A stretch of 64,000 nt of DNA from an uncultured Planctomycetota bacterium (GTDB lineage: Bacteria > Planctomycetota > Planctomycetia > Gemmatales > Gemmataceae). Under the pieces are notes generated by a model. It ran no database searches. It saw only the letters and a list, made by a program, of their open reading frames with translations, and had not been told where the DNA came from. How positions within the stretch are numbered: position 1 is the first letter of the stretch; the number at the start of each line of letters is the position of its first letter. The stretch is taken from contig CAWKHF010000007.1 in assembly GCA_963849325.1 (NCBI GenBank), positions 320,001 through 384,000 of the forward strand. Reading direction: 5' to 3'. Below are positions 1-64,000 of this stretch, in pieces. The position numbers were made by a program, and so were the translations under genes.

Positions 1-283
1 CAAGTTGGATTACGTGAATGCCGATGGCGACATCTCGAACTACTATCCAGACTTCTTCGTGAAAGTCAGTGACAGAGAAATCTTCATCGTCGAGACGAAG
101 GGGCGTGAAGACCTCGACGTACCGCTGAAGATGGCCAGACTGAAACAGTGGTGCAAGGACATCAACAAGTCCCAGGACAATGTGCGCTTCGATTTTGTTT
201 TCGTGGACGAGGAAGGCTTTAACAAGTACCAGCCGAAAACATTCGCTGCCTTGCTCAAATCGTTCCGGGAGTACAAGGATTAG
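1..283 (+). CDS. Type III restriction-like endonuclease (Res subunit), C-terminal part, truncated by the window edge
   Basis: YYPDFFVK...FIVETKGRED is the PD-(D/E)xK nuclease motif typical of type III Res C-termini; stop at 281-283; visibly lower GC than neighbours. Confidence 0.75.
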   Translation, partial: KLDYVNADGDISNYYPDFFVKVSDREIFIVETKGREDLDVPLKMARLKQWCKDINKSQDNVRFDFVFVDEEGFNKYQPKTFAALLKSFREYKD

Positions 284-321
284 AAAATCCGTGTCGAAAA
301 GAAAAAGAATCGAGACTACCC

Positions 322-2696
322 ATGACACGTTTTGGCCTGCTCGCCGGACTCGTGATTTGCTGGCCCGCCCTCTCGATCGCCGCGGACAGTCCGGCTGAAA
401 AAGACACGGCGGCGCAGCTGCGCACTCTGGATGCCAACGTCTTTCCGCACGACGAGGATCAGGCCCGGGAACGGGCACGGATGCTGTCGCGCGACGTGCG
501 GAGCCGGCTCCAGGCTGCCAGCGTGCGCGAGAACCGGGCCTGGCAACAAGTGAAGGATCGCGCCGGCTGGGAGAAGTTCCGCGATGCTCGTTTACAAGCA
601 CTTCGCGCCTCGCTGGGGCAATTCCCCGATCCACCGAAGGACCTGCACGTGCGCGTCACGCGGACCCTCGAAGGAGACGGCTACCGCATCGAGAACCTGG
701 TGTACGAGACGCGACCCGGCCTGGTGGCGACGGCCCATCTCTACGTGCCGGCAAAGCCAGGCCGATCCATGCCCGGACTTGTGATCGTCCACAGCCATCA
801 CGCTCCCAACACGCAGGGCGAACTGCAAGACATGGGCATGTCGTGGGCACGGCAGGGCTGCCTGGTGTTGATACCGGAGCTGCTCGGCCACGGCGAGCGC
901 CGTCAGCACCCCTTCCGCACCAGCACGGACTACGAGCGGCCCTTCCGCGTCGGTCGTCAGGATTACTACTTCCGCTACAACACTGGTTTGCAGCTGCACC
1001 TGATCGGCGACAGTCTCATGGGCTGGCTGGTCTGGGATGTGAGGCGCGGCCTCGATCTGCTGCTGTCGCGGCCGGGTGTCGATAAGGAGCGAATGGTTCT
1101 GCTCGGCGCGGTGGCGGGCGGCGGCGATGTGGCGGCGGTGACGGCTGCCCTCGATCCGCGCGTCAAGGCCGTGGTGCCCTTCAATTTCGGCGGCCCGCAG
1201 CCCGATTACGCTATCCCCGCCAATGCCGAACGCGACTTCTACTATTTCAGCGTCGCCGACTGGGAATCGACGCGCTGTCTGCGGCGGGGAGCGCGCGACG
1301 GCTTCGCCCACTGGCTGATCGTCGGCTCCGTGGCCCCACGACCTCTGATTTATGCTCACGAATTCGCCTGGGACCGCGGCACGATCCCGTTTGGCCGCGC
1401 CTGCAACAGATCTTCGGCTGGTACGATGCCGGCGGTCATTTGGCCGCGACCTTCGGCAGGGGCAGCGTCCGGGGCACGCCGCCGGAAAGCTCGCACTGCA
1501 CCAACATCGGCCCGCTGCACCGCAGCAAGATCTATCCCCTCCTCCAGCGCTGGTTCGACATACCGATTCCGCAGGAATACAGCAAGCGCCGGACGGCGGA
1601 CGAGCTACTCTGCCTGACGCCGGAGGCGGTCCAGGCGTTTCATCCGCGTCCGCTGTACGAGCTGGCGGCGGAGATCGAAGCGCGCCGCCACGCCGCTGCC
1701 CGCCGTCGCCGGGCCGACCTTGACCCCGAAGAACAACGCCGGCAGCTGCGCCAGGAGTGGGCGCGGCTCCTGGGCGACGTGGAGCCGAAGGTTGAGCCGA
1801 AGGTCCGCGCGCGGCAAAAGCAGACCTTGGAGAGCTTGACGATCGAGCGGCTGGCTCTGGAAGTAGAGCCGGACATCGTTGTGCCGCTGGTCTTGCTGAT
1901 GCCGCCGAGCCAGTCGGGCAAGCGTCCGCCGGTGGTACTGGGACTGGCGCAGGACGGCAAGCACGGCTTCCTGAAACATCGCTCCGAGGTGATCGCGGAG
2001 TTGCTCGCCGGCGGCGCGGCTGTCTGCATTCTCGATGTGCGGGGAACGGGCGAGACACGGCCTGCGGGCGACTCGCGCCGCCATACGGGATCGAGCACGA
2101 CGCTGTCGGCCACGGAGGCGCTGCTGGGTCAGACGCTCCTCGGCTCCCGGCTGCGTGATGTCCGCTCGGCACTGCGCTACCTGCGCGGCCGTCGCGACCT
2201 TGAGGCACGCCGCCTGGCCCTGTGGGGCGACTCCTTCGCGCCGACCAATCCTCCCGACCGGAATATGGCTGTGCCTCTCGAAGTCGATCCCTTCCCCGCT
2301 CTCGCCGAGCCGCTCGGGGGTCTGCTGGCACTGTTCGGCGCCTTGTTCGAGGACGATGTTCGCGTCGTCCACATCCGCGGTGGCTTGGCCAGCTATGATG
2401 CACTGCTGCACAGTTCGTTTTGTTACGTGCCGCACGATGCCCTCGTCCCTGGCGCACTGACAGCGGGGGATCTGAGCGATGTGGCCGCCGTACTGGCACC
2501 AAGAGCTTTGCGTCTAGAGGGTCTGGTCGATGGCCTCAACCACGAAGTGCCTACCGAGACTGTGGCCCGAATTTACGAGCCGGCTCACCGCGCGTATCGA
2601 TCCGGGAAAGCCGAAGCCCGTCTTCGCGTGGGAGGAAAAAAGCGACAAGCGGAGTCGGCCGGTCACTGGCTGCTGCACTGGCTGGCCGGCGATTAA
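322..2696 (+). CDS. Secreted tandem alpha/beta-hydrolase (acetylxylan esterase-like), frameshift near 1378
   Basis: Signal peptide; GYRIENLVYETRPG, LMGWLVWDVRRGLDLL, GAVAGGG; the second hydrolase domain is in ORF 1440..2696; the frames join as AWDR.HDPVWPRLQQIFGWY. Confidence 0.75.
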
Positions 2697-2795
2697 GGCC
2701 TGGCAGTTGGCGCACGCTTGGTTGGCTTGGCTTTCCATGCGAAGCAATTCGACGACGCAGCCGCGAAGACGACACTACCGCCGTGAATCGCTACG

Positions 2796-2833
2796 CCGCA
2801 AGCGGCTTGAACAACCGGCGCGGCCGCTTGCGG
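2796..2833. repeat. Short REP-like palindrome
   Basis: CCGCAAGCGGC ... GCCGCTTGCGG, 11-bp inverted repeat, intergenic. Confidence 0.55.
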
Positions 2834-2925
2834 TTTCCCTTAGGACGGCGAGCCGCTATCATAGGTCGCCCGCCGATGGCGCGGCAGGGATGGATCGATC
2901 CTGTTTTCACGGAGGAGTACGCGGC

Positions 2926-4275
2926 ATGTGGCAACGGCACGGACCTGGCGCGCTGGTGGCGCTGACCATCCTCATCGGTGGTTGCGGCAAAAGTGACGGC
3001 CCCTCGCAAGGGACGGCGAATCCCGCTCCCGCTGCCCCGGTGCAGATGAGCATCCCGTCCGGCGACTCGCCGGCCACCCTGGGACCGGACACCATCCAGG
3101 CGGCGATGGAGCGGGCCGGCACCGGCGTTCAGCTCGCCAAGCTCGACCTCAGCCCGGCCGGACTGCCCTTGACCATGAACGCACCCGAGGGGGCGAAAGT
3201 CCAGAAAGACAACCTGGACATTCAGGTCACGTCCGGCGATCGTTTCGCCGTCCGCATCCAACTCGGCAAGCGCCGCCTCGAACGCAAACGGCAGCAGATG
3301 GCGGGGCAACAAATCCTCGTCAACGCCAAAGACCTGGTCCTCGCCGAATCGTCGCTCCTGCTGGCGGTGCGCTGCGAGTTCGCTCGGCATCTGGTCGTCG
3401 GCCATCAGGATTACTGCGTCGAAAACGTCGCCCCGGTCTACGGCAAGCAGGTCAACCACAGCCAGGCCGACTGCCTGCTGATGCTCCACTGTGTCGGCAC
3501 CCTGGCGCCTTCGGCGCCACTGCCGGATGAACCCGTGGCCGCCCTCCAGCAGCTCAAGGCCCGCGTCACGAAGGGTGCCGATGGCCGCGCGACCGGTATG
3601 GCCCTCGCCGCCGATCAGACGACCGACGCCACGCTCGCCCTGGTGGCGAAGATTGCCGGACTCGAACGGCTGGACCTGCACGGCTGTCCGATCACCGACG
3701 AGGGACTGCCTCACCTCGCCGGCCTGACCAGCCTGAAGACCCTCATTCTGTCGGACTGCGAGTTCACCGATGCGGGCCTGTCTTCGCTGGCCGGGTTGAC
3801 CAACCTGGAGGAGCTGCGTCTGGCGTCGTCCTTCGGCGACAGCCCGCAAATCAAAGGGCCGGGACTCGCCGCCCTCGCCGGCATGACAAAGCTGCAAGTC
3901 CTCGTACTCGACAAGGACCTCGTGGACGACGCGGCCCTGGTTCATTTGAAAAACGTGAAGGGACTTCGCGAGCTGCACCTGGAGCTGACGCACGTGGCCG
4001 GTCCCGGTTTGGCGAACCTGAAAGAGTTGAAGGACCTCCAAACGCTCAATCTCGGCAACACGCCGTTGACCGACGCCGCCCTGGCGAACCTCGCGGGCCT
4101 GACCGGGCTGAAGCGCTTGCTCCTTGAAGGGACGCAGGTGAGTGACGCGGGGCTGGAGCACCTGCACGGGTTGAAGGGACTCCGGCAAGTGGCCCTGGCC
4201 CGGACGAAGGTGACGCAGGCGGGTGCGGACATGCTCAAGGCGGCCCTGCCGGGCGTCGAAATTACGATCAAGTAG
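2926..4275 (+). CDS. Leucine-rich-repeat lipoprotein
   Basis: GGAGGA RBS at 2911-2916; lipobox LIGGC; C-terminal repeats LxxLxLxxxxITDxGLxxL. Confidence 0.85.
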   Translation: MWQRHGPGALVALTILIGGCGKSDGPSQGTANPAPAAPVQMSIPSGDSPATLGPDTIQAAMERAGTGVQLAKLDLSPAGLPLTMNAPEGAKVQKDNLDIQVTSGDRFAVRIQLGKRRLERKRQQMAGQQILVNAKDLVLAESSLLLAVRCEFARHLVVGHQDYCVENVAPVYGKQVNHSQADCLLMLHCVGTLAPSAPLPDEPVAALQQLKARVTKGADGRATGMALAADQTTDATLALVAKIAGLERLDLHGCPITDEGLPHLAGLTSLKTLILSDCEFTDAGLSSLAGLTNLEELRLASSFGDSPQIKGPGLAALAGMTKLQVLVLDKDLVDDAALVHLKNVKGLRELHLELTHVAGPGLANLKELKDLQTLNLGNTPLTDAALANLAGLTGLKRLLLEGTQVSDAGLEHLHGLKGLRQVALARTKVTQAGADMLKAALPGVEITIK

Positions 4276-4282
4276 AGGGCGT

Positions 4283-4349
4283 CGTTTAGCCGCGACGCGC
4301 AGCGGAGCGCGGGACAGACCCGCGCTCCGCTGCGCGTCGCGGCTAAACG
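4283..4349. repeat. Perfect 31-bp-stem hairpin (REP-like, possible bidirectional terminator)
   Basis: CGTTTAGCCGCGACGCGCAGCGGAGCGCGGG-ACAGA-reverse complement, between convergent genes; degenerate copy at 7884-7940. Confidence 0.85.
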
Positions 4350-4744
4350 GACTCCGATAATTCGTCCGATTGTTCTTTTCTCGCCGGCCGATGGCGATAC
4401 ATGAGGACGCCGGCCGCCACGAACAGGAACAGTCCGACATAAACGGCCAATCGTCCCGGTATCTCGTAAGGCGGCGTGCGCCAGGGCGGCGTGACGTGTT
4501 CCAGACGCTCGGCCAGCGCCGGGTCGCCCTGTCCTTTCGCCGCTTCGCGCATCTCGGTTTGCCATCTCTCCTGCTCCACCTGTCGCGGCGTGAGCGGCTT
4601 CGGCGGAACGTAATTCATGACCATATAGCCGCCGAGCATCAGCACCAGGCCGATGCCGGCCAGCAGCAGCGGCCGGCCCCAACCGTCCGACGCCGGTTCG
4701 TGCTTGCGTTGCGGTTCGTCGAGTTCGTGATCGAGGATCGCCAT
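4343..4744 (-). CDS. Hypothetical membrane protein (two TM segments)
   Basis: MAILDHELDEP...; hydrophobic LLLAGIGLVLMLGGY and LAVYVGLFLFVAAGVLMY; starts 7 nt after the phosphatase stop. Confidence 0.7.
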   Translation of the reverse strand: MAILDHELDEPQRKHEPASDGWGRPLLLAGIGLVLMLGGYMVMNYVPPKPLTPRQVEQERWQTEMREAAKGQGDPALAERLEHVTPPWRTPPYEIPGRLAVYVGLFLFVAAGVLMYRHRPARKEQSDELSESV

Positions 4745-4751
4745 CTCGCAC

Positions 4752-6050
4752 TCAGGAAATCTTGGCCACCAGCAGCGTACGGTCGTCGTGGGCCGGCTGG
4801 CCGCCGGTGAACGCATGCAAGGCGGCCAGCACGGATTCCAGCAGGTCCGAGGCGCCGATGGCGCAGGTCTCCAGCACCTGATCGAGCCGCGCCAAACCGA
4901 ACATCTCGCCCTGTTCGTTGTACGCCTCGGTGATGCCGTCGGTATACAACACCAACTCGTCGCCGGGCACGAGCCGGTACGTCCGATCGCGGTAGGTCTC
5001 GTTCGGCGAGATGCCCAGCGGCAACCCGGTCGCGCCGTCCAGCAGGGCCAGCGTACCATCGACGCAGCGTTTCAGTCGAGGCGGATTGTGGCCGGCCGAG
5101 GCGTAGGTCAGCGAGCGCTCGGCGGGATCGTAGATGCCGTAAAACGCCGTCACGAAGGTGTCCGATTCGGCCGTGTAGCGGGCGGCGAGGTGACGGTTGA
5201 CGTGGGCGAGCAGGTGGCCGGGCGGCGTCGCCGGGCCGGGGTGCGTGTGAGCCAGGCTGTGCGTCACCGCCATGAGTACGGCCGCCGGCGTGCCGTGACC
5301 GCTGACGTCGGCGATGAGAAGACCCCATTTGCCGTCGGGAAGCGGGAAGAAATCGTAGTAATCGCCGCCGGCCCGGTGCGATGTCTGGTAGGAGGCGGCC
5401 AGCGACAGCGTCGGAATGTCCGGCATCCGATGCGGCAGCAGCGAACGCTGGATGTCGGCGACCGCTTTCATCTCGTAATCGACGGCCTCGTAGGCCGTCT
5501 TGAGCTGCTCGGACAGGACGAGGTTGTGCGTGGCCCGGCCAAACAGGTTGCTCAACCAGACGATCTCGGGGAACTGTTCGTGGCTGAAGGCGTTGGCCTC
5601 CTGGCGCATGAGCAGGACCATGTTGAGGGCCACACCCTGGTCGTACATCGGGATCGCCAGCAGCGCGCGCATGCCGGCGACGTATTCGGCGGCGGGGTCG
5701 TCGTCGGGCAGCCGCACGTCGTCGAAAAGGCGCGGCTCGTCGCCATAGAGCAGCTCGGCGAACAGACCGCCCCGCCGCAGCGGGAGACGATCGCGCTCCT
5801 TCCAGGGATTGATGGCCTCTTTCCACAGCGAGCAGCGCGTCACGCGGAACCAGGGCGATTGCAGATTGCGGCGGCTGATCGACACCATGCGGTCGGTCGG
5901 CCGCAGCGTCCGCATGCGCTGGCCGTAGACCCGGCTCATCTCCTGCGGATCGGTCTGCCGGCTCATTTCCTTCATGGTTTCCACGATCAGGGCCAGACGC
6001 TCGCGCCAGTCGCGGGCAACCTCGTCAAACAACCCCCGTGCCGTACTCAT
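4752..6050 (-). CDS. SpoIIE/RsbU-type PP2C phosphatase with an N-terminal GAF-like domain
   Basis: IQRSLLP, GGDYYD, IADVSGHG, YASAGHNPP, LYTDGITEA and DDRT motifs. Confidence 0.9.
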   Translation of the reverse strand: MSTARGLFDEVARDWRERLALIVETMKEMSRQTDPQEMSRVYGQRMRTLRPTDRMVSISRRNLQSPWFRVTRCSLWKEAINPWKERDRLPLRRGGLFAELLYGDEPRLFDDVRLPDDDPAAEYVAGMRALLAIPMYDQGVALNMVLLMRQEANAFSHEQFPEIVWLSNLFGRATHNLVLSEQLKTAYEAVDYEMKAVADIQRSLLPHRMPDIPTLSLAASYQTSHRAGGDYYDFFPLPDGKWGLLIADVSGHGTPAAVLMAVTHSLAHTHPGPATPPGHLLAHVNRHLAARYTAESDTFVTAFYGIYDPAERSLTYASAGHNPPRLKRCVDGTLALLDGATGLPLGISPNETYRDRTYRLVPGDELVLYTDGITEAYNEQGEMFGLARLDQVLETCAIGASDLLESVLAALHAFTGGQPAHDDRTLLVAKIS

Positions 6051-6101
6051 GTTGTTTCTCCGGGGCGGTGGATGGCGACTCCTCTCCTATTATTCGCAAG
6101 C

Positions 6102-6163
6102 CTACAAGCCCGGAGCGTCCGCGACGGGTTTTTCAACCCGTCGCGGACGCTCCGAGCTTGTAG
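6102..6163. repeat. REP-like palindrome (AAGCCCGGAGCG family)
   Basis: CTACAAGCCCGGAGCGTCCGCGACGGGTT-TTTC-AACCCGTCGCGGACGCTCCGAGCTTGTAG; related copies at about 11944-11970, 21332-21374 and 39904-39955. Confidence 0.8.
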
Positions 6164-6367
6164 AAAATCGCGCCGGAGAGCCGGCTTGACGCTGATGAGG
6201 AGCATGGGTATTATCGAACCCGGTTTGACGGAGAGATGCAACCCAGGTAAAGCGGATCGGTTGCCTCGCTCTCCCCAACCGGCCCACGAATGGACTGACC
6301 ATCGAATGCCGCTTGACTCGCCGGCCACCCATGGACGGGCTTCCCTTGAACCCTCGACTCGATCCTC

Positions 6368-7252
6368 ATGCTGATACGGCGCAGTGCGTCGGCGATCCGC
6401 GTTCGGACGCCGGCCAAGGTGAACCTGTTTCTGGAAGTGCTGGCGCGGCGGGCGGACGGCTATCACGAGCTGGCGACCTTGATGACGGCCGTCAGCCTGT
6501 TTGACACCCTGGAACTCACGGAGGAACCGACGGGAGCAACGACGCTCCACTGCGATCACCCCTCTCTCTCGACCGGACCCGACAATCTCGTCTGCCGTGC
6601 CGTGGAGTTGGCACGGCGGCGTTCCGGTCGATCCGACGGCGTGACCATTCGCTTGTGGAAGCGCATCCCGATGGCGGCCGGACTCGGCGGCGGCTCCAGC
6701 GACGCCGCAGCCACGCTGGCCGGACTGAATCGACTGTGGAGGCTGGGCTGGGACCGCGAGGAGCTGGTCCGGCTCGGCGCCGAGTTGGGCAGTGACGTAT
6801 CGTTTTTTTTCGCCGGCCCGGCGGCGTGGTGTACCGGGCGCGGCGAGCGAATCGAACCGCTGCGGCTGGGCCGAGCGCTCGATTTCGTACTCGTCTTTCC
6901 GCCGCGGGGCCTGTCCACGGCGGAGGTTTTTCGCGGCGTGACGGTGCCGACCGAGCCGCGATCCGGCGCGGCGATTCGCCAGGCCGCCGCGTCGGGCGAT
7001 GCGAGAGAACTCGGCCGAGCGCTGCACAACCGTTTGCAGGCGGCGGCCGAGCGGCTTTGTCCCGAGGTGGCCAACCTCACCGCCCGGTTGGCCGGCCTGG
7101 GGCCGGCGGGACAGCTGATGAGCGGCAGCGGCAGCACCGTGTTCGCCCTCTGCCGCGATCCTGGCGAGGCCCTGACCCTCGCACGCGCGTTGCACGCAGC
7201 ACGGGACGAGCTGGGCGGCGCGCGTGTTTCTGTCGTTGGGAGTTGCGATTGA
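6368..7252 (+). CDS. ispE: 4-diphosphocytidyl-2-C-methyl-D-erythritol kinase
   Basis: [48 protein letters not shown]. Confidence 0.97.
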
Positions 7253-7280
7253 GTGTGCCACAGAAAAAAGGAGAACAACT

Positions 7281-7871
7281 GTGGTCATCACCGAAGTCCG
7301 TATCAAGCTCATGGAAGACAACAACGAGAACGAGCGCCTGCAGGCTTTCTGCTCGGTGACGTTCGATGACGCCTTCGTCGTGCGCGACTTGAAGATCATC
7401 GAAGGCACCAAAGGCTCGTTCGTGGCCATGCCCAGCCGCAAGCTGACGGATCGCTGTCCGGGCTGCGGCAGCAAGAACCACCTGCGCGCCCGCTTCTGCA
7501 ATGCCTGCGGCGGCAAGCTCGACGAGGACCGCGCCACCCGCGACGCCGACGGCCGCGTCAAGCTGCACGCCGACATCGCGCATCCGATCAACTCGGCCTG
7601 CCGCGAGGTCATCCAGACCGCCGTGCTCAAGGCCTATAACGCCGAGAGGGAACGCTCCAAGCAGCCCGGCTACGTCTGCACCTACGACGACTTCGACAGC
7701 GATTACGACGGTCCCGCCGCCAGCTACACGCAGATCGTCAGCGAGATGAACGGCGGCCGCGGTTATCGCACGCACGGGTCCGGCCGTGCGTCCCACGGCA
7801 GCCCGGCATCGAGCCAGGTCGCCGGTCGCGAAGACAAGCGCTCCGAGGGCTTCGGCGCCGGCATTCTGTGA
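7281..7871 (+). CDS. spoVG: SpoVG family nucleic-acid-binding protein with a Zn-ribbon insertion
   Basis: GTG start after [46 protein letters not shown]; insert CPGC...CNAC. Confidence 0.92.
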
Positions 7872-8036
7872 CCGTCAGAGATGCGTTTCGCCGTGGAGCG
7901 TGGGAGCGATCCCGCGCTCCGCGGCGCGTCGCGGCGAAACCTGGAGCCTGAGGTCTCTCTCCTTGCGTTCGGGGATGGCGGAGCTACAATCAGCGGTCGA
8001 TGGTTCCGCAACCCCGCTCCCGCAAGTGAGAAACCC

Positions 8037-10116
8037 ATGCCGAACCTCCGCGTCTCGTCCGCGCTGCTGCTCCTCGTCCTGTCTCGGCGTCCCCCTGCAG
8101 TGCGGCCGAACACACGTATGATCTGGTCGTCTACGGCGGCACGCCGGGCGGCGTCACGGCGGCGGTCCAGGCCGCCCGCATGGGCAAGACCGTCGTGCTG
8201 ATCGAGCCGGGCAAGCACCTGGGCGGCATGACCTCCGGCGGCCTCGGCGCCACCGACATCGGCAACAAGCGAGCCATCGGCGGCATCGCCCGCGACTTCT
8301 ACCGCCGCGTCCGCCGACACTATCAGGACGAGGCGAGCTGGAAATACGAGAAGCGCACCGACTTCAAGGGACCGGGCCACGATCGCGGCGAGGACACCGC
8401 CTGGACCTTCGAGCCGCACGTCGCCGAGCACATCTTCAACGACCTTCTCCGCGAGTACAAAGTTCCCGTCGTCCTCGACCGGCGGCTGAACCGCAAGGAC
8501 GGCGTCCGCAAGGACGGCCCACGTCTCATTTCGATGGCGATGGAATCGGGCGAAATCTACCGCGGCAAGGTGTTCCTCGACGCCACCTACGAGGGCGACC
8601 TGATGGCGGTGGCCGGCGTCTCCTACCACGTCGGCCGCGAGGCCAACAAGACCTACGGCGAAACCCTCAACGGCGTGCAGGTGAAGAACGCCTTGCACCA
8701 TCAGTTCATCAAGGACGATCGATCCCTACCTCAAGCCGGGCGAGCCGTCCAGCGGTCTGCTGCCGCGCGTCCACGCCGGCCCGCCGGGCATCGACGGCGA
8801 GGGCGACCGCCGCGTGCAAGCCTACAACTTCCGCCTCTGCGCCACCGATCGACCCGAGAACCGCCGGCCCTGGCCCCGGCCGGACGGCTACGACGAGAAG
8901 CAGTACGAACTACTGCTGCGGAACTTCGAGTCCGGCGATCATCCGTCTGCCCTGGAACCCGATCCTCATGCCCAATCGCAAGACCGACTGCAACAACAAC
9001 TTCGCCTTCTCCACCGACGACATCGGCGCCAACTACGACTATCCCGACGGCGATTATGCTACCCGCGCCCGCATCTGGAAGGAACACGTCGATTATCAGA
9101 AGGGGCTGATGTGGACGCTGGCCAACCATCCGCGCGTGCCGGACAAGGTGCGCCGGCATTTTCAGACATGGGGTCTGTCCCGCGACGAGTTCACCGACAC
9201 CGACAACTGGCCGCACCAACTGTACGTCCGCGAGGCGCGGCGGATGGTCGGCGCCTACGTCATGACCGAGCATAACTGCCGCGGCTCACGCCGGGCGGAG
9301 GACTCGGTCGGCCTGGCGGCGTACACGATGGATTCGCACAACACGCAGCGCTACGTGACCCGCGAAGGCCACGTCCTCAACGAGGGCGACGTGCAAGTCG
9401 GCGGATTTCCCCCTTATCCGATCTCCTATCGGTCGATGGTGCCGAAGGCGGCGGAATGCACGAACCTCCTCGTCCCTGTCTGCCTGTCGGCGTCGCACAT
9501 CAGTTACGGCTCGATCCGCATGGAGCCGGTGTTCATGGTGCTGGGCCAGTCGGCGGGCACGGCGGCGGTGCTCGCCATTGAGGAAGACGTGACCGTGCAG
9601 AAGGTGGACTATGGCAAGCTGAAAGAGAGACTGCTGCGGGAGGGGCAAATTCTCGACTGGACGGGACCGAGGCGCGAGGGCGGCATCGACGCGAAGAAGC
9701 TGGCCGGTATCGTGCTCGATGACGGCGCGGCCGAGCGCCAGGGCTTCGAGCAGACCAGCAGCGCCATCCCGCCCTACGTCGGCGACGGTTATCGTCACGA
9801 CGGCGGCCACGATCGCGGCCGGCAGCGGGCGCGCTACACGCCGGAATTGCCGAAGGCCGGCAAGTATGAGGTTCGCATCTCCTATTCTCCCGGTTCCAAT
9901 CGCGCCAGCAACGTGCCGGTGATCGTCCATCACGCCGAGAGCGAGACGACCCTCACGGTGAATCAGCGCAAGGCGCCGACGCTCGACCGGGCCTTCGTCT
10001 CGCTGGGCACGTTCCGCTTCGACAAGGGCAAGACCGGCTATGTCGAGATTCGCAACACGGACGCCGACGGCCATGTCATCATCGACGCCGTGCAGTGGTT
10101 GCCGGTGAACGATTGA
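8037..10116 (+). CDS. Secreted FAD-dependent oxidoreductase with a C-terminal xanthan-lyase/golvesin-like domain, frameshifts near 8095, 8717 and 8946
   Basis: [52 protein letters not shown]-terminal GKYEVRISY...IIDAVQW. Confidence 0.85.
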
Positions 10117-10353
10117 AGTTCCCCGCTTGCGAGGATGTGGTGCATCGGCCTCCCGACCGCCCGCTCCCGAAGTGTGGGCGAGGGGGGCAACAACTTCGAT
10201 TCCCACAAGACACGCGCGCACCCATTCTGACGAAGCGTGAAAGCCTCTCGAACGAGCGGAAAAGCGAGTTGCTCGGGCTTTGTGCATTTTCGTTTGCCGG
10301 AGGGCCATCGCGCTGGTACAGTGGCGTTTGGGTCCAGAGGGCGGCTTGAATTC

Positions 10354-10409
10354 CTACCTGGTATGTCCAAGTATTAGGGCGCGTCCTAATACTTGGACAT
10401 ACTAGGTAG
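10354..10409. repeat. AT-rich 25-bp-stem hairpin
   Basis: CTACCTGGTATGTCCAAGTATTAGG-GCGCGT-CCTAATACTTGGACATACTAGGTAG, one mismatch. Confidence 0.8.
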
Positions 10410-10537
10410 AAAATACGGGAAAACTCTTTTGCCGAAAAGCCGTTCCACCCAATTGACCCATTGGAAAGGTTGCGGATTAGGCCGCGCGCACCCTAATCAC
10501 CTGTTCGGCGAAGGAAGATCAGCGGGGTGTGCTTGAG

Positions 10538-11062
10538 ATGAAGCGATTCTCCTCGTGGGGCTGGATACTGGCCGTGGTTCTGCTCTCGGCAGTGCCACTT
10601 GGGTTCTACTTTCTCGATCGCTGGGGGGCGGAGGCCTGCACCCGGCGCGGGAAAGCCTTGGTTAACAGCAAGGAGTACCCCCAGGCGATTGAACTCTTCA
10701 GCAGGGCCATCCAGACCGACCCGAAGTACGCGCCGGCCTACCATGGGCGGGGGATGGCCTACTTAAACCAGGGAGAACACGACCGAGCCCTTGTGGATTT
10801 GAGCGAGGCGGTTCGCCTTGATGCCAACGATGCCCGCGCCCTATATCATCGGGGCGTGGCCTACTACCGGGTAGGGGATTATGATCGGGCGCTCACGGAC
10901 TTTACAGAAGCAATTCGCCTCAGCCCCGGTTCCGCAAACGGGTATCTGGCGCGAAGCAGTGTCTATGCCAAGCAGGGCGATGAGGCGCAGGCCAGAGCGG
11001 ATCGCTGCAAGGCAGTTGAGCTTGATCCCGCGCTGGAAAAGTCTGATGACGGGAAGCCGTGA
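10538..11062 (+). CDS. Membrane-anchored TPR protein
   Basis: N-terminal TM; repeats AYHGRGMAY...ALVDLSEAVRLD and LYHRGVAY...ALTDFTEAIRLSP. Confidence 0.9.
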   Translation: MKRFSSWGWILAVVLLSAVPLGFYFLDRWGAEACTRRGKALVNSKEYPQAIELFSRAIQTDPKYAPAYHGRGMAYLNQGEHDRALVDLSEAVRLDANDARALYHRGVAYYRVGDYDRALTDFTEAIRLSPGSANGYLARSSVYAKQGDEAQARADRCKAVELDPALEKSDDGKP

Positions 11063-11089
11063 GACGGGCCGAACCGTCATAAGGCTCTT

Positions 11090-11147
11090 GGTCAGAAAAA
11101 GGTGTCAGGAACCGTTTTCGATCCGAAAAGTATCCTTACACCTTTTC
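11090..11147. repeat. GGTGTCAGGAA-family repeat, copy 1 (imperfect palindrome)
   Basis: GGTCAGAAAAAGGTGTCAGGAACCGTTTTCGATCCGAAAAG repeated at 11788-11828 with two mismatches. Confidence 0.8.
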
Positions 11148-11348
11148 GCATCTCTTTTGAAAAAACCATTACGACTTAACGGCTCCCGGCACGGTATCTT
11201 GTGAAGAAAACGCGAAGAAAAGGGTCGGGAGTCGAATTAAGGCTAAAACGAGCCGAATAATCCGCTGCAGCGGACGCGGCGCGATCTTCGTCTGCGATAG
11301 ACTTCAGGAAACACTCGGACCAATTTTCTTGCCTGGCTGGGGGAGGCT

Positions 11349-11780
11349 ATGGGGACCGCAACGATGGGAAGGGTGCTGGTGACGGCCCGACTCGAGAACC
11401 TGGAAGACGTGTACAAGGTCGCCCAAGGTGCCTTGCCCGCCGAACAAGTGCGTGCCGGGGAAGTGACAGATGCCTTGGTCGATACGGGCGCCACGGGGCT
11501 CCGGGTGCCGCGTCGACTGATTGACCAACTTGGCCTGTCTCTGCTTCGAACGCGGCACGCTCGGACGATCGCGGGCAGCGTGGAAGTAGCAATGTACCGT
11601 GCGGTACGCCTGACCGTGCAGGGGCGTGACTGCATCAGCGATGTCGGGGAGATTGGTGACGAGTTCTCTATCGTCATCGGCCAGGTTCCGCTGGAGTTGA
11701 TGGATTGGGTGGTCGATCCGAAGCGACAGCGCCTGATGGGCAACCCCGAACACGGCGGCGAGCAGATGATCGATATCTGA
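11349..11780 (+). CDS. Retropepsin-like (clan AA) aspartyl protease
   Basis: ALVDTGAT catalytic motif; IVIGQVPLELMDWVVDP C-terminal motif. Confidence 0.88.
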   Translation: MGTATMGRVLVTARLENLEDVYKVAQGALPAEQVRAGEVTDALVDTGATGLRVPRRLIDQLGLSLLRTRHARTIAGSVEVAMYRAVRLTVQGRDCISDVGEIGDEFSIVIGQVPLELMDWVVDPKRQRLMGNPEHGGEQMIDI

Positions 11781-11787
11781 GGTGGCC

Positions 11788-11828
11788 GGTCAGAAAAAGG
11801 TGTCAGGAACTATTTTCGATCCGAAAAG
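11788..11828. repeat. GGTGTCAGGAA-family repeat, copy 2
   Basis: 41-bp direct repeat of 11090-11130. Confidence 0.8.
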
Positions 11829-12006
11829 GTTGTTACGCCGGTGGACGATTGAGGTTCGCACGTTTCGAGAATGGGATGCATCTGCCATGACCTCTCTGCT
11901 ACACTGGAGGCAGGAATAACCGTCGAAGCGGTTTCCGACCACGAACCCGTCGCTCGCACTCCGGGCTTGTGGGGAAACGGTCTCTCGCGATCTTGGATCA
12001 GCACCC

Positions 12007-13487
12007 ATGCCAGCGATCTTCCCCTGTCCGAACCCGGCCTGTACCTATGCTTTCTCGCCCGAAGCGGTCAAGGGGGCGTCGAGCCTGCGCTGTCCGCGCT
12101 GCGGGACGGTGTTTCAGTTTGGGGCAAGTCCCTCCGCTCCTCCGCGAGCCGGCGGAACGATGAAGGCTCCGGCCGTGCCGAAGCCCGCCGTTCCCCCACC
12201 CGTCGCGCCTCCTCGGCCGGTCGCAGCCGCGCCGGTCGCTCCGCCGACAGCCCCGGCCGCTGTGCCCCTCGCCGTGCCCATCGCGTCCGAGCCGTCGAAT
12301 GCTTCCCTCAATTTCAACTCGATGCCCGACATGGTGGTGCCCCGCGTTCGCCGCGAGGCGACGAAGAAACGCAAGCGGCGGCTGGGTCCGGTCCTGGCCC
12401 TCCTCGCCGTCGTCCTCGTCGGTGTCGGCGTCGCCTGGCTGGGCTGGCGCTGGTGCGCCCACTTCAACCGCGTGGCCGGGACCGAGGAGATCCCACTCGG
12501 GCGGCCAGCCTGTTCAACTGCCGCTTCGTCCTGCCCGAGGCGCCGTGGAAACGCGACAAGGACATCGAGCTGAAATTCCACGTCAACCTCGGCCTGCGCT
12601 CCCCCGAGCGCAACAACTGCATGGGTCTGTATTTCAAGGACTACAAGACCCGTCTGCCCAGCGAGGCCGAGAAGGTGGACGAGGCGCTCGGCAAACTGCG
12701 CTCCTACTTTCAGGGTCTGGAATGGGAAGTGAAATCGAACGAGAAGGCCCAGCTCGGCGGCCGTCCCGCTTTGTTGATGGAGTTCCAGGGCGAAGACGCC
12801 GAACACATCCAGATGAACGGCGAATGCTGCATCCTGGCCTTCCGCGGCTACGCCTACTGGTTTTTCACCTGGGGGCCGCTGGGAGACCAGGAGCTGATTC
12901 GTCCCGAGTGGGACGGGTTGCGCGAGCGCTTCCGTCTGCTCGACGGCCGTAAGGGCTGGACGGAAAAACCGCCCGAGACCGAAAAAGTGCAGGGTAGCAA
13001 GGCCGCGTATCAGCTGGCCTATGTGAAGGGACTGTGGACTCGTCAGCCCGCGCCGGAAGACTATGACCCCTTGGCCGACCTCGTGCTACGCGGCGACGAA
13101 CCGGACCCCGAGCGGAAAAAACACGCCAGCAAGGCGGCCACCTTGCAAGTGCTCGTGCTGCCTCCGGCGGCCGACCTCAAAGCCGCCGCTGCGGCCGCGC
13201 GGGAGTATGTCGAAAAACGGCAGAAAGAACTCTATGCCAAGATCGACGTGCAGGTCATGAAGGACAAGAATGGTGCCCCGCTCGATCGCCCCGCCGACGT
13301 CGGCAATCAGCGCGGGCAGGTGACGAAACTGTACGTGCAGCTCGACGAGGCGGAACACTTCATGGTGCTGGCCGTCGTCAAACGTCCCGAGGGCGTGCTG
13401 GTCCTCCTGGGCGATTGCCTCTGGGACCGCCGCGATTTCTGGGACCGGGAGTTCGCACCGATCCTCAACAGCCTCAAGGCCCGCTGA
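12007..13487 (+). CDS. Hypothetical membrane protein: N-terminal Zn ribbon, Pro-rich linker, TM, extracytoplasmic domain; frameshift(s) near 12445-12500
   Basis: CPNPAC...CPRCG; TM LALLAVVLVGVGVAW; continues in the frame of ORF 11871..13487 from ASLFNCRF. Confidence 0.7.
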
Positions 13488-14067
13488 CACCGCCTGGAAC
13501 CGGCCGTGGCGATGTCGCGGCCGCAGGGACAGGGGGCGGTGTCGTGGGCGTTGGCCCGCCGAGCGTGGCGCCCTGCGGTGGAGGCAACGGAGTCGGCGGC
13601 GGCAGGTCCGGCGGCGGCTCGGAAGGTGGCGTCGGCGCCGGGGCGACCGGACGCGGCGCCGCCGGTACGCCGATCGACTTGCCACGTTCACGCAGACCCT
13701 CGGCGCGCTGCCGGACGTCGTCGGGCTGGACCGTCTGCAACGGCTGCATGGTGTAATGGAGGCGGCGAACGTCGCGGACCTTGAAGGGATAGATGTTCTC
13801 GGTGATGAAATCGATGCCCGGCAATTCGTACCACGGCGGCGGATACTTTTGCGGAACATCCAGCGTCTCGTAGCCCTCCCGGATCAGACGGAATTGCTGC
13901 CTGCCGTAGTAGGTGAAGTAGCCATCGACCGGCGTGGGGCCGAGGTAGTTGCCGTTGTGATAGACCAGCGCCCCGGGTGGGTTCGACTCGATGATGAAGC
14001 GACGCTCCACGCAACCGGCCGTCAGACATCCGGTCAGCAGCAGTGCCAGGCAAGCGTTTTGCTTCAT
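13474..14067 (-). CDS. PEGA-domain lipoprotein with a Pro-rich tail
   Basis: Lipobox LTAGC; IESNPPGALVYHNGNYLGPTP...REGYE. Confidence 0.85.
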   Translation of the reverse strand: MKQNACLALLLTGCLTAGCVERRFIIESNPPGALVYHNGNYLGPTPVDGYFTYYGRQQFRLIREGYETLDVPQKYPPPWYELPGIDFITENIYPFKVRDVRRLHYTMQPLQTVQPDDVRQRAEGLRERGKSIGVPAAPRPVAPAPTPPSEPPPDLPPPTPLPPPQGATLGGPTPTTPPPVPAAATSPRPVPGGVSGP

Positions 14068-14204
14068 GGTTCTCTATCCTTGGCTCTCCGTCCCCGCGGA
14101 CGCCGGATGGCCGGTTGCTATCTTGTCAGAGAGGACTTGCCAACTCACCGGGAAAGGTGCATCCTGATACTGAGGCGGGCGTCGGCCGTCAACAGCAATC
14201 TCTC

Positions 14205-14325
14205 GAACAGGGACTAGGGAACAGGGACTAGGGACTAGGGCGCAGGGACTAGGGAATAGGGAATTCGGGAGGAGAGAAGAAGTCAGAATCTCTATTCCCT
14301 ATTCCCTAGTTCCTAATCCCTGTTC
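14205..14325. repeat. Inverted arrays of degenerate heptamer repeats
   Basis: About nine units of (A/C)NNAGGG (AACAGGG, ACTAGGG) followed by about five complementary units (CCCTATT, CCCTAGT, CCCTGTT). Confidence 0.85.
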
Positions 14326-14337
14326 AAGGGGGATGCG

Positions 14338-15681
14338 TTGAACCACTTCGATCAGATCGAGCATAGCTCCCTGACCGACGTGGGCGTCCGGCGCAGCCAC
14401 AACCAGGACAGCCACGCCATCCAGCTCGCCCGCGACGACGAACAATGGCGACAGCGCGGCCATCTGTTCCTGGTGGCCGACGGCATGGGGGCGCACGCCG
14501 TCGGCGAGAAGGCCAGCGAACAGGCGGCCGCCCTCATTCCTCACACCTATCAGAAGTACGTCCCGCAAGGTCCGGCGTCGGCCTTGCGCAAGGCGTTCGT
14601 CGAGGCCAACGCCAGCATCCACGCCTGCGGCCAGCAGAACCGCGAGTTCGAGGGCATGGGTACGACGACGACCGCCGTGCTCGTCCGTCCCGAGGGCGCC
14701 TGGGTCGGCCACGTCGGCGATAGCCGAGCTTACCGCATCCGCAACGGCGTCATCGAACAGCTCAGCTACGATCACAGCCTGGTCTGGGAATACGCTCGCC
14801 TCAAGCGCATCGATCCCGAGGAGGTACAGGACATCCCCAGCAACGTCATTCATCGCTGCCTGGGGCCGGAGCCGCTCGTTCAGGTGGACATCGAAGGCCC
14901 GCATCCGCTGCAAGCCGGCGACATCTTTCTGCTGTGCAGCGACGGCCTGAGCGGGCAGGTGAGCGATCCGGAGATCGGCGCCGTCGCCAGCGTGCTGCCG
15001 CCGGCCGAGGCGTGCCGCTTCCTCATCGACCTGGCCAACCTGCGCGGCGGGCCGGACAACATCACCGTCGTCATCGTCCGCGTCGGCGGCGTCTCCGCCG
15101 ACGCCAACGAGCCTCCCGCGTCGGCTGGCAGGCGGCGTCGTGCCTTCTGGCCGCGCATCCCCTGGTGGCCGGCGGCGCTGCTGGCCGGCACGCTGTTGGC
15201 GGTGGCGGCCGTCGATCTGCAAGTGCGGCAGGGGCACGCCATGGCCGCTGCCGCCTTCCTATTCGCCTTGGTGTCCATCGTCGCCGGGGTGGTCGGCCTG
15301 ATCCTGAACTACCGCCGCGAACGGCTGCGCTCGGCCACCGAGGACGAAGAGCTGCCGGCCCCGCGAATCCATCGTCGGGCGTCGTGCGCCATCGATCCGC
15401 CCCTGCTCGAACGCCTGACGCGGGCCGTGCAGGCGCTGCGGCAGCACGCCGACGAAAAACACTGGTCGCCGGACTGGAAGACCTATGAGGAGCATTCGAC
15501 GGCCGCGGATGAGCTGTTCCGTCAAAACGACCTGGCCGGCGCCTTCCGGGAATATTGTCGCGCCATGCTGCCGCTGACGCGGGCGCTGAGCAAACAGCGG
15601 AACAAGGAAGAGAGTTTTCGTCCGCTCTGGGAACGGCGTAACGGCAACTCCGCTCCAAACGCCTCCAAGCCGGAAGCGTAA
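14338..15681 (+). CDS. PP2C (PrpC/Stp-type) Ser/Thr phosphatase with two TM segments
   Basis: TDVGVRRSHNQD, VADGMG, GMGTT, HVGDSRAY, LCSDGL, GGPDNIT. Confidence 0.92.
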   Translation: MNHFDQIEHSSLTDVGVRRSHNQDSHAIQLARDDEQWRQRGHLFLVADGMGAHAVGEKASEQAAALIPHTYQKYVPQGPASALRKAFVEANASIHACGQQNREFEGMGTTTTAVLVRPEGAWVGHVGDSRAYRIRNGVIEQLSYDHSLVWEYARLKRIDPEEVQDIPSNVIHRCLGPEPLVQVDIEGPHPLQAGDIFLLCSDGLSGQVSDPEIGAVASVLPPAEACRFLIDLANLRGGPDNITVVIVRVGGVSADANEPPASAGRRRRAFWPRIPWWPAALLAGTLLAVAAVDLQVRQGHAMAAAAFLFALVSIVAGVVGLILNYRRERLRSATEDEELPAPRIHRRASCAIDPPLLERLTRAVQALRQHADEKHWSPDWKTYEEHSTAADELFRQNDLAGAFREYCRAMLPLTRALSKQRNKEESFRPLWERRNGNSAPNASKPEA

Positions 15682-15690
15682 GAAGCTCTC

Positions 15691-15815
15691 ACAAAAAGAG
15701 CCTCACGCAAGGCGCAAAGAACGCAAAGGAAAAGAGCAAGGAAGACCCAAGCGACTCGCGTCTATTTTTTGTCTTTCTTTGCGTTCTTTGCGCCTTTGCG
15801 TGAGGCTCTTTTTGT
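15691..15815. repeat. REP-like hairpin built from CGCAAAG-type 9-mers
   Basis: ACAAAAAGAGCCTCACGCAAGGCGCAAAGAACGCAAAG ... CTTTGCGTTCTTTGCGCCTTTGCGTGAGGCTCTTTTTGT, between convergent genes. Confidence 0.8.
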
Positions 15816-15823
15816 TACAGGCT

Positions 15824-16468
15824 TTAGGCGGACTGAGGCACGAAGCCGCGGCTGCGCCAGAAATACCACGTCGCAATCGTGCGGTAGGGACGCCACGGTT
15901 CGGCTCGCTCCCGCAGTTCGGCCCGACTGGGCAAGGCCGGCAACTGATATGTCTCCTGCACGCCCGCACGCAGGCCGAAGTCGTCCACCGGCAGCACGTC
16001 GAGCCGGCCCAGCGCGAAGATGAGAAACATTTCCGCCGTCCAGCGGCCGATGCCGCGCACCGGCACCAGGCAAGCGATCACCTCGTCGTCGCTCATCTCG
16101 GACAGGCGCTCCAACGGCAACTCGCCGCTCCCGGCTCGGCCGGCGAGATCGAGCAGCGCCTGCGCCTTGGCCCGCGACAGGCCGGCGCCGCGCAACGCCT
16201 CCTCACCCGCCGCCCTCACCCCCGCGGGCGTCAAGCCATGCGGCTGCAACGTCGTTTCGACGCGGGCGGCGATGGCTCGCGCCGCCTTGGTCGAAATCAT
16301 CTGAGCGATGATGGCCCGCACCAGGGCGGGGAACGCCTCCGCGCCCGGCTGCAGCGTGCAGGGGCCGACCAGCTTGATGAGTTGCTTCAGGATCAGGTCG
16401 CGCCGCGAGAGATGACGCTGGGCCTTGCGAAAGACGTGCGGCGGTGAAACGCTGTCGATCGGGACCAT
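15824..16468 (-). CDS. alkA: DNA-3-methyladenine glycosylase II (HhH-GPD family)
   Basis: LVRAIIAQMIS, AGLSRAK, VRGIGRWTAEMFLIF, VLPVDDFG, WRPYRT. Confidence 0.9.
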   Translation of the reverse strand: MVPIDSVSPPHVFRKAQRHLSRRDLILKQLIKLVGPCTLQPGAEAFPALVRAIIAQMISTKAARAIAARVETTLQPHGLTPAGVRAAGEEALRGAGLSRAKAQALLDLAGRAGSGELPLERLSEMSDDEVIACLVPVRGIGRWTAEMFLIFALGRLDVLPVDDFGLRAGVQETYQLPALPSRAELRERAEPWRPYRTIATWYFWRSRGFVPQSA

Positions 16469-16499
16469 CCTGTCCTCTCCCTTCCTTTCTCGCCGCCGC

Positions 16500-16515
16500 G
16501 GGCATGTGATTTGCG
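16500..16515 (+). promoter_or_regulatory. Candidate sigma-54 promoter
   Basis: GGGCATGTGATTTGCG, GG-N10-GC spacing, upstream of the gene at 16622. Confidence 0.35.
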
Positions 16516-16621
16516 ATCCTATCCCTTGATACACGCTCTTCCGCAGTGCTCGGGGCACAGGGGGCGGGAGGGCGAATCGATCCCGAAGGGACTCGCTTCA
16601 CCTCATCCAGAGAGGAGCGTT

Positions 16622-16903
16622 ATGAAAAAGCATATCGATCTGACCGAGAAAGGGACCGGATTGATGGACCCTCAGGTAATCAATCCCGGTCCCGTTCCTC
16701 CTATCGGCGGCTCGCCTGGACAACCGACGAATCCGGGTCCGGGCGATAATCCGGGACCACACATCATGCCGCCGGTGCCCGGAACGCCACGCCCTGGCGA
16801 TCCGCCTCCGGAGCCGACGATCCCCCGACCGCCCTCACCTCCACAACCGCCGCCCACGCAGCCGCCCGCAGCGCCACCAAAACCGCCGACCATGGAAGGA
16901 TGA
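16622..16903 (+). CDS. Small Pro-rich hypothetical protein
   Basis: AGAGGAG RBS; 93-aa Pro/Gly-rich product. Confidence 0.55.
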   Translation: MKKHIDLTEKGTGLMDPQVINPGPVPPIGGSPGQPTNPGPGDNPGPHIMPPVPGTPRPGDPPPEPTIPRPPSPPQPPPTQPPAAPPKPPTMEG

Positions 16904-16910
16904 AAACCCT

Positions 16911-17004
16911 TCACCACGGAAAACACGGAAGACACGGAAAAAAGAAAAGAAAGACCATTTGTGTCTCTTTTCTTTTTCCGTGTCTTCCGTGTTTTCCGTG
17001 GTGA
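16911..17004. repeat. REP-like hairpin built from CACGGAAAA-type 9-mers
   Basis: TCACCACGGAAAACACGGAAGACACGGAAA ... TTTCCGTGTCTTCCGTGTTTTCCGTGGTGA, between convergent genes. Confidence 0.85.
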
Positions 17005-17014
17005 GGCTTCCGCG

Positions 17015-17938
17015 TCAATGGCGGACGGGTGTTACCTCGACGTTGCGATACGTCAACGCCTTCGATCCCGGTTTGCGGATGTCCCAGACCAGGCCCACGA
17101 AGCTCAGCAGGCGGATCAGGTAATAGCTGATGTCGATCTCCCACCAGAAGAAGCCCTGGTTGGCCGAACTCTGGTAGTGGTGGTGATTGTTGTGCCAGCC
17201 TTCGCCCAAGGTCAGCAGCGCCAGCACGAAGTTATTGCGGCTCTCGTCGTCGGTGGCGTAGCGACGCTTGCCGAGCAGGTGGCTCAGCGAGTTGATGGCG
17301 AAGGTGGCGTGATAAACCAGGACGGTGCTGATGACGAAGCCGCAAACCAGGGCGCTCCAACCGCCGGCCGTGCCACCCGTAGCCCAGCCGATCAGGAAGC
17401 AGGCGACGGCCAAAAGCACGCCCGGCACCCAGTGCAAGCGGTCCAGCCAGCGCAGCTCCGGATAGCGCGCCCAGTCGCGGATGACGTGCCAGGGCGTGTC
17501 CGTGTGCTCGTCGGACAGGATCCAGCCCAGGTGCGACCACCAGAAGCTGGTCACGTGCGGCGAATGCGGATCGTCCGGCGTATCGGAGAAGCGATGGTGC
17601 TGCCGGTGGTGCGACGCCCACCACAGCGGCCCCTTCTGCAAGGCGCTACAGCCGAGGCAGGCGATGAGGAACTGCATGACGCGGCTGGTCTTGTAGGAGC
17701 GGTGGGCGAAGTAGCGATGATAGCCGCCCGTGATGCCGAACATGCGCACGAAGTAGAAGACGCCGCACAGCAGCAAGGCAGTGGCATCGACGCCGGTGAA
17801 CAGGACAGCGAGGCAAGCCACGTGCAAACCGATGAACGGCAAGCACTTTAGCTCATTGGGCAGCAGGGAGGAAGATCGGGACTGTTGCTTTCGCACTAGG
17901 GCGGCTGGGCGGACGAAGGGAGAAGCGACCGTACTCAT
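17015..17938 (-). CDS. Delta-9-type fatty acid (acyl-CoA/lipid) desaturase
   Basis: His boxes HRYFAH, HRQHH and WHNNHH; INSLSH. Confidence 0.93.
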   Translation of the reverse strand: MSTVASPFVRPAALVRKQQSRSSSLLPNELKCLPFIGLHVACLAVLFTGVDATALLLCGVFYFVRMFGITGGYHRYFAHRSYKTSRVMQFLIACLGCSALQKGPLWWASHHRQHHRFSDTPDDPHSPHVTSFWWSHLGWILSDEHTDTPWHVIRDWARYPELRWLDRLHWVPGVLLAVACFLIGWATGGTAGGWSALVCGFVISTVLVYHATFAINSLSHLLGKRRYATDDESRNNFVLALLTLGEGWHNNHHHYQSSANQGFFWWEIDISYYLIRLLSFVGLVWDIRKPGSKALTYRNVEVTPVRH

Positions 17939-18020
17939 GACTCGTTCCTTGATCGAAGCGAAGAAAGACCCCCGAACCCCTGGGGGCGTGCGCGATTGGC
18001 AAGAGCGGGCGGTCTCGGGA

Positions 18021-18224
18021 CTAGGGCTTGCGCGGTCCAGCCTTGGCCTTACGAATGGCACTCTGTTTGCGCAACTCCGCGCGGCGTCGCGCCTCGCAGG
18101 GCTTCTCGTAGTATTTCCGTTTTCGCAGTTCCTTCTGAATTCCGCTGCGTTCGAGCAGCTTCTTGAACCGTCGCAGAGCCAGGCCGATCGGCTCTCGTTC
18201 GTGGACGCGCATCCGTAAGGGCAT
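18021..18224 (-). CDS. rpsU: 30S ribosomal protein S21
   Basis: EPIGLALRRFKK...ELRKRKYYEKP. Confidence 0.93.
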   Translation of the reverse strand: MPLRMRVHEREPIGLALRRFKKLLERSGIQKELRKRKYYEKPCEARRRAELRKQSAIRKAKAGPRKP

Positions 18225-18426
18225 ACCTTCTCCTGACCAGTGTTTCTCTCGCGGGAAGCCTCTCGTCTCCACGCCGCACGCGGCGGAAACGTCCTCAACC
18301 GAAATAAGGACGACTATCCCCTATAATCTCGTTGTAGCACATTGGTCCCTGTCTGAAAAGTCCTTCTGCTCCCCGGGAGGCACGAGAACGGCTTGTGGAT
18401 ACAGCGGAGGAGGATAAAAGGGCTGT

Positions 18427-21234
18427 TTAGGGCTTGGCGGAGGTCTGGTCGATTTCCTTCCAGAACTGCGCGACCGGCTGGCCGTTGATCTGTTGGAGGT
18501 TTTTGAGAGAGCGCAGGATGGCGCGATTCTTCTCCTCCGAAACGTCACAGAAGAGATTCCGGAGCGACATCCCGCGCAGCGGCGACAGGTCGGTGACGTG
18601 GGTCCGGCGGATGGCCAGAAAGATAAGGGGCATTCCCTGAAGCGGAGAAAGCTCCACGACGCCCGTGCCCTCACAAAGCAGCCGGTTCAGGGGCATTCCG
18701 CGCAAGGGCGAAAGGTCCGTGATGCCGTTGTTGCCGCTGCAAGACAAGAGGTTTAGGCTCATGCCCTTGAGAGGCGACAGGTCCGCGATCGAGTTGTTCC
18801 CGCACTGGAGTTGTTTTAAGGGCATTCCCCGCAGCGGCGAAAGGTCGGCGACGTGCGCGAAGCTGCAATTGAGGTGGATCAGTCTCATGCCCCGCAGCGG
18901 CGACAGGTCCGCGAGGCGTCTCTTGCGAACCCCCTTCCCCCCCGGACACAGAAGGGTACGCAAACGCGGCAGGGCATGCACCGGACTGATGTCCGTGATG
19001 TGATCGCTGGAAAACTCCAGGCGGATGACGGCCCCGTCTTCCTCGGCCCAATCGACGATCTGGCCGTCGAACCCGAGGTTGCGTTTCTTCAACTCCTCGG
19101 CGACGGCCTGGACCTGCTCGGGCGGCTTGCGGGCCGCCACCGTCGTACTCCAGGCGAAGAAGTTGGCTCGCTCCGCGTCCACCTGCTTCCAGAACTCGGC
19201 CGCCGGCTGGCCATTGATCGTGGCCAGCGTCTTCAGGGAACGCAAGAGATCCGTATCGCGCCAGGGTTTGAAGTCGCACGTCAGGTTGCGGAGCGGCGCT
19301 TGGTGCAGCGGCGACAGGTCCGTGACCGGACAGCTGACGCAATTCAACTGGGTCAGCGGCATCCCCTGGAGGGGCGACAGGTCCGAGACGCCGGAGCCGT
19401 TGAGTCCGAGGATTTCCAGGCGCATGCCTTTCAAGGCCGACAGGTCCGCGACCTTCGTGGACGAAAGGCCCAACGTGGTCAGGCCCATGTCCTGGAGCGG
19501 CGACAGGTCCGCGAGAGGGCGCCGGTGCAGTACAGGGCGGTCAGGGGCATGTCCTTGAGCGGCGACAGGTCCGTAATCGGGTTCTCCCCACAAGCCAGGA
19601 TGGACAGGCGCATGCCCTTGAGCGGCGACAGGTCCGACAGCCGACCCTTGCCCGCCGCGCTGCCCCGGCAGTCGAGTTGTTTCAAGCCCGGCAGCGCACG
19701 CACCGGGCTGATGTCGGTCACGCGATCGGTCCCGAACTCCAGCCGGACGACGACACCCTTCTCGATGGTGGACTTGACGGCACCATCGAAGCCGGGGTTG
19801 CGTCGTTTGAGTCTGACGGCGACCTCCTCGACCTGCCTGTCGGCGGGGAGGTCGGCGACGTGCCGCAGCCAGTCGTCGAAGGTCTGGACGGCCGGTTGCT
19901 CCTTTCTTTCCCGTGTCAGGACCGCGGATGGCGGCTCGGTCGTGGCTGGGGTCGTCCCGCCCGAATGGAACAGGAGTAGGCCAATCAGCCCCAGGATCAC
20001 CGCGAGGCCGGCGACGACCGGCCACATCCAGCGCCGTTTCTTGGCTGCTCGCCGTTGCCCCGAGGACGAACTCGTCTCGACCGTGGCCGGCGTCGAAATA
20101 ATGGACGACCAACTCGGGGCGGTATCCTCCATCGCCCGCGCCGGCGTCGCGGCCGGCGCGAACGTCTGCGTCACCGATACGGCGGAAGCGGCCAGAGCGC
20201 TCGGATCGAGGGTCAGGGCGGCGGCCGCCTCCGCCGGCGTCTGATAGCGCTCCTCGGGACGCTTGGCCATCAGCCGCCGCGCGATGGCGGCGACCGCCGG
20301 CGGCACGTCCGGACGCAATTGCTCCAGCGGCGTCGGCTGATCGAACTGGTGCCGGAGCAGTTTCTCGGTCGAACTGCCAACGGGGAAGGGCACGCGGCCG
20401 GCGAGCAGATAATAGAGGGTACAACCCAGGCTGTACAGATCGGCCCGCGTGTCGGCGGTATGAGCGTTCCGCGCCTGCTCGGGCGCGATGTAGTCCAGCG
20501 TTCCCATGACGACGCCTTCCTGCGTCATGATGCTGGCGGCTTCGCCCGCCTCGTCGGTCTGATTCAGCCGCGCCAATCCCATGTCGAGGACTTTGATGAG
20601 GGCGTGTCCGTCGCTGGTCCGCGACAGCAGGAGATTGTGCGGCTTGACGTCGCGGTGGACCAGGCCGCGCTCGAAGGCGTGCTGAAGTCCCAGCGCCGCC
20701 TGGCGGACATAGTCGCAAGCGTCGCGCACCGTCAAGGGTCCGTGCTGCTTGACGAAGCGGGCCAGGTCAACGCCCTCGACGTACTCCATGACGAGGAAAT
20801 GCTTGCCGCCGGCCTCGTCGCAGTCGTAAGCGTGGACGACGTTGGCGTGGTTGAGCTGAGCGGCGGCGCGGACCTCGCGCTGAAAGCGACGCACGGCGTC
20901 GGGGTCGGTCAAGCGTTCCGCGCGGACGAGCTTGAGGGCGACGGTCTTGCCCAGCTTCCAGTTGCGGGCCTTGAAAACCTCGCCCATGCCGCCGGCGCCC
21001 AGCCGCTCGACCAGGACGTACGATCCCAGCAGCAACTCGTCGGCGCGTCCCAGGAAGAGCTGGTTAACTTGGTAGGGCGTCAGCCAGTTGCGGCGGATGA
21101 GTTCGGCAGCCAGGGCGGCGCGGTTCGGACGGATGGGCCGTCAGCCGGCCAGTGAGTTCGTCCAGCTGCGCCGGCTCCAGCAAGTGGCTCTGGCGGAGGA
21201 CTTCGGCGAGATCGGTGACGGAGTCCACGGGCAT
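18427..21234 (-). CDS. Hanks-type Ser/Thr kinase with a TM and extracytoplasmic LRR domains, frameshifts near 21120 and 19515
   Basis: LGAGGMGEV, ALK, HRDVKPHN, DMGLAR, GTLDYIAPEQ; many DLSPLxGMxL repeats. Confidence 0.88.
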
Positions 21235-21374
21235 CACACCGTCTCGGACGACGACTGTCGAACACGGCTTGAAACTCAGGGATGATTGTAACGGGGAGAG
21301 GGAGGAGAAACCAGTGCCCAGGCCAGCGCTGTCTTTCGGAGCCGGAAGCGTGAGCGACGGATGCTCTTCGCTTA

Positions 21375-21496
21375 TTACCCTGGCACGAAAGAAGCTCACG
21401 GGTCTGTGGCGGCACGTTTTCAACTTGCCGAGAAGATGCCGGCACGTTGGAAACGTGCCGCCACAACTCCGTGACCTACTTTCCGGCCGGCGTAAT
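21375..21496. repeat. Nested REP-like palindrome
   Basis: Core TGTGGCGGCACGTTTTCAAC...GTTGGAAACGTGCCGCCACA at 21405-21465, inside an imperfect outer inverted repeat TTAC...TCACGG / CCGTGA...GTAA. Confidence 0.7.
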
Positions 21497-21522
21497 TCGC
21501 TTCCGGCTCTGTTCTTATCGGT

Positions 21523-23499
21523 TTATTCGCTCGCCGTTCGCACTTCGATGTTGCGAATTCCGGCCTGCCGGCAGGCCTTGAGGATGGTCTTCAGGACGGC
21601 GTAGTCAACGGATGCCTCACAGGTGATGCACAAGCCGGCCGCGCCTTTGTCTTCTTCGATCCAGGCGCGAAGCTGGTCGTTCAGCACTTGCAAGGAGGTG
21701 GTTCCCGTTGGTTGGCCGGACAGCTTCATCACTTCCTCGCGGCGGCGCATCTCCAGGGAGGTATTGTTGAGGGCGATGTGGATGGGGGCCGGAGACGAAG
21801 ACGCTGATTTGGCATCGTCGGCGGGGCGGCTTTTTTTCAACCATGGCGTGGTGAAGAGTCCGGCCGCTTGCTCGGCCGATAGCTCGTCGATCCGAAAATT
21901 GCTGAACTGAAGTCGTGCTTCCACACGTTCGCGCGGAAAACTCAGGACTGCTTGTTCCGTGAGGCGCGCTCCCGTTTTCTCGTCCGTGTGTACCCTGCGG
22001 ATGTCGGCCCGCACGAGTACCTCGCCGTCGAGGTTGGTCAAGAGGATCGAGATAACCCGTCCGCCCTTCCGTCCCACCTTCGAGAACACCAGCACCTTGC
22101 GCAGCTGCTCGCCCAGGGGCGAAAACACCCTTTCCTCCACTTCCAGGCCTTGCTTTCCGACGGACTGAGAATAGTTCCTTGTCGGGTCGTACTCCGCCAT
22201 GCCGAGAACGTCCAAGAGCCATTCCGGCCTGTACTCCACCGGCCAGTGTTGGGGGTTTCGGATCTCTTCTCTCCGAAAACCGCGCCAAACGTGCCAATAG
22301 CGGCGCGGTCCCATCTTGATGGCCGCGAACCAGTAGGCTTCCTCATTGCAACCCAGATCGAGAGCCGGTTGGCCGAGGATCTTGGCCTGGACGTGGACGT
22401 CCCGAGGCCGTCGGCAAGCAAGTTGGCCGCTGAGGCCGACCGTCATCTTTTCGATACGGCAGTCGAGTACCACGTCGCAGCGGAGTCCTCGAACGAGGCG
22501 GGCATTTCGATTCAATTCCTGGATCAGCTCGCGCGCGGTTGGCAGAGCATCCGCCGGCATCTCCGCCGCTTTCGGCACGCGCGCGGACGAATCGGCCGAT
22601 GCGGCGGAATCCTCCCGCGGCTCCGACTTCGCCTTTGTCCCCGCCGCATCCAAGGCGGCTCCGAAGCCAATACTGACGGCCAGCACGAGCGCCGCCATCC
22701 TCCGCAGCTGGGTCATCCACATGGCTTTCAACACTCCTTGCGTTAGGGCCGCGATGGAAGCGGCTTCCTCGGCCACTTTCGCCATCCCCGCCTCGAGGAA
22801 CGTCCGTGCCAGATTCATCGTCGCCCGGATGAGCGGGGACGCGATACCCGCGAAGGCGGCGTTTTCCGCGAACGCCGCACCGAGCACGGCCGCGGACAAC
22901 GTCAGGCCGCGCCGGGTCAAACGCCGGGCGAGCAGGTCGCGGCCGCGCCACAATCGGCCCGAGACGGTCCCCAGCGGCCAGCCGAGTTCGCGGGCGGCCT
23001 CCTTGTGGGTCCGTCCTTGCAGATCGCACAGGACCAACGGCACCCGGTATTTCTCGGGTAATCGATTCAGCTCCTCATCGAGCAGTAGCCGCCAATCCTC
23101 CTCGCCTGGCACGGGGTCCGCCCTTCGTTCCTGCCCGGCTTGCCTCTCCTTGGTACGTCGCCGGGCCCGTGCGGTTCGGCGGCGCAGGGCCGTGCGCTGG
23201 GCGACGCCGTGCAGCCAGGGACCGACGGCCTGACGCGGGCGGATCGACGATGCCTTGCGCAGCAGCACGAGGAAAGTGGCCTGAAAAGCGTCCTCGGCGT
23301 CGTGGCGGTTGCCCAGGACGCGACGACAGACGCCGAACACCATCGGGCCGTGTCGGCGCACCAAGGCGGCGAAGGCGACCTCCTCGTGCCGGCTCAAAAA
23401 CGCCTCCAGCAATTGCCCATCGCTCAAGCCGTTCGACTCCTGCCGTAGCACGGCTTGGCGAAAGTTCTGCAAGACGCTGTTCAGGGAACGGGACGGCAT
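21523..23499 (-). CDS. Planctomycete-type ECF sigma-70 factor with a long C-terminal extension
   Basis: SDGQLLEAF, LVRRHGPMV, DAEDAFQATF, LPEKYRVPLVLC, GTVSGRL; TM then extracytoplasmic domains. Confidence 0.92.
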   Translation of the reverse strand: MPSRSLNSVLQNFRQAVLRQESNGLSDGQLLEAFLSRHEEVAFAALVRRHGPMVFGVCRRVLGNRHDAEDAFQATFLVLLRKASSIRPRQAVGPWLHGVAQRTALRRRTARARRRTKERQAGQERRADPVPGEEDWRLLLDEELNRLPEKYRVPLVLCDLQGRTHKEAARELGWPLGTVSGRLWRGRDLLARRLTRRGLTLSAAVLGAAFAENAAFAGIASPLIRATMNLARTFLEAGMAKVAEEAASIAALTQGVLKAMWMTQLRRMAALVLAVSIGFGAALDAAGTKAKSEPREDSAASADSSARVPKAAEMPADALPTARELIQELNRNARLVRGLRCDVVLDCRIEKMTVGLSGQLACRRPRDVHVQAKILGQPALDLGCNEEAYWFAAIKMGPRRYWHVWRGFRREEIRNPQHWPVEYRPEWLLDVLGMAEYDPTRNYSQSVGKQGLEVEERVFSPLGEQLRKVLVFSKVGRKGGRVISILLTNLDGEVLVRADIRRVHTDEKTGARLTEQAVLSFPRERVEARLQFSNFRIDELSAEQAAGLFTTPWLKKSRPADDAKSASSSPAPIHIALNNTSLEMRRREEVMKLSGQPTGTTSLQVLNDQLRAWIEEDKGAAGLCITCEASVDYAVLKTILKACRQAGIRNIEVRTASE

Positions 23500-23739
23500 C
23501 ACTTGGTTCTCCGTGGGCGAGGAGGCTCCTCCTACTATTCCCCGGAGGCAGGCGGATTCATACGATTTTTTCCGCGGCGCGGAAGGAAGCGAGGATGCGG
23601 ATTGTCCGGGACGCACTCAAGATAACGGGCCGACTCCAGGAGAGACCGATGGAATTGGCACCGGAAAACTTGCCGGAACGGAGAAGGGAGGGAATGGTTC
23701 GACAGGACATTCCCCCCTTTGCCAAGGAAGGTTTTCGAC

Positions 23740-24108
23740 ATGCGTATCCACCTCTGGTTGGCGGCCGTGTCCATCGCGGCGCTGGGGCTGATCGGCCTGG
23801 GAGCGGGGCGCGGCGAGGCCGGCAGTTTCTTCGGACCTTGCTGCTACGGCGCCCGTTACGCCTACGAATACCCCAATCGTGCTCACAACGTCTTCGGCTG
23901 CGGCCCGTGTTGCCGGTGTACGGCCTGGCATCCGACCTTCCAGCACGGCTGCTCCCGGAAAAACTCGTGCGGTTCGGCCGACGGGGCGGGGATACCACCG
24001 GGTCCGGCCATCGCGGAACGAATCGCTCCGCTCCCCGCCGGACAGCCGGCGGTGCCCACGCCATCCGAGGGCGTCTCGGCGGAGCGAACGTCCTGTCCTC
24101 CGTTCTGA
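23740..24108 (+). CDS. Small secreted Cys-rich hypothetical protein
   Basis: AAGGAAGG RBS; signal peptide ending GEA; nine Cys; Pro-rich tail. Confidence 0.6.
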   Translation: MRIHLWLAAVSIAALGLIGLGAGRGEAGSFFGPCCYGARYAYEYPNRAHNVFGCGPCCRCTAWHPTFQHGCSRKNSCGSADGAGIPPGPAIAERIAPLPAGQPAVPTPSEGVSAERTSCPPF

Positions 24109-24181
24109 TACCATCCAGACGAGCGGGGTCGCATTGGCACTCCGAGAGACGCAAGCCCTCGGTATCGGGAGAAGCACGGCG

Positions 24182-25197
24182 ATGAGTGCGGAAGCGACCG
24201 TCCGCGCGGGGCGGGTGCTGGTGACCGGGGCGGGCGGCTTTCTCGGCGCCAACTTGGTGTGGACGTTGCGGGAACACGGCTTCATGGTTCGCGCCTTGCT
24301 CCGCCGTCCGCCGCGTGGCCCGCGGTGGACGGGCCTGGACGGCGTCGAATTTGTGATCGGCGACATCCGTAATTCGGCGGACGTGGCCCGCGCGGTCGAA
24401 GGCGTGACGGGCGTCCTGCACGCCGCCGGCCTGATGCGGCTCATCCCCCGGCCGCGCCGGGACGCCTACCGCGTCAACGTGGAGGGCACGCGGACGGTTT
24501 GCGCCGCCGCTCGACGGGCGGGCGTGCGCCGCCTGGTGTTCACCTCCAGCGCCTCGACCATCGAACCGGGGACCGCCGAGCGGCCGGGCACCGAAGAATC
24601 GCCGGCCAACCGTGGGCCGATCCGCGCCCCTATTCCGACAGCAAACGCCTGGCCGAGAACGTGGTCCACGAGTTCAACGCCCCGGGCCTGGAGACGATCG
24701 TCCTCTGTCCCACCTTCGTCCTTGGACCGCGCGACGCCCGGCCGACGACGAACGAGTTGCTTCTGCACGCGGCCCGCTGGCGCCGGCCGATCCTCCCTCC
24801 CGGCGGCATGAACATCATCGACGTGCGCGAGGCCGCCCTGGCCCACGTCCGCGCCTTGTGGCTGGGTCGTCCCGGCGAGCGCTACATTCTCGCCGGGCCT
24901 TATCTCCGTTACGCGGACCTCGGGTCTATCGTGAACCGCATGGTCGGCGGCCGCGGCGTCTGGACCCTGCCGCGCTGGACGCGCCTGGCCGGCTCGATCC
25001 CGCTGGCCATCGTCTCGGGCGTGTGGCCGGACATGCCCAACGGCTTGACGGTCCCGAGCTTCCAATACGGCTTTGTCTGCTACCACCTCTCGGGAGCGAA
25101 GGCCGACGCCGCCTTCGGCCTGACGCATCGCTCGCCGGAGGAGACGGTGGCCGACACGCTGCGCTGGTTCCGCGTATCATTAGGGTTTAGGGTTTAG
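24182..25197 (+). CDS. NAD-dependent epimerase/dehydratase (dihydroflavonol-reductase/HpnA-like), frameshift near 24628
   Basis: VTGAGGFLG, HAAG, VNVEGT, YSDSK (YxxxK), GERYILAG. Confidence 0.85.
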
Positions 25198-25275
25198 GGT
25201 GAAGAATTCCAGCCCGTGCCTGACCAGCTCCACCTCGAAACCTCGGACCCTAAACCCCAAACCCTAAACCCTAGA
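25180..25275. repeat. Inverted TTTAGGG/CCCTAAA heptamer arrays
   Basis: TTAGGGTTTAGGGTTTAGGG at 25180-25199; CCCTAAACCCCAAACCCTAAACCCTAGA at 25248-25275. Confidence 0.8.
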
Positions 25276-26226
25276 TACGATGCGGGCTAACTCGCGCAGG
25301 TCGAGGTTGCCGCCGGAGAGCACGCCGACCACGGTTTGGCCCGCCAGCTGTTCGCGCAGCCGCAGGGCCGCCGCCGTCGAGGCGGCCCCCGCGCCCTCGG
25401 CAAGATTGTGCGTCACGCGCAACAGCAGGCGGATCGCCTCGCGCAGCTCGTCGTCGCCGACAAGTATCATGTCATGAACATATCGACGAATGATCTCCAG
25501 CGTCATGTCCGCCGGCATGCGCGTGGCCATGCCTTCCGCGAAGGTGGTCGGCGTATCCGTCTCGATAGGCCGCCCCTCGCGCCACGATAGCGTCACCGCT
25601 GGCGCCAACTCGGACTGCACGCCGAGGACGCGCGTCTTCGGACGACGCGCCGCCGCGACCAGGGAGACGCCACAAATGCCGCTGCCCAGGCCGACAGGGG
25701 CGAGAATGACGTCCGGCTCCGGCAGATCGTCGAAAATCTCCAGGCCGTATGTGCCGACGCCGGCGATCAGGTCCGGCTCGTTCGCCGAGTGGACGTAGCG
25801 CAGTCCCTCGCGGTGGCGGATGGATTCGCAGTGCGCTCGCGCCTCGTCATAGTCGCGGCCATGCTCGATCAGTTCGGCGCCGAGAGCGCGCATGGCGGCG
25901 ACCTTGTCCGGGTTGTTGTTCTCCGGCACCACCAGCACGCAGCGGACGCCGAACAGACGGCAGGCGTAGGCGAGCGATTGCCCGTGATTGCCGGTCGTAC
26001 AGCCGAGGATGCCTCGGTCCTTCTGCTCCGGAGACAGCCGGCTAACGAGATAGATGCCGCCGCGCACCTTGAACGCCGTCGTCGGCGTGTGGTTCTCGTG
26101 CTTGAGAAAGTAACGGCAGCCCAGCAAGCGCGACAGAGCCGGCCACTCGTAGAGCGGCGTCGGCTTCAGATAGCGATGCACCACCGGAGCGGCAGCCACC
26201 ACGTCGGCATACGTCGGCAAGTTCAT
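25264..26226 (-). CDS. PLP-dependent threonine/serine dehydratase family protein
   Basis: KHENHTPTTAFKVRGG, TTGNHGQS, PVGLGSG, EGAGAA, LSGGN. Confidence 0.92.
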   Translation of the reverse strand: MNLPTYADVVAAAPVVHRYLKPTPLYEWPALSRLLGCRYFLKHENHTPTTAFKVRGGIYLVSRLSPEQKDRGILGCTTGNHGQSLAYACRLFGVRCVLVVPENNNPDKVAAMRALGAELIEHGRDYDEARAHCESIRHREGLRYVHSANEPDLIAGVGTYGLEIFDDLPEPDVILAPVGLGSGICGVSLVAAARRPKTRVLGVQSELAPAVTLSWREGRPIETDTPTTFAEGMATRMPADMTLEIIRRYVHDMILVGDDELREAIRLLLRVTHNLAEGAGAASTAAALRLREQLAGQTVVGVLSGGNLDLRELARIVSRV

Positions 26227-26329
26227 GCCCCTCTCCTCCTACTGATATTGATCGCATGTTCACGGTTATGGTAATGTGTACTTCCGTACATTGGTGGCGG
26301 TGACGTGACCTCACACAAGGAAGCCGGGG

Positions 26330-26521
26330 ATGCAGATCAACACCCACGCACCACAGGAAAGCCCATCGCCCGATGACACGCCCTCCCGTTCGCCGCAATG
26401 TCCCCTCTGTGACGGGCTGCTAATCCCGTTGCGCAACGGCTATCGCTGCTCGCAATGCCAGTACCCCCTTTGCGCCGGCTGCGAGTCGTTGGAATGTTGT
26501 CCCGTTCCCGAGGCCACCTAG
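26330..26521 (+). CDS. Small Cys-rich (Zn-finger-like) hypothetical protein
   Basis: 63 aa with CPLC, CSQC, CAGC and CC. Confidence 0.55.
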   Translation: MQINTHAPQESPSPDDTPSRSPQCPLCDGLLIPLRNGYRCSQCQYPLCAGCESLECCPVPEAT

Positions 26522-28657
26522 CCGAGAGGCGCGACCGGCCGATTCGTCCACGGCGCCCCGATCTCTTGACGAATGCGCGCGACGGATTCTTCGGCGTCCC
26601 GCACGCGGGCATCATCGCGGAGAACGCCGGCGATGGCCGCGACGAGGATCAGACTATCCGCTTCGAGGATCGGCATGGCGTACTGGCGGGCGAGATCGAG
26701 AGCGGCGCGGTTGACGTTGCTGGCCTGGTCCATCTCGCCCTCGGCCAGCAGCCAGGCGGCGTAACTCAGGCGCGTCAGGGTACGCTCGAAAGGCAGACCG
26801 CCGCGGTCGTAAGCGTCGAGCAGCTCGCGGTATTCGATCCCCAGGTCGATCTCCTCGGCGCCGCCGGCGACGCGCAGGTAATCGGCACGCATGCGGCGAC
26901 GGGCGAGGTCGGCCCAGCGGTGTTCGCCGCTGTGCGGCGGCCGGAAAAGAATGCTGCGAACGTCCAGCGCCGTCAGTTGTCCGGCGCGTAGGAGGCACTC
27001 GAATACATGGACCCACTCGTACACATCCACCGGCACCAGCGTTTTGGCCAGGGCGACGGCTTCTGCGGTGCGTCCGGCGAGGCAGAGAGCGTGACAGCGA
27101 TAGGCCCGCCACAGCGTCTGCCAGGGCGGCGGCACTTGCAGTTGTTCGAGGAGCGGGTCCAGACGACCCAGGGCGATCAGAGCGTCGCCGCGCAGGGCGG
27201 CGTCGGCGTCGCGGTAGGCGGCGAGGGCGTCGTCGAACTGGCCGAGCAGCTCGAAACAGATGGCCAGGCTGCGGAAGCGGCCAAAGCCCGACCACAGCGG
27301 CGAACGACGCCAGTCGCCGCTCGGAAAGAAGCGCAGCAGCAGGTCGCGTTCCAGCACGGGAGCGAGGAAACGATGCTTCGGATTGTCCAGGGCGACGAAG
27401 GCGCTGTCGGCCTCGTTCCACAGGCCGGCGTCGGCGTAGGCGTGGAACATCTCGACCTCTTCGCGCGCCTCTTCCAGCGTGTCGGGGCGGCGGCGATCGG
27501 GCCGACCGCGCAGAAAGCCGGCGCGCGTGCGAGCGCTCTGCCGCTGTCCGCCGGCGCCGAGGGCGTGTTCGAAAGCCCGGCGCACCAGTGGATGCGCGTC
27601 GATGACCGTGGCCGTTTCCGCCGACATCGTCGCGGGGCGGCCGACGCGCTCCAGCAGGCGCAGGTCGATCAACTCCTGCAACCGCGCCGCCAGCCAGGCC
27701 GAGGACCGCCGGGAGAAGGGCGGATACGTGCGCCGCCAGGTTTCGTGCAGCAGTGTATGGACGGGTTCGCTGGCCAGGTATTCGAGCAGCCGCGCCTCGG
27801 CCGGCGGATCGCGGAAAGCAGTGGCCAGCGCGATGACGTCCTGCATCTCCTGCGGCAGCGCCTGCTGGTAAGCGGCGAGCACGCGAGCAACGCGGTGCTC
27901 TTCCTCACTGGCTCCCTCGGCGCGGCGGCCCCGGCAAATCCTGATGGCGGCGAGCGTCACCCTGGTGATAGCGGACGAGGAAAGTCCCTAATAGCTCCAC
28001 CGCCTTGGCGTGATGCCCACCGGCCGTCGCCGCCTCGTCCAGTACCGCGGCCTCGCCCTGGACGCCCAGACTGGTCAGCAAGGCGCGGGCGCTCTCGGCA
28101 TCGAGTCCGCTAAGCGAGAGCAAGCGCGCATGACGACGTGTTGTCAGCGTCGGCAGTGGAAAGCGCGTCGTCAACACCACGACGCCAGGCAGCGGCTCGG
28201 AGGACAGCTCTTCCAGCAGCCTACCTAGTTCCGGGTGCAGGAAGCGTCCCAGCCACGAGCCGCTGTCGTACTGCGCTACCTCGGTGCCATCGAGCACGAT
28301 CGCCCAGCGCCTGGCGGCGCAGCAGCGGCAGCAGATGATCGACGCAATAACTGGCCGACAGGTCGGGCGGCTGCTCCAGTCCCTCCGCGTAGGCGTACAG
28401 CGAACGGAGGCAGAGGTCGGCGTCCTTGCCGCGATAGAAGCTCCACAGGAACACCCCCTCGGGGCGATCCGCCGCCGTCAGCATGGATTCGAGCCAGTGC
28501 TGCACGATGGCCGTCTTGCCCTGTCCGCCGGGACCGATCAGCGCAATCACGCTCTCCGGCCCGCCGCGCAGCGCGGCGTCGAGCCGCGCCAGCTCCGCGG
28601 TGCGCCGAAGAAGCGATACGGTTCGGACGTGCAGTGATGAATACAGACGGGACGCAT
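26518..28657 (-). CDS. STAND-type P-loop NTPase with a helical/TPR-like C-terminus, frameshifts near 28605, 28310 and 27930
   Basis: Reconstructed MRPVCIHHCTSEPYRFFGRTAEL; Walker A GPGGQGKT; FLWSFY; Walker B IVLDGTE; VVLTTR; HPLVRR winged-helix motif. Confidence 0.75.
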
Positions 28658-28736
28658 GAAAAAGAAGAAGCATCACCCCGGACTATGGAAGTATCCACTT
28701 CGCCCCATTCACTCCTCGTCCGACATCTCACTCCTC

Positions 28737-29342
28737 TCACGGCCGAGCCTCGTATTCCTCTTCGCGCCGCTTCTCTTCCAGGCATTCGATGTAATCGCTC
28801 CGCACAGACGGATGCAATCGATCCGCGAACGATTCATCGAGTTGATGAACGCGAATGAGTGAGACGACATCGGCGAAGTCCTGATGGCGATGCGCCGCCA
28901 GTTTCAATTGCACCAGATTCAGTAAATCCAGGACCTGGGCATCGTCGATTGTTTCTCGAACGATGGCCGGATCAGGATAAGCGATCGGGCCGGGTTTGCC
29001 GCTGCCGGGGAATAATCCCGTAACCAGGAAATCGATAGTTATTTGATTCGTGCAATCCGTAAATCGTCGGGGGAGTCGAGAATGCTTCTCATACTGTTTC
29101 GGGACGAACCGCTTGCAAAACTCGGCCAGTCCCTCGGCTGTCAGAAGGACGTCCAAGTCGTCCGTCGTCCGGTGGTGGCCATGAGCGTTCACCGCCATCC
29201 CCCCCACAATGGCGTAGGGGATCTTGGCTTTTTCCAAACGTTTTACGACGCGGCGCATCGACTTGTGGACCGCATCGTTCTTCTGGAAAAACATGTCGAT
29301 CTCCTTTAATCGTTTCCAGAAATTGAACGGTGCCGTCTTCAC
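28737..29342 (-). CDS. Nucleotidyltransferase-fold protein (AbiEii/MNT-like)
   Basis: YAIVGGMAVNAHG..RTTDDLDVL; LVQLKLAAHR.QDFADV. Confidence 0.75.
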   Translation of the reverse strand: MKTAPFNFWKRLKEIDMFFQKNDAVHKSMRRVVKRLEKAKIPYAIVGGMAVNAHGHHRTTDDLDVLLTAEGLAEFCKRFVPKQYEKHSRLPRRFTDCTNQITIDFLVTGLFPGSGKPGPIAYPDPAIVRETIDDAQVLDLLNLVQLKLAAHRHQDFADVVSLIRVHQLDESFADRLHPSVRSDYIECLEEKRREEEYEARP

Positions 29343-29401
29343 GAAATGCCCTCCTTCTTCTGATCCCGCTTATTCTCCAGCAAGTTGAACATCTCTTGTA
29401 A

Positions 29402-30772
29402 TCAAAACAGTTCTTTGATCGGCTGCGCATCGTAATCGGCCAGCGGCAGCGGGCGGTTCTGCGGTCCCGGCAGTTCGCGGTGGGGATCGAGTCCGAGTCC
29501 CTTGTAAATCGTCGCCGCCACCACGGCCGGCGAGACCGGCCGCGTCTTCGGCGCGTAGCCCAGCTCGTCCGATTCGCCGACGACGCGGCCACCCTGGATG
29601 GGACCGCCGCCGAGCAGGATCGTCCACACGCCGGGGTGGTGATCGCGGCCGCCGGCCGGGTTGATCTTGGGCGTGCGGCCGAACTCGCCCATCGCCGTCA
29701 CGATGGTCGTCTTGAGCAGGCCGCGATCGTGCAGGTCTTCCAGAAGCGTGCTGTAGGCGCGATCGAAGTCCGGAGCGACCAGGCGCGACATCTCGGCGAT
29801 GTCGGTGAACGGCCGAGAACCATGAATGTCCCAGGTGATCTCGTCGAAGACCGTTTCATACATATTGACCGTGACGAAGCGAACGCCGCGTTCGATGAGG
29901 CGGTGCGCCAGCAAACAGCTCTGGCCGAAGCGTGTCCGGCCGTAGCGATCGCGCGTGGCGGCCGGCTCGCGGTCCAGTGCGAACGCCTCGCGGGCTTGCG
30001 GGCTGGACATCAAGCGATAAGCCAGATTGAAATTCTCGTCCAGTTGCTTGGCCTGCGCGTTCGTTTCGAACGACGCCAGAGCGCCTTCGACGGCGTCGCG
30101 CATCTTCTGACGTTGGCCGGCGCGGACGGCGGAGATGTACTCGGGCGGTAGCAGGTCGGGCACCTTGAAGTCCTTGGCCGACGGATCGGCATTGAGGACG
30201 AAGGGGTCGTAGGGCTTGCCGAGGTAGCCGGCGCTTTGGCCATGCGGCATGTTGCCGCCGGTGCGTCCCATCGGCCGCGGCACCAGCACGTGCGCCGGCA
30301 CTTCGCCACGCTGTCCCTTCAGGTAGCCCAGCACGCAGCCGACGTGCGGGTGCTCGATGCCGCCGCTGAACAGCCGGCCGGTCTGCATCATCTGATGGCC
30401 GGTGTCGTGGACGGCGGCGGCTGTGTGGTAGACGCTGCGAATGAGCGAATACTTGTCGGCGTGCCGGGCCATCTTCGGGAAGATCTCGCTGATCTGAATG
30501 CCCGGCGCGTTGGTGGCCACGGCCTTGAAGGGGCCGCGAACCTCGGCCGGCGCCTTGGGCTTGGGGTCCCAGGTGTCGATGTGACTGGGGGCGCCGAGCA
30601 GAAACAGCATGATACAGTTGACGTCCTTGTCCGGGGCCGCGGCGGCGGTCCGCCGGGCGAAGAAACCGGGCAGCGTCAGGCCCAGCAGCGGCAGTGCGCC
30701 GGCGTGCAGGAAATCGCGTCGCGTCAAACCATCGCAAACGGACACGCCACGGTCGGCTTCGAGGCGCAACAT
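29402..30772 (-). CDS. DUF1501 family protein
   Basis: TRRDFL; GAPSHIDTWDPKP; FGQSCLLA; WDIH; GEFGRTPKIN; GRDHHP. Confidence 0.92.
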   Translation of the reverse strand: MLRLEADRGVSVCDGLTRRDFLHAGALPLLGLTLPGFFARRTAAAAPDKDVNCIMLFLLGAPSHIDTWDPKPKAPAEVRGPFKAVATNAPGIQISEIFPKMARHADKYSLIRSVYHTAAAVHDTGHQMMQTGRLFSGGIEHPHVGCVLGYLKGQRGEVPAHVLVPRPMGRTGGNMPHGQSAGYLGKPYDPFVLNADPSAKDFKVPDLLPPEYISAVRAGQRQKMRDAVEGALASFETNAQAKQLDENFNLAYRLMSSPQAREAFALDREPAATRDRYGRTRFGQSCLLAHRLIERGVRFVTVNMYETVFDEITWDIHGSRPFTDIAEMSRLVAPDFDRAYSTLLEDLHDRGLLKTTIVTAMGEFGRTPKINPAGGRDHHPGVWTILLGGGPIQGGRVVGESDELGYAPKTRPVSPAVVAATIYKGLGLDPHRELPGPQNRPLPLADYDAQPIKELF

Positions 30773-30894
30773 CGGAGATTCTCCACGGAGAATGGGCAGA
30801 TGATTCAAGGTAACGCCCGGTGCGAGGGGATGCAATTCGTTTCCGCAGCGCGGTGACGAGGACCACGTTTTTTCGGCCATGTTCGCCCACTCGC

Positions 30895-31719
30895 TCACGG
30901 GGCTGGACGCGCCGAAGTATACGTCAGGTCATCCAGGTAGATACGCACGAGTTGCCCGCCGATGGTCGAATTGAACAGACCGAAGCGATCGAAGCGAGCG
31001 CCCTCCGTTTTCAGACCCTTCTTCAAAGCGAGCGTCACGGTTTCTTTGCCCAGCGTCACGCGCAGCTGGCCTTGGCCATCGTTCGCGGTGGGATCATACA
31101 ACAACGACCAGTCAAAGACTTTGCCCGGCGTGAGCACCGGGCCTTTTTCCACTTTGGCCATCGTCCCCTTGGCCGTCGCGCATCGGGGGATGAAGTAATG
31201 GCCTATGCGCGTCGGCCCGCCTACGTGAACACCGAGGAAATTCCCCGATTCGACAGGCGGCCTCGTTTTGTCGGTGCTGCTGAACCAGCCGAGATAGACG
31301 TTGGAATCGGGCGCCCCGACCTTCAGCACGACCTTGCCTCTCGCTTCCAGTCGATCCTCGAGGCTCAGAGGGCCGATCCGGTCGGCGTAGTAGCCGTACT
31401 TGCCGCTGCGCCAAAGGTCGCCGCCCATTTCGCCGCGCTGGCCGCCCGCGAAGCTCGTCGTTGGGCTGAAGCCGAAGTCGTGGGCGCCTACCGGCGGATT
31501 CTCGATTTTCGCCCGATTGTTTGCACCAACCCAACCGGGGTCTTTGGTGAAATCATCGGCCATGCCGTCGTACTCAAGGTCGCCAAAGTAGATCGTCAAG
31601 GCGTTGCCCGGCTTGGTCATGTTGAGAAGGCCGAAGCGGTCGAAGGTAGTGCCTCCCTTCTTGAAGCCGACGGGAAGATCGACGGAGAAGGCGTTCGTGT
31701 TGGGAAAGTGGCTGAGGGC
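30895..31719 (-). pseudogene. 3' part of a hypothetical planctomycete gene truncated by IS4
   Basis: The frame stays open from the IS boundary (ALSHFPNTNAFSVDLP..FDRFGLLNMTKP); internal repeat FDRFGL; no 5' half across the IS. Confidence 0.7.
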
Positions 31720-33227
31720 GAATGGCGTTCGGTTAAGCGTAGCTTCTTTTGGGCATTGACGTTCGGTCGATCTTGGAAGGTTGGCGGCCTCCTGCCATGA
31801 TGGAGTTGTTCGGCCAACATCATTTCAGGAGGCCACCATGTCCAATATCTCGCAAGCGCTCCAACGCATCAAGGGCGATACCGCTCGATTCGTGGACCCA
31901 CCCCTCATCCACTCCCTTTGCCGGCAACTGCAACTCCGCGGACGCAACCGCCTGCTAACACCGGTCGTCACTACCCACCTGTTCGTCCGACAGGTTCTGG
32001 AGGGCAATACCCCTGTTCCCGAACTCCGGCGACTTGCCAAACTGCCCTTCGCCGACTCGTCCTACTGTGCGGCGCGTCAACGCCTTCCCGTACCCTTCTT
32101 CCAACGATGGAGCGACGCCGTCCTCGACCGCTGCGGTCGCTACGCCGACAACGACCCGCGCGCCCTCTGGCATGGCCACCGCGTCTTCTTCCTGGATGGT
32201 TCGAGTTTCTCCATGCCGGACACGCCCGACTTGCGTGCCGCCTTCGGTCAGAGCGGCCAGCAGGCCCCAGGCTGCGGCTTCCCGACGGCCCATCTGCTGG
32301 TGCAGTTCCACGCCTATACCGGCTATCTGATGAATGCCATGCCGGCCCCCTTACGCACGCACGACCTGGCCGACCTGACCTGGACCCATCGCGGACTGCG
32401 GGCCGGCGACGTAGTGGCCGGTGATCGCGCTTTCTGTTCCTACGCTCATCTGGCGATGCGGCAGAAACGAGGCGTTTTCAGCCTCTTTCGTGCCCCTCAG
32501 CGTCTTATCATCTCCTTCAAGCCGCGACGGACGCACGTAGCGCCCAACCGCCAGCCCCGTAAGGCAGAAGCGGGCTTGCCCCGGTCGCGCTGGCTGCGAC
32601 GGCTGGGCCGCGACGATCAACTCGTCGAGTACTTCAAGCCGGCCGAGTGTCCGGCCTGGATGGACAGCCAGGAGTATGAGTCCTTGCCGTCGTCGCTGGT
32701 GGTCCGTGAGTTGCGTGTGCCGATCCGGACGCCGGGTTGCCGCGTCCGGGAGTTGACGCTGGTGACCACCCTGTTGGATCGGCGGCGTTATCCGCCGGAG
32801 GTGTTGGCTCGGCTGTACGAGAAACGTTGGAGCGTGGAAGTAAACCTGCGTCACCTCAAGCAAACCCTCGGTATGGATGTGCTACGTTGTGAGACGTGGC
32901 GTGGCGTGTGGAAGGAGTTGTTGGTCTTCGTGTTGGTGTATAATCTGGTGCGGCGGGTGATGGTGGAGGCGGCACGGCAGCAAGACGTGGAACCGGAGCG
33001 CATTAGTTTCGCGGATGCGTGGCGTTGGCTGCGCGAGGCGCGGTGTGGGGAAGAATTGCCGCCGTTGCGGGTAAACCCGCGTCGGCCCGGTCGGGTGGAG
33101 CCGCGTGTGAAGAAGCGGCGACCCAAGCCGTACGATCTGATGAATAAGCCACGCTCCGTGCTGCGCCATAAACTGTTACACCAAACCTCACCACCACAAG
33201 AAGATGCGGCTTAACCGAACGCCATTC
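31720..33227 (+). mobile_element. IS4-family insertion sequence
   Basis: Perfect terminal inverted repeats GAATGGCGTTCGGTTAAGC (31720-31738) and GCTTAACCGAACGCCATTC (33209-33227) around the transposase. Confidence 0.92.
31838..33214 (+). CDS. IS4-family DDE transposase
   Basis: FFLDGS, GDRAFCSY, LVTTLLD, YEKRWSVEVNLRHLK (YxxRxxxExxxxxxK); AGGAGG RBS. Confidence 0.95.
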   Translation: MSNISQALQRIKGDTARFVDPPLIHSLCRQLQLRGRNRLLTPVVTTHLFVRQVLEGNTPVPELRRLAKLPFADSSYCAARQRLPVPFFQRWSDAVLDRCGRYADNDPRALWHGHRVFFLDGSSFSMPDTPDLRAAFGQSGQQAPGCGFPTAHLLVQFHAYTGYLMNAMPAPLRTHDLADLTWTHRGLRAGDVVAGDRAFCSYAHLAMRQKRGVFSLFRAPQRLIISFKPRRTHVAPNRQPRKAEAGLPRSRWLRRLGRDDQLVEYFKPAECPAWMDSQEYESLPSSLVVRELRVPIRTPGCRVRELTLVTTLLDRRRYPPEVLARLYEKRWSVEVNLRHLKQTLGMDVLRCETWRGVWKELLVFVLVYNLVRRVMVEAARQQDVEPERISFADAWRWLREARCGEELPPLRVNPRRPGRVEPRVKKRRPKPYDLMNKPRSVLRHKLLHQTSPPQEDAA

Positions 33228-33290
33228 GGGTCGGGACTCGTAGTTATTACCCCGGCGGCAACGATTATCACATATTCGTGGCCGGGGTGC

Positions 33291-33332
33291 GGTGTCAGGA
33301 AACTTTTAAGACCTTAAAATTTTCCTGACACC
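33291..33332. repeat. GGTGTCAGGAA-family palindrome
   Basis: GGTGTCAGGAAA...TTTCCTGACACC. Confidence 0.75.
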
Positions 33333-33345
33333 ATTCTCGGAGGGA

Positions 33346-34194
33346 TCACTCAGCGGCGAGCTTGTTGGCCTGCTCGTGGAAGAACGCGACGCACTGGAGC
33401 AGCGTCGGAATGTCCCACTTCCATTCGTACTCGATGGCGATTGGTCCCTTGAACCCCTTGGCCTTGAGCACGCGCAGCATCTCGGCGGCGCGGCTGTCGC
33501 CGCTGCCCCAGGGCACGTCATGCAACCCCTGCGAACCGCCGCCGCGAACCAGATCCTTGAAGTGCAGCGAGAAGACACGCTCGCCGTACTTGTTCAGCAC
33601 CTCGACCGGGTCCAGGCCGCTGCGCTTCCAGTGGCCGACGTTGGCGCAGAAACCGACGTGCTTGAGGTCTTTGATTAGCCCATAAGTGTAGGCGGGATCC
33701 CAGTAGCGACTCGGCTTGGGGTGATCGTGGATGGCGACGCGAATCTCGAACTCGCCGGCCAGCTTGTCGATCAGCGGCAGCGCCTTGGGGTCCGGCTCCG
33801 AGACGAGCGTGGTGAGGCCCATCTTCTTGGCCCAGCCAAACAGCTTGCGGGCCTCGTCCTCCTTGGCGGAGATGCCGGTCACGCCGTAGTCGATGACCTT
33901 CACGTCGCACGCCTTGGCCTTGTCGAGCACGGCCTGAATCTGCGCATCGGTCATCTCGGGACCGAACTTGCCCTTGTCGTCGGGGCTGATGGGCTGGCCG
34001 GGGTAGATCTCGATGTAGTGGACGCCGAGCTTCTGGGCGACGTCGATGGACTGGAAGACGGTCTGATGGATGGTCCAGGATTGCAGCGTGAGCTTCCAGC
34101 CGAGCTTGTCGGCGCCGTGGGTATCCGGCGCGGCCGCGTGCAGCGGCAGACTCCACAGGGCCACCGCGGCCAGGCCAACGAGAGTGCGGTTCAT
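33346..34194 (-). CDS. Secreted sugar-phosphate isomerase/epimerase-like TIM-barrel protein
   Basis: Signal peptide; IEIYPG, AIHDH, VGHW, LHFKD, IAIEYE. Confidence 0.85.
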   Translation of the reverse strand: MNRTLVGLAAVALWSLPLHAAAPDTHGADKLGWKLTLQSWTIHQTVFQSIDVAQKLGVHYIEIYPGQPISPDDKGKFGPEMTDAQIQAVLDKAKACDVKVIDYGVTGISAKEDEARKLFGWAKKMGLTTLVSEPDPKALPLIDKLAGEFEIRVAIHDHPKPSRYWDPAYTYGLIKDLKHVGFCANVGHWKRSGLDPVEVLNKYGERVFSLHFKDLVRGGGSQGLHDVPWGSGDSRAAEMLRVLKAKGFKGPIAIEYEWKWDIPTLLQCVAFFHEQANKLAAE

Positions 34195-34333
34195 GCACGG
34201 TTCCTTTCGAGTACGGTGTGAGTTCGGTCTCCAGGTGCCCCTGTCCAGAACGTGGGCTTGCCTTTGTCTGTCTTTTTACATGCGGCGCCGACTATCGCAC
34301 ACGATGGCTCCCATGCCGCTCGGCTCGCGGCAC

Positions 34334-35782
34334 CTACCCGGCGCCGGAAAACGCCATCGTGACGGCCGCGACGGCGTGAGGCGGCAGCTCCACGTCGAGG
34401 CGAGCGGTTCGTCCCTCATACGCACAGGGATGCGGCTCCCGAACCAGCCGGGACGCCTGGTGCAGATGCTCCACTTGCTCCGCGTTCAGATACTCCGGCT
34501 GGCCCAGCGTCCGCCAGACCGCCCTGGCGTTGGCGTGGCCGTCGTCGATCCGCTCCACCGTCACGGATCGCGGCGGCGGAACGTCGGTCAACTCCAGTCG
34601 CACGCGCTGGGCCTTGATGGGCTGACGCGGCATGGCGTGGTTGGTCAGCAGGACAGTGAGGGCGTCACCCCGCCGCACGGCCCAGGCGTCCACGGTCTCA
34701 TGAGCGCCCTCGACCGGCAGTCGTTCCTCTCCCAGTCGGCGCAGCAGCTCGAAAGCGCGATAGGTCGGCTTGGGGATGCCGTGCAGGTTCAGCAATCCGA
34801 AGCCACCGTGGAAGGGCAGTGACGGAAAGTAATTCTCCTCGAAAATGTCCGTGAACGTCCAGAAGCTGTACGCCTCGACGAATTCGCTCGCCTCCAGGGC
34901 GCTCTTGGCCGCGAAGGCCGCGGCGTAGGGTTCGTCGTGGCGCGGGTAACGCGGGTTGGACGAGGCGTTCCATTCCGTGTACAGCAACGGCCGATCGCCC
35001 ACCTGCCGCCGTGCCTCCGCCACTTGCTTGCGCAGGACGCCGCGCGGCGTACCGGCCAGCTCGCTCTCCGTGTCCTGGGCATCGCTCCACAAGGCGTCGT
35101 TGGGATAGTGGTGTGTGCTAACGAAGTCGGCTGGCAGCCTATTGCGGTCGCAAAAGTCGAGAAACTCCGGCAGCCAGGCGTTGGCGGCGGTGGCCGGACC
35201 ACCGACGCGCAACTCGGCATCCACACCCTTGATCGCCTCCACCGTATGCCGGTATAGCTCCCAATACTGCTTTTGCGTGCCCGCCCAGAACGCCGACAGG
35301 TTCGGCTCGTTCCACACCTCGAAATACCAGCGGCGAACCTCCTCTCGACCGTAGCGTTCGACCCAGTGCGCCGCCAGCCGGCGTATCAGTTCGCCCCACT
35401 GCCGGTAGTCGGCCGGGGGCGTGACGTTGCCGTGATACGAAAAGACGGTTTCGTCACCCGAGGCCAGCGACGCCGGCATGAAACTCAACTCCACGAACGG
35501 ACGCATGCCGATCGACAGCAGGAAGTCGGCGATGCGATCGGCGTTGAAAAACGAATAGAGGAGACGGTCTCGATGGCATACCAGCGTGCCGACGTCGTCG
35601 CTCAACAGGCCGTGGAAGCGGACGTAACGAAAACCCAGTTCGTCGTGACAGCGGCGGAGCTGAGCTTGCCAGTCGGCGCGGAGAGCGAGGGGAGCGTGAC
35701 AGCTGCCGACGGTGTGCACCCAGACGTGGGGCAGCGGCACGGCGGGGGCCGACAACGAGCATCGGAAGTGTACTTCGTCCAT
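34334..35782 (-). CDS. GH39 beta-xylosidase-like glycoside hydrolase
   Basis: YVRFHGLL, PFVELSFMP, FEVWNEPN, VGGPA, YTEWN, FSFWTF-like FWTFTDIFEE, FHGGFGL. Confidence 0.92.
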   Translation of the reverse strand: MDEVHFRCSLSAPAVPLPHVWVHTVGSCHAPLALRADWQAQLRRCHDELGFRYVRFHGLLSDDVGTLVCHRDRLLYSFFNADRIADFLLSIGMRPFVELSFMPASLASGDETVFSYHGNVTPPADYRQWGELIRRLAAHWVERYGREEVRRWYFEVWNEPNLSAFWAGTQKQYWELYRHTVEAIKGVDAELRVGGPATAANAWLPEFLDFCDRNRLPADFVSTHHYPNDALWSDAQDTESELAGTPRGVLRKQVAEARRQVGDRPLLYTEWNASSNPRYPRHDEPYAAAFAAKSALEASEFVEAYSFWTFTDIFEENYFPSLPFHGGFGLLNLHGIPKPTYRAFELLRRLGEERLPVEGAHETVDAWAVRRGDALTVLLTNHAMPRQPIKAQRVRLELTDVPPPRSVTVERIDDGHANARAVWRTLGQPEYLNAEQVEHLHQASRLVREPHPCAYEGRTARLDVELPPHAVAAVTMAFSGAG

Positions 35783-35802
35783 GCTTGCGTTCCTTGCGAA
35801 AT

Positions 35803-37113
35803 TCACGGGGCGTCTCGCACGGTCGGCGCCGGCGCGACCTTCTCCGTCGGCGTGAACCCGAGGCGTTGCAACCCCTGGTTGACGCAGGGAAGAGAGTGAA
35901 AGACGCGACGGACCCGATCGCCCATCAGGTAATTGTCCAGGGCCAGCACGGCGGCGCCGGCGTCGATGCCAACCATGTCGTGGCCGACCCAGTGATGATC
36001 GAGGTTCACGGGGCTGAAGCCGTAGCGGCCGCGCGCCTGGAGCGCCGAATCGTGGTCGGCTTCCTCCAGGTTCTGGAGCACCTCGGCGGGGAGGTGGGCC
36101 ACGGCGGCGAGCGTGGCGGTGAGCTGGGCGGTGCCGTCGATCGGCTTGTGAGGGCTGCGCGGCCGATAGGAATCGCGCTGCGGTGGATCGCCCGGCCCGT
36201 CGCCGTTGGACAGACCCCAGAAGCGACGGTAAGTGACGAAATGAGTCGCCTGGCCGCGACAGAACAGGTAGTTGGCGCGCGTGGCGACGCGCGCCTCCGC
36301 GGCCAGGTCTACCGGGCCGGGCGGCCGCCAGCGCCGCAGGTCCAGCAGGTCGAGTCCGTACTCGAAGACGAACAATCCCAGGTCGGCGCTATTGAAGCGC
36401 AGGCCGGCCACCCTGGCGTAGAAGGGCCGCAGCGACGACCAGCATTTCGCCGGTACGGCCCGCTCCGGCGCCGCTCCAGCACCCAGGACGTACATGAAGA
36501 CGGTCTCGCCGTTGATGCGGTCCCAGAAATGGGGCAGGAAACAGCCATTGAGGCTCTTGCCGTGACGGAGTAAACCGCGATCGTCGGATTCCGGGTCAGT
36601 CCAGTACAACCAATCGACCCGGTTGTACAACTCCTCAGCGCGTCTCTCCAGATCGGCGTCACGCAAGAAGGCAGCCGACCACAGGGCGCCGGCGATCAAC
36701 CAGGACGAATCGATGGTGCTGAAGGCGTCGTGACCGCGCAATTCGTCGGTGACAGCATCGCGGAAGTGAGGCAGGATACCGTGGTCGTGGTCCATGCGCT
36801 CGAGCGCCATTTGCAGAGTGGCGCGAATGCGGCCGGCCGCCGCTTCGGGCGCCAGCAGCCGATACGGTTCCGCCGCCGCCAGGGCCAGGGCGATCAGGCC
36901 CATGCCGGTGGCGGCGGTACTGTACCAGCCCGTGGTACGCGGCGTCTCGTGATTGGCCTGACGATCGCGGACAAGTCCGCCGGGAACCTGGTTGTCGAAA
37001 AAGTAGTACAGGGCTTGCCGCTGCAATCCCATCAGGAAGGCCCCTTCCGCCGGGGTGAGCGTAGCCGCGGCGGACGAGATCGGCCTTTCGGGTTGTGTCG
37101 CCAAAGCGGTCAT
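35803..37113 (-). CDS. Glycoamylase-domain (GH144-like) protein
   Basis: GLVRDR, STAATGMGL, STIDSSWL, RVDW, GRYGF, VGIDAG. Confidence 0.75.
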   Translation of the reverse strand: MTALATQPERPISSAAATLTPAEGAFLMGLQRQALYYFFDNQVPGGLVRDRQANHETPRTTGWYSTAATGMGLIALALAAAEPYRLLAPEAAAGRIRATLQMALERMDHDHGILPHFRDAVTDELRGHDAFSTIDSSWLIAGALWSAAFLRDADLERRAEELYNRVDWLYWTDPESDDRGLLRHGKSLNGCFLPHFWDRINGETVFMYVLGAGAAPERAVPAKCWSSLRPFYARVAGLRFNSADLGLFVFEYGLDLLDLRRWRPPGPVDLAAEARVATRANYLFCRGQATHFVTYRRFWGLSNGDGPGDPPQRDSYRPRSPHKPIDGTAQLTATLAAVAHLPAEVLQNLEEADHDSALQARGRYGFSPVNLDHHWVGHDMVGIDAGAAVLALDNYLMGDRVRRVFHSLPCVNQGLQRLGFTPTEKVAPAPTVRDAP

Positions 37114-37610
37114 GGCCTCGGATCGGTGTCGGCGATCCGGCTGGCCAGGGCCGCTGCCAGCGGATCGTTCATCGGTCGGCTGTCGCGCTGCTCCAGGGCG
37201 TCCTGACGGACCTCGACCTCATGCAAATCGGCGCTGAAGCGCTTGATGTCGCGGTCAAGATCCTGGTCGGCGGCCGACACCACGGCCAGGACGCGCTCCA
37301 GGTCGCCGTGGTCCAACCACAGGCCGCCGCAATTACGACACTTGTCCAGGAGGATACCGCTGTCGCCGGCGTAGTTGAACGGCTCCATCGGCACACCGCA
37401 GCGCGGACAGCAGGCGTCCTCCTGCACGTCGGTCAGGTCAACGCCGGTGCGGCTCATTGGCCCACTGACGGGCAGCTTGATGAGGTCGAGGATGGCCTTC
37501 AAGTCTTGCGGGTCGATCCAGCGACCGCCGCAGCGGCCGCACCTTTCCATTGTGATGTCGCCGTGCTGCTCGACATCCAGGGAGTTGTTGCAACGCGGAC
37601 AGGGGTTCAT
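37110..37610 (-). CDS. Tandem zf-TFIIB Zn-ribbon protein
   Basis: CPRC...CGRCGGRWID and CPRC...CRNCGGLWLDHGDLE; 4-nt overlap with the next gene. Confidence 0.85.
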   Translation of the reverse strand: MNPCPRCNNSLDVEQHGDITMERCGRCGGRWIDPQDLKAILDLIKLPVSGPMSRTGVDLTDVQEDACCPRCGVPMEPFNYAGDSGILLDKCRNCGGLWLDHGDLERVLAVVSAADQDLDRDIKRFSADLHEVEVRQDALEQRDSRPMNDPLAAALASRIADTDPRP

Positions 37611-37681
37611 GGCTCGCCTCCGGAAGCGGGCGAAGGGCCGCCAGGGTGCCGCCACCCTGACCGATACTTACGGAGAGATAC

Positions 37682-37697
37682 AGCAAGCGCCGTGCCG
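37682..37697 (-). promoter_or_regulatory. Candidate sigma-54 promoter
   Basis: Minus strand CGGCACGGCGCTTGCT, close to the TGGCACG-N4-TTGC consensus, about 70 nt upstream of 37610. Confidence 0.55.
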
Positions 37698-37705
37698 CTG
37701 CTCCG

Positions 37706-39759
37706 TCAAGGTGCAGACCCCTTCCGCGATCCGGTGCGCGGGCCGACGGCGGAAAGGACTAACGGCACGAAACCCGCCTTGAGGGCCGGCGACTTCTCTT
37801 GCAGTCGAAAGTCGTTTTTCGCCGCGTTGACGAAGAGAGGGTCGGCGACGAGGGAATGCGTGTCCAGGCCGCGGTCGCGCCACTGCTGCCAGGTGTCGCC
37901 GTTAAAGCGGACCTCGCCGCCGCCAGCGCGCCAGTAGACGTTGTGGTCGAAAATGACGTTCCGCGTCGTCCAGTTGCCGGCGAGCAGCTTGCCCTCCGTC
38001 CAGTAGACGATGTTGCGCTCGAAGGTGAAGCTGCGATGCGGCTCGGGCCGCGTACGCTGGATCTGCGCGTCGCGGCCGAGGGCGAAGACGTTGTTGCGGA
38101 CCACGTTGTCCTTGCCGTAATGCTGGTGGAAGCCGCCGTGCGTCGTGCGGTAGACGAGATTGTTCTCGGCCGTGATGTTCGTGCTGCCCTCGTCGAAGTA
38201 GATGCCCCAACCACCGTAGCGATGGCCGGCGATGTCGTGAAAGACGTTGCCGCGAACCACCGTGCCGGGCTGAACGCCGAGCGTGTAGATGCCGCCCAGG
38301 TCGCTGAGCCAACCCTGACCCAGGTCGTGAACGTGGTTGAACTCGATGACGTTGTCGCGGGCCAAGCTCTTGCCGTAGCCCCAGGTCCAGCCACAGGAGA
38401 TGCCGGTGTAATACCAATCGTGGATGTGATTGTGGGCGATGCGGTTGCCGAAACTCTGGCCGACCCAGACCCCTACTGCCTGGTGGAACAGCCGCCCGCC
38501 GGCATGGATGTGGTTATCGGAGACAATGTTGTCGTGTGTCTGCCGCGTGGGGGCGTCATTCGGGCGCCTTCGCCGATCTGGACGCCGCCGCCGCCGAGGT
38601 CGAACAAGTCGCAGCCGGCGACGCGGTTGTGCCGGCAGCCACGGCCCAACTGGACGGCGTAGTTGCTGACGTGGGCCACCGTGCAGTCCTCCAGCGCGCA
38701 ATGATCCTCGCCTTCGCCCTGGACGGCGCCCGGCACCGAGACCGCCGCCTGGATGTCGAGCGGATCTTTGTGCTCGGGCCACCACTCGGCATGCGCAAAC
38801 GTCAGTCCGCGCAAGGTCACGTGGGCCACCGGCCGATTCATTTCCGGTTTGCCCTCGAAACGGACCAGGTACGGCAAAACCGGAGCGATCACCTCGGCTC
38901 GCGTCCTGTCCTCATCGGGATAAGGTCGATAGTACAACGTCCCGGTTTGGCGATGCAGATACCACTCGCCCGGCGCGTCCAGCAATTCCAGGGCGTTCTC
39001 GACGTAGTAACGGGCGGGCTCGGAGCCGTCGGTCAGGAGGCGGCGGCTCTTCGAGGCGAATGTGACCAGCCGCTCCTTCTCGTCCACGGCCGCGACCGGA
39101 AGGCGGACGCTGACCCACAGGTGCAGGGCCACGACATCCACGTCTTCGAGGTTGTCCCACGCCTTGATGTCGCCCGGCGCGAACCGAAACCGATTTTGTC
39201 CCTGGTTCCGCGGCGTCGTCTTGACGACGTCCGGCAGTCCGGCGATGCGGAGAAAGCCATTGTTGGGATGGCGGGCGCGAAAGCGCCTCTGCCCATTGAC
39301 CCAGAGCTGATGGAAGTACCACTTGCCGGCGCGCACGTCGGGTAATTCCGTCGTCCACAGTTTCTGGCCGGCGACGGTCGTTTCCTTCCAACCCGTGATC
39401 TGCCGACCGCCACTGATGACGGGCCTCTCGCCCGGCTCGGCGGCAAAGACAACCGGAGCGTCCGCCGTACCGGCGTCCTCGGCCGTCAGCATCAGCGGCG
39501 CGGCGAGCCGATACGTCCCTCCGCGCAACAGGATCGTGGCTGGCCGGCGGGGTTGTCCGGCCTGCTGGCGCTTGAGTTCTCGCAGTGCGTTCCGGGCGCA
39601 TTGCAGGGTGGCGAACGGCTTCTCCCGCGTACCCGGGTTTTGATCGTCGCCGTCGGGGGCAATGTGGAAGGTCTGCGGCGTCGGTGCGGCGACGACGCAG
39701 AAAGCCGATCCGAAAAGTCCCATTCCAACGGCGACAAGGATGACTCGTTGTGTGTGCAT
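37706..39759 (-). CDS. Secreted right-handed parallel beta-helix protein (pectin-lyase fold), frameshift near 38555
   Basis: FHIAPDGDD.NPGT..KPFAT, LDAPGEWY, YTGISCGWTWGY, SDLGGIYTLG, GIYFDEGS. Confidence 0.85.
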
Positions 39760-39903
39760 GAGTTGTCCCCCTGCCAGGAAAACTCCTCAGGACTCGGCGG
39801 CCGCTGCCGCGTGTTATCCTATGCGGCGGCGCGAAGAAGGCGCGACAGTTCGGCTCGTTCGGCTTGCGCATCTTTTGCTCGCCAATCCAGGGACCATCTT
39901 TCG

Positions 39904-39955
39904 GAGCCGGAAGCGTAAGCGAAGGAACGACCCCCTTCGCGGACGCTTCTGGCTC
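39904..39955. repeat. REP-like palindrome (GAGCCGGAAGCG family)
   Basis: GAGCCGGAAGCGTAAGCGAAGG...CCTTCGCGGACGCTTCTGGCTC. Confidence 0.7.
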
Positions 39956-39979
39956 GGATAGGATTTCGCTGGAAGGGAG

Positions 39980-40906
39980 ATGGGCATGGCTATCAGCTCG
40001 ATTCGTCTGCGCGAGGCATGGAACTGGGGCGGGCTGTCGGCGAAGGAAGTGGGCGTCCGCACCTACCGGGCGATGGACCAGCACGACACACTCAACCAGG
40101 CGGCGGTCGTCGCCTTCTTCGCCATGCTGTCGCTGGTGCCGCTATTGAGTTTGGTCCTGGCCTTCGCGCTCGGCGCCCAGCCCGGCGTCGCCGTCCAGGT
40201 CCAGGCGCTTTGCCGCCAGCTCATGCCCACGGAAGCCTATCACATCGTCCGCGATCAAATCGACAAGATGCAGTCGGCCACTCCCATCGGTTTGGTGTCG
40301 CTGTCGATCCTCCTGCTCCTCTGGTCGGCGTCGAGCCTGTTCGTCGCCGTCATGGACACAACCAACGCCGCCTATGGCGTGCGCGACGAGCGACCGTGGT
40401 GGAAGAAACGGCTTCTGGCCATCGTCCTGACCATCGCCGAGACGGTCCTGCTCATCGGCGCCTGCGTCACGATTGCGGTCTGGCCGCAGGTGATGGGTTG
40501 GCTGGGCCTGAGCACCCTGGCGACGACGCTGGCGACCGTGGTGCAGTGGATCGTTGTGGTGATCGCTCTTCTCAGTGCCTTCGCGCTGGCCTACTACTTT
40601 GGCCCACACGTCGAACAGGAGTGGGAATGGATCACGCCGGGTTCGACGCTCGGCGTGCTGGCCCTCATCGTGTCCAGCCTGGGGTTCCAGCTCTATCTGC
40701 GCTTCGGCAACACCTACAGCGAAACCTATGGTGCCCTGGCCGGCGTCGTGCTCATGATGCTCTGGCTGTACCTGGCCGCCCTGGCCTTGCTGGTTGGGGC
40801 TGAGGTCAACTGCGTCATCGAACACGCCGCCCCTCACGGCCGGAACTCGGGCCAGAAGGAGGCGCCTGCGGTGCCCACGCCGGAAGCAGCCAAGGTGGCA
40901 AGGTGA
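39980..40906 (+). CDS. YihY/BrkB family membrane protein
   Basis: AAVVAFFAMLSLVP, LLWSAS, YYFGP, TYGALAGVVLMMLWLY, GAEVN. Confidence 0.92.
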   Translation: MGMAISSIRLREAWNWGGLSAKEVGVRTYRAMDQHDTLNQAAVVAFFAMLSLVPLLSLVLAFALGAQPGVAVQVQALCRQLMPTEAYHIVRDQIDKMQSATPIGLVSLSILLLLWSASSLFVAVMDTTNAAYGVRDERPWWKKRLLAIVLTIAETVLLIGACVTIAVWPQVMGWLGLSTLATTLATVVQWIVVVIALLSAFALAYYFGPHVEQEWEWITPGSTLGVLALIVSSLGFQLYLRFGNTYSETYGALAGVVLMMLWLYLAALALLVGAEVNCVIEHAAPHGRNSGQKEAPAVPTPEAAKVAR

Positions 40907-40947
40907 GAGCGAACATCGATTCCACCCCGCGAACAGGAGTGCGAAAC

Positions 40948-42114
40948 ATGAAGGATGGCGACATCACCACGCAGCGAACGGGACAGGCGACAGTCGGCGG
41001 ATGTTCCACCTCGGTCGATCACGACCGCAGTCTGCCGGAAGTGGACCTGCTCAGTCCGCTGACGATACGCGGCGTCACCTTTCGCAACCGCATCGCGGTG
41101 TCGCCGATGTGTCAGTATTGCGCCGAGGAAGGGCTGGCCGATGATTGGCACCTGGTCCACCTGGGCAGCCGGGCCGTCGGCGGGGCGAGCCTGGTCATGG
41201 TCGAGGCCACGGCGGTCACGCGCGACGGACGCATCACGCCCGGCGACCTCGGTATCTGGGACGATCGCCACGCTGAGCAGCTGACGCGCATCGCTCGCTT
41301 TCTGCACCGCGAAGGGTCCGTCGCCGGCATCCAGCTGGCCCACGCTGGGCGCAAGGCCAGCTGCGACGTGCCCTGGAAGGGCGGCGCTCGCCTGAAGACG
41401 GCGGCGGAGGGCGGTTGGCCGGTCGTCGGCCCTAGCCCCGATCCGTTCCACGAGGGCGACCCATCGTCACGAGAGCTGGACGAGGCCGACATCGAGGCGA
41501 TTATCGCTGCCTTCGTCGCCGCCGCGCGCCGCGCTCTCGCCGCCGGCTTCCGCGTTCTCGAAATCCATTCGGCACACGGCTATCTGCTGCACTCCTTCCT
41601 CTCGCCGCTGAGCAACCACCGCGGCGATCGCTACGGCGGCAGCCTGGAGAATCGGATGCGCCTGGTCCTGCGCGTGACGGAGGAACTGCGTCAGATCGTA
41701 CCGGAGGAACTGCCTCTGTTCGTGCGCATCTCGGCGACCGACTGGGTGCAAGGCGGCTGGGACCTGGAGCAGTCGATCGTCCTGGCCCGCGCCCTGTGCG
41801 AGCGCGGCGTGGACCTGATCGACTGCTCCAGCGGCGGCGTGGTGCCGCACGCGACGATCCCGGTGGGCAAGAACTACCAGGTGCCGTTCGCCGCCGCGAT
41901 TCGCAAAGAAGTGGGCGTCCACACCGGGGCCGTCGGACTGATCACCGAGCCGGAGCAGGCCAGCGAGATCATCACGTCGGGAGCCGCGGATTTGGTCTTC
42001 CTCGCTCGGCAGATGCTGCGCGAGCCGTACTGGGCCTTGCACGCCCAGCAGGCGCTGCACCAGGACCCGGCCTGGCCGGTACAGTACGGCTACGCCGTCC
42101 GGCGACGGAAGTGA
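40948..42114 (+). CDS. NADH:flavin oxidoreductase (Old Yellow Enzyme, YqjM/NamA-like)
   Basis: NRIAVSPMCQY, QLAHAGRKAS, EIHSAHGYL, RISATDW. Confidence 0.93.
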   Translation: MKDGDITTQRTGQATVGGCSTSVDHDRSLPEVDLLSPLTIRGVTFRNRIAVSPMCQYCAEEGLADDWHLVHLGSRAVGGASLVMVEATAVTRDGRITPGDLGIWDDRHAEQLTRIARFLHREGSVAGIQLAHAGRKASCDVPWKGGARLKTAAEGGWPVVGPSPDPFHEGDPSSRELDEADIEAIIAAFVAAARRALAAGFRVLEIHSAHGYLLHSFLSPLSNHRGDRYGGSLENRMRLVLRVTEELRQIVPEELPLFVRISATDWVQGGWDLEQSIVLARALCERGVDLIDCSSGGVVPHATIPVGKNYQVPFAAAIRKEVGVHTGAVGLITEPEQASEIITSGAADLVFLARQMLREPYWALHAQQALHQDPAWPVQYGYAVRRRK

Positions 42115-42240
42115 CATCGCTTTGTCAGCCCTGCGCCAACGCGGATTCGTCCGCCGGCCCCTCGCCTCGACCGAGGGTCCCGGCTATCCTATCGCTGATG
42201 ACGTGCCGATGAACCCTTGTCCTCCGAGGAGACTTCACCG

Positions 42241-43191
42241 ATGTCCGTGCGTAATTCCCTTCGGTTGTTCATCCTCCCGCTTCTCCTCGGCATGGCGCCG
42301 GCCTCGCTGACGGCCGCCGACGAGACGACGAAGCCGATCCCCGGCGTGGGGCCGACCGGGGCGGTCGTCAAGCTGCATACCGGGTTCAAATTCACCGAAG
42401 GCCCCGCCGCCGACCGCGAGGGCAACGTCTACTTCAGCGACATCCCCAATCAGCGCATCCACAAGGTCGATGCCGCGGGCAAGCTGTCGGTCTTCCGCGA
42501 GGAGTCCAAGCACGCCAACGGCCTGATGCTTAATTCCAAGGGTGAAATCGTCGCCTGCGAGATGGACGGCCAGATCGTCGCCTACGGCGCCGACGGCAAG
42601 TCGCGCCGCGTCCTGGCCGACAAGTACGACGGCAAGCGCTTCAACGCGCCCAACGATTTGGTGATCGATAAGCACGATGGTGTCTACTTCACGGACCCGG
42701 CCTTCGGAGCGCCGATGCCGCTGCCACAAGGAAAGACCGCCGTTTACTACGTCGCGGCGGACGGCAAGGTGACACGCCTGATCGACAACCTGAACAATCC
42801 CAACGGTGTCATTCTTTCGCCGGACGAAAAGACGCTGTACGTCATCCCCACGGGGCAGGCCGAGATGATGGCATACGCCATCGAAGCACCGGGCAAGATC
42901 GGCAAGGGCAAGGTCTTCTGCACGCTCAAGCAGAGCCGAGCGAACGGCAAGTCCGGCGGGGATGGTCTGACGGTGGATACCAAGGGCAATCTCTACATTA
43001 CCTCGGGATTGGGCCTGCAAGTGTTCAATCCGTCCGGCGATCTGCTGGGCATCATCGCCCTACCGGAGCAACCGGCCAACGTCACCTTCGGCGGCAAGGA
43101 TCTCAAGACGCTGTACGTGACGGCAAGGACGTCGCTGTACACCGTGCCGATGGAAGCGACCGGACACCTCTTCGCCTCACCGGGCAAGTGA
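42241..43191 (+). CDS. SMP-30/gluconolactonase family protein, secreted
   Basis: FTEGP, FNAPND, PNGVILSPDE, DGLTVD..GN, NVTFGG. Confidence 0.92.
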   Translation: MSVRNSLRLFILPLLLGMAPASLTAADETTKPIPGVGPTGAVVKLHTGFKFTEGPAADREGNVYFSDIPNQRIHKVDAAGKLSVFREESKHANGLMLNSKGEIVACEMDGQIVAYGADGKSRRVLADKYDGKRFNAPNDLVIDKHDGVYFTDPAFGAPMPLPQGKTAVYYVAADGKVTRLIDNLNNPNGVILSPDEKTLYVIPTGQAEMMAYAIEAPGKIGKGKVFCTLKQSRANGKSGGDGLTVDTKGNLYITSGLGLQVFNPSGDLLGIIALPEQPANVTFGGKDLKTLYVTARTSLYTVPMEATGHLFASPGK

Positions 43192-43208
43192 CGAAGGGAG
43201 AAGTTGTC

Positions 43209-44838
43209 ATGCGAAAGATGTTGCTGCCGGCGCTGGTCGGCCTGCTTCTGCTCCCGGCCAGCCTGGCGCGGGCCGACAATCCCCGAACCGTCATCGAGAA
43301 GGCCATCAAGGCCCACGGCGGCGCGGAGAAACTGTCCAGGCTCAAGGCCGTCCGGTCGAAGGCCAAGGGCACGATCGACGCGAAGGCCAAGGGTACGATC
43401 GACCTGGGCGCCGACACGCCTTTCACGCTGGAGACGGTTTGGAGTTGGCCCGACAAACTGAAAAACACCATAACGTTGGAAGCGGGCAAGCGAAAGTACA
43501 CGCGCGTGGAGACGGTGGCCGGCGACGACAGCTGGGTCCGCGAGGACGGCAAGACGGTGCCCATGTCGGCGGCGAAGCGCGACGAGCTGCGCGCCCAGGC
43601 TCACCTGCACAGTTTGCTGCGGTTGACGCCCTTGTTGCGCGATCCCCGTTATAAACTGTCGGCGTTGGCGGAGACGCAGATCGACGGCGGGCTGGCGGCC
43701 GGCGTTCGCGTCGCCTGTCCCGGCGAACGCGACGTCAGCCTCTACTTCGACGTCGAAACGGGACGGCTGGTCAAGCTCGCCCTCCGCCGCTACGACGATC
43801 TAACAAGAAAAGAGGTCTTGCAAGAAGAATATTTCCGCGCGTACGAGGACCGGGATGGTCTGCCGACGGCGACAAAGCAGATCTGGCACCGCGACGGCAA
43901 AAAAGAAGTGGAGATGACCTTTTCCGAGGTCCGTTATCCCCAACGCATCGACGCCGACGAGTTCGCCGATCCCCGGTCGTTCACGCGCCGCCGCGACGTG
44001 ATTTACGGCTACAAAAACGGCGTCGCCCTGACGATGGACGTGTTTGCGCCGCACAAGGACGCCAACGGCGTGGCCATCATCGCCATCGTCAGCGGCGGCT
44101 GGCACTCGGACCCATTGTCGATCGACTCGCACTGGGCGGAGACGATGACCGGCGAGCTGCTGAAGCGCGGCTACACCGTGTTCGCCGTCTGCCACGGTAG
44201 CCAGCCGCTTTTCACCATCCCCGACGCCATCGCCGACGTCAATCGGGCTGCGCGTTTCATCCGTCGTCATGCCCACGACTATGCCATCGACCCCTATCGT
44301 CTCGGCGTCACCGGCGGCTCGGCCGGCGGCCATCTGTCGCTGATGCTCGGCGTCGCCGGCGACAAGGGGGATGCACGCTCGCTGGACCCCGTCGGCGCAC
44401 ACCTCCAGCCGAGTGCAAGCGGTGGCTTGTTTCTATCCGCCGACGGACTTTCTCAATTACGGCGGCGCCGCCCGGAACGCCTTCGACGACAAGGGCGTGC
44501 TCGCCGGCTTCCGCACGGCCATAGACGTCCGCGAGTTCGATCCGCGCAGCAAGCGCCTCGAACATCTCACCGACAAGGACAAGATCGAGGCGCTGTACCG
44601 GCGCGTGTCGCCGATCACGCACGTCAGCGGCGACGATCCGCCGACGCTGATCGTCCACGGCGACGCCGACAAGCTGGTGCCCATCGGGCAGGCCGAGGCG
44701 ATGGTGGCGAAGCTGAAGAAAGAAGGCGTGCCCGCGGAGTTGATCGTCAAGAAGGGGGCCGGTCACGGTTGGCCCGGCATGGGGCGCGACATGATCGCGG
44801 TGGCCGACTGGTTCGATAAGTATCTGCGGAAGAAGTAG
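43209..44838 (+). CDS. Fusion of a LolA-like N-terminal domain and an alpha/beta-hydrolase (esterase), frameshift near 44398
   Basis: Signal peptide; [46 protein letters not shown]. Confidence 0.8.
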
Positions 44839-44863
44839 ACAGGACGACGGCACGGGAGCGTCC

Positions 44864-45352
44864 ATGATTCTCGTTCTGATGGGCGTATCGGGTTCGGGCA
44901 AGACGACCATTGGCCGAGTGCTGGCCGGCAAGCTGGGCTGGACCTTCGTCGACGCCGACGACTATCATCCCGCAGCCAACGTCGAGAAGATGCATCGCGG
45001 GATACCCCTCAACGACGACGACCGCCGGCCCTGGCTCGACGCCCTGCGGCGGCGCATCGACGAGGCCCGCGACCGGGGCGAGAACATCGTCCTGGCCTGC
45101 TCGGCGCTGAAGCACGCCTACCAGGACTATCTCCAGCAGGAATCTCCCGAGAACGTGAAATACGTGTATCTGAGCGGCTCGGAGGAGTTGATTCGCCGCA
45201 GACTGGCCGCTCGCAAGGGCCACTTCATGGACCCCGGCCTGCTGCACAGTCAGTTCGAGACGCTGGAACCGCCCGACCACGCCGTGCAAATCGATGTCAC
45301 TCCGACTCCCGAAGTCATCGCCGACGACATCCGGAGCAAGCTCGGCGTGTGA
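44864..45352 (+). CDS. gntK: Gluconokinase
   Basis: [41 protein letters not shown]. Confidence 0.93.
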
Positions 45353-45358
45353 TCCAAT

Positions 45359-45457
45359 AGCCCCTTTCCCCCGCTTCGGGGGAGAGGGGTTGGGGTGAGG
45401 GGGTGGACATCTCCCCCTCACCCCAACCCCTCTCCCCCGAATCGGGGGAGAGGGGCT
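45359..45457. repeat. REP doublet (CCCCTCACCCCAACCCCTCTCCCC type)
   Basis: Two inverted copies, each with an internal CCCCT.TCCCC..GGGGAGAGGGG hairpin, between convergent genes. Confidence 0.85.
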
Positions 45458-45471
45458 TTAGCAGCAGACCC

Positions 45472-46887
45472 TCAGCCGCGCTCGGCCTCGCGGCGCATCA
45501 ACCGCCACAGCTCCTCGACGTGCTCGCGCTCCGTCGTCTCGGAACCAACCGAGACGCGCACCATCCAGCGGCCGGCCAGCGTCGCGGGAGTGAGGTAGGC
45601 GGCGCCGGAGTTGTTGAGACGTTCGACCCAGGCCCGCGTGTGTCGGTCGAGGGCGTCGCCCTCCTGTCCGGGCGGCTCGTGCCGCACGCAGACGGTTTGC
45701 AGCGGCACGGGTGCCAGTACGCGCCAGTGCGGGGCGACGCGCATCTGCTCGGCCAGCCACTGCGCGTTGGCGATGTCGCGGCGGAGACGAGCTTGCAGGG
45801 CCGCAATCCCCTCGACGCGAAGCAGACACCACAACTTCAAGGCGCGGAAGCGACGTCCCAGCGGGATACCCCAGTCGCGCAGGTTGTGGACCCGGCCGTC
45901 CGCCTCGGATTGCAGGTAACTCGGCTGCGTGGACATCACCCGCACGAGATGGCCCGGATCGCGGACATAGTACAGCGAGCAGTCGAAGGGCACTCCCAGC
46001 CACTTGTGAGCGTTGAGCACCAACGAGTCCGCCGCCTCGACACCCTGCCACATCCAGCGACACTCCGGCAGGATCATGGCCGAGCCGGCCATCGCCGCGT
46101 CCACGTGCAACCAGAGTCCGTATCGACGGGCGATCTCGGCGACGGCGCCCACCGGGTCAAGGGCGGTGGTGGCTGTCGTGCCGGTGGTGGCGACGACGGC
46201 GCACGGCCTTGTCCCCGCGTCGAGGTCGCGCCGGATGGACGCCTCCAGGGCGTCCGGGCGCAGCGCGTACGCCTCGTCGTGAGCGATGGTACGCACGTTC
46301 GTTCGGCCGAAGCCGGCCAGCAGCGCCGCCTTCTCGACCGAGCTGTGACTGTGGCCCGAAACGTAAACAATCAGGGGACGCTCCTCGGCTTGTAGGCCGC
46401 CGCGTCCCAGGCTGAAGTCGCTGGTCCGCTCGCGGGCGCACAGCAGGGCGACCAGCGTACTCGTGGAGGCGGTGTCCTGGATCACGCCGCTCCAGGCGTC
46501 CGACAGACCCACCAGCTGCCGCAACCAGTCGGCGACGACCTCTTCCAGCTCCGTCAGCGCCGGGCTGGCCTGCCAGGAAAGCCCGAGCACACCCAGGCCG
46601 GTGCTGAGGAAATCGCCCAGCACCCCGGCAAGGCCGGCGTTGGCGGGAAAGTAGCCGAAGAAGTGCGGGTGCTGCCAGTGGGTCAGTCCGGGCAGAAGAA
46701 TGTGCTCCACATCGCGGAAAAGGGCGTCGAAGCCTTCGGGCTGCTCGGGCGGCGCGGCGGGCAACCGATCCTTGATCGCGCCCGGCTCGGTCCTCGCCAT
46801 CACCGGCAGATGGGCGACGTGTGCCCGATAATCGGCGATCCAATCGATGAGCTGATGTCCAACCAGGCGAAATTCATCGGGGGTCAT
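45472..46887 (-). CDS. PLP-dependent aromatic-L-amino-acid decarboxylase family protein
   Basis: THWQHP.FFGYFP, SPALTELE, HSSVEKA, HVDAAMAG, NAHKW, GRRFRALKLW. Confidence 0.93.
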   Translation of the reverse strand: MTPDEFRLVGHQLIDWIADYRAHVAHLPVMARTEPGAIKDRLPAAPPEQPEGFDALFRDVEHILLPGLTHWQHPHFFGYFPANAGLAGVLGDFLSTGLGVLGLSWQASPALTELEEVVADWLRQLVGLSDAWSGVIQDTASTSTLVALLCARERTSDFSLGRGGLQAEERPLIVYVSGHSHSSVEKAALLAGFGRTNVRTIAHDEAYALRPDALEASIRRDLDAGTRPCAVVATTGTTATTALDPVGAVAEIARRYGLWLHVDAAMAGSAMILPECRWMWQGVEAADSLVLNAHKWLGVPFDCSLYYVRDPGHLVRVMSTQPSYLQSEADGRVHNLRDWGIPLGRRFRALKLWCLLRVEGIAALQARLRRDIANAQWLAEQMRVAPHWRVLAPVPLQTVCVRHEPPGQEGDALDRHTRAWVERLNNSGAAYLTPATLAGRWMVRVSVGSETTEREHVEELWRLMRREAERG

Positions 46888-46956
46888 ACCGTCCTCGGCA
46901 ACGGGAGATCGAACCGCGAAGTCAATTTACTTGCCTGGCCGGCACCAGCCCAGGGA

Positions 46957-46972
46957 TGGCATTTCTTTTGCA
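46957..46972 (+). promoter_or_regulatory. Candidate sigma-54 promoter
   Basis: TGGCATTTCTTTTGCA, GG-N10-GC, about 47 nt upstream of 47020. Confidence 0.5.
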
Positions 46973-47019
46973 CATTTGCACAGCAAGACATTCTCAACCA
47001 GCCGTGCGCGGAGGAGACG

Positions 47020-47724
47020 ATGGCCGACCAGCACTCCCGCCGGGTCGTGGCGGACGAAATCGACAGTGGAGAGCAAGTCGTCCAGGTGACGGCGGGGCGC
47101 GTCACCCTGGAGGGCAACTTAGGCGTTCCCAAGAAGGCGCGCGGTGTCGTGCTGTTCGCTCACGGCAGCGGCAGCAGCCGGCACAGCTCGCGCAATCGCT
47201 TCGTGGCCCAAGTGCTCCGTCAGGCCGGCCTCGCAACATTGTTGATCGACTTGCTCACAGCCGACGAGGAAGCCGTCGATGTCCGGACGGCGCACCTCCG
47301 CTTCGACATCGCCATGCTCGCCGAGCGGTTGGTGGGCGCCACCGATTGGCTGACCCGCAACCCGGAGACAGCGAGTGCTCCCGTCGGCTACTTCGGCGCC
47401 AGCACCGGCGGCGGCGCGGCGCTGGTGGCGGCGGCGCAACGGCCGGACGTCGTCGCCGCCGTCGTCTCACGTGGCGGCCGTCCGGACCTGGCCGGCGCCG
47501 CCCTGCCGCGCGTACAGGCTCCCACTCTGCTCCTCGTCGGCGGCGAGGATACTCCGGTGATCGGGCTGAATCGCCAGGCACTGGATCAGCTCGGCTCGGC
47601 CGAGAAGCAGCTGGTTATCGTCCCGGGTGCCACGCACCTCTTCGAGGAGCCGGGCGCGCTGGAAGAGGTCGCCCGCCTGGCGGCGGCCTGGTTCATCCGC
47701 CACCTGAACCGAAAGAAGGGATGA
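47020..47724 (+). CDS. Dienelactone-hydrolase-like alpha/beta-hydrolase
   Basis: GGAGGAG RBS; FAHGSGSSRHS.RN, GYFGASTG, SRGGRPDLA, GATHLFEEPG. Confidence 0.9.
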   Translation: MADQHSRRVVADEIDSGEQVVQVTAGRVTLEGNLGVPKKARGVVLFAHGSGSSRHSSRNRFVAQVLRQAGLATLLIDLLTADEEAVDVRTAHLRFDIAMLAERLVGATDWLTRNPETASAPVGYFGASTGGGAALVAAAQRPDVVAAVVSRGGRPDLAGAALPRVQAPTLLLVGGEDTPVIGLNRQALDQLGSAEKQLVIVPGATHLFEEPGALEEVARLAAAWFIRHLNRKKG

Positions 47725-47778
47725 TTTGGTGATGGAATGCCAATCATTCATCATCCATCCGAGTGAAGGGGAATAGCC

Positions 47779-48447
47779 ATGATGCTCTTCCGCGATCGAA
47801 CCGAAGCCGGCCGTATCCTGGCCTCCAAGCTGACGGCCTACGCCGACCGTCCCGACGTACTGGTCCTGGCGTTGCCGCGCGGCGGAGTGCCGGTCGCTTT
47901 CGAGGTGGCCCGAGCGCTGCACGCACCGCTGGACGTCTTCCTGGTCCGCAAGCTGGGCGTGCCCGGCCGCGAGGAACTGGCGATGGGCGCCATCGCCTCC
48001 GGCGGTGTGTGCGTCCACAACGAGGACGTGGTGAACGCCCTCGGCATCACGGAGGACACCCTCGCTGCCGTCGCCGCCGACGAGCAGCAGGAGCTTTACC
48101 GACGCGAGCACGCTTACCGTGGCGACCGACCGACCCCCGATGTGCGCGGCCGCATCGTCCTTCTGGTGGATGACGGTTTGGCCACCGGCTCGACCATGCG
48201 CGCCGCCGTGGCCGCCTTGCGCCGACAGGGACCGGCCCGCATCGTCGTCGCCGTCCCGGTCGGCTCTCCCGACACCTGCGACGAATTCCAGCACGTGGCC
48301 GATGAGGCCGTCTGCGCCCGCATGCCCGAACCGTTCCACGCGGTCGGTCTGTGGTACGACGACTTCACGCAAACGACCGATGAGGAAGTCCACGACCTTC
48401 TGCGACGGGCCGCCGACAACCGCACCCCCGTCCATCAGGAAGCGTGA
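47779..48447 (+). CDS. Phosphoribosyltransferase family protein
   Basis: [36 protein letters not shown]. Confidence 0.92.
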
Positions 48448-48544
48448 GGGCGCATGCGGCTTGGCTGCGCCGATGCGGCCGTCGTGAGCTAAACTTCTTG
48501 CGGCAGCGTGGCCGTTCCCGTCCGACTCTCGGGAGACTCCCGCG

Positions 48545-49729
48545 ATGGCTTCGAGGATCTCGCAGCAACTCCTTGCGAACATTGGTCCCTACGAGGTCGT
48601 GGAACTGTTGGGCGCCGGCGGCATGAGCCGCATTTACAAGGCCCGCCATCCCAGCAGCGGCGAAATCGTGGCCATCAAGGTGCCCCAGGAGAGACTGATC
48701 GAGAACGCCGTCTTCCTCAAGCGTTTCGAGCAGGAGTTCAGCATCGCCCGCCTGCTGGAACACCCGCATTTCGTCCGCGTCTTGCAGTTCGGCTACGACG
48801 AGAGTAAGCCCTACATCGTCATGGAGTTCGTCGAGGGGCGGAGCCTGGGCGCGCGCATCCAGCAGGACGGCGCGGTGCCGGAGGCGGAGTCCGTGCGCAT
48901 CATTACCCAGGTAGCCTCGGCGCTGCACGCGGCCCACCAGCGCAAGATCATCCACCGCGACGTCAAGCCGGACAATGTTTTACTCGCCACGAGCGGACAG
49001 GCCAAGCTGACCGACCTGGGGTTGGCCAAGGACGTGGAGGCGGACCACAACCTGACGCGGCCGCTGCGCGGCATGGGCACACCGAACTACATCGCTCCCG
49101 AACAGTTCAACGACGCCAAGCACGCCGACGCCCGCTGCGACGTCTACGCCCTGGCGGCCACGCTGTACACGGCCGTGACGGGACAGCCGCCGTTCCAGGC
49201 TCGCGGCAACCTGAGCATCCTCAAGAAGAAGCTCCGTAACGACCTCATCCCGCCGCGCTGCTTGGCTCCGGACCTGAGCGAGCCGGTCGAGCGGACCATT
49301 TGCCAGGCGCTGTCCGCTGACCCGAACGCTCGGCCGGCGACGTGCCGGCAGTTCATCCACGAACTGCGCGGCCGATCCCTGCCGCCCGTTCGTCCCGCGA
49401 CGCCCGTCGCTCGGCGTCCGGTCGCCGACCGCCGCGTCTCCGTGCGCTACCTGTCGCAGGTGAAGGGAGCCTGCCGCCCGCTGACCGCGGAGAAGAAATG
49501 GCGCTGGACGGCAACGATTCGAGACATTTCGACCGGCGGCATCGCCCTGCTTGTCAACCGGCGCTTCGAGCCGGGCACCGTGCTGCGTCTGAAGCTGCCC
49601 GGCTCCTCTTCGCGGCGGCTGTTCCTGGCGCGCGTGATCCACGTCCAGCCGCATTCGTCGCGGACCTGGCTTGTCGGCTGCGTTTTCCCCCGCCCTCTGA
49701 GCGAAGAGGAGATGGAAAGCTTGCTGTAA
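48545..49729 (+). CDS. Ser/Thr kinase with a C-terminal PilZ domain
   Basis: GAGGMS, HRDVKPDN, DLGLAK, GTPNYIAPEQ; PilZ motifs RRVSVR and DISTGG. Confidence 0.9.
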   Translation: MASRISQQLLANIGPYEVVELLGAGGMSRIYKARHPSSGEIVAIKVPQERLIENAVFLKRFEQEFSIARLLEHPHFVRVLQFGYDESKPYIVMEFVEGRSLGARIQQDGAVPEAESVRIITQVASALHAAHQRKIIHRDVKPDNVLLATSGQAKLTDLGLAKDVEADHNLTRPLRGMGTPNYIAPEQFNDAKHADARCDVYALAATLYTAVTGQPPFQARGNLSILKKKLRNDLIPPRCLAPDLSEPVERTICQALSADPNARPATCRQFIHELRGRSLPPVRPATPVARRPVADRRVSVRYLSQVKGACRPLTAEKKWRWTATIRDISTGGIALLVNRRFEPGTVLRLKLPGSSSRRLFLARVIHVQPHSSRTWLVGCVFPRPLSEEEMESLL

Positions 49730-50422
49730 TGGCTCGGGTGGCCACGTGGGTCCACGGCCCGACGCCCCAACGATCCGAAACAATGGGCGCACCGGATCGG
49801 AACACGCGCTTCCCTGAGACCTCGGCCAAGTGGCAAGGTCGGAGGGTTGCCGCCGCGCAAAGGGAATGTCTGCAAGCCTTTGGGAGTGTGCGTTCACGGG
49901 CTGAGGGTGACGGTCGTTCAGCTGAAGTAGAGGTGCGCCAGCATCAGAGTTGATCTGGCCACCAGAGACTCAGAAGCAACCCTGAATGCTCTTCGGCGTT
50001 TCGGACCCAAGCGTGCAAAATCACTTCCAACCCAAAGTGACTGATGCAACATTTCCAGCGACAAATACCGTTTGCGGACTCCGCAAATTGATCGTAATCA
50101 AGATCTTCAAGGGGAAGGACAAGAATGACGAGGCCAATCGCATTCTCCGAGAACTGATCTGCCACCGCGTCCTGAACGCTAACGGCAGAACGGCGAACTC
50201 GACAATCGCATTTTTCTTCAGTCCACCTTTCTTTGCAGCCGATCTCTTAACAGAGCATGTCGCCTCCTGGAGAGGGAGGCGCGCCCCTGTTGGTTGCAAC
50301 CTCTAGTAAGCCATTGGATTACGGTTGCGGTTCAAAGAGGGCCGCCCAGCCGGTCGTGATCTCACCGGCCACGCGGGAGCAGAGGGAACCAGTCCCGAGG
50401 TTGCCCAAAGCGAGGAGCTTCC

Positions 50423-51819
50423 CTGTTCGAGCACAACACCCACTTTCTGCTCGCGATCCTCGCCGCCACTTTTCTTGGGGCGAACGCCTTGGCCCAGTCA
50501 CCAGACGATGAGGCAGACGATCCGCCGCCTCGGACAATAGACCCGTTGGTACAACCGGTGCCCGCTGCCGCGGCGGGAAACCAACCGCCCGCCCTGACGG
50601 AAACGCCCACCCCGAAGGAGAACCTGCTCCCGTTCGGTGGGCCATTTTTCGGGCGAAATAAGCTGACCGGCGATTGGAATGTCCGCCGGAATCTCCTGTT
50701 GGAGGGTGGCGTCACCCTCGACGTCAGCGCGACTCAGTATTTCCAAGGCGTCGCTAGCGGCGGGCTAGAACAAGCATTCCCATTCGGCGGCCGCGACGAC
50801 TATCTCCTCAGCCTGGACGGGGAGAGACTCGGTCTGTGGAAGGGTTTCTTCATCTACCTCAAAGGGGAATCCAGGTATGGCGAGTCGGCCAATTTCCTCA
50901 CCGGGGCCTTGTCGCCGGTGAACGAGCTTCTCCTGGTTCCCGCCGAAAAGGGATACGTCCCCGCGCTCACCGGAGTGAAGTTCGTCCAGTTCCTGTCCGA
51001 GAACATGGAAATCTTTGCCGGGAAGATCAACCTTCTCTTCGATGTCCGGCAACCACTTACCGGGGCCACCGTACTCGATGGGTTCCTGAACACGTCGCTT
51101 ATCTTCAACACGATCCTCGCCCGCACCCTCCCGTACTCGACGTTCGGGGCCGGGTTCGTTTATTTAAAGGACAAGAACCCCATTTTCATCCTCTCGGTGT
51201 ACGACACGAACAGCACGCCCACGACCAGCGGGTTCCAGAGTTTTTTCAACAATGGGGTCTTGATTTACCCGATACTCAACCTTCCGACGCGCTTCTTGGG
51301 ACTGCCCGGCCACCAGGGACTGCAAGGGACGTATAGCAGCGGCAAGTACACCAATCTCTCGCCGTCACCGTACCTCGACCCGCTCAATGGGCTGATCTTC
51401 GCATCCCCACCGAAGGCCGGAACGTGGGCTTTGTCGTACAACTTCGATCAGGCGTTGTACGTATCTCCCGACGACCCGAAGCGGCTGTGGGGGGTGTTCG
51501 GGAGCCTCGGAATCGCGGACGACAACCCGAACCCGATCCAATGGTACGCCAGCGCAGGGATCAGCGGGGCCAGCCCAATTCCAGTTCGCAAACGGGATAC
51601 GTTCGGGATCGGGTACTTTCATTTGGGGATCAGCGGCCCCTTGAAGCAGAGCGCCCAACCCTTCTCGCCTTTGGGGAACGAAGACGGCGTCGAGTTGTAC
51701 TACAACGCTCGAATCGCGCCGTGGTTCCAGATGACGCCGGATCTGCAAGTCATCAACCCATTCGAGCAGCAGGCCAGGACCGCGCTCGTCTTGGGGCTCG
51801 CGGAAAACTCGACTTCTGA
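50423..51819 (+). CDS. OprB-family carbohydrate-selective porin (probable CTG start, frameshift near 51798)
   Basis: Signal peptide FLLAILAATFLGANALA; LTGDW, RDTFGIGY, VELYYN, TPDLQVI; alternative frame ends RGKLDF-stop with a terminal Phe. Confidence 0.82.
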
Positions 51820-51864
51820 CCAGGAACCGCTCCAGGCACAAACGGGGATCAGGATGCTCCGGAT

Positions 51865-53682
51865 TCAGACCAGGTTCGCCTGGAGGTCGGTGGGAAGCGC
51901 CATCTCCTCTGCCGACTGCGACCAGCCCAGGCAGCCGCGGACCACGTCGTAGAAGCCGCTTCGCCGTACGTCCTGACCCTGCAGCCGACTCGCCAGTAGG
52001 TCCGCCCCCACTAGCCCCTCGCTGAGTGTGAAGATCCCATCGGTGAAGACCAGATCGTAATTCCCCCAACGGCTGCGATACAGCCCCTTGCGGTCCCAAC
52101 GCACGGCCGAGTCAAAGGCCTCCACGAACCCGAACAAGGGGAAGAGGCTCCCGTACAGCCGGGCCAGGTCGCAACAAACCGCCGCGAAGTCGGTAATTGT
52201 TGCCCCATGCCAGGCGGTTCGCAGCGGGTGCGGGATCAGACCGAAGAGGTTTGAGATGCCCAGACGGGTCGGTCCCTTGAAGCGGGCCAAGCTGATGAGT
52301 GGGATGCCGCGATGTTCCATCAGCACCGAAGGCACAAAAGACGCCAATTCCGGATTCTGGAGCACGACGTCCCCGAGGGCGACCTGGACCTCCTCGGCCG
52401 GGGCACACGCGCCGTCCCACCACGCCTCGGTGATGTTCAGGTATTGCGCCCTGTGCCGGGCCATCACCTCCGCCAGCCCCGTCCGCCGCAGGAATTCGGC
52501 ATCCTGCTGGCGGATCCAGGGGCGATGTTTTTCGGCATCGGTCTCCCAGTCGATGTCCAGTCCGCCCACGTTGCGGCTACTCGTATGTCCCTCCAGCACG
52601 ACCGCCGGTCCCGGCAGCGCACCGAGCAGGAGATCCAAGGCGGCCGATCCGGTGTACGTTCCTTGCGCGTAACCGTGCCAGGTCACTTTCACCAGATAGC
52701 GTTCGGCGCGGGGAAGTATCCGCGAGAGGAGTTGGGCCAGTGGGGGAGTTTCCCGAGCACGTCCGAGCAACGCGGCCGGCGGTGGGATGGCCGCTTCGCT
52801 CACCGGCACCCAATCCTCACCGGACCAAATCCCGGCCAGAGACGATGGAGACTGGTATTTGGCAGAGGGAATACGCACGGCCTGGCGGGCGCGCTTGTCT
52901 TGCCAAAGGCGGAGGAGACGCTGTTCGAGCCAGGCCAATAACGCGGGGTGATCCCGCGGCGGGTCGAGTTGGCACCATCCGGCCGATTCCGGATACGCCC
53001 GCTGGTGGTCGGCAAGCATCACGGCGGCATAGTCGGTCAGCTCTCCCTCCCACGGACACTGCGGTACGAGAACCCACGCACGCGGTTCGCTCAGGCACCG
53101 CTTCAAGACGGTCGGGAGAAAGGGCTGCGTGTGGCGGACGAAGCCGACCTCGGCCCAGCTTAATCCGGCCTGCTCCCAAAGCAGGCGCATCAAGCGGTAG
53201 GAGTCGGCACGGGTCGCAGGGTCGCCCCTCCCGTCGGCGACCAGAAGTAGTCCGGCCTGCTGCGGTGGGATACGCCGCTCTTCCAGCGCTTGCAGGATTT
53301 GGCCCGCGAAGCACTCGACGAGGAAAGGGTGCGTGGGATCGACGGTGTCGTGGTGAATGGAAACCGTGGCATGGCGGCGGCGCGCCGCGCTCAACTCCTC
53401 GCCGAGCAGCGTTCGCTGCCAGACATTCAAGTCGAACGCGGCGGGCAAGACGAAGAGTTCGGAGGTCTCGTCTTGGACGCTTCGATCGATCGCCCGGCCG
53501 ATGTGATACTCGCCGGGATCTTCCATCGAATGCAACGGCAAGCAGGCTAGGCCGACCTGTGCCGTCATGCCGAAGGTGCGAGCCGCGAACGCCTGAAGTC
53601 CCGCGGCCTGGGCCTCCGCACGCGCCCAGGCCGCATCTGTCGGCCGAAGGTCGGTCGCGATGATAAAGACGGCCCCCGCCAT
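51865..53682 (-). CDS. Fusion of a degenerate CbiX/SirB-like chelatase fold and a DUF362-like domain
   Basis: LLLVADGRGDP..RADSYRLMRLLWE...AEVGFV..TQP and DHPALL parallel CbiX; YLVKVTW, VVLEG, ISLARFK, ISNLFGLIP...WHG parallel DUF362. Confidence 0.65.
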   Translation of the reverse strand: MAGAVFIIATDLRPTDAAWARAEAQAAGLQAFAARTFGMTAQVGLACLPLHSMEDPGEYHIGRAIDRSVQDETSELFVLPAAFDLNVWQRTLLGEELSAARRRHATVSIHHDTVDPTHPFLVECFAGQILQALEERRIPPQQAGLLLVADGRGDPATRADSYRLMRLLWEQAGLSWAEVGFVRHTQPFLPTVLKRCLSEPRAWVLVPQCPWEGELTDYAAVMLADHQRAYPESAGWCQLDPPRDHPALLAWLEQRLLRLWQDKRARQAVRIPSAKYQSPSSLAGIWSGEDWVPVSEAAIPPPAALLGRARETPPLAQLLSRILPRAERYLVKVTWHGYAQGTYTGSAALDLLLGALPGPAVVLEGHTSSRNVGGLDIDWETDAEKHRPWIRQQDAEFLRRTGLAEVMARHRAQYLNITEAWWDGACAPAEEVQVALGDVVLQNPELASFVPSVLMEHRGIPLISLARFKGPTRLGISNLFGLIPHPLRTAWHGATITDFAAVCCDLARLYGSLFPLFGFVEAFDSAVRWDRKGLYRSRWGNYDLVFTDGIFTLSEGLVGADLLASRLQGQDVRRSGFYDVVRGCLGWSQSAEEMALPTDLQANLV

Positions 53683-53693
53683 GTCCCACCCGC

Positions 53694-54998
53694 TCAGATT
53701 TTCAGTCGGCCACCGATACGGTTGTTCTTCACCATCACGGCGAGTGTGTCCACCATCACCCGTGCTCCCAAGAGGGAAGTTATGTCCGCGCTATCGTAAG
53801 GCGGCGACACCTCGACGACCTCCATGGCGACGATCCCTTCCTTCACGACCCCCTCGACAAGCTTGAGCGCCTCGCGGGGGAGGAAGCCGCCCGGCTCGGG
53901 CCAGCCCGTCCCGGGGACGAACCCGGAATCGACCACGTCGATGTCGAACGACAGGAAGACGGCCTTGGCCCCCTTCCACGCCACCTCCAGGGCGATCTCG
54001 ACGGTCTTGTCGATCCCGATTTTCTCGATGTCGTTGACGGTCAGGATTGTCGTGCCGCGCTCTCGGCCCACTTTCACGCCGGCGCGGGGCACCTGCCAGC
54101 CGCCGATCCCCAACTGCACCAGGTTCTTCGGCGGGCAGTTCTTGATGTTCGTGGCGTGGAACCACGGGCAGGTGTGCATGATCTCGTCCATGTCCTTTTC
54201 CTGCGTGTCCACATGCCGGTCGAAGTGGATGATCCCGACGTTGCCGTCCACGCACTGGGCCACGGCGCGGGCGTTGGGATAACCGATCGAGTGGTCTCCG
54301 CCCATGATCATCGGGAGCGTGCCGTGCGAGAGGATGTGGGCGATGCCCTTGGTTATCTGGTCGTGGCCCTTGGTGATGTTCGAGGGGCAGAAGATATCGC
54401 CGACGTCGCACATGGCGAGCGACTCGCTCAGATCGACTCCGTGCTCGTAGCTGTACTTCTGGTATAGCGCCGAGATGCGCCGAATCCCCTGCGGTCCAAA
54501 CCGCGTCCCGGTGCGGAAGGTGCAGCCGATGTCGAATGGCACGCCCACAAACGCAACGTCGTACTCGCCTACCTTCCGAACGTCTTCGAGGTAGGGCGCC
54601 CTCAGGAACGTGTTGATCCCCGACCAGTGCGGCAGGCTGCCGCGCTGGAAGCAACTGAACTCGGTCTTGTCCTGGATCGAATCGACCGGGTCGAGGCCCA
54701 GTTCCTTGATCCGTTTGATCTCCTTCTTGTAGTACTCCGAAGGCAGCGCAGCCTCGGCCTTTTGATACTTCATGCCTTCGTACGCGCTCAGATCGGGGAG
54801 CGCGTGGTCGTGTTCCCGCAGCTTCGGCGCATGCCGCTTGTAGAGGTGGCTGGCGGAGCCTTTCGCGGGCGACTCCTCGGTTTTCGGCTGCTCCCCGGAA
54901 GCCCCCTGGAGTTCCAGGGCCCCCATCCCGGCCGCAGCCACGGCTGCACCAAGAAACTCGCGACGCTGCATCTCTTCCGGGTGCTTTTTGTCACTCAT
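53694..54998 (-). CDS. gdmH: Ureohydrolase of the guanidine-hydrolase (GdmH) type with an N-terminal Tat-like signal
   Basis: RGSLPHWSGINTFLRAPYLEDVRKVGEYDVA, GTRFGPQGIRRISALY, GGDHS, HFDRHVD, MHTCPWFHATN, GIGGWQVPR, FDID, GTGWPEPGG; N-terminus QRREFLG. Confidence 0.85.
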   Translation of the reverse strand: MSDKKHPEEMQRREFLGAAVAAAGMGALELQGASGEQPKTEESPAKGSASHLYKRHAPKLREHDHALPDLSAYEGMKYQKAEAALPSEYYKKEIKRIKELGLDPVDSIQDKTEFSCFQRGSLPHWSGINTFLRAPYLEDVRKVGEYDVAFVGVPFDIGCTFRTGTRFGPQGIRRISALYQKYSYEHGVDLSESLAMCDVGDIFCPSNITKGHDQITKGIAHILSHGTLPMIMGGDHSIGYPNARAVAQCVDGNVGIIHFDRHVDTQEKDMDEIMHTCPWFHATNIKNCPPKNLVQLGIGGWQVPRAGVKVGRERGTTILTVNDIEKIGIDKTVEIALEVAWKGAKAVFLSFDIDVVDSGFVPGTGWPEPGGFLPREALKLVEGVVKEGIVAMEVVEVSPPYDSADITSLLGARVMVDTLAVMVKNNRIGGRLKI

Positions 54999-55354
54999 AA
55001 CTGCCATCCTTTCGCGAAATGAGCTTCGATTGCGGAACTACGGACGCGATGAGATCTGTTATCAGGAACCGTTCATTGAGGCCGATCCAGCTTGGCCGTC
55101 AAAGACAGGGCAGTTTCCCAGGAGAGGGGGGAATGGCGGATAGACCTCTGCTGGACGAAACCGCTGTTATCTCCGAAAGAGCTTTGCTAGTGGACCTCTC
55201 GGCTCCGTCATTCTACTGCTCAGCTCCTTCACGACAACGGCCTCCTTGCCTTTTTCACACGGTCCTCACGCGGTCCTGACTATTATCCTGCCGACGCGAC
55301 GCGTAGTTTTGCTCGGTCTTCCTCCTTCGCCTCGCCAGTCGCACCCTCCCTTGC

Positions 55355-55990
55355 GTAATCGCTCACTGCCCATTTGAAGGTCAGGCGGCATGAGCGTCAC
55401 TTGGCAGGGGTAACAACGATGGCATGATGCGCCCTTCGGCGGTAGCGGCCATGCAGGTCGTCAGAAATTCCCCCACACTCCGACCCTGCTGACGGCACGT
55501 CTCCACCACCGACCAGATACATCCCAGGTATTCCGAACCCACCACACTTTTGGGACCGTGGCTCTGCTTCCGCCACAACACCCCATGACGCAAGGCACGC
55601 TCCGCCGCGTTGTTGGTCGGCTCGACACCATCGACGAACGCGAACAAAAACATCGACGCCTCCCCACGCAGCAGTTCGCGGCACGTTCCCGCCGTCTTAG
55701 CGCAGCCGCACACCGACCCCCGCTCCAAGACGGCACAGAAGCGCACACGAAACTCTCTTTGGGCGTGCAACCGGCCCGCGAAACGCACCTTCGTCAGCGT
55801 CCCGTCCCGTACACGCTTCCACCAACCCAACATCTGATCCGACATCGCCAACAGCTCCTTACCAATCGCCGATCCCGCGTTGTTCCGATCCACCATTGCC
55901 TGAAAATCTCGACGCAGGTGCGACCAACACCATTGATGTCGTTCTTCGACCAAGTGGCTGTATATGCTGTGTCGGTCGCTGGTCAGTCCG
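55355..55990 (-). mobile_element. IS66-family remnant (3' transposase fragment and one end)
   Basis: SDR.S.Y, QWCWSHLRRDF, EPTNNAAERALR..VLWRK; end-like GTAATCGCTCAC at 55355; 5' part missing. Confidence 0.82.
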
Positions 55991-56181
55991 CGGTCCTTGC
56001 CAACCTCCTCTCCGCCCAGGCAAGGTGACAGACAGATGGAGAGGGACGGACAGCAGCTACCCGAAACGATTCGCGCACCCTGGAAGCACCGTCTGGAGTA
56101 GGAGTCACTAGAATGGGTACACTGCGCGCATCGGTACCAAAGTGGACTCGTCCTCTAGCTGCTTCTTCCGGAGTGGACCCC

Positions 56182-59160
56182 ATGCCGTCCCCCTCGCCAG
56201 GCGAACGCCGCCGCCCCTTTGCCGTGTCGGTGTTGCCGCTAACGGTCGTGGCCGGATTCGTCGCCTGGCTCGCTTCAACCGCGGCGGGACCGCCCAGGCC
56301 CACGGAACCTCGCCCCGCGAAGTTGGTTCGGACGCCTTGGACTACCTCCCGAGTCGTGGGCTCTCCGGACCCGCCGCCTCCCTTTAAGGTGGTTCGGGCA
56401 TTCCCCAATCTGAAGTTCAAGCATCCCTTGCTCCTCGCTCGCTGTCCGGGAAGCGATCGGCTCTTCGTCGGCGAGCAGGCCGGCGTGCTGTATTCGTTCC
56501 CCAACAAGCCGGACGCCAGGGCCGACCTCTTTTTCGACCTGCGCAAGGAACTCAAGACGATTCACCTGCTCGCCGGGGCGAAGGAGGTCGAGGCGGTCTA
56601 CGGGCTGGCCTTCCACCCCGATTTCGAGAAGAACCGCCAGTGCTTCGTCTGTTACACCCTGCGGAGCAAGAAGCCCGGCCAGCAGAACCTGACGGATGGG
56701 ACACGGGTGTCTCGGTTCACCGTCACCCGGACGGACCCGCCGCGGATCGACCCGTCGAGCGAGGAGATCGTGCTCACCTTCCTCCAGGGCGGGCACAACG
56801 GCGGGGACATCCACTTCGGCCCCGACCGCATGCTCTACATCTCGACCGGCGACGCGGGGAACCCGAACCCGCCCGACCCGTTCAACACGGGGCAGGACAT
56901 CTCCGACCTCCTCTGCTCCATCCTGCGGATCGACGTGGACCAGAAGGACGAGGGCAAGAACTACGCCGTCCCCAAGGACAACCCGTTCGTCGGGATGAAG
57001 GGAGCGCGGCCGGAGGTCTGGGCTTACGGCTTCCGCAACCCCTGGCGGATGGGCTTCGATCGCCAGACCGGCGAGTTGTTCGTCGGCGACGTCGGCTGGG
57101 AGCTGTGGGAGTCGGTCCATCGCGTCGAGAAGGGCGGCAACTACGGTTGGTCGGCCATGGAGGGGCCGCAGCCCATCAAGCCGGAGAAGGTCGGGCCGAC
57201 GCCGATCCATCCGCCGCTGATCGAACTGCCGCACACGATCGCTTGCAGCGTCACCGGCGGCCTCGTCTACCGCGGCAAGAAGTTCCCCGAGCTGCGCGGG
57301 GCCTACATCTTCGGCGACTGGGAAACCCGCCGACTGTGGGCCGCTCGCTTCGAGGGCGACCGTACCAAGGAGATGCCGGAGATCGCGCGGCCCGTCGGTT
57401 CGCATCGTCGCCTTCGGCGAGGACAGGGAGGGCGAACTGTACTTCCTCGACTACGACGGCGGCACGCTCCACACCCTCGAGCGCAACGACGCCGCCGCCA
57501 CGAACGCCGACTTCCCGACGAAGCTGTCCGAGACCGGCTTGTTCGCTTCGGTAAAGGACCAGACGCCGGCGGCCGGAGTGGTCCCGTTCGCGGTCAACAG
57601 CCGGCAATGGCAGGACGGTGCGACGGCGGAACACTGGGTCGCCTTCCCGGGCCTGTCGTCCGCCACCCTCTACGCAACCGGCAAGCCGATCCCCGGCAAC
57701 GTGGACTGGCATAACTTCCGCATGCACTTCCCCAAGGACGCGGTGCTGGTGAAGACCATCTCCCTGGGCGGCCGGCGGCTGGAGACGCAACTGCTGCACT
57801 TCGACGGCGTGGACTGGCACGCTTACACGTTCGCCTGGCGGGACGATCAAGCGGACGCCGACCTGGTCCCCGCCGAGGGCGCCGAGAAGGAAGTGCCGGA
57901 TGGGAAACGACAGCGCGTGTGGCAGTTCCACAGCCGCAGCCAGTGCATGTCGTGCCACAGCAGTTGGTCGGAATACGCCCTGGCGTTCCAGCCCGAGCAG
58001 TTGAACCGGATGGCAGCCGACGGACGCAACCAGCTCGTCGCCTTCACGGAGGCGGGACTCATCCGCCGGGCCGGAAAGGACGGGAAGCCGCTGCCGCCGT
58101 TCGACGCCGCCTCCGTCGCACGAGAACGAAAGCTCGCCGACCCGGCCGACGCGGACCAGCCGCTGGAGGCGCGGGCGCGCGCCTATCTCCACGCCAACTG
58201 CGGCCACTGCCATTCCGATGGCGGCGGCGGCTCCGTCAACTTGCGGCTCCAGTTTCCGGTCTCGGTCGCCGAGATGAAGGCGGTCGGCGTCCGTCCCACG
58301 CGCGGCGACTTCGGCCTGCCGGATGCGTGCATCATCAAGCCGGGCGATCCGTACGCGAGCACCCTGTACTTCCGCATGGCCAAGTTCGGCCGCGATCGGA
58401 TGCCGCACATCGGCTCCGAACGGCCGGACGAAGCGGGGTTGAAGCTCATCGAGGACTGGATCGCCGGCATGAGCGGAGACGCGGCAAAGACGGGACCTTC
58501 ACGGGAAAGCGGACCGCCGGAGGAGTTGCTGGCCAACCCGAAGTCCGCGCTGGTTGTCGCCCGCCAGCTGGGGCGCGGCGAGATGAAGCCGGCCGAGCGG
58601 GACGCAGTTGCTGGCCGCGGCGGCCAAGCTCCCGGCCGGCCCGGTGCGCGATCTGTTCGAGGGCTACCTGCCCTCGGACGAGAAGGGGGGGCGGAAGCTC
58701 GGCTCCAATCCGCGGCCCCGGACCATTTTGGCCCTACAAGGGCGACGCCGGTCGAGGCGAGAAGCTGTTCTGGTCGCCGGCGCTCAACTGCGGCAGCTGC
58801 CACAAGATCGGCGACCGGGGGACAGTCGGTCGGGCCGGACCTGTCGAGCCATCGGGAAACTCCGTCCGCGTGAAGAACTGCTGGAGAGCATCCTGGAGCC
58901 GTCGCGCCGGATCGAGCCGAAGTACGCCACCTACGTCGCCCAGACGGCCGACGGCCGTTCGATTCACCGGTCTGCTGGTCAAGCGCGACGAGAAAGAGGT
59001 GGTGCTGCGCGACGGCCAGAACAAGGAGATCGTTCTCGCGGCCAAAAACGTGGAGGCGCTGCAGCCGTCGCGGACGTCGCTGATGCCCGACGGACAGCTG
59101 GCCGGCCTGACCGCCCAGGAAGCGGCCGACCTGCTCGAATACCTCGCTACCCGCAAATGA
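56182..59160 (+). CDS. PQQ-dependent sugar-dehydrogenase-like beta-propeller fused to c-type cytochrome domains, several frameshifts (near 57395 and 58600-58960)
   Basis: HNGGDIHFGPD, YGFRNPWR, GGNYGW; haem motifs CMSCH, CGHCH, CGSCH; SLMPDG. Confidence 0.85.
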
Positions 59161-59247
59161 GAGGAAGCGCAAGACCTTCCGGCACCTGGTCCGGATGACG
59201 GCGAATCATCCGCTCGCCACCTTCCCATTCGACGGAGAGCATTCCTC

Positions 59248-62200
59248 GTGATTTCGCACTTTTTCATCGATCGGCCGATCTTCGCCTCCGTGCTGTCCAT
59301 CGTCATCACCCTGGCGGGAGGCGTGGCCGTGCTGGGCCTGCCGGTGGCGCAGTATCCCGAGGTGACGCCGCCGACCGTGCTGGTGACGGCCGTCTATCCG
59401 GGGGCCAACGCCCAGACCGTGCGCGACACCGTGGCCGCTCCCATCGAGGCCCAGGTCAGCGGCGTCGAGAACATGCTGTACATGTCGTCGCAATGCACCA
59501 ACGACGGCGCCTACAACCTGACGGTGACGTTCAAAATGGGCATGGACTCGGACATGGCCCAGGTGCTGGTGCAGAACCGCGTGTCGCTGGCCCTGCCAGT
59601 CATTCCGTCGCTGGTGCAGCGCGAGGGCATTAACGTCCGCAAGATGTCGCCCAACACCATGATGATCGTCAACCTGGTCTCGCCCGACGGCACCTACGGC
59701 GACGTTTTCCTCAGCAACTACGCCACCATCGAGATCAAGGACGAGCTGGGCCGGCTGCCCGGCGTGGCCGGCATCACCTATCTCGGCCAGCGCGATTACA
59801 GCATGCGCGCCTGGCTCGACCCGGAAAAAATGGCGGTCGCTCAATCTCAGCGCCATGGACGTGGTCAACGCCGTCAGCTCGCAAAACTTGCAGGTCGCCG
59901 CCGGCATGATCGGCCAGCAGCCGGTCCCCCGCGGCCAGCAGTTCCAGCTGACCATCAACACCCTCGGCCGGCTTCGAGACACCGAGCAGTTCGGCGACAT
60001 CATCCTCAAGGTCAGCCAGACCAGCACCAGTTCGGCGTCGTCCGACCAGGGCGATTCGACGGGTGGCTCGAGTGGCACGTCCTCGACGTCCGGTTCCGGT
60101 GCGTCGTCGGGCAATCCCACCTTGCAGGGCCAGGGCGGGCAGTCGGCGCCGGCACAGGCGACCAGCGTCGTCCGCCTGCGCGACGTGGCGACCGTCGAGC
60201 TGGAATCGCAGCAGTACGACCAATCGTGTACCCTCGACGGCCGGCCGTCGGTGGCCCTGTCGATCTTCCAACTGCCTGGCTCCAACGCCCTGGACACCGC
60301 GCACGGCGTGTACGCCAAGATGGAGGAGCTGAAGAAACGCTTCCCCGAGGGACTGGATTACGAGATCGTTTACGATACCACGCCCTTTATCAGCCAGTCG
60401 ATCCACGAGGTCTTCAATACGCTGCGCGACGCGGTGATCCTCGTCGCCATCGTGGTGCTGGCCTTCCTGCAAAACTGGCGAGCGGCGCTGATCCCGCTGG
60501 TGGCCGTGCCCGTCGCCATCGTCGGCACCTTCGCCGTCATGGCGGCGCTGGGCTTCTCGCTGAACAACCTGTCGCTGTTCGGCCTGGTGCTGGCCATCGG
60601 CATCGTGGTGGACGATGCCATTGTCGTCGTCGAGAACGTCGAGCGCTGGCTGGAGCACGGCTTGCAGCCCCGCGAAGCAGCGCGGCGAGCGATGGATGAG
60701 GTGACGGGGCCGGTCATCGCCGTCGCCCTGGTGCTGTGTGCCGTGTTCGTGCCGTGCGCCTTCATCGGCGGCATCACCGGCCAGTTCTTCCGCCAGTTCG
60801 CCGTCACCATCGCCGTTTCCACGGTGATCTCGGCGTTCAACTCGCTGACCTTGAGTCCGGCGCTGGCCGCTATCCTGCTCAAGCCGCGCGGGGCGGCCCG
60901 CGACGTGCTGACCATACTGCTGGACGTGGCGCTGGGCTGGTTCTTCCGTCTCTTCAACCTCACTTTCAACGCCGGCACCGCCGTTTACACGCGGATGGTC
61001 GGCGGCCTGCTGCGCATCAGCTTGATCGCCCTGCTCGTCTACGGCGGCCTGCTGGTGCTGACCTACTGGGAGTTCAACCGCGCTCCGACCGGCTTCATCC
61101 CGCAGCAGGACAAGGGTTATCTGCTTCTCAACGTGCAGCTGCCGGACTCCGCCTCGGTCGAGCGGACGCGGCGTTTGATGGCCCGCATCGAGACGCTGGC
61201 CCGCCAGACGCCGGGCGTGGCGCACACGGTCGGCATCTCCGGCCAATCGCTGATCCTCGGCGCCAATGCGCCGAACCTCGGCTCGATGTACGTCATGCTC
61301 AAGCCGTTCGAGGAGCGGCGCGGCGCCGACCAGACGCGCCGACGCCATCGCGGCCACGCTTCGCCAGCGCTGTCGCAAGGAGGTGCGCGGGGCGATGGTG
61401 ACGGCCTTCGGCGCGCCGCCGATCGAAGGTCTGGGCACGACCGGCGGCTTCAAGCTGGTCATCGAGGACCGCGGCAACCTCGGCCTGGACGAGCTGCAGC
61501 GCGTTAGCGACCGCATCGTCGGCGCGCGGCAACGCCACGCCGGGTTTGCAGGGTCTGTTCAACAGCTCGCGCTCGAACACGCCCTGGCTGTACCTCGACA
61601 TCGACCGTACCAAGTGCCTGTCCCTGGGCGTGCCGCTGGACGAGGTCTTCAATACGCTGCAAGTCAACCTCGGATCGTACTACGTCAACAACTTCAACGA
61701 GTTCGGCCGGACCTGGCAAGTCAATCTCCAGGCCGATCCGCGCTTCCGCGACAAGGTCCAGAGAATTCGCCAACTCCAGGTGCGCAACAACCAGGGGCAG
61801 ATGATCCTGCTGGGCACGATCCTGTCGGTGCGCGACACGAGCGGCCCGGTGAGCGTCATGAGCTACAACCTGTATTCCGCCGCCGCCATCACCGGCAACA
61901 CGCGGCCCGGCACCAGCTCGGGGCAGGCCGTCGCCCTGATGAGGGAGATCGCCGAGAAAGAGCTGCCGCACGCGATGGCCTACGACTGGACGGAGCTGAC
62001 CTACATGCAGCTCCAGGCCGGCAGCACGGCCATGTATGTCGTTCGCCCTGGCCGTGGTGTTCGTGTTCCTGGTTCTGGCGGCGCAGTACGAGAGCTGGAA
62101 ACTGCCGTTGGCCGTCATCCTGGTGGTGCCGATGTGTCTGCTCTGCTCCGTCGTCGGCGTGGTCGTGGCGCGGATGGACGTGACCATCTTCACGCAGATC

Positions 62201-62627
62201 GGCTTCGTGGTGCTGGTCGGCCTGGCCAGCAAGAATGCCATCCTCATCGTCGAGTTCGCCAAGCAGCAGCAGCGACGCCGGCGTACCACGGCGGCAGGCG
62301 ACCCTGGAGGCATCGCGGCTGCGTCTGCGGCCGATCCTGATGACGTCGTTCGCCTTCATTCTCGGCGTCGTGCCGCTGGTGATCGCCGAGGGCGCCGGCG
62401 CCGAGATGCGGCGCTCGCTGGGCACGGCGGTGTTCAGCGGCATGTTGGGCGTGACGCTGTTCGGCATCTTTCTGACGCCGGTGTTCTTCTACGTCCTGCA
62501 GGGGTTCGGACGTCAGCCGCCCGGCGACGCGAGGCCAGCCGCTCCTCCTCCGCCCGAGGGGCGTCCTCCGCGCCCGGCCGGTCACGAAACCGGCATCCAG
62601 GTGCGGCCGGACACACCACACGCTTGA
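59248..62627 (+). CDS. RND efflux transporter permease (AcrB/HAE1 family), frameshifts near 59838, 61335, 61525, 62040 and 62275
   Basis: FFIDRPIFA, LPVAQYP, GIVVDDAIVVVENVER, GLASKNAILIVEFA, RLRPILMTS. Confidence 0.92.
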
Positions 62628-62659
62628 GAGGCAGCCGGTCATTTCCGTGAGGGTGGTTC

Positions 62660-63115
62660 TTATCGATGTGACGCCTTCTTCCGCCGCGGTTCTGGTTTCT
62701 TGGCGGGCTGCCCAGGGTCTTTGTCTGCCGCTACCTCGGGTGCCGGAACGTCCCGCAGGGTCAAGGCGACCTCCTTGCCTAGCGCTGCGGCATAGCGACT
62801 GAGCGTGTTCCAGGTAGGGTTGATGCTCTGGCCGCTCTCCAGCCGGCTCAGGGCTGCCTTGTCGATGCCCGACCGCTTGGCCGCGTCGCCCAGACTCAAC
62901 CCCTGGCGCTCCCGCTCTCTCCGCAGAGATTCCATGATCCGGGCCAACTCCCAGTATGCCCCGAGCAGGACCGGCTCGCCGTACTCACCGGAAGCTGTTA
63001 GTTGTTCCAAGGTCGGTCGTTCCGCCTGGAACTTCTCGCGGATGGCCTTGTGCCGCGCTCGCTCCTCAGGTGTCCAGTCGATCTTGCAAGACAATCGCTT
63101 CTTCTCTCGGCTCAT
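62660..63115 (-). CDS. XRE-family HTH protein (putative antitoxin)
   Basis: LRRERERQGLSLGDAAKRSGIDKAALSRLESG...NPTWNTL; ATGA overlap with the upstream gene. Confidence 0.85.
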   Translation of the reverse strand: MSREKKRLSCKIDWTPEERARHKAIREKFQAERPTLEQLTASGEYGEPVLLGAYWELARIMESLRRERERQGLSLGDAAKRSGIDKAALSRLESGQSINPTWNTLSRYAAALGKEVALTLRDVPAPEVAADKDPGQPAKKPEPRRKKASHR

Positions 63116-63399
63116 TTCTTCCTCCGCTTCTTCCTGGGCGGGTTCACCAGATAGGCCGTGATCGGGTAAGCCACCGGCGGGTCCGCCTGGACCTTCTGGA
63201 ATACCACGGCGAGATACTTGCCCGTCGAGGTCCAGCCGAACGTGATGGGGTTGCCACTGCTGGCACTCGCCACGGCTTCGTTCCAGTTGTCTTCCAGGAC
63301 TTCCTCGACTTCGTTCGCCGTTACGTCGTGCTCGGCAATGTGCCGAAGGTTTCCTTCCGGCTCGTCTTCCAAATCCCAAATGACCTGTACGTCGGCCAT
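63112..63399 (-). CDS. BrnT/RelE-fold-like putative toxin
   Basis: IWD..NLRHIAEHDVT..EVEEV, FGWTSTGKYLAVVF, PITAY. Confidence 0.7.
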   Translation of the reverse strand: MADVQVIWDLEDEPEGNLRHIAEHDVTANEVEEVLEDNWNEAVASASSGNPITFGWTSTGKYLAVVFQKVQADPPVAYPITAYLVNPPRKKRRKK

Positions 63400-63590
63400 G
63401 ACGTTCGCCCACGGGTCGAGTTCCGCCGCTTGTTGATTAAATTACAACACACGGGCCGTCTCCGCAAGGCCGGGAGCAAGGAACGAAGGGACGCCGGAAA
63501 GTCATCAACGCTGGCAGATCGGCGTTCCGGCCGGTATCATTACTCCCCATACTTGCCGCGAGGTACAGCGCATGACGATGGTATCCCTCC

Positions 63591-64000
63591 ATGACTGAGG
63601 CCGAGGTCATTCTGGAAGCAATCCGTGCCATCCGCCGGCCGATCCGCCTGATCGAAAGTGGTGGACGTTGTACCCTGGTCCCCCCGGAGGAGACCTCCGC
63701 GCCGTCGGGGGCACGGATGGCCTACGCCCCGGCCTGTCGCCTGGAAGACCTGGGCGATCCGACCTTCTGCGCCGATCATCGTATCCGCTATCCCTACCTC
63801 GCCGGGGCGATGGCTAACGGCATCGGCTCGGCCGACATCGTTGAGGCGATGGGACGGGCCGGCATGCTCGCCTTCTTCGGCGCCGCCGGCCTGCCGCTGC
63901 ACACCGTCGAGTCCGCCATCGACCGCATCCAGAAAAGCCTCGGCGACATTCCCTACGGTTTCAACCTCATCCACAGCCCCAGCGAACCGAGCCTGGAACG
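63591..64000 (+). CDS. pfaD: PfaD-family enoyl reductase (PUFA/polyketide biosynthesis), N-terminal part, runs off the window
   Basis: Own translation, absent from the ORF track: LGDPTFCADH.IRYPYLAGAMANGIGS...GRAGMLAFFGAAGL...YGFNLIHSPSEP. Confidence 0.88.
   Translation, partial: MTEAEVILEAIRAIRRPIRLIESGGRCTLVPPEETSAPSGARMAYAPACRLEDLGDPTFCADHRIRYPYLAGAMANGIGSADIVEAMGRAGMLAFFGAAGLPLHTVESAIDRIQKSLGDIPYGFNLIHSPSEPSLE

Follow-up and report, generated by a model that had tools for sequence, protein, structure and literature searches.

The window (the whole stretch of DNA that was analysed, 64,000 nucleotides) was found to carry a gdmH-type gene with an N-terminal Tat-like signal, a partner gene (p605), an OprB-family porin gene and a fragment of an IS66-family transposase gene (Table 1). 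The coordinates given for gdmH in an earlier sequence-only reading were retained, their end being the second of two ATG codons and the likely start; GAAAGG directly abuts the first ATG (55007) and is spaced by 9 nt from the second (54998). The motifs quoted in that reading (HFDRHVD, MHTCPWFHATN, GGWQVPR, GTGWPEPGG and MSDKKHPEEMQRREFLGAAVAAAGMGALELQGASG) were all present in the translation, and GC3 of the gene was 0.85. Decay of the gene was ruled out: 8 near-invariant columns differed, all conservatively, with 12 relatives ranging from 2 to 11. Contigs from three soil/rhizosphere RNA libraries, 85–95% alike, covered only ~53722 to ~54819, that is the catalytic part, and the signal region had no coverage among the contigs of those three libraries; contigs of this kind do not reveal where transcripts begin. 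In a search of sequencing runs the best holder contained 0.30 of the sampled words. For the porin, the listed open reading frame begins at 50489 and a signal-like stretch lies upstream of it in frame; its only near-cognate start is CTG at 50423, with GAGGAG before it. The IS66 fragment occupies the place held by a divergent porin gene in relatives.

Table 1. Features of the gdmH locus (positions within the window).
Feature	Coordinates	Strand	Basis and remarks
OprB-family porin gene	50423..51952	+	Convergent with p605; Pfam OprB 2.4e-29
Partner gene p605	51865..53682	−	12 nt downstream of gdmH; no signal peptide
gdmH-type guanidine hydrolase gene with N-terminal signal	53694..54998	−	434 aa + stop; open reading frame, translation
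Alternative gdmH start (ATG at 55007)	53694..55007	−	437 aa from first ATG; adds MAV
Mature enzyme: His-bearing conserved N-terminus (HLYKRHAPKLREHDH) and arginase-fold catalytic domain	53694..54848	−	Alignment to signal-less orthologues
Variable linker GEQPKTEESPAKGSAS, residues 35–50	54849..54896	−	Length and sequence differ among 8 Tat-form genes
Tat-like signal peptide, residues 1–34: MSDKKHPEEMQ-RR-EFLGAAVAAAGMGAL-ELQGAS(G)	54897..54998	−	Conserved RR[DE]FL; profile and matrix scores
Twin-arginine codons CGT CGC	54960..54965	−	Sequence reading
Shine-Dalgarno-like GAAAGG	55008..55013	−	9 nt 5′ of ATG 54998; resemblance to consensus only
IS66-family transposase fragment upstream of gdmH	55381..55953	−	DDE_Tnp_IS66 1.6e-12, only profile positions 148–280 of 284

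The family of the enzyme was computed directly. Pfam Arginase (PF00491) matched residues 150–421 at 3.9e-75. In a PDB search with the window protein the closest solved structures were 9fek (7.7e-144) and 7esr/7oi1 (3.4e-141), and the next match after these guanidine hydrolases was a guanidinobutyrase (2.3e-50), with agmatinases at 1e-34 to 1e-39. None of the NCBIfam agmatinase, arginase and HutG models reached its cut-off on the protein (TIGR01230 agmatinase, 164.5 versus 174.3; NF002564 agmatinase, 217.3 versus 302). By sequence the window protein therefore groups with the GdmH-type guanidine hydrolases and not with the agmatinases, which bears out both the match and the grouping expected in the sequence-only reading. 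GGDHS at 236, DRHVD at 263 and SFDIDxxD at 353, invariant in the 30-row ortholog alignment A2, are the binuclear metal-site motifs, and the enzyme presumably depends on nickel. Public records label these proteins ‘agmatinase’, a practical matter for annotation.

Residues diagnostic of guanidinases have been given for the Nitrospira inopinata enzyme (9FEK) as Thr105, His222, Trp313 and Glu344 (available text of PMC11410670); their equivalents, mapped by hand on the 9fek alignment (chain number = native + 2), were T163, H278, W369 and E399 (437-aa numbering), and all four were invariant in 30 orthologues. An exported enzyme whose main substrate is another extracellular guanidino compound (methylguanidine, agmatine or a polymer-bound guanidino group) would be compatible with the Cys at position 162 (GCTF), which is Thr (GTTY) in both characterised guanidine hydrolases, with the finding of no Rfam match to a guanidine riboswitch in the window or 8 related loci, and with the millimolar Km of the published enzymes (available text of PMC11410670). 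It is very improbable, given that all four diagnostic residues are kept, that orthologous loci link the gene to urease and to importers of small solutes (27 of 80 have urease or urease-accessory genes) and that neither characterised relative accepts the other guanidino compounds tried, as the same source states.

The mature part aligned with signal-less orthologues from its first residues and has an N-terminal HAPxxRxH motif whose H56, P58, R61 and H63 were invariant in 30 sequences. The segment HLYKRH..EHDH, formerly read as a His-containing linker, turned out to be this conserved start of the mature enzyme, because it aligned with the very N-terminus of the signal-less orthologues (MSFYKRHAPNHREHNR...); the real linker is GEQPKTEESPAKGSAS. 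The ratio pN/pS was 0.19 for the mature part, 0.43 for the signal and 0.65 for the linker. An AF2 model of full-length GdmH on the 30-row A2 alignment was poor (pLDDT 60.4, residues 1–69 below 50).

Ahead of the catalytic body lie ~50 residues, comprising the Tat-like signal (RREFL at residues 12–16 of the 434-aa form, 14 uncharged residues and A-S-G) and then a loose linker. The h-region FLGAAVAAAGMGAL is uncharged, mildly hydrophobic and Ala/Gly-rich, is 14 residues long and is followed by ELQG-A-S-G; the TATFIND length rule for the uncharged stretch is 13 or more. The start of the protein was placed upstream of the RR motif by the positions of in-frame ATG/GTG/TTG codons, which occur only at residues 1, 4, 13, 23, 28 and 79; because the conserved segment 53–78 falls between start codons 28 and 79, a later start cannot escape the motif. 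A lipoprotein was ruled out, since the first 60 residues contain zero Cys. The candidate signal-peptidase site A-S-G stands just before or at the start of the linker. Tat export without cleavage, the signal serving as an N-terminal anchor on the periplasmic face of the inner membrane, would agree with a predicted cleavage motif that is only A-S-G/A-x-A-like and with a flexible linker of ~16 residues, which would suit a tether; we consider it improbable, as an Ala/Gly-rich uncharged stretch of 14 residues followed by Glu is short for a stable membrane span and small residues at −3/−1 are conserved in most relatives.

Of the Tat consensus claimed before, the RRxFL core and the uncharged stretch stood, whereas the curated Tat HMMs remained below threshold or silent. 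Pfam TAT_signal (PF10518) gave 18.4 bits (E 0.002; cut-off 22.7), TIGR01409 gave no match on the gdmH N-terminus, and gdmH was not among the 82 TIGR01409 matches of its own genome (150 of 243 candidates scored). Scored against a matrix derived from 36 Tat signals in the same genome, gdmH reached 12.8 bits; 104 of 216,699 RR sites scored at least as high, and 34 of the 36 bona fide signals outscored it. The signal is without Ser/Thr at −1, before RR, and without Lys/Arg following FL (Lys at +5); the uncharged part, too, is short. The Tat machinery itself is present in the genome (2 TatC and 2 TatA/B/E genes).

Conservation of the signal was computed across relatives. Among the 120 best protein clusters, RR[DE]FL was invariant in 39 and was followed by an Ala/Gly-rich stretch, with varying flanks. 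At the level of species the signal was present in 8 of 80 genome loci (7 intact, L019 with one frameshift), all of them Planctomycetota/Isosphaeraceae; in the remaining 72 the protein begins where the mature part begins. Together with the window the 8 signal-bearing loci formed one clade (SH-aLRT 88), and a single change on the tree accounts for the trait: the signal arose once. The survey of homologues for the RR motif that had been proposed bore out the sequence-only reading, within a single clade. A search of representatives at 50% returned mostly fragments, of which P0125, P0129 and P0182 matched the query from its first 3–13 residues; P0125 and P0182 are Isosphaeraceae-like Tat-form pieces, while the long N-terminal extensions of P0137 and P0141 are of another type. 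Among 12 inspected matches of the 150 listed, a second exported lineage did not appear. Cultured Singulisphaera strains (L013 and L014) carry the Tat-form gene, which makes the claim of export directly testable.

Gene neighbourhoods were compared over the same 80 loci. Importer genes (ABC or CaCA) flank 53 of the 72 signal-less loci and none of the 8 signal-bearing ones (Fisher p = 7.7e-5, a value that ignores the relatedness of the loci); because the signal arose once, the importer/porin correlation counts as one evolutionary event. ABC importer genes were present at signal-less orthologous loci in 48 of 80 loci, and a CaCA transporter gene lies immediately upstream of gdmH in each of the 5 closest signal-less relatives (L018, L020–L023); none of the 8 Tat loci has one, nor does the window's own genome. 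No importer gene adjoins gdmH in the window. An OprB porin adjoins gdmH in 8 of 80 loci, 7 of these in the Tat form, and also in the window; the signal-less relative L018 likewise has a porin nearby. The earlier suggestion that a periplasmic enzyme would not need an inner-membrane importer fits these neighbourhoods, the signal-bearing loci having an OprB porin and no importer.

A cytoplasmic guanidine hydrolase whose N-terminal 50 residues form a lineage-specific, Tat-resembling tail (e.g. for oligomer contacts or regulation) has to be weighed against export. The sub-threshold or silent HMMs and the low rank among the Tat signals of the genome speak for such a tail, as do the continued linkage to a partner, p605, that has no signal and the functional N-terminal extension of another kind in the N. 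inopinata guanidinase (available text of PMC11410670). We nevertheless think it unlikely: across the 39 clusters RR-[DE]-F-L never changes although its flanks do; a stretch rich in Ala/Gly, small residues at A-S-G/A and a variable linker give the architecture of a signal peptide and not of a folded tail; and importer genes are lost exactly in the Tat clade. With an export signal and no importer gene adjacent, the enzyme probably works outside the cytoplasm. We infer export and the cleavage site, and consider it reasonably probable that the gene encodes the Tat-signal precursor of a GdmH-type guanidine hydrolase that is exported and splits guanidine in the periplasm.

In 78 of 80 loci the gene immediately downstream of gdmH is a homologue of p605, and p605 belongs to no Pfam family. 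Its AF2 model (pLDDT 85.9) matched SirB (E 1.3e-8, TM 0.80), and VIA Z values were 23.6 (chelatase half) and 11.2–11.5 (LarA-like half); on the model, a class II chelatase fold makes up the N-terminal half, and the C-terminal half has a LarA-like/DUF362-like fold. We regard p605 as a candidate nickel loader for GdmH; its role, like the substrate and the metal of the enzyme, is what we infer. The HypA/HypB pair of the genome was rejected as GdmH maturases because it sits on another contig (C1), where the large-subunit gene of a NiFe hydrogenase is ~5 kb away. A prediction of the complex of mature GdmH (residues 51–434) with p605 gave no answer (score 0.00).

For the products, Amt genes are present in the genome and all 5 Tat-clade relatives that were checked had urease alpha. 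In the window's own genome (84.7% complete) neither urease alpha nor allophanate hydrolase scored over the cut-off, so that two of the three nitrogens in guanidine may not be used there.

The GdmH of Synechocystis sp. PCC 6803 (Sll1077; 7ESR/7OI1) is of the same family, with the same metal-ligand motifs and the same Trp in GTGWPEPGG. According to the available text of PMC12704784 it serves to obtain nitrogen from guanidine, has GhaA/GhaB and GimABC as companions, lacks a signal peptide and is associated with an ABC importer, HypA/HypB-like maturases and a guanidine-I riboswitch. The window differs in its Tat-like signal, porin and chelatase/LarA-like partner and has neither an adjacent importer nor a riboswitch; it does not match the canonical guanidine locus with riboswitch, HypA/HypB-like maturases (GhaA/GhaB) and importer beside gdmH. 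The N. inopinata guanidinase, the best solved match and the source of the four conserved residues, is treated as cytoplasmic (cytoplasmic crowding effects) in PMC11410670, whose available text has 0 occurrences of ‘signal peptide’, ‘periplasm’ and ‘twin-arginine’; comammox genomes pair guanidinase with an APC permease (available text of PMC12342949). The signal-less orthologues (Planctomycetaceae, Verrucomicrobiae, Bryobacterales and Myxococcota) are 74–89% identical in the catalytic part and share the HAPxxRxH motif and the p605 partner directly downstream, but begin with MSFYK.HAP and have CaCA or ABC importer genes, often with urease genes, alongside. The literature search found no Tat substrate of the arginase family; in a paper with both ‘agmatinase’ and ‘Tat signal’, the agmatinase is listed without a signal peptide in the text available (PMC4476819). 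The window protein is probably a Tat-exported variant of a known enzyme, unlike all studied versions in having an export signal.

Periplasmic [NiFe]-hydrogenases have their metal inserted and are folded in the cytoplasm before export by an RR signal, and a signal-less partner can ride along; the export logic would be shared, whereas fold and chemistry are unrelated. In the mechanism that we propose, the enzyme would fold and take up metal in the cytoplasm with p605 as the candidate loader, and the folded enzyme would be exported by the Tat system; the signal would then be cut near A-S-G, and the conserved mature N-terminus would keep a flexible linker ahead of it. Guanidine would enter via the neighbouring OprB-type porin and be converted by the periplasmic enzyme to urea and ammonium, both of which would be taken up through ordinary urea and ammonium routes. 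This layout would replace the importer and cytoplasmic hydrolase of the characterised guanidine systems and of the enzyme's own closest relatives. A broader reading is more doubtful and is offered tentatively: Isosphaeraceae may perform the first step of guanidine use outside the cytoplasm with a nickel-loaded, folded, probably hexameric enzyme exported via Tat, a porin replacing the guanidinium importer, and p605 may supply the metal as an undescribed class of maturase in place of HypA/HypB-type helpers, perhaps co-exported as a signal-less passenger, in which case it would be the first bacterial enzyme of the arginase superfamily to lie outside the cytoplasm and to have a dedicated maturation route coupled to export.

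Guanidine is a widespread nitrogen source that has been recognised only recently. To our knowledge, every described guanidine route begins with import (ABC, APC), splitting in the cytoplasm coming next. If export is correct, there would be a second strategy, in which a toxic chaotropic cation is degraded outside the cytoplasm and harmless ammonium and urea are imported; the Tat substrates would gain a nickel enzyme whose fold class is new among them, and the system would provide a natural test case for the coordination of nickel loading with export.

The gdmH-type gene of the window encodes a single Arginase-family domain (Pfam, 3.9e-75), and all motifs quoted in the sequence-only reading were found in its translation. 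Five NCBIfam models matched (two agmatinase, two formimidoylglutamase and one arginase), all under their curated cut-offs. Of the solved structures, 9FEK (N. inopinata guanidinase, 7.7e-144) and 7ESR/7OI1 (Synechocystis GdmH, 3.4e-141) matched best, followed by a guanidinobutyrase (2.3e-50); together with the agmatinase models below cut-off, these bear out the proposed grouping with GdmH and guanidinase, not agmatinase. In the N. inopinata enzyme, Thr105, His222, Trp313 and Glu344 are described as probably important for guanidine catalysis (Palatinszky et al. 2024, PMC11410670). Their equivalents, mapped by hand on the structure-match alignment (chain number = native + 2), were T163, H278, W369 and E399 (437-aa form), all invariant in a 30-orthologue alignment; the residue preceding T163 is Cys in the window enzyme, whereas both characterised enzymes have Thr. 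The protein is thus assigned, by sequence comparison, as a putative GdmH-type guanidine hydrolase.

Coordinates of gdmH and neighbouring features in the window
Feature	Position	Strand	Remarks
gdmH ORF	53694..55007	-	437 aa, translated ORF
Mature N-terminus of GdmH	54800..54848	-	residues 51-66 of 434-aa form
p605	51865..53682	-	605 aa, directly 3' of gdmH in 78/80 loci
Region of the listed OprB porin start and the in-frame signal upstream of it	50360..50494	+	typical signal (..HFLLAILAATFLGANALA/QSP)
IS66-family transposase fragment	55381..55953	-	profile positions 148-280 of 284 only; upstream of gdmH
Glucose/sorbosone dehydrogenase-like ORF	56113..57714	+	start of 56113..59160 region
ORFs with cytochrome c motifs	57539..58873, 57919..59160	+	overlapping, in other frames
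AcrB-family ORF	59855..61507	+	profile positions 248-635 of 1021 only

Public clusters of the protein were split into two forms. The RR motif, expected to be shared by homologues, was present in 39 of the 120 best clusters, in which the N-terminus reads M..(E/G)M(K/R/P/Q)-RR-[DE]-F-L-G-A-A-A-A-A-A-A-L-G-G-L-E..A-S-G-Q-E, then a variable stretch, with a conserved QLYKRHAP..R.H motif 36-44 residues past RR. Among the 81 clusters left, 52 start directly with M-S/A/T-F-Y/F-K-x-HAP. The other 29 begin a few residues ahead of this point, carry a motif variant, are fragments or come from gene calls extended upstream; all of them lack the RR motif. The added part appears to consist of a signal (~34 residues) and a linker (~16 residues). 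The segment that the sequence-only reading had called a His-containing linker is in fact where the mature enzyme begins, a conserved region with H56, P58, R61 and H63 invariant in the 30 orthologues. These residues lie in the pattern H-A-P-x-x-R-x-H, which is specific to the subfamily associated with the partner gene p605; this tail may bind metal or a partner. Across eight Tat-form genes, pN/pS was 0.43 for the signal, 0.65 for the linker and 0.19 for the mature enzyme. These values mark the extension as coding sequence, less constrained than the enzyme body, as a signal peptide should be. In two GdmH-like proteins of the representative library (P0137, P0141) the N-terminus is extended by a long stretch rich in Ser, Lys and Arg that does not resemble the Tat signal; these may be organelle-targeted forms from eukaryotes.

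In the window gene, GAAAGG abuts the first ATG directly but lies 9 nt ahead of the second at 54998; because of this spacing the product is likely the 434-aa form (MSDKKHPEEMQRREFL...), in which 11 residues precede RR, the number also seen in relatives (MNGPDPSGEMKRREFL, for example). In-frame ATG/GTG/TTG codons occur only at residues 1, 4, 13, 23, 28 and 79. Translation of the conserved segment 53-78 therefore has to begin either ahead of the signal or within it, and the likely start at 54998 lies upstream of the RR motif. Decay of the window copy was considered and rejected, the copy being without any sign of it.

The R-R-x-F-L core is invariant in the signal-form clusters and is followed by 14 uncharged Ala/Gly-rich residues and small residues at A-S-G, without Cys. 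The genome encodes a Tat translocase, with TatC and TatA/B/E represented by two genes each, and Tat signals are in wide use: 36 places exceeded the TIGR01409 cut-off (150 of 243 candidates scored). On the GdmH N-terminus, Pfam TAT_signal matched at E 0.002, but its 18.4 bits fall short of the cut-off of 22.7, and TIGR01409 gave no match. A position matrix made from the genome's own 36 accepted signals scored it at 12.8 bits, below 34 of the 36 training signals (leave-one-out, range 11.0-42.2); only 104 of 216,699 RR sites in long six-frame ORFs scored as high or higher. The signal is without Ser/Thr ahead of RR and without Lys/Arg past FL. We read this N-terminus as a probably real but off-consensus Tat signal.

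The subfamily was present at 80 loci (one genome per species). An in-frame RR[DE]FL signal was found at seven (L012-L017 and L028), including Singulisphaera, Paludisphaera and Isosphaeraceae MAGs; in an eighth, from a Tat-clade MAG (L019, 7800-8100), a single frameshift puts the signal out of frame with the remainder of the gene, owing either to an error of long-read assembly or to recent pseudogene formation. In a quick, unrooted maximum-likelihood tree of the catalytic part, the eight signal loci and the window formed one clade of nine (SH-aLRT 88, not starred), nested in a starred clade whose 18 rows come from Planctomycetota, Verrucomicrobiota and a few other taxa. The trait requires one change on this tree. 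With the signal missing from 72/80 loci and from both characterised enzymes, the most economical reading is that it was gained once. The form predicted to be exported appears restricted to Isosphaeraceae.

At signal-less loci, importer genes lie upstream on the gdmH strand. ABC genes (binding-protein-like protein, BPD_transp_1 permease, ATPase) were found at 48/80 loci; L018 and L020-L023, the five loci closest to the Tat clade, have a CaCA-family (Na_Ca_ex) membrane protein instead, two of them (L020, L021) with a HupE/UreJ gene too. The CaCA gene lies directly upstream of gdmH, and these transport genes were noted at L020:4215-5264, L021:6079-7931, L023:6814-7941 and in relatives. The CaCA protein is a candidate guanidinium transporter, from a family not known to have a connection with guanidine, and HupE/UreJ a candidate nickel permease; homologues of both were absent from the window's whole genome. 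Within the region examined, importer genes occurred at 0/8 Tat loci versus 53/72 signal-less ones, which fits the proposal that no inner-membrane importer is needed. Urease and accessory genes lie downstream of gdmH at 27/80 loci, and none near gdmH at the eight Tat loci in the same region. A divergent OprB-family porin gene lies upstream of gdmH at 7/8 Tat loci, and likewise at signal-less L018. Since on the economical reading the signal arose once, the change from importer to porin counts as a single correlated switch, placed on the branch that gained the signal.

The window's OprB porin shares 39-41% identity with the porins of relatives. Its gene sits across the operon from their position, convergent with p605, and the 3' ends of the two overlap by 88 nt. 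As listed, the porin ORF starts at TTG 50489 (+) without a signal peptide, and a typical signal is encoded in frame upstream. Because CTG 50423, preceded by GAGGAG, is the only start-like codon there, the porin either uses a CTG start or has lost its start. The IS66 fragment occupies the slot of the relatives' divergent porin gene and is probably a trace of the rearrangement by which the porin changed sides. Further along the window, 56113..59160 (+) has the appearance of a single multidomain gene interrupted by frameshifts, and the AcrB-family ORF is probably what truncation or a frameshift has left of an RND pump gene.

Among the 80 loci, p605 often overlaps the gdmH stop and is missing from L035 and L061 (a short contig). 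It matched no Pfam or NCBIfam family and has no signal peptide. In its AF2 model (pLDDT 85.9) the N-terminal half has a class II chelatase fold (SirB/CbiX/HemH-like; SirB E 1.3e-8, TM 0.80), with Z 23.6/23.5 against VIA (chelatase half) and Z 12.3, over one lobe only, against the nickel chelatase CfbA; its profile also matched SirB (3.5e-4). From the whole-protein model, the C-terminal half resembles LarA-type nickel-pincer enzymes (LarA-like/DUF362-like) at a middling Z of 11.2-11.5 over ~200 residues, and the Atlas result agreed with this fold reading. The genome's HypA/HypB pair is on a different contig from gdmH, ~5 kb away from a NiFe hydrogenase gene. Because of these folds and the position of HypA/HypB, p605 is a candidate nickel-loading helper that would replace HypA/HypB. 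Among the matches listed, no literature linked a guanidinase with a chelatase, CbiX or DUF362.

In the proposed working, the precursor would fold and receive its metal in the cytoplasm, Tat would export it folded, and the signal would be clipped near A-S-G; guanidine would enter through the porin and be converted by the periplasmic enzyme to ammonium and urea. Amt genes are present in the window's genome. Urease alpha was found in 5/5 Tat-clade relatives tested; because neither it nor an allophanate hydrolase above cut-off was found in the window's genome (84.7% complete), urea may be lost here, or the urease/allophanate genes may be unassembled.

Literature searches combining guanidinase with twin-arginine, periplasm, signal peptide or Planctomycet returned no report of an exported guanidinase. 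Passages of papers pairing guanidinase with periplasm (including PMC12623156) were unrelated to enzyme location, and 'signal peptide', 'periplasm' and 'twin-arginine' each had 0 occurrences in PMC11410670 and PMC12704784. The observation behind the sequence-only reading is confirmed, and its interpretation as export is supported at the level of sequence. What would be new is an exported form of a known kind of enzyme, the guanidine hydrolase, and cultured strains among its carriers make this form testable.
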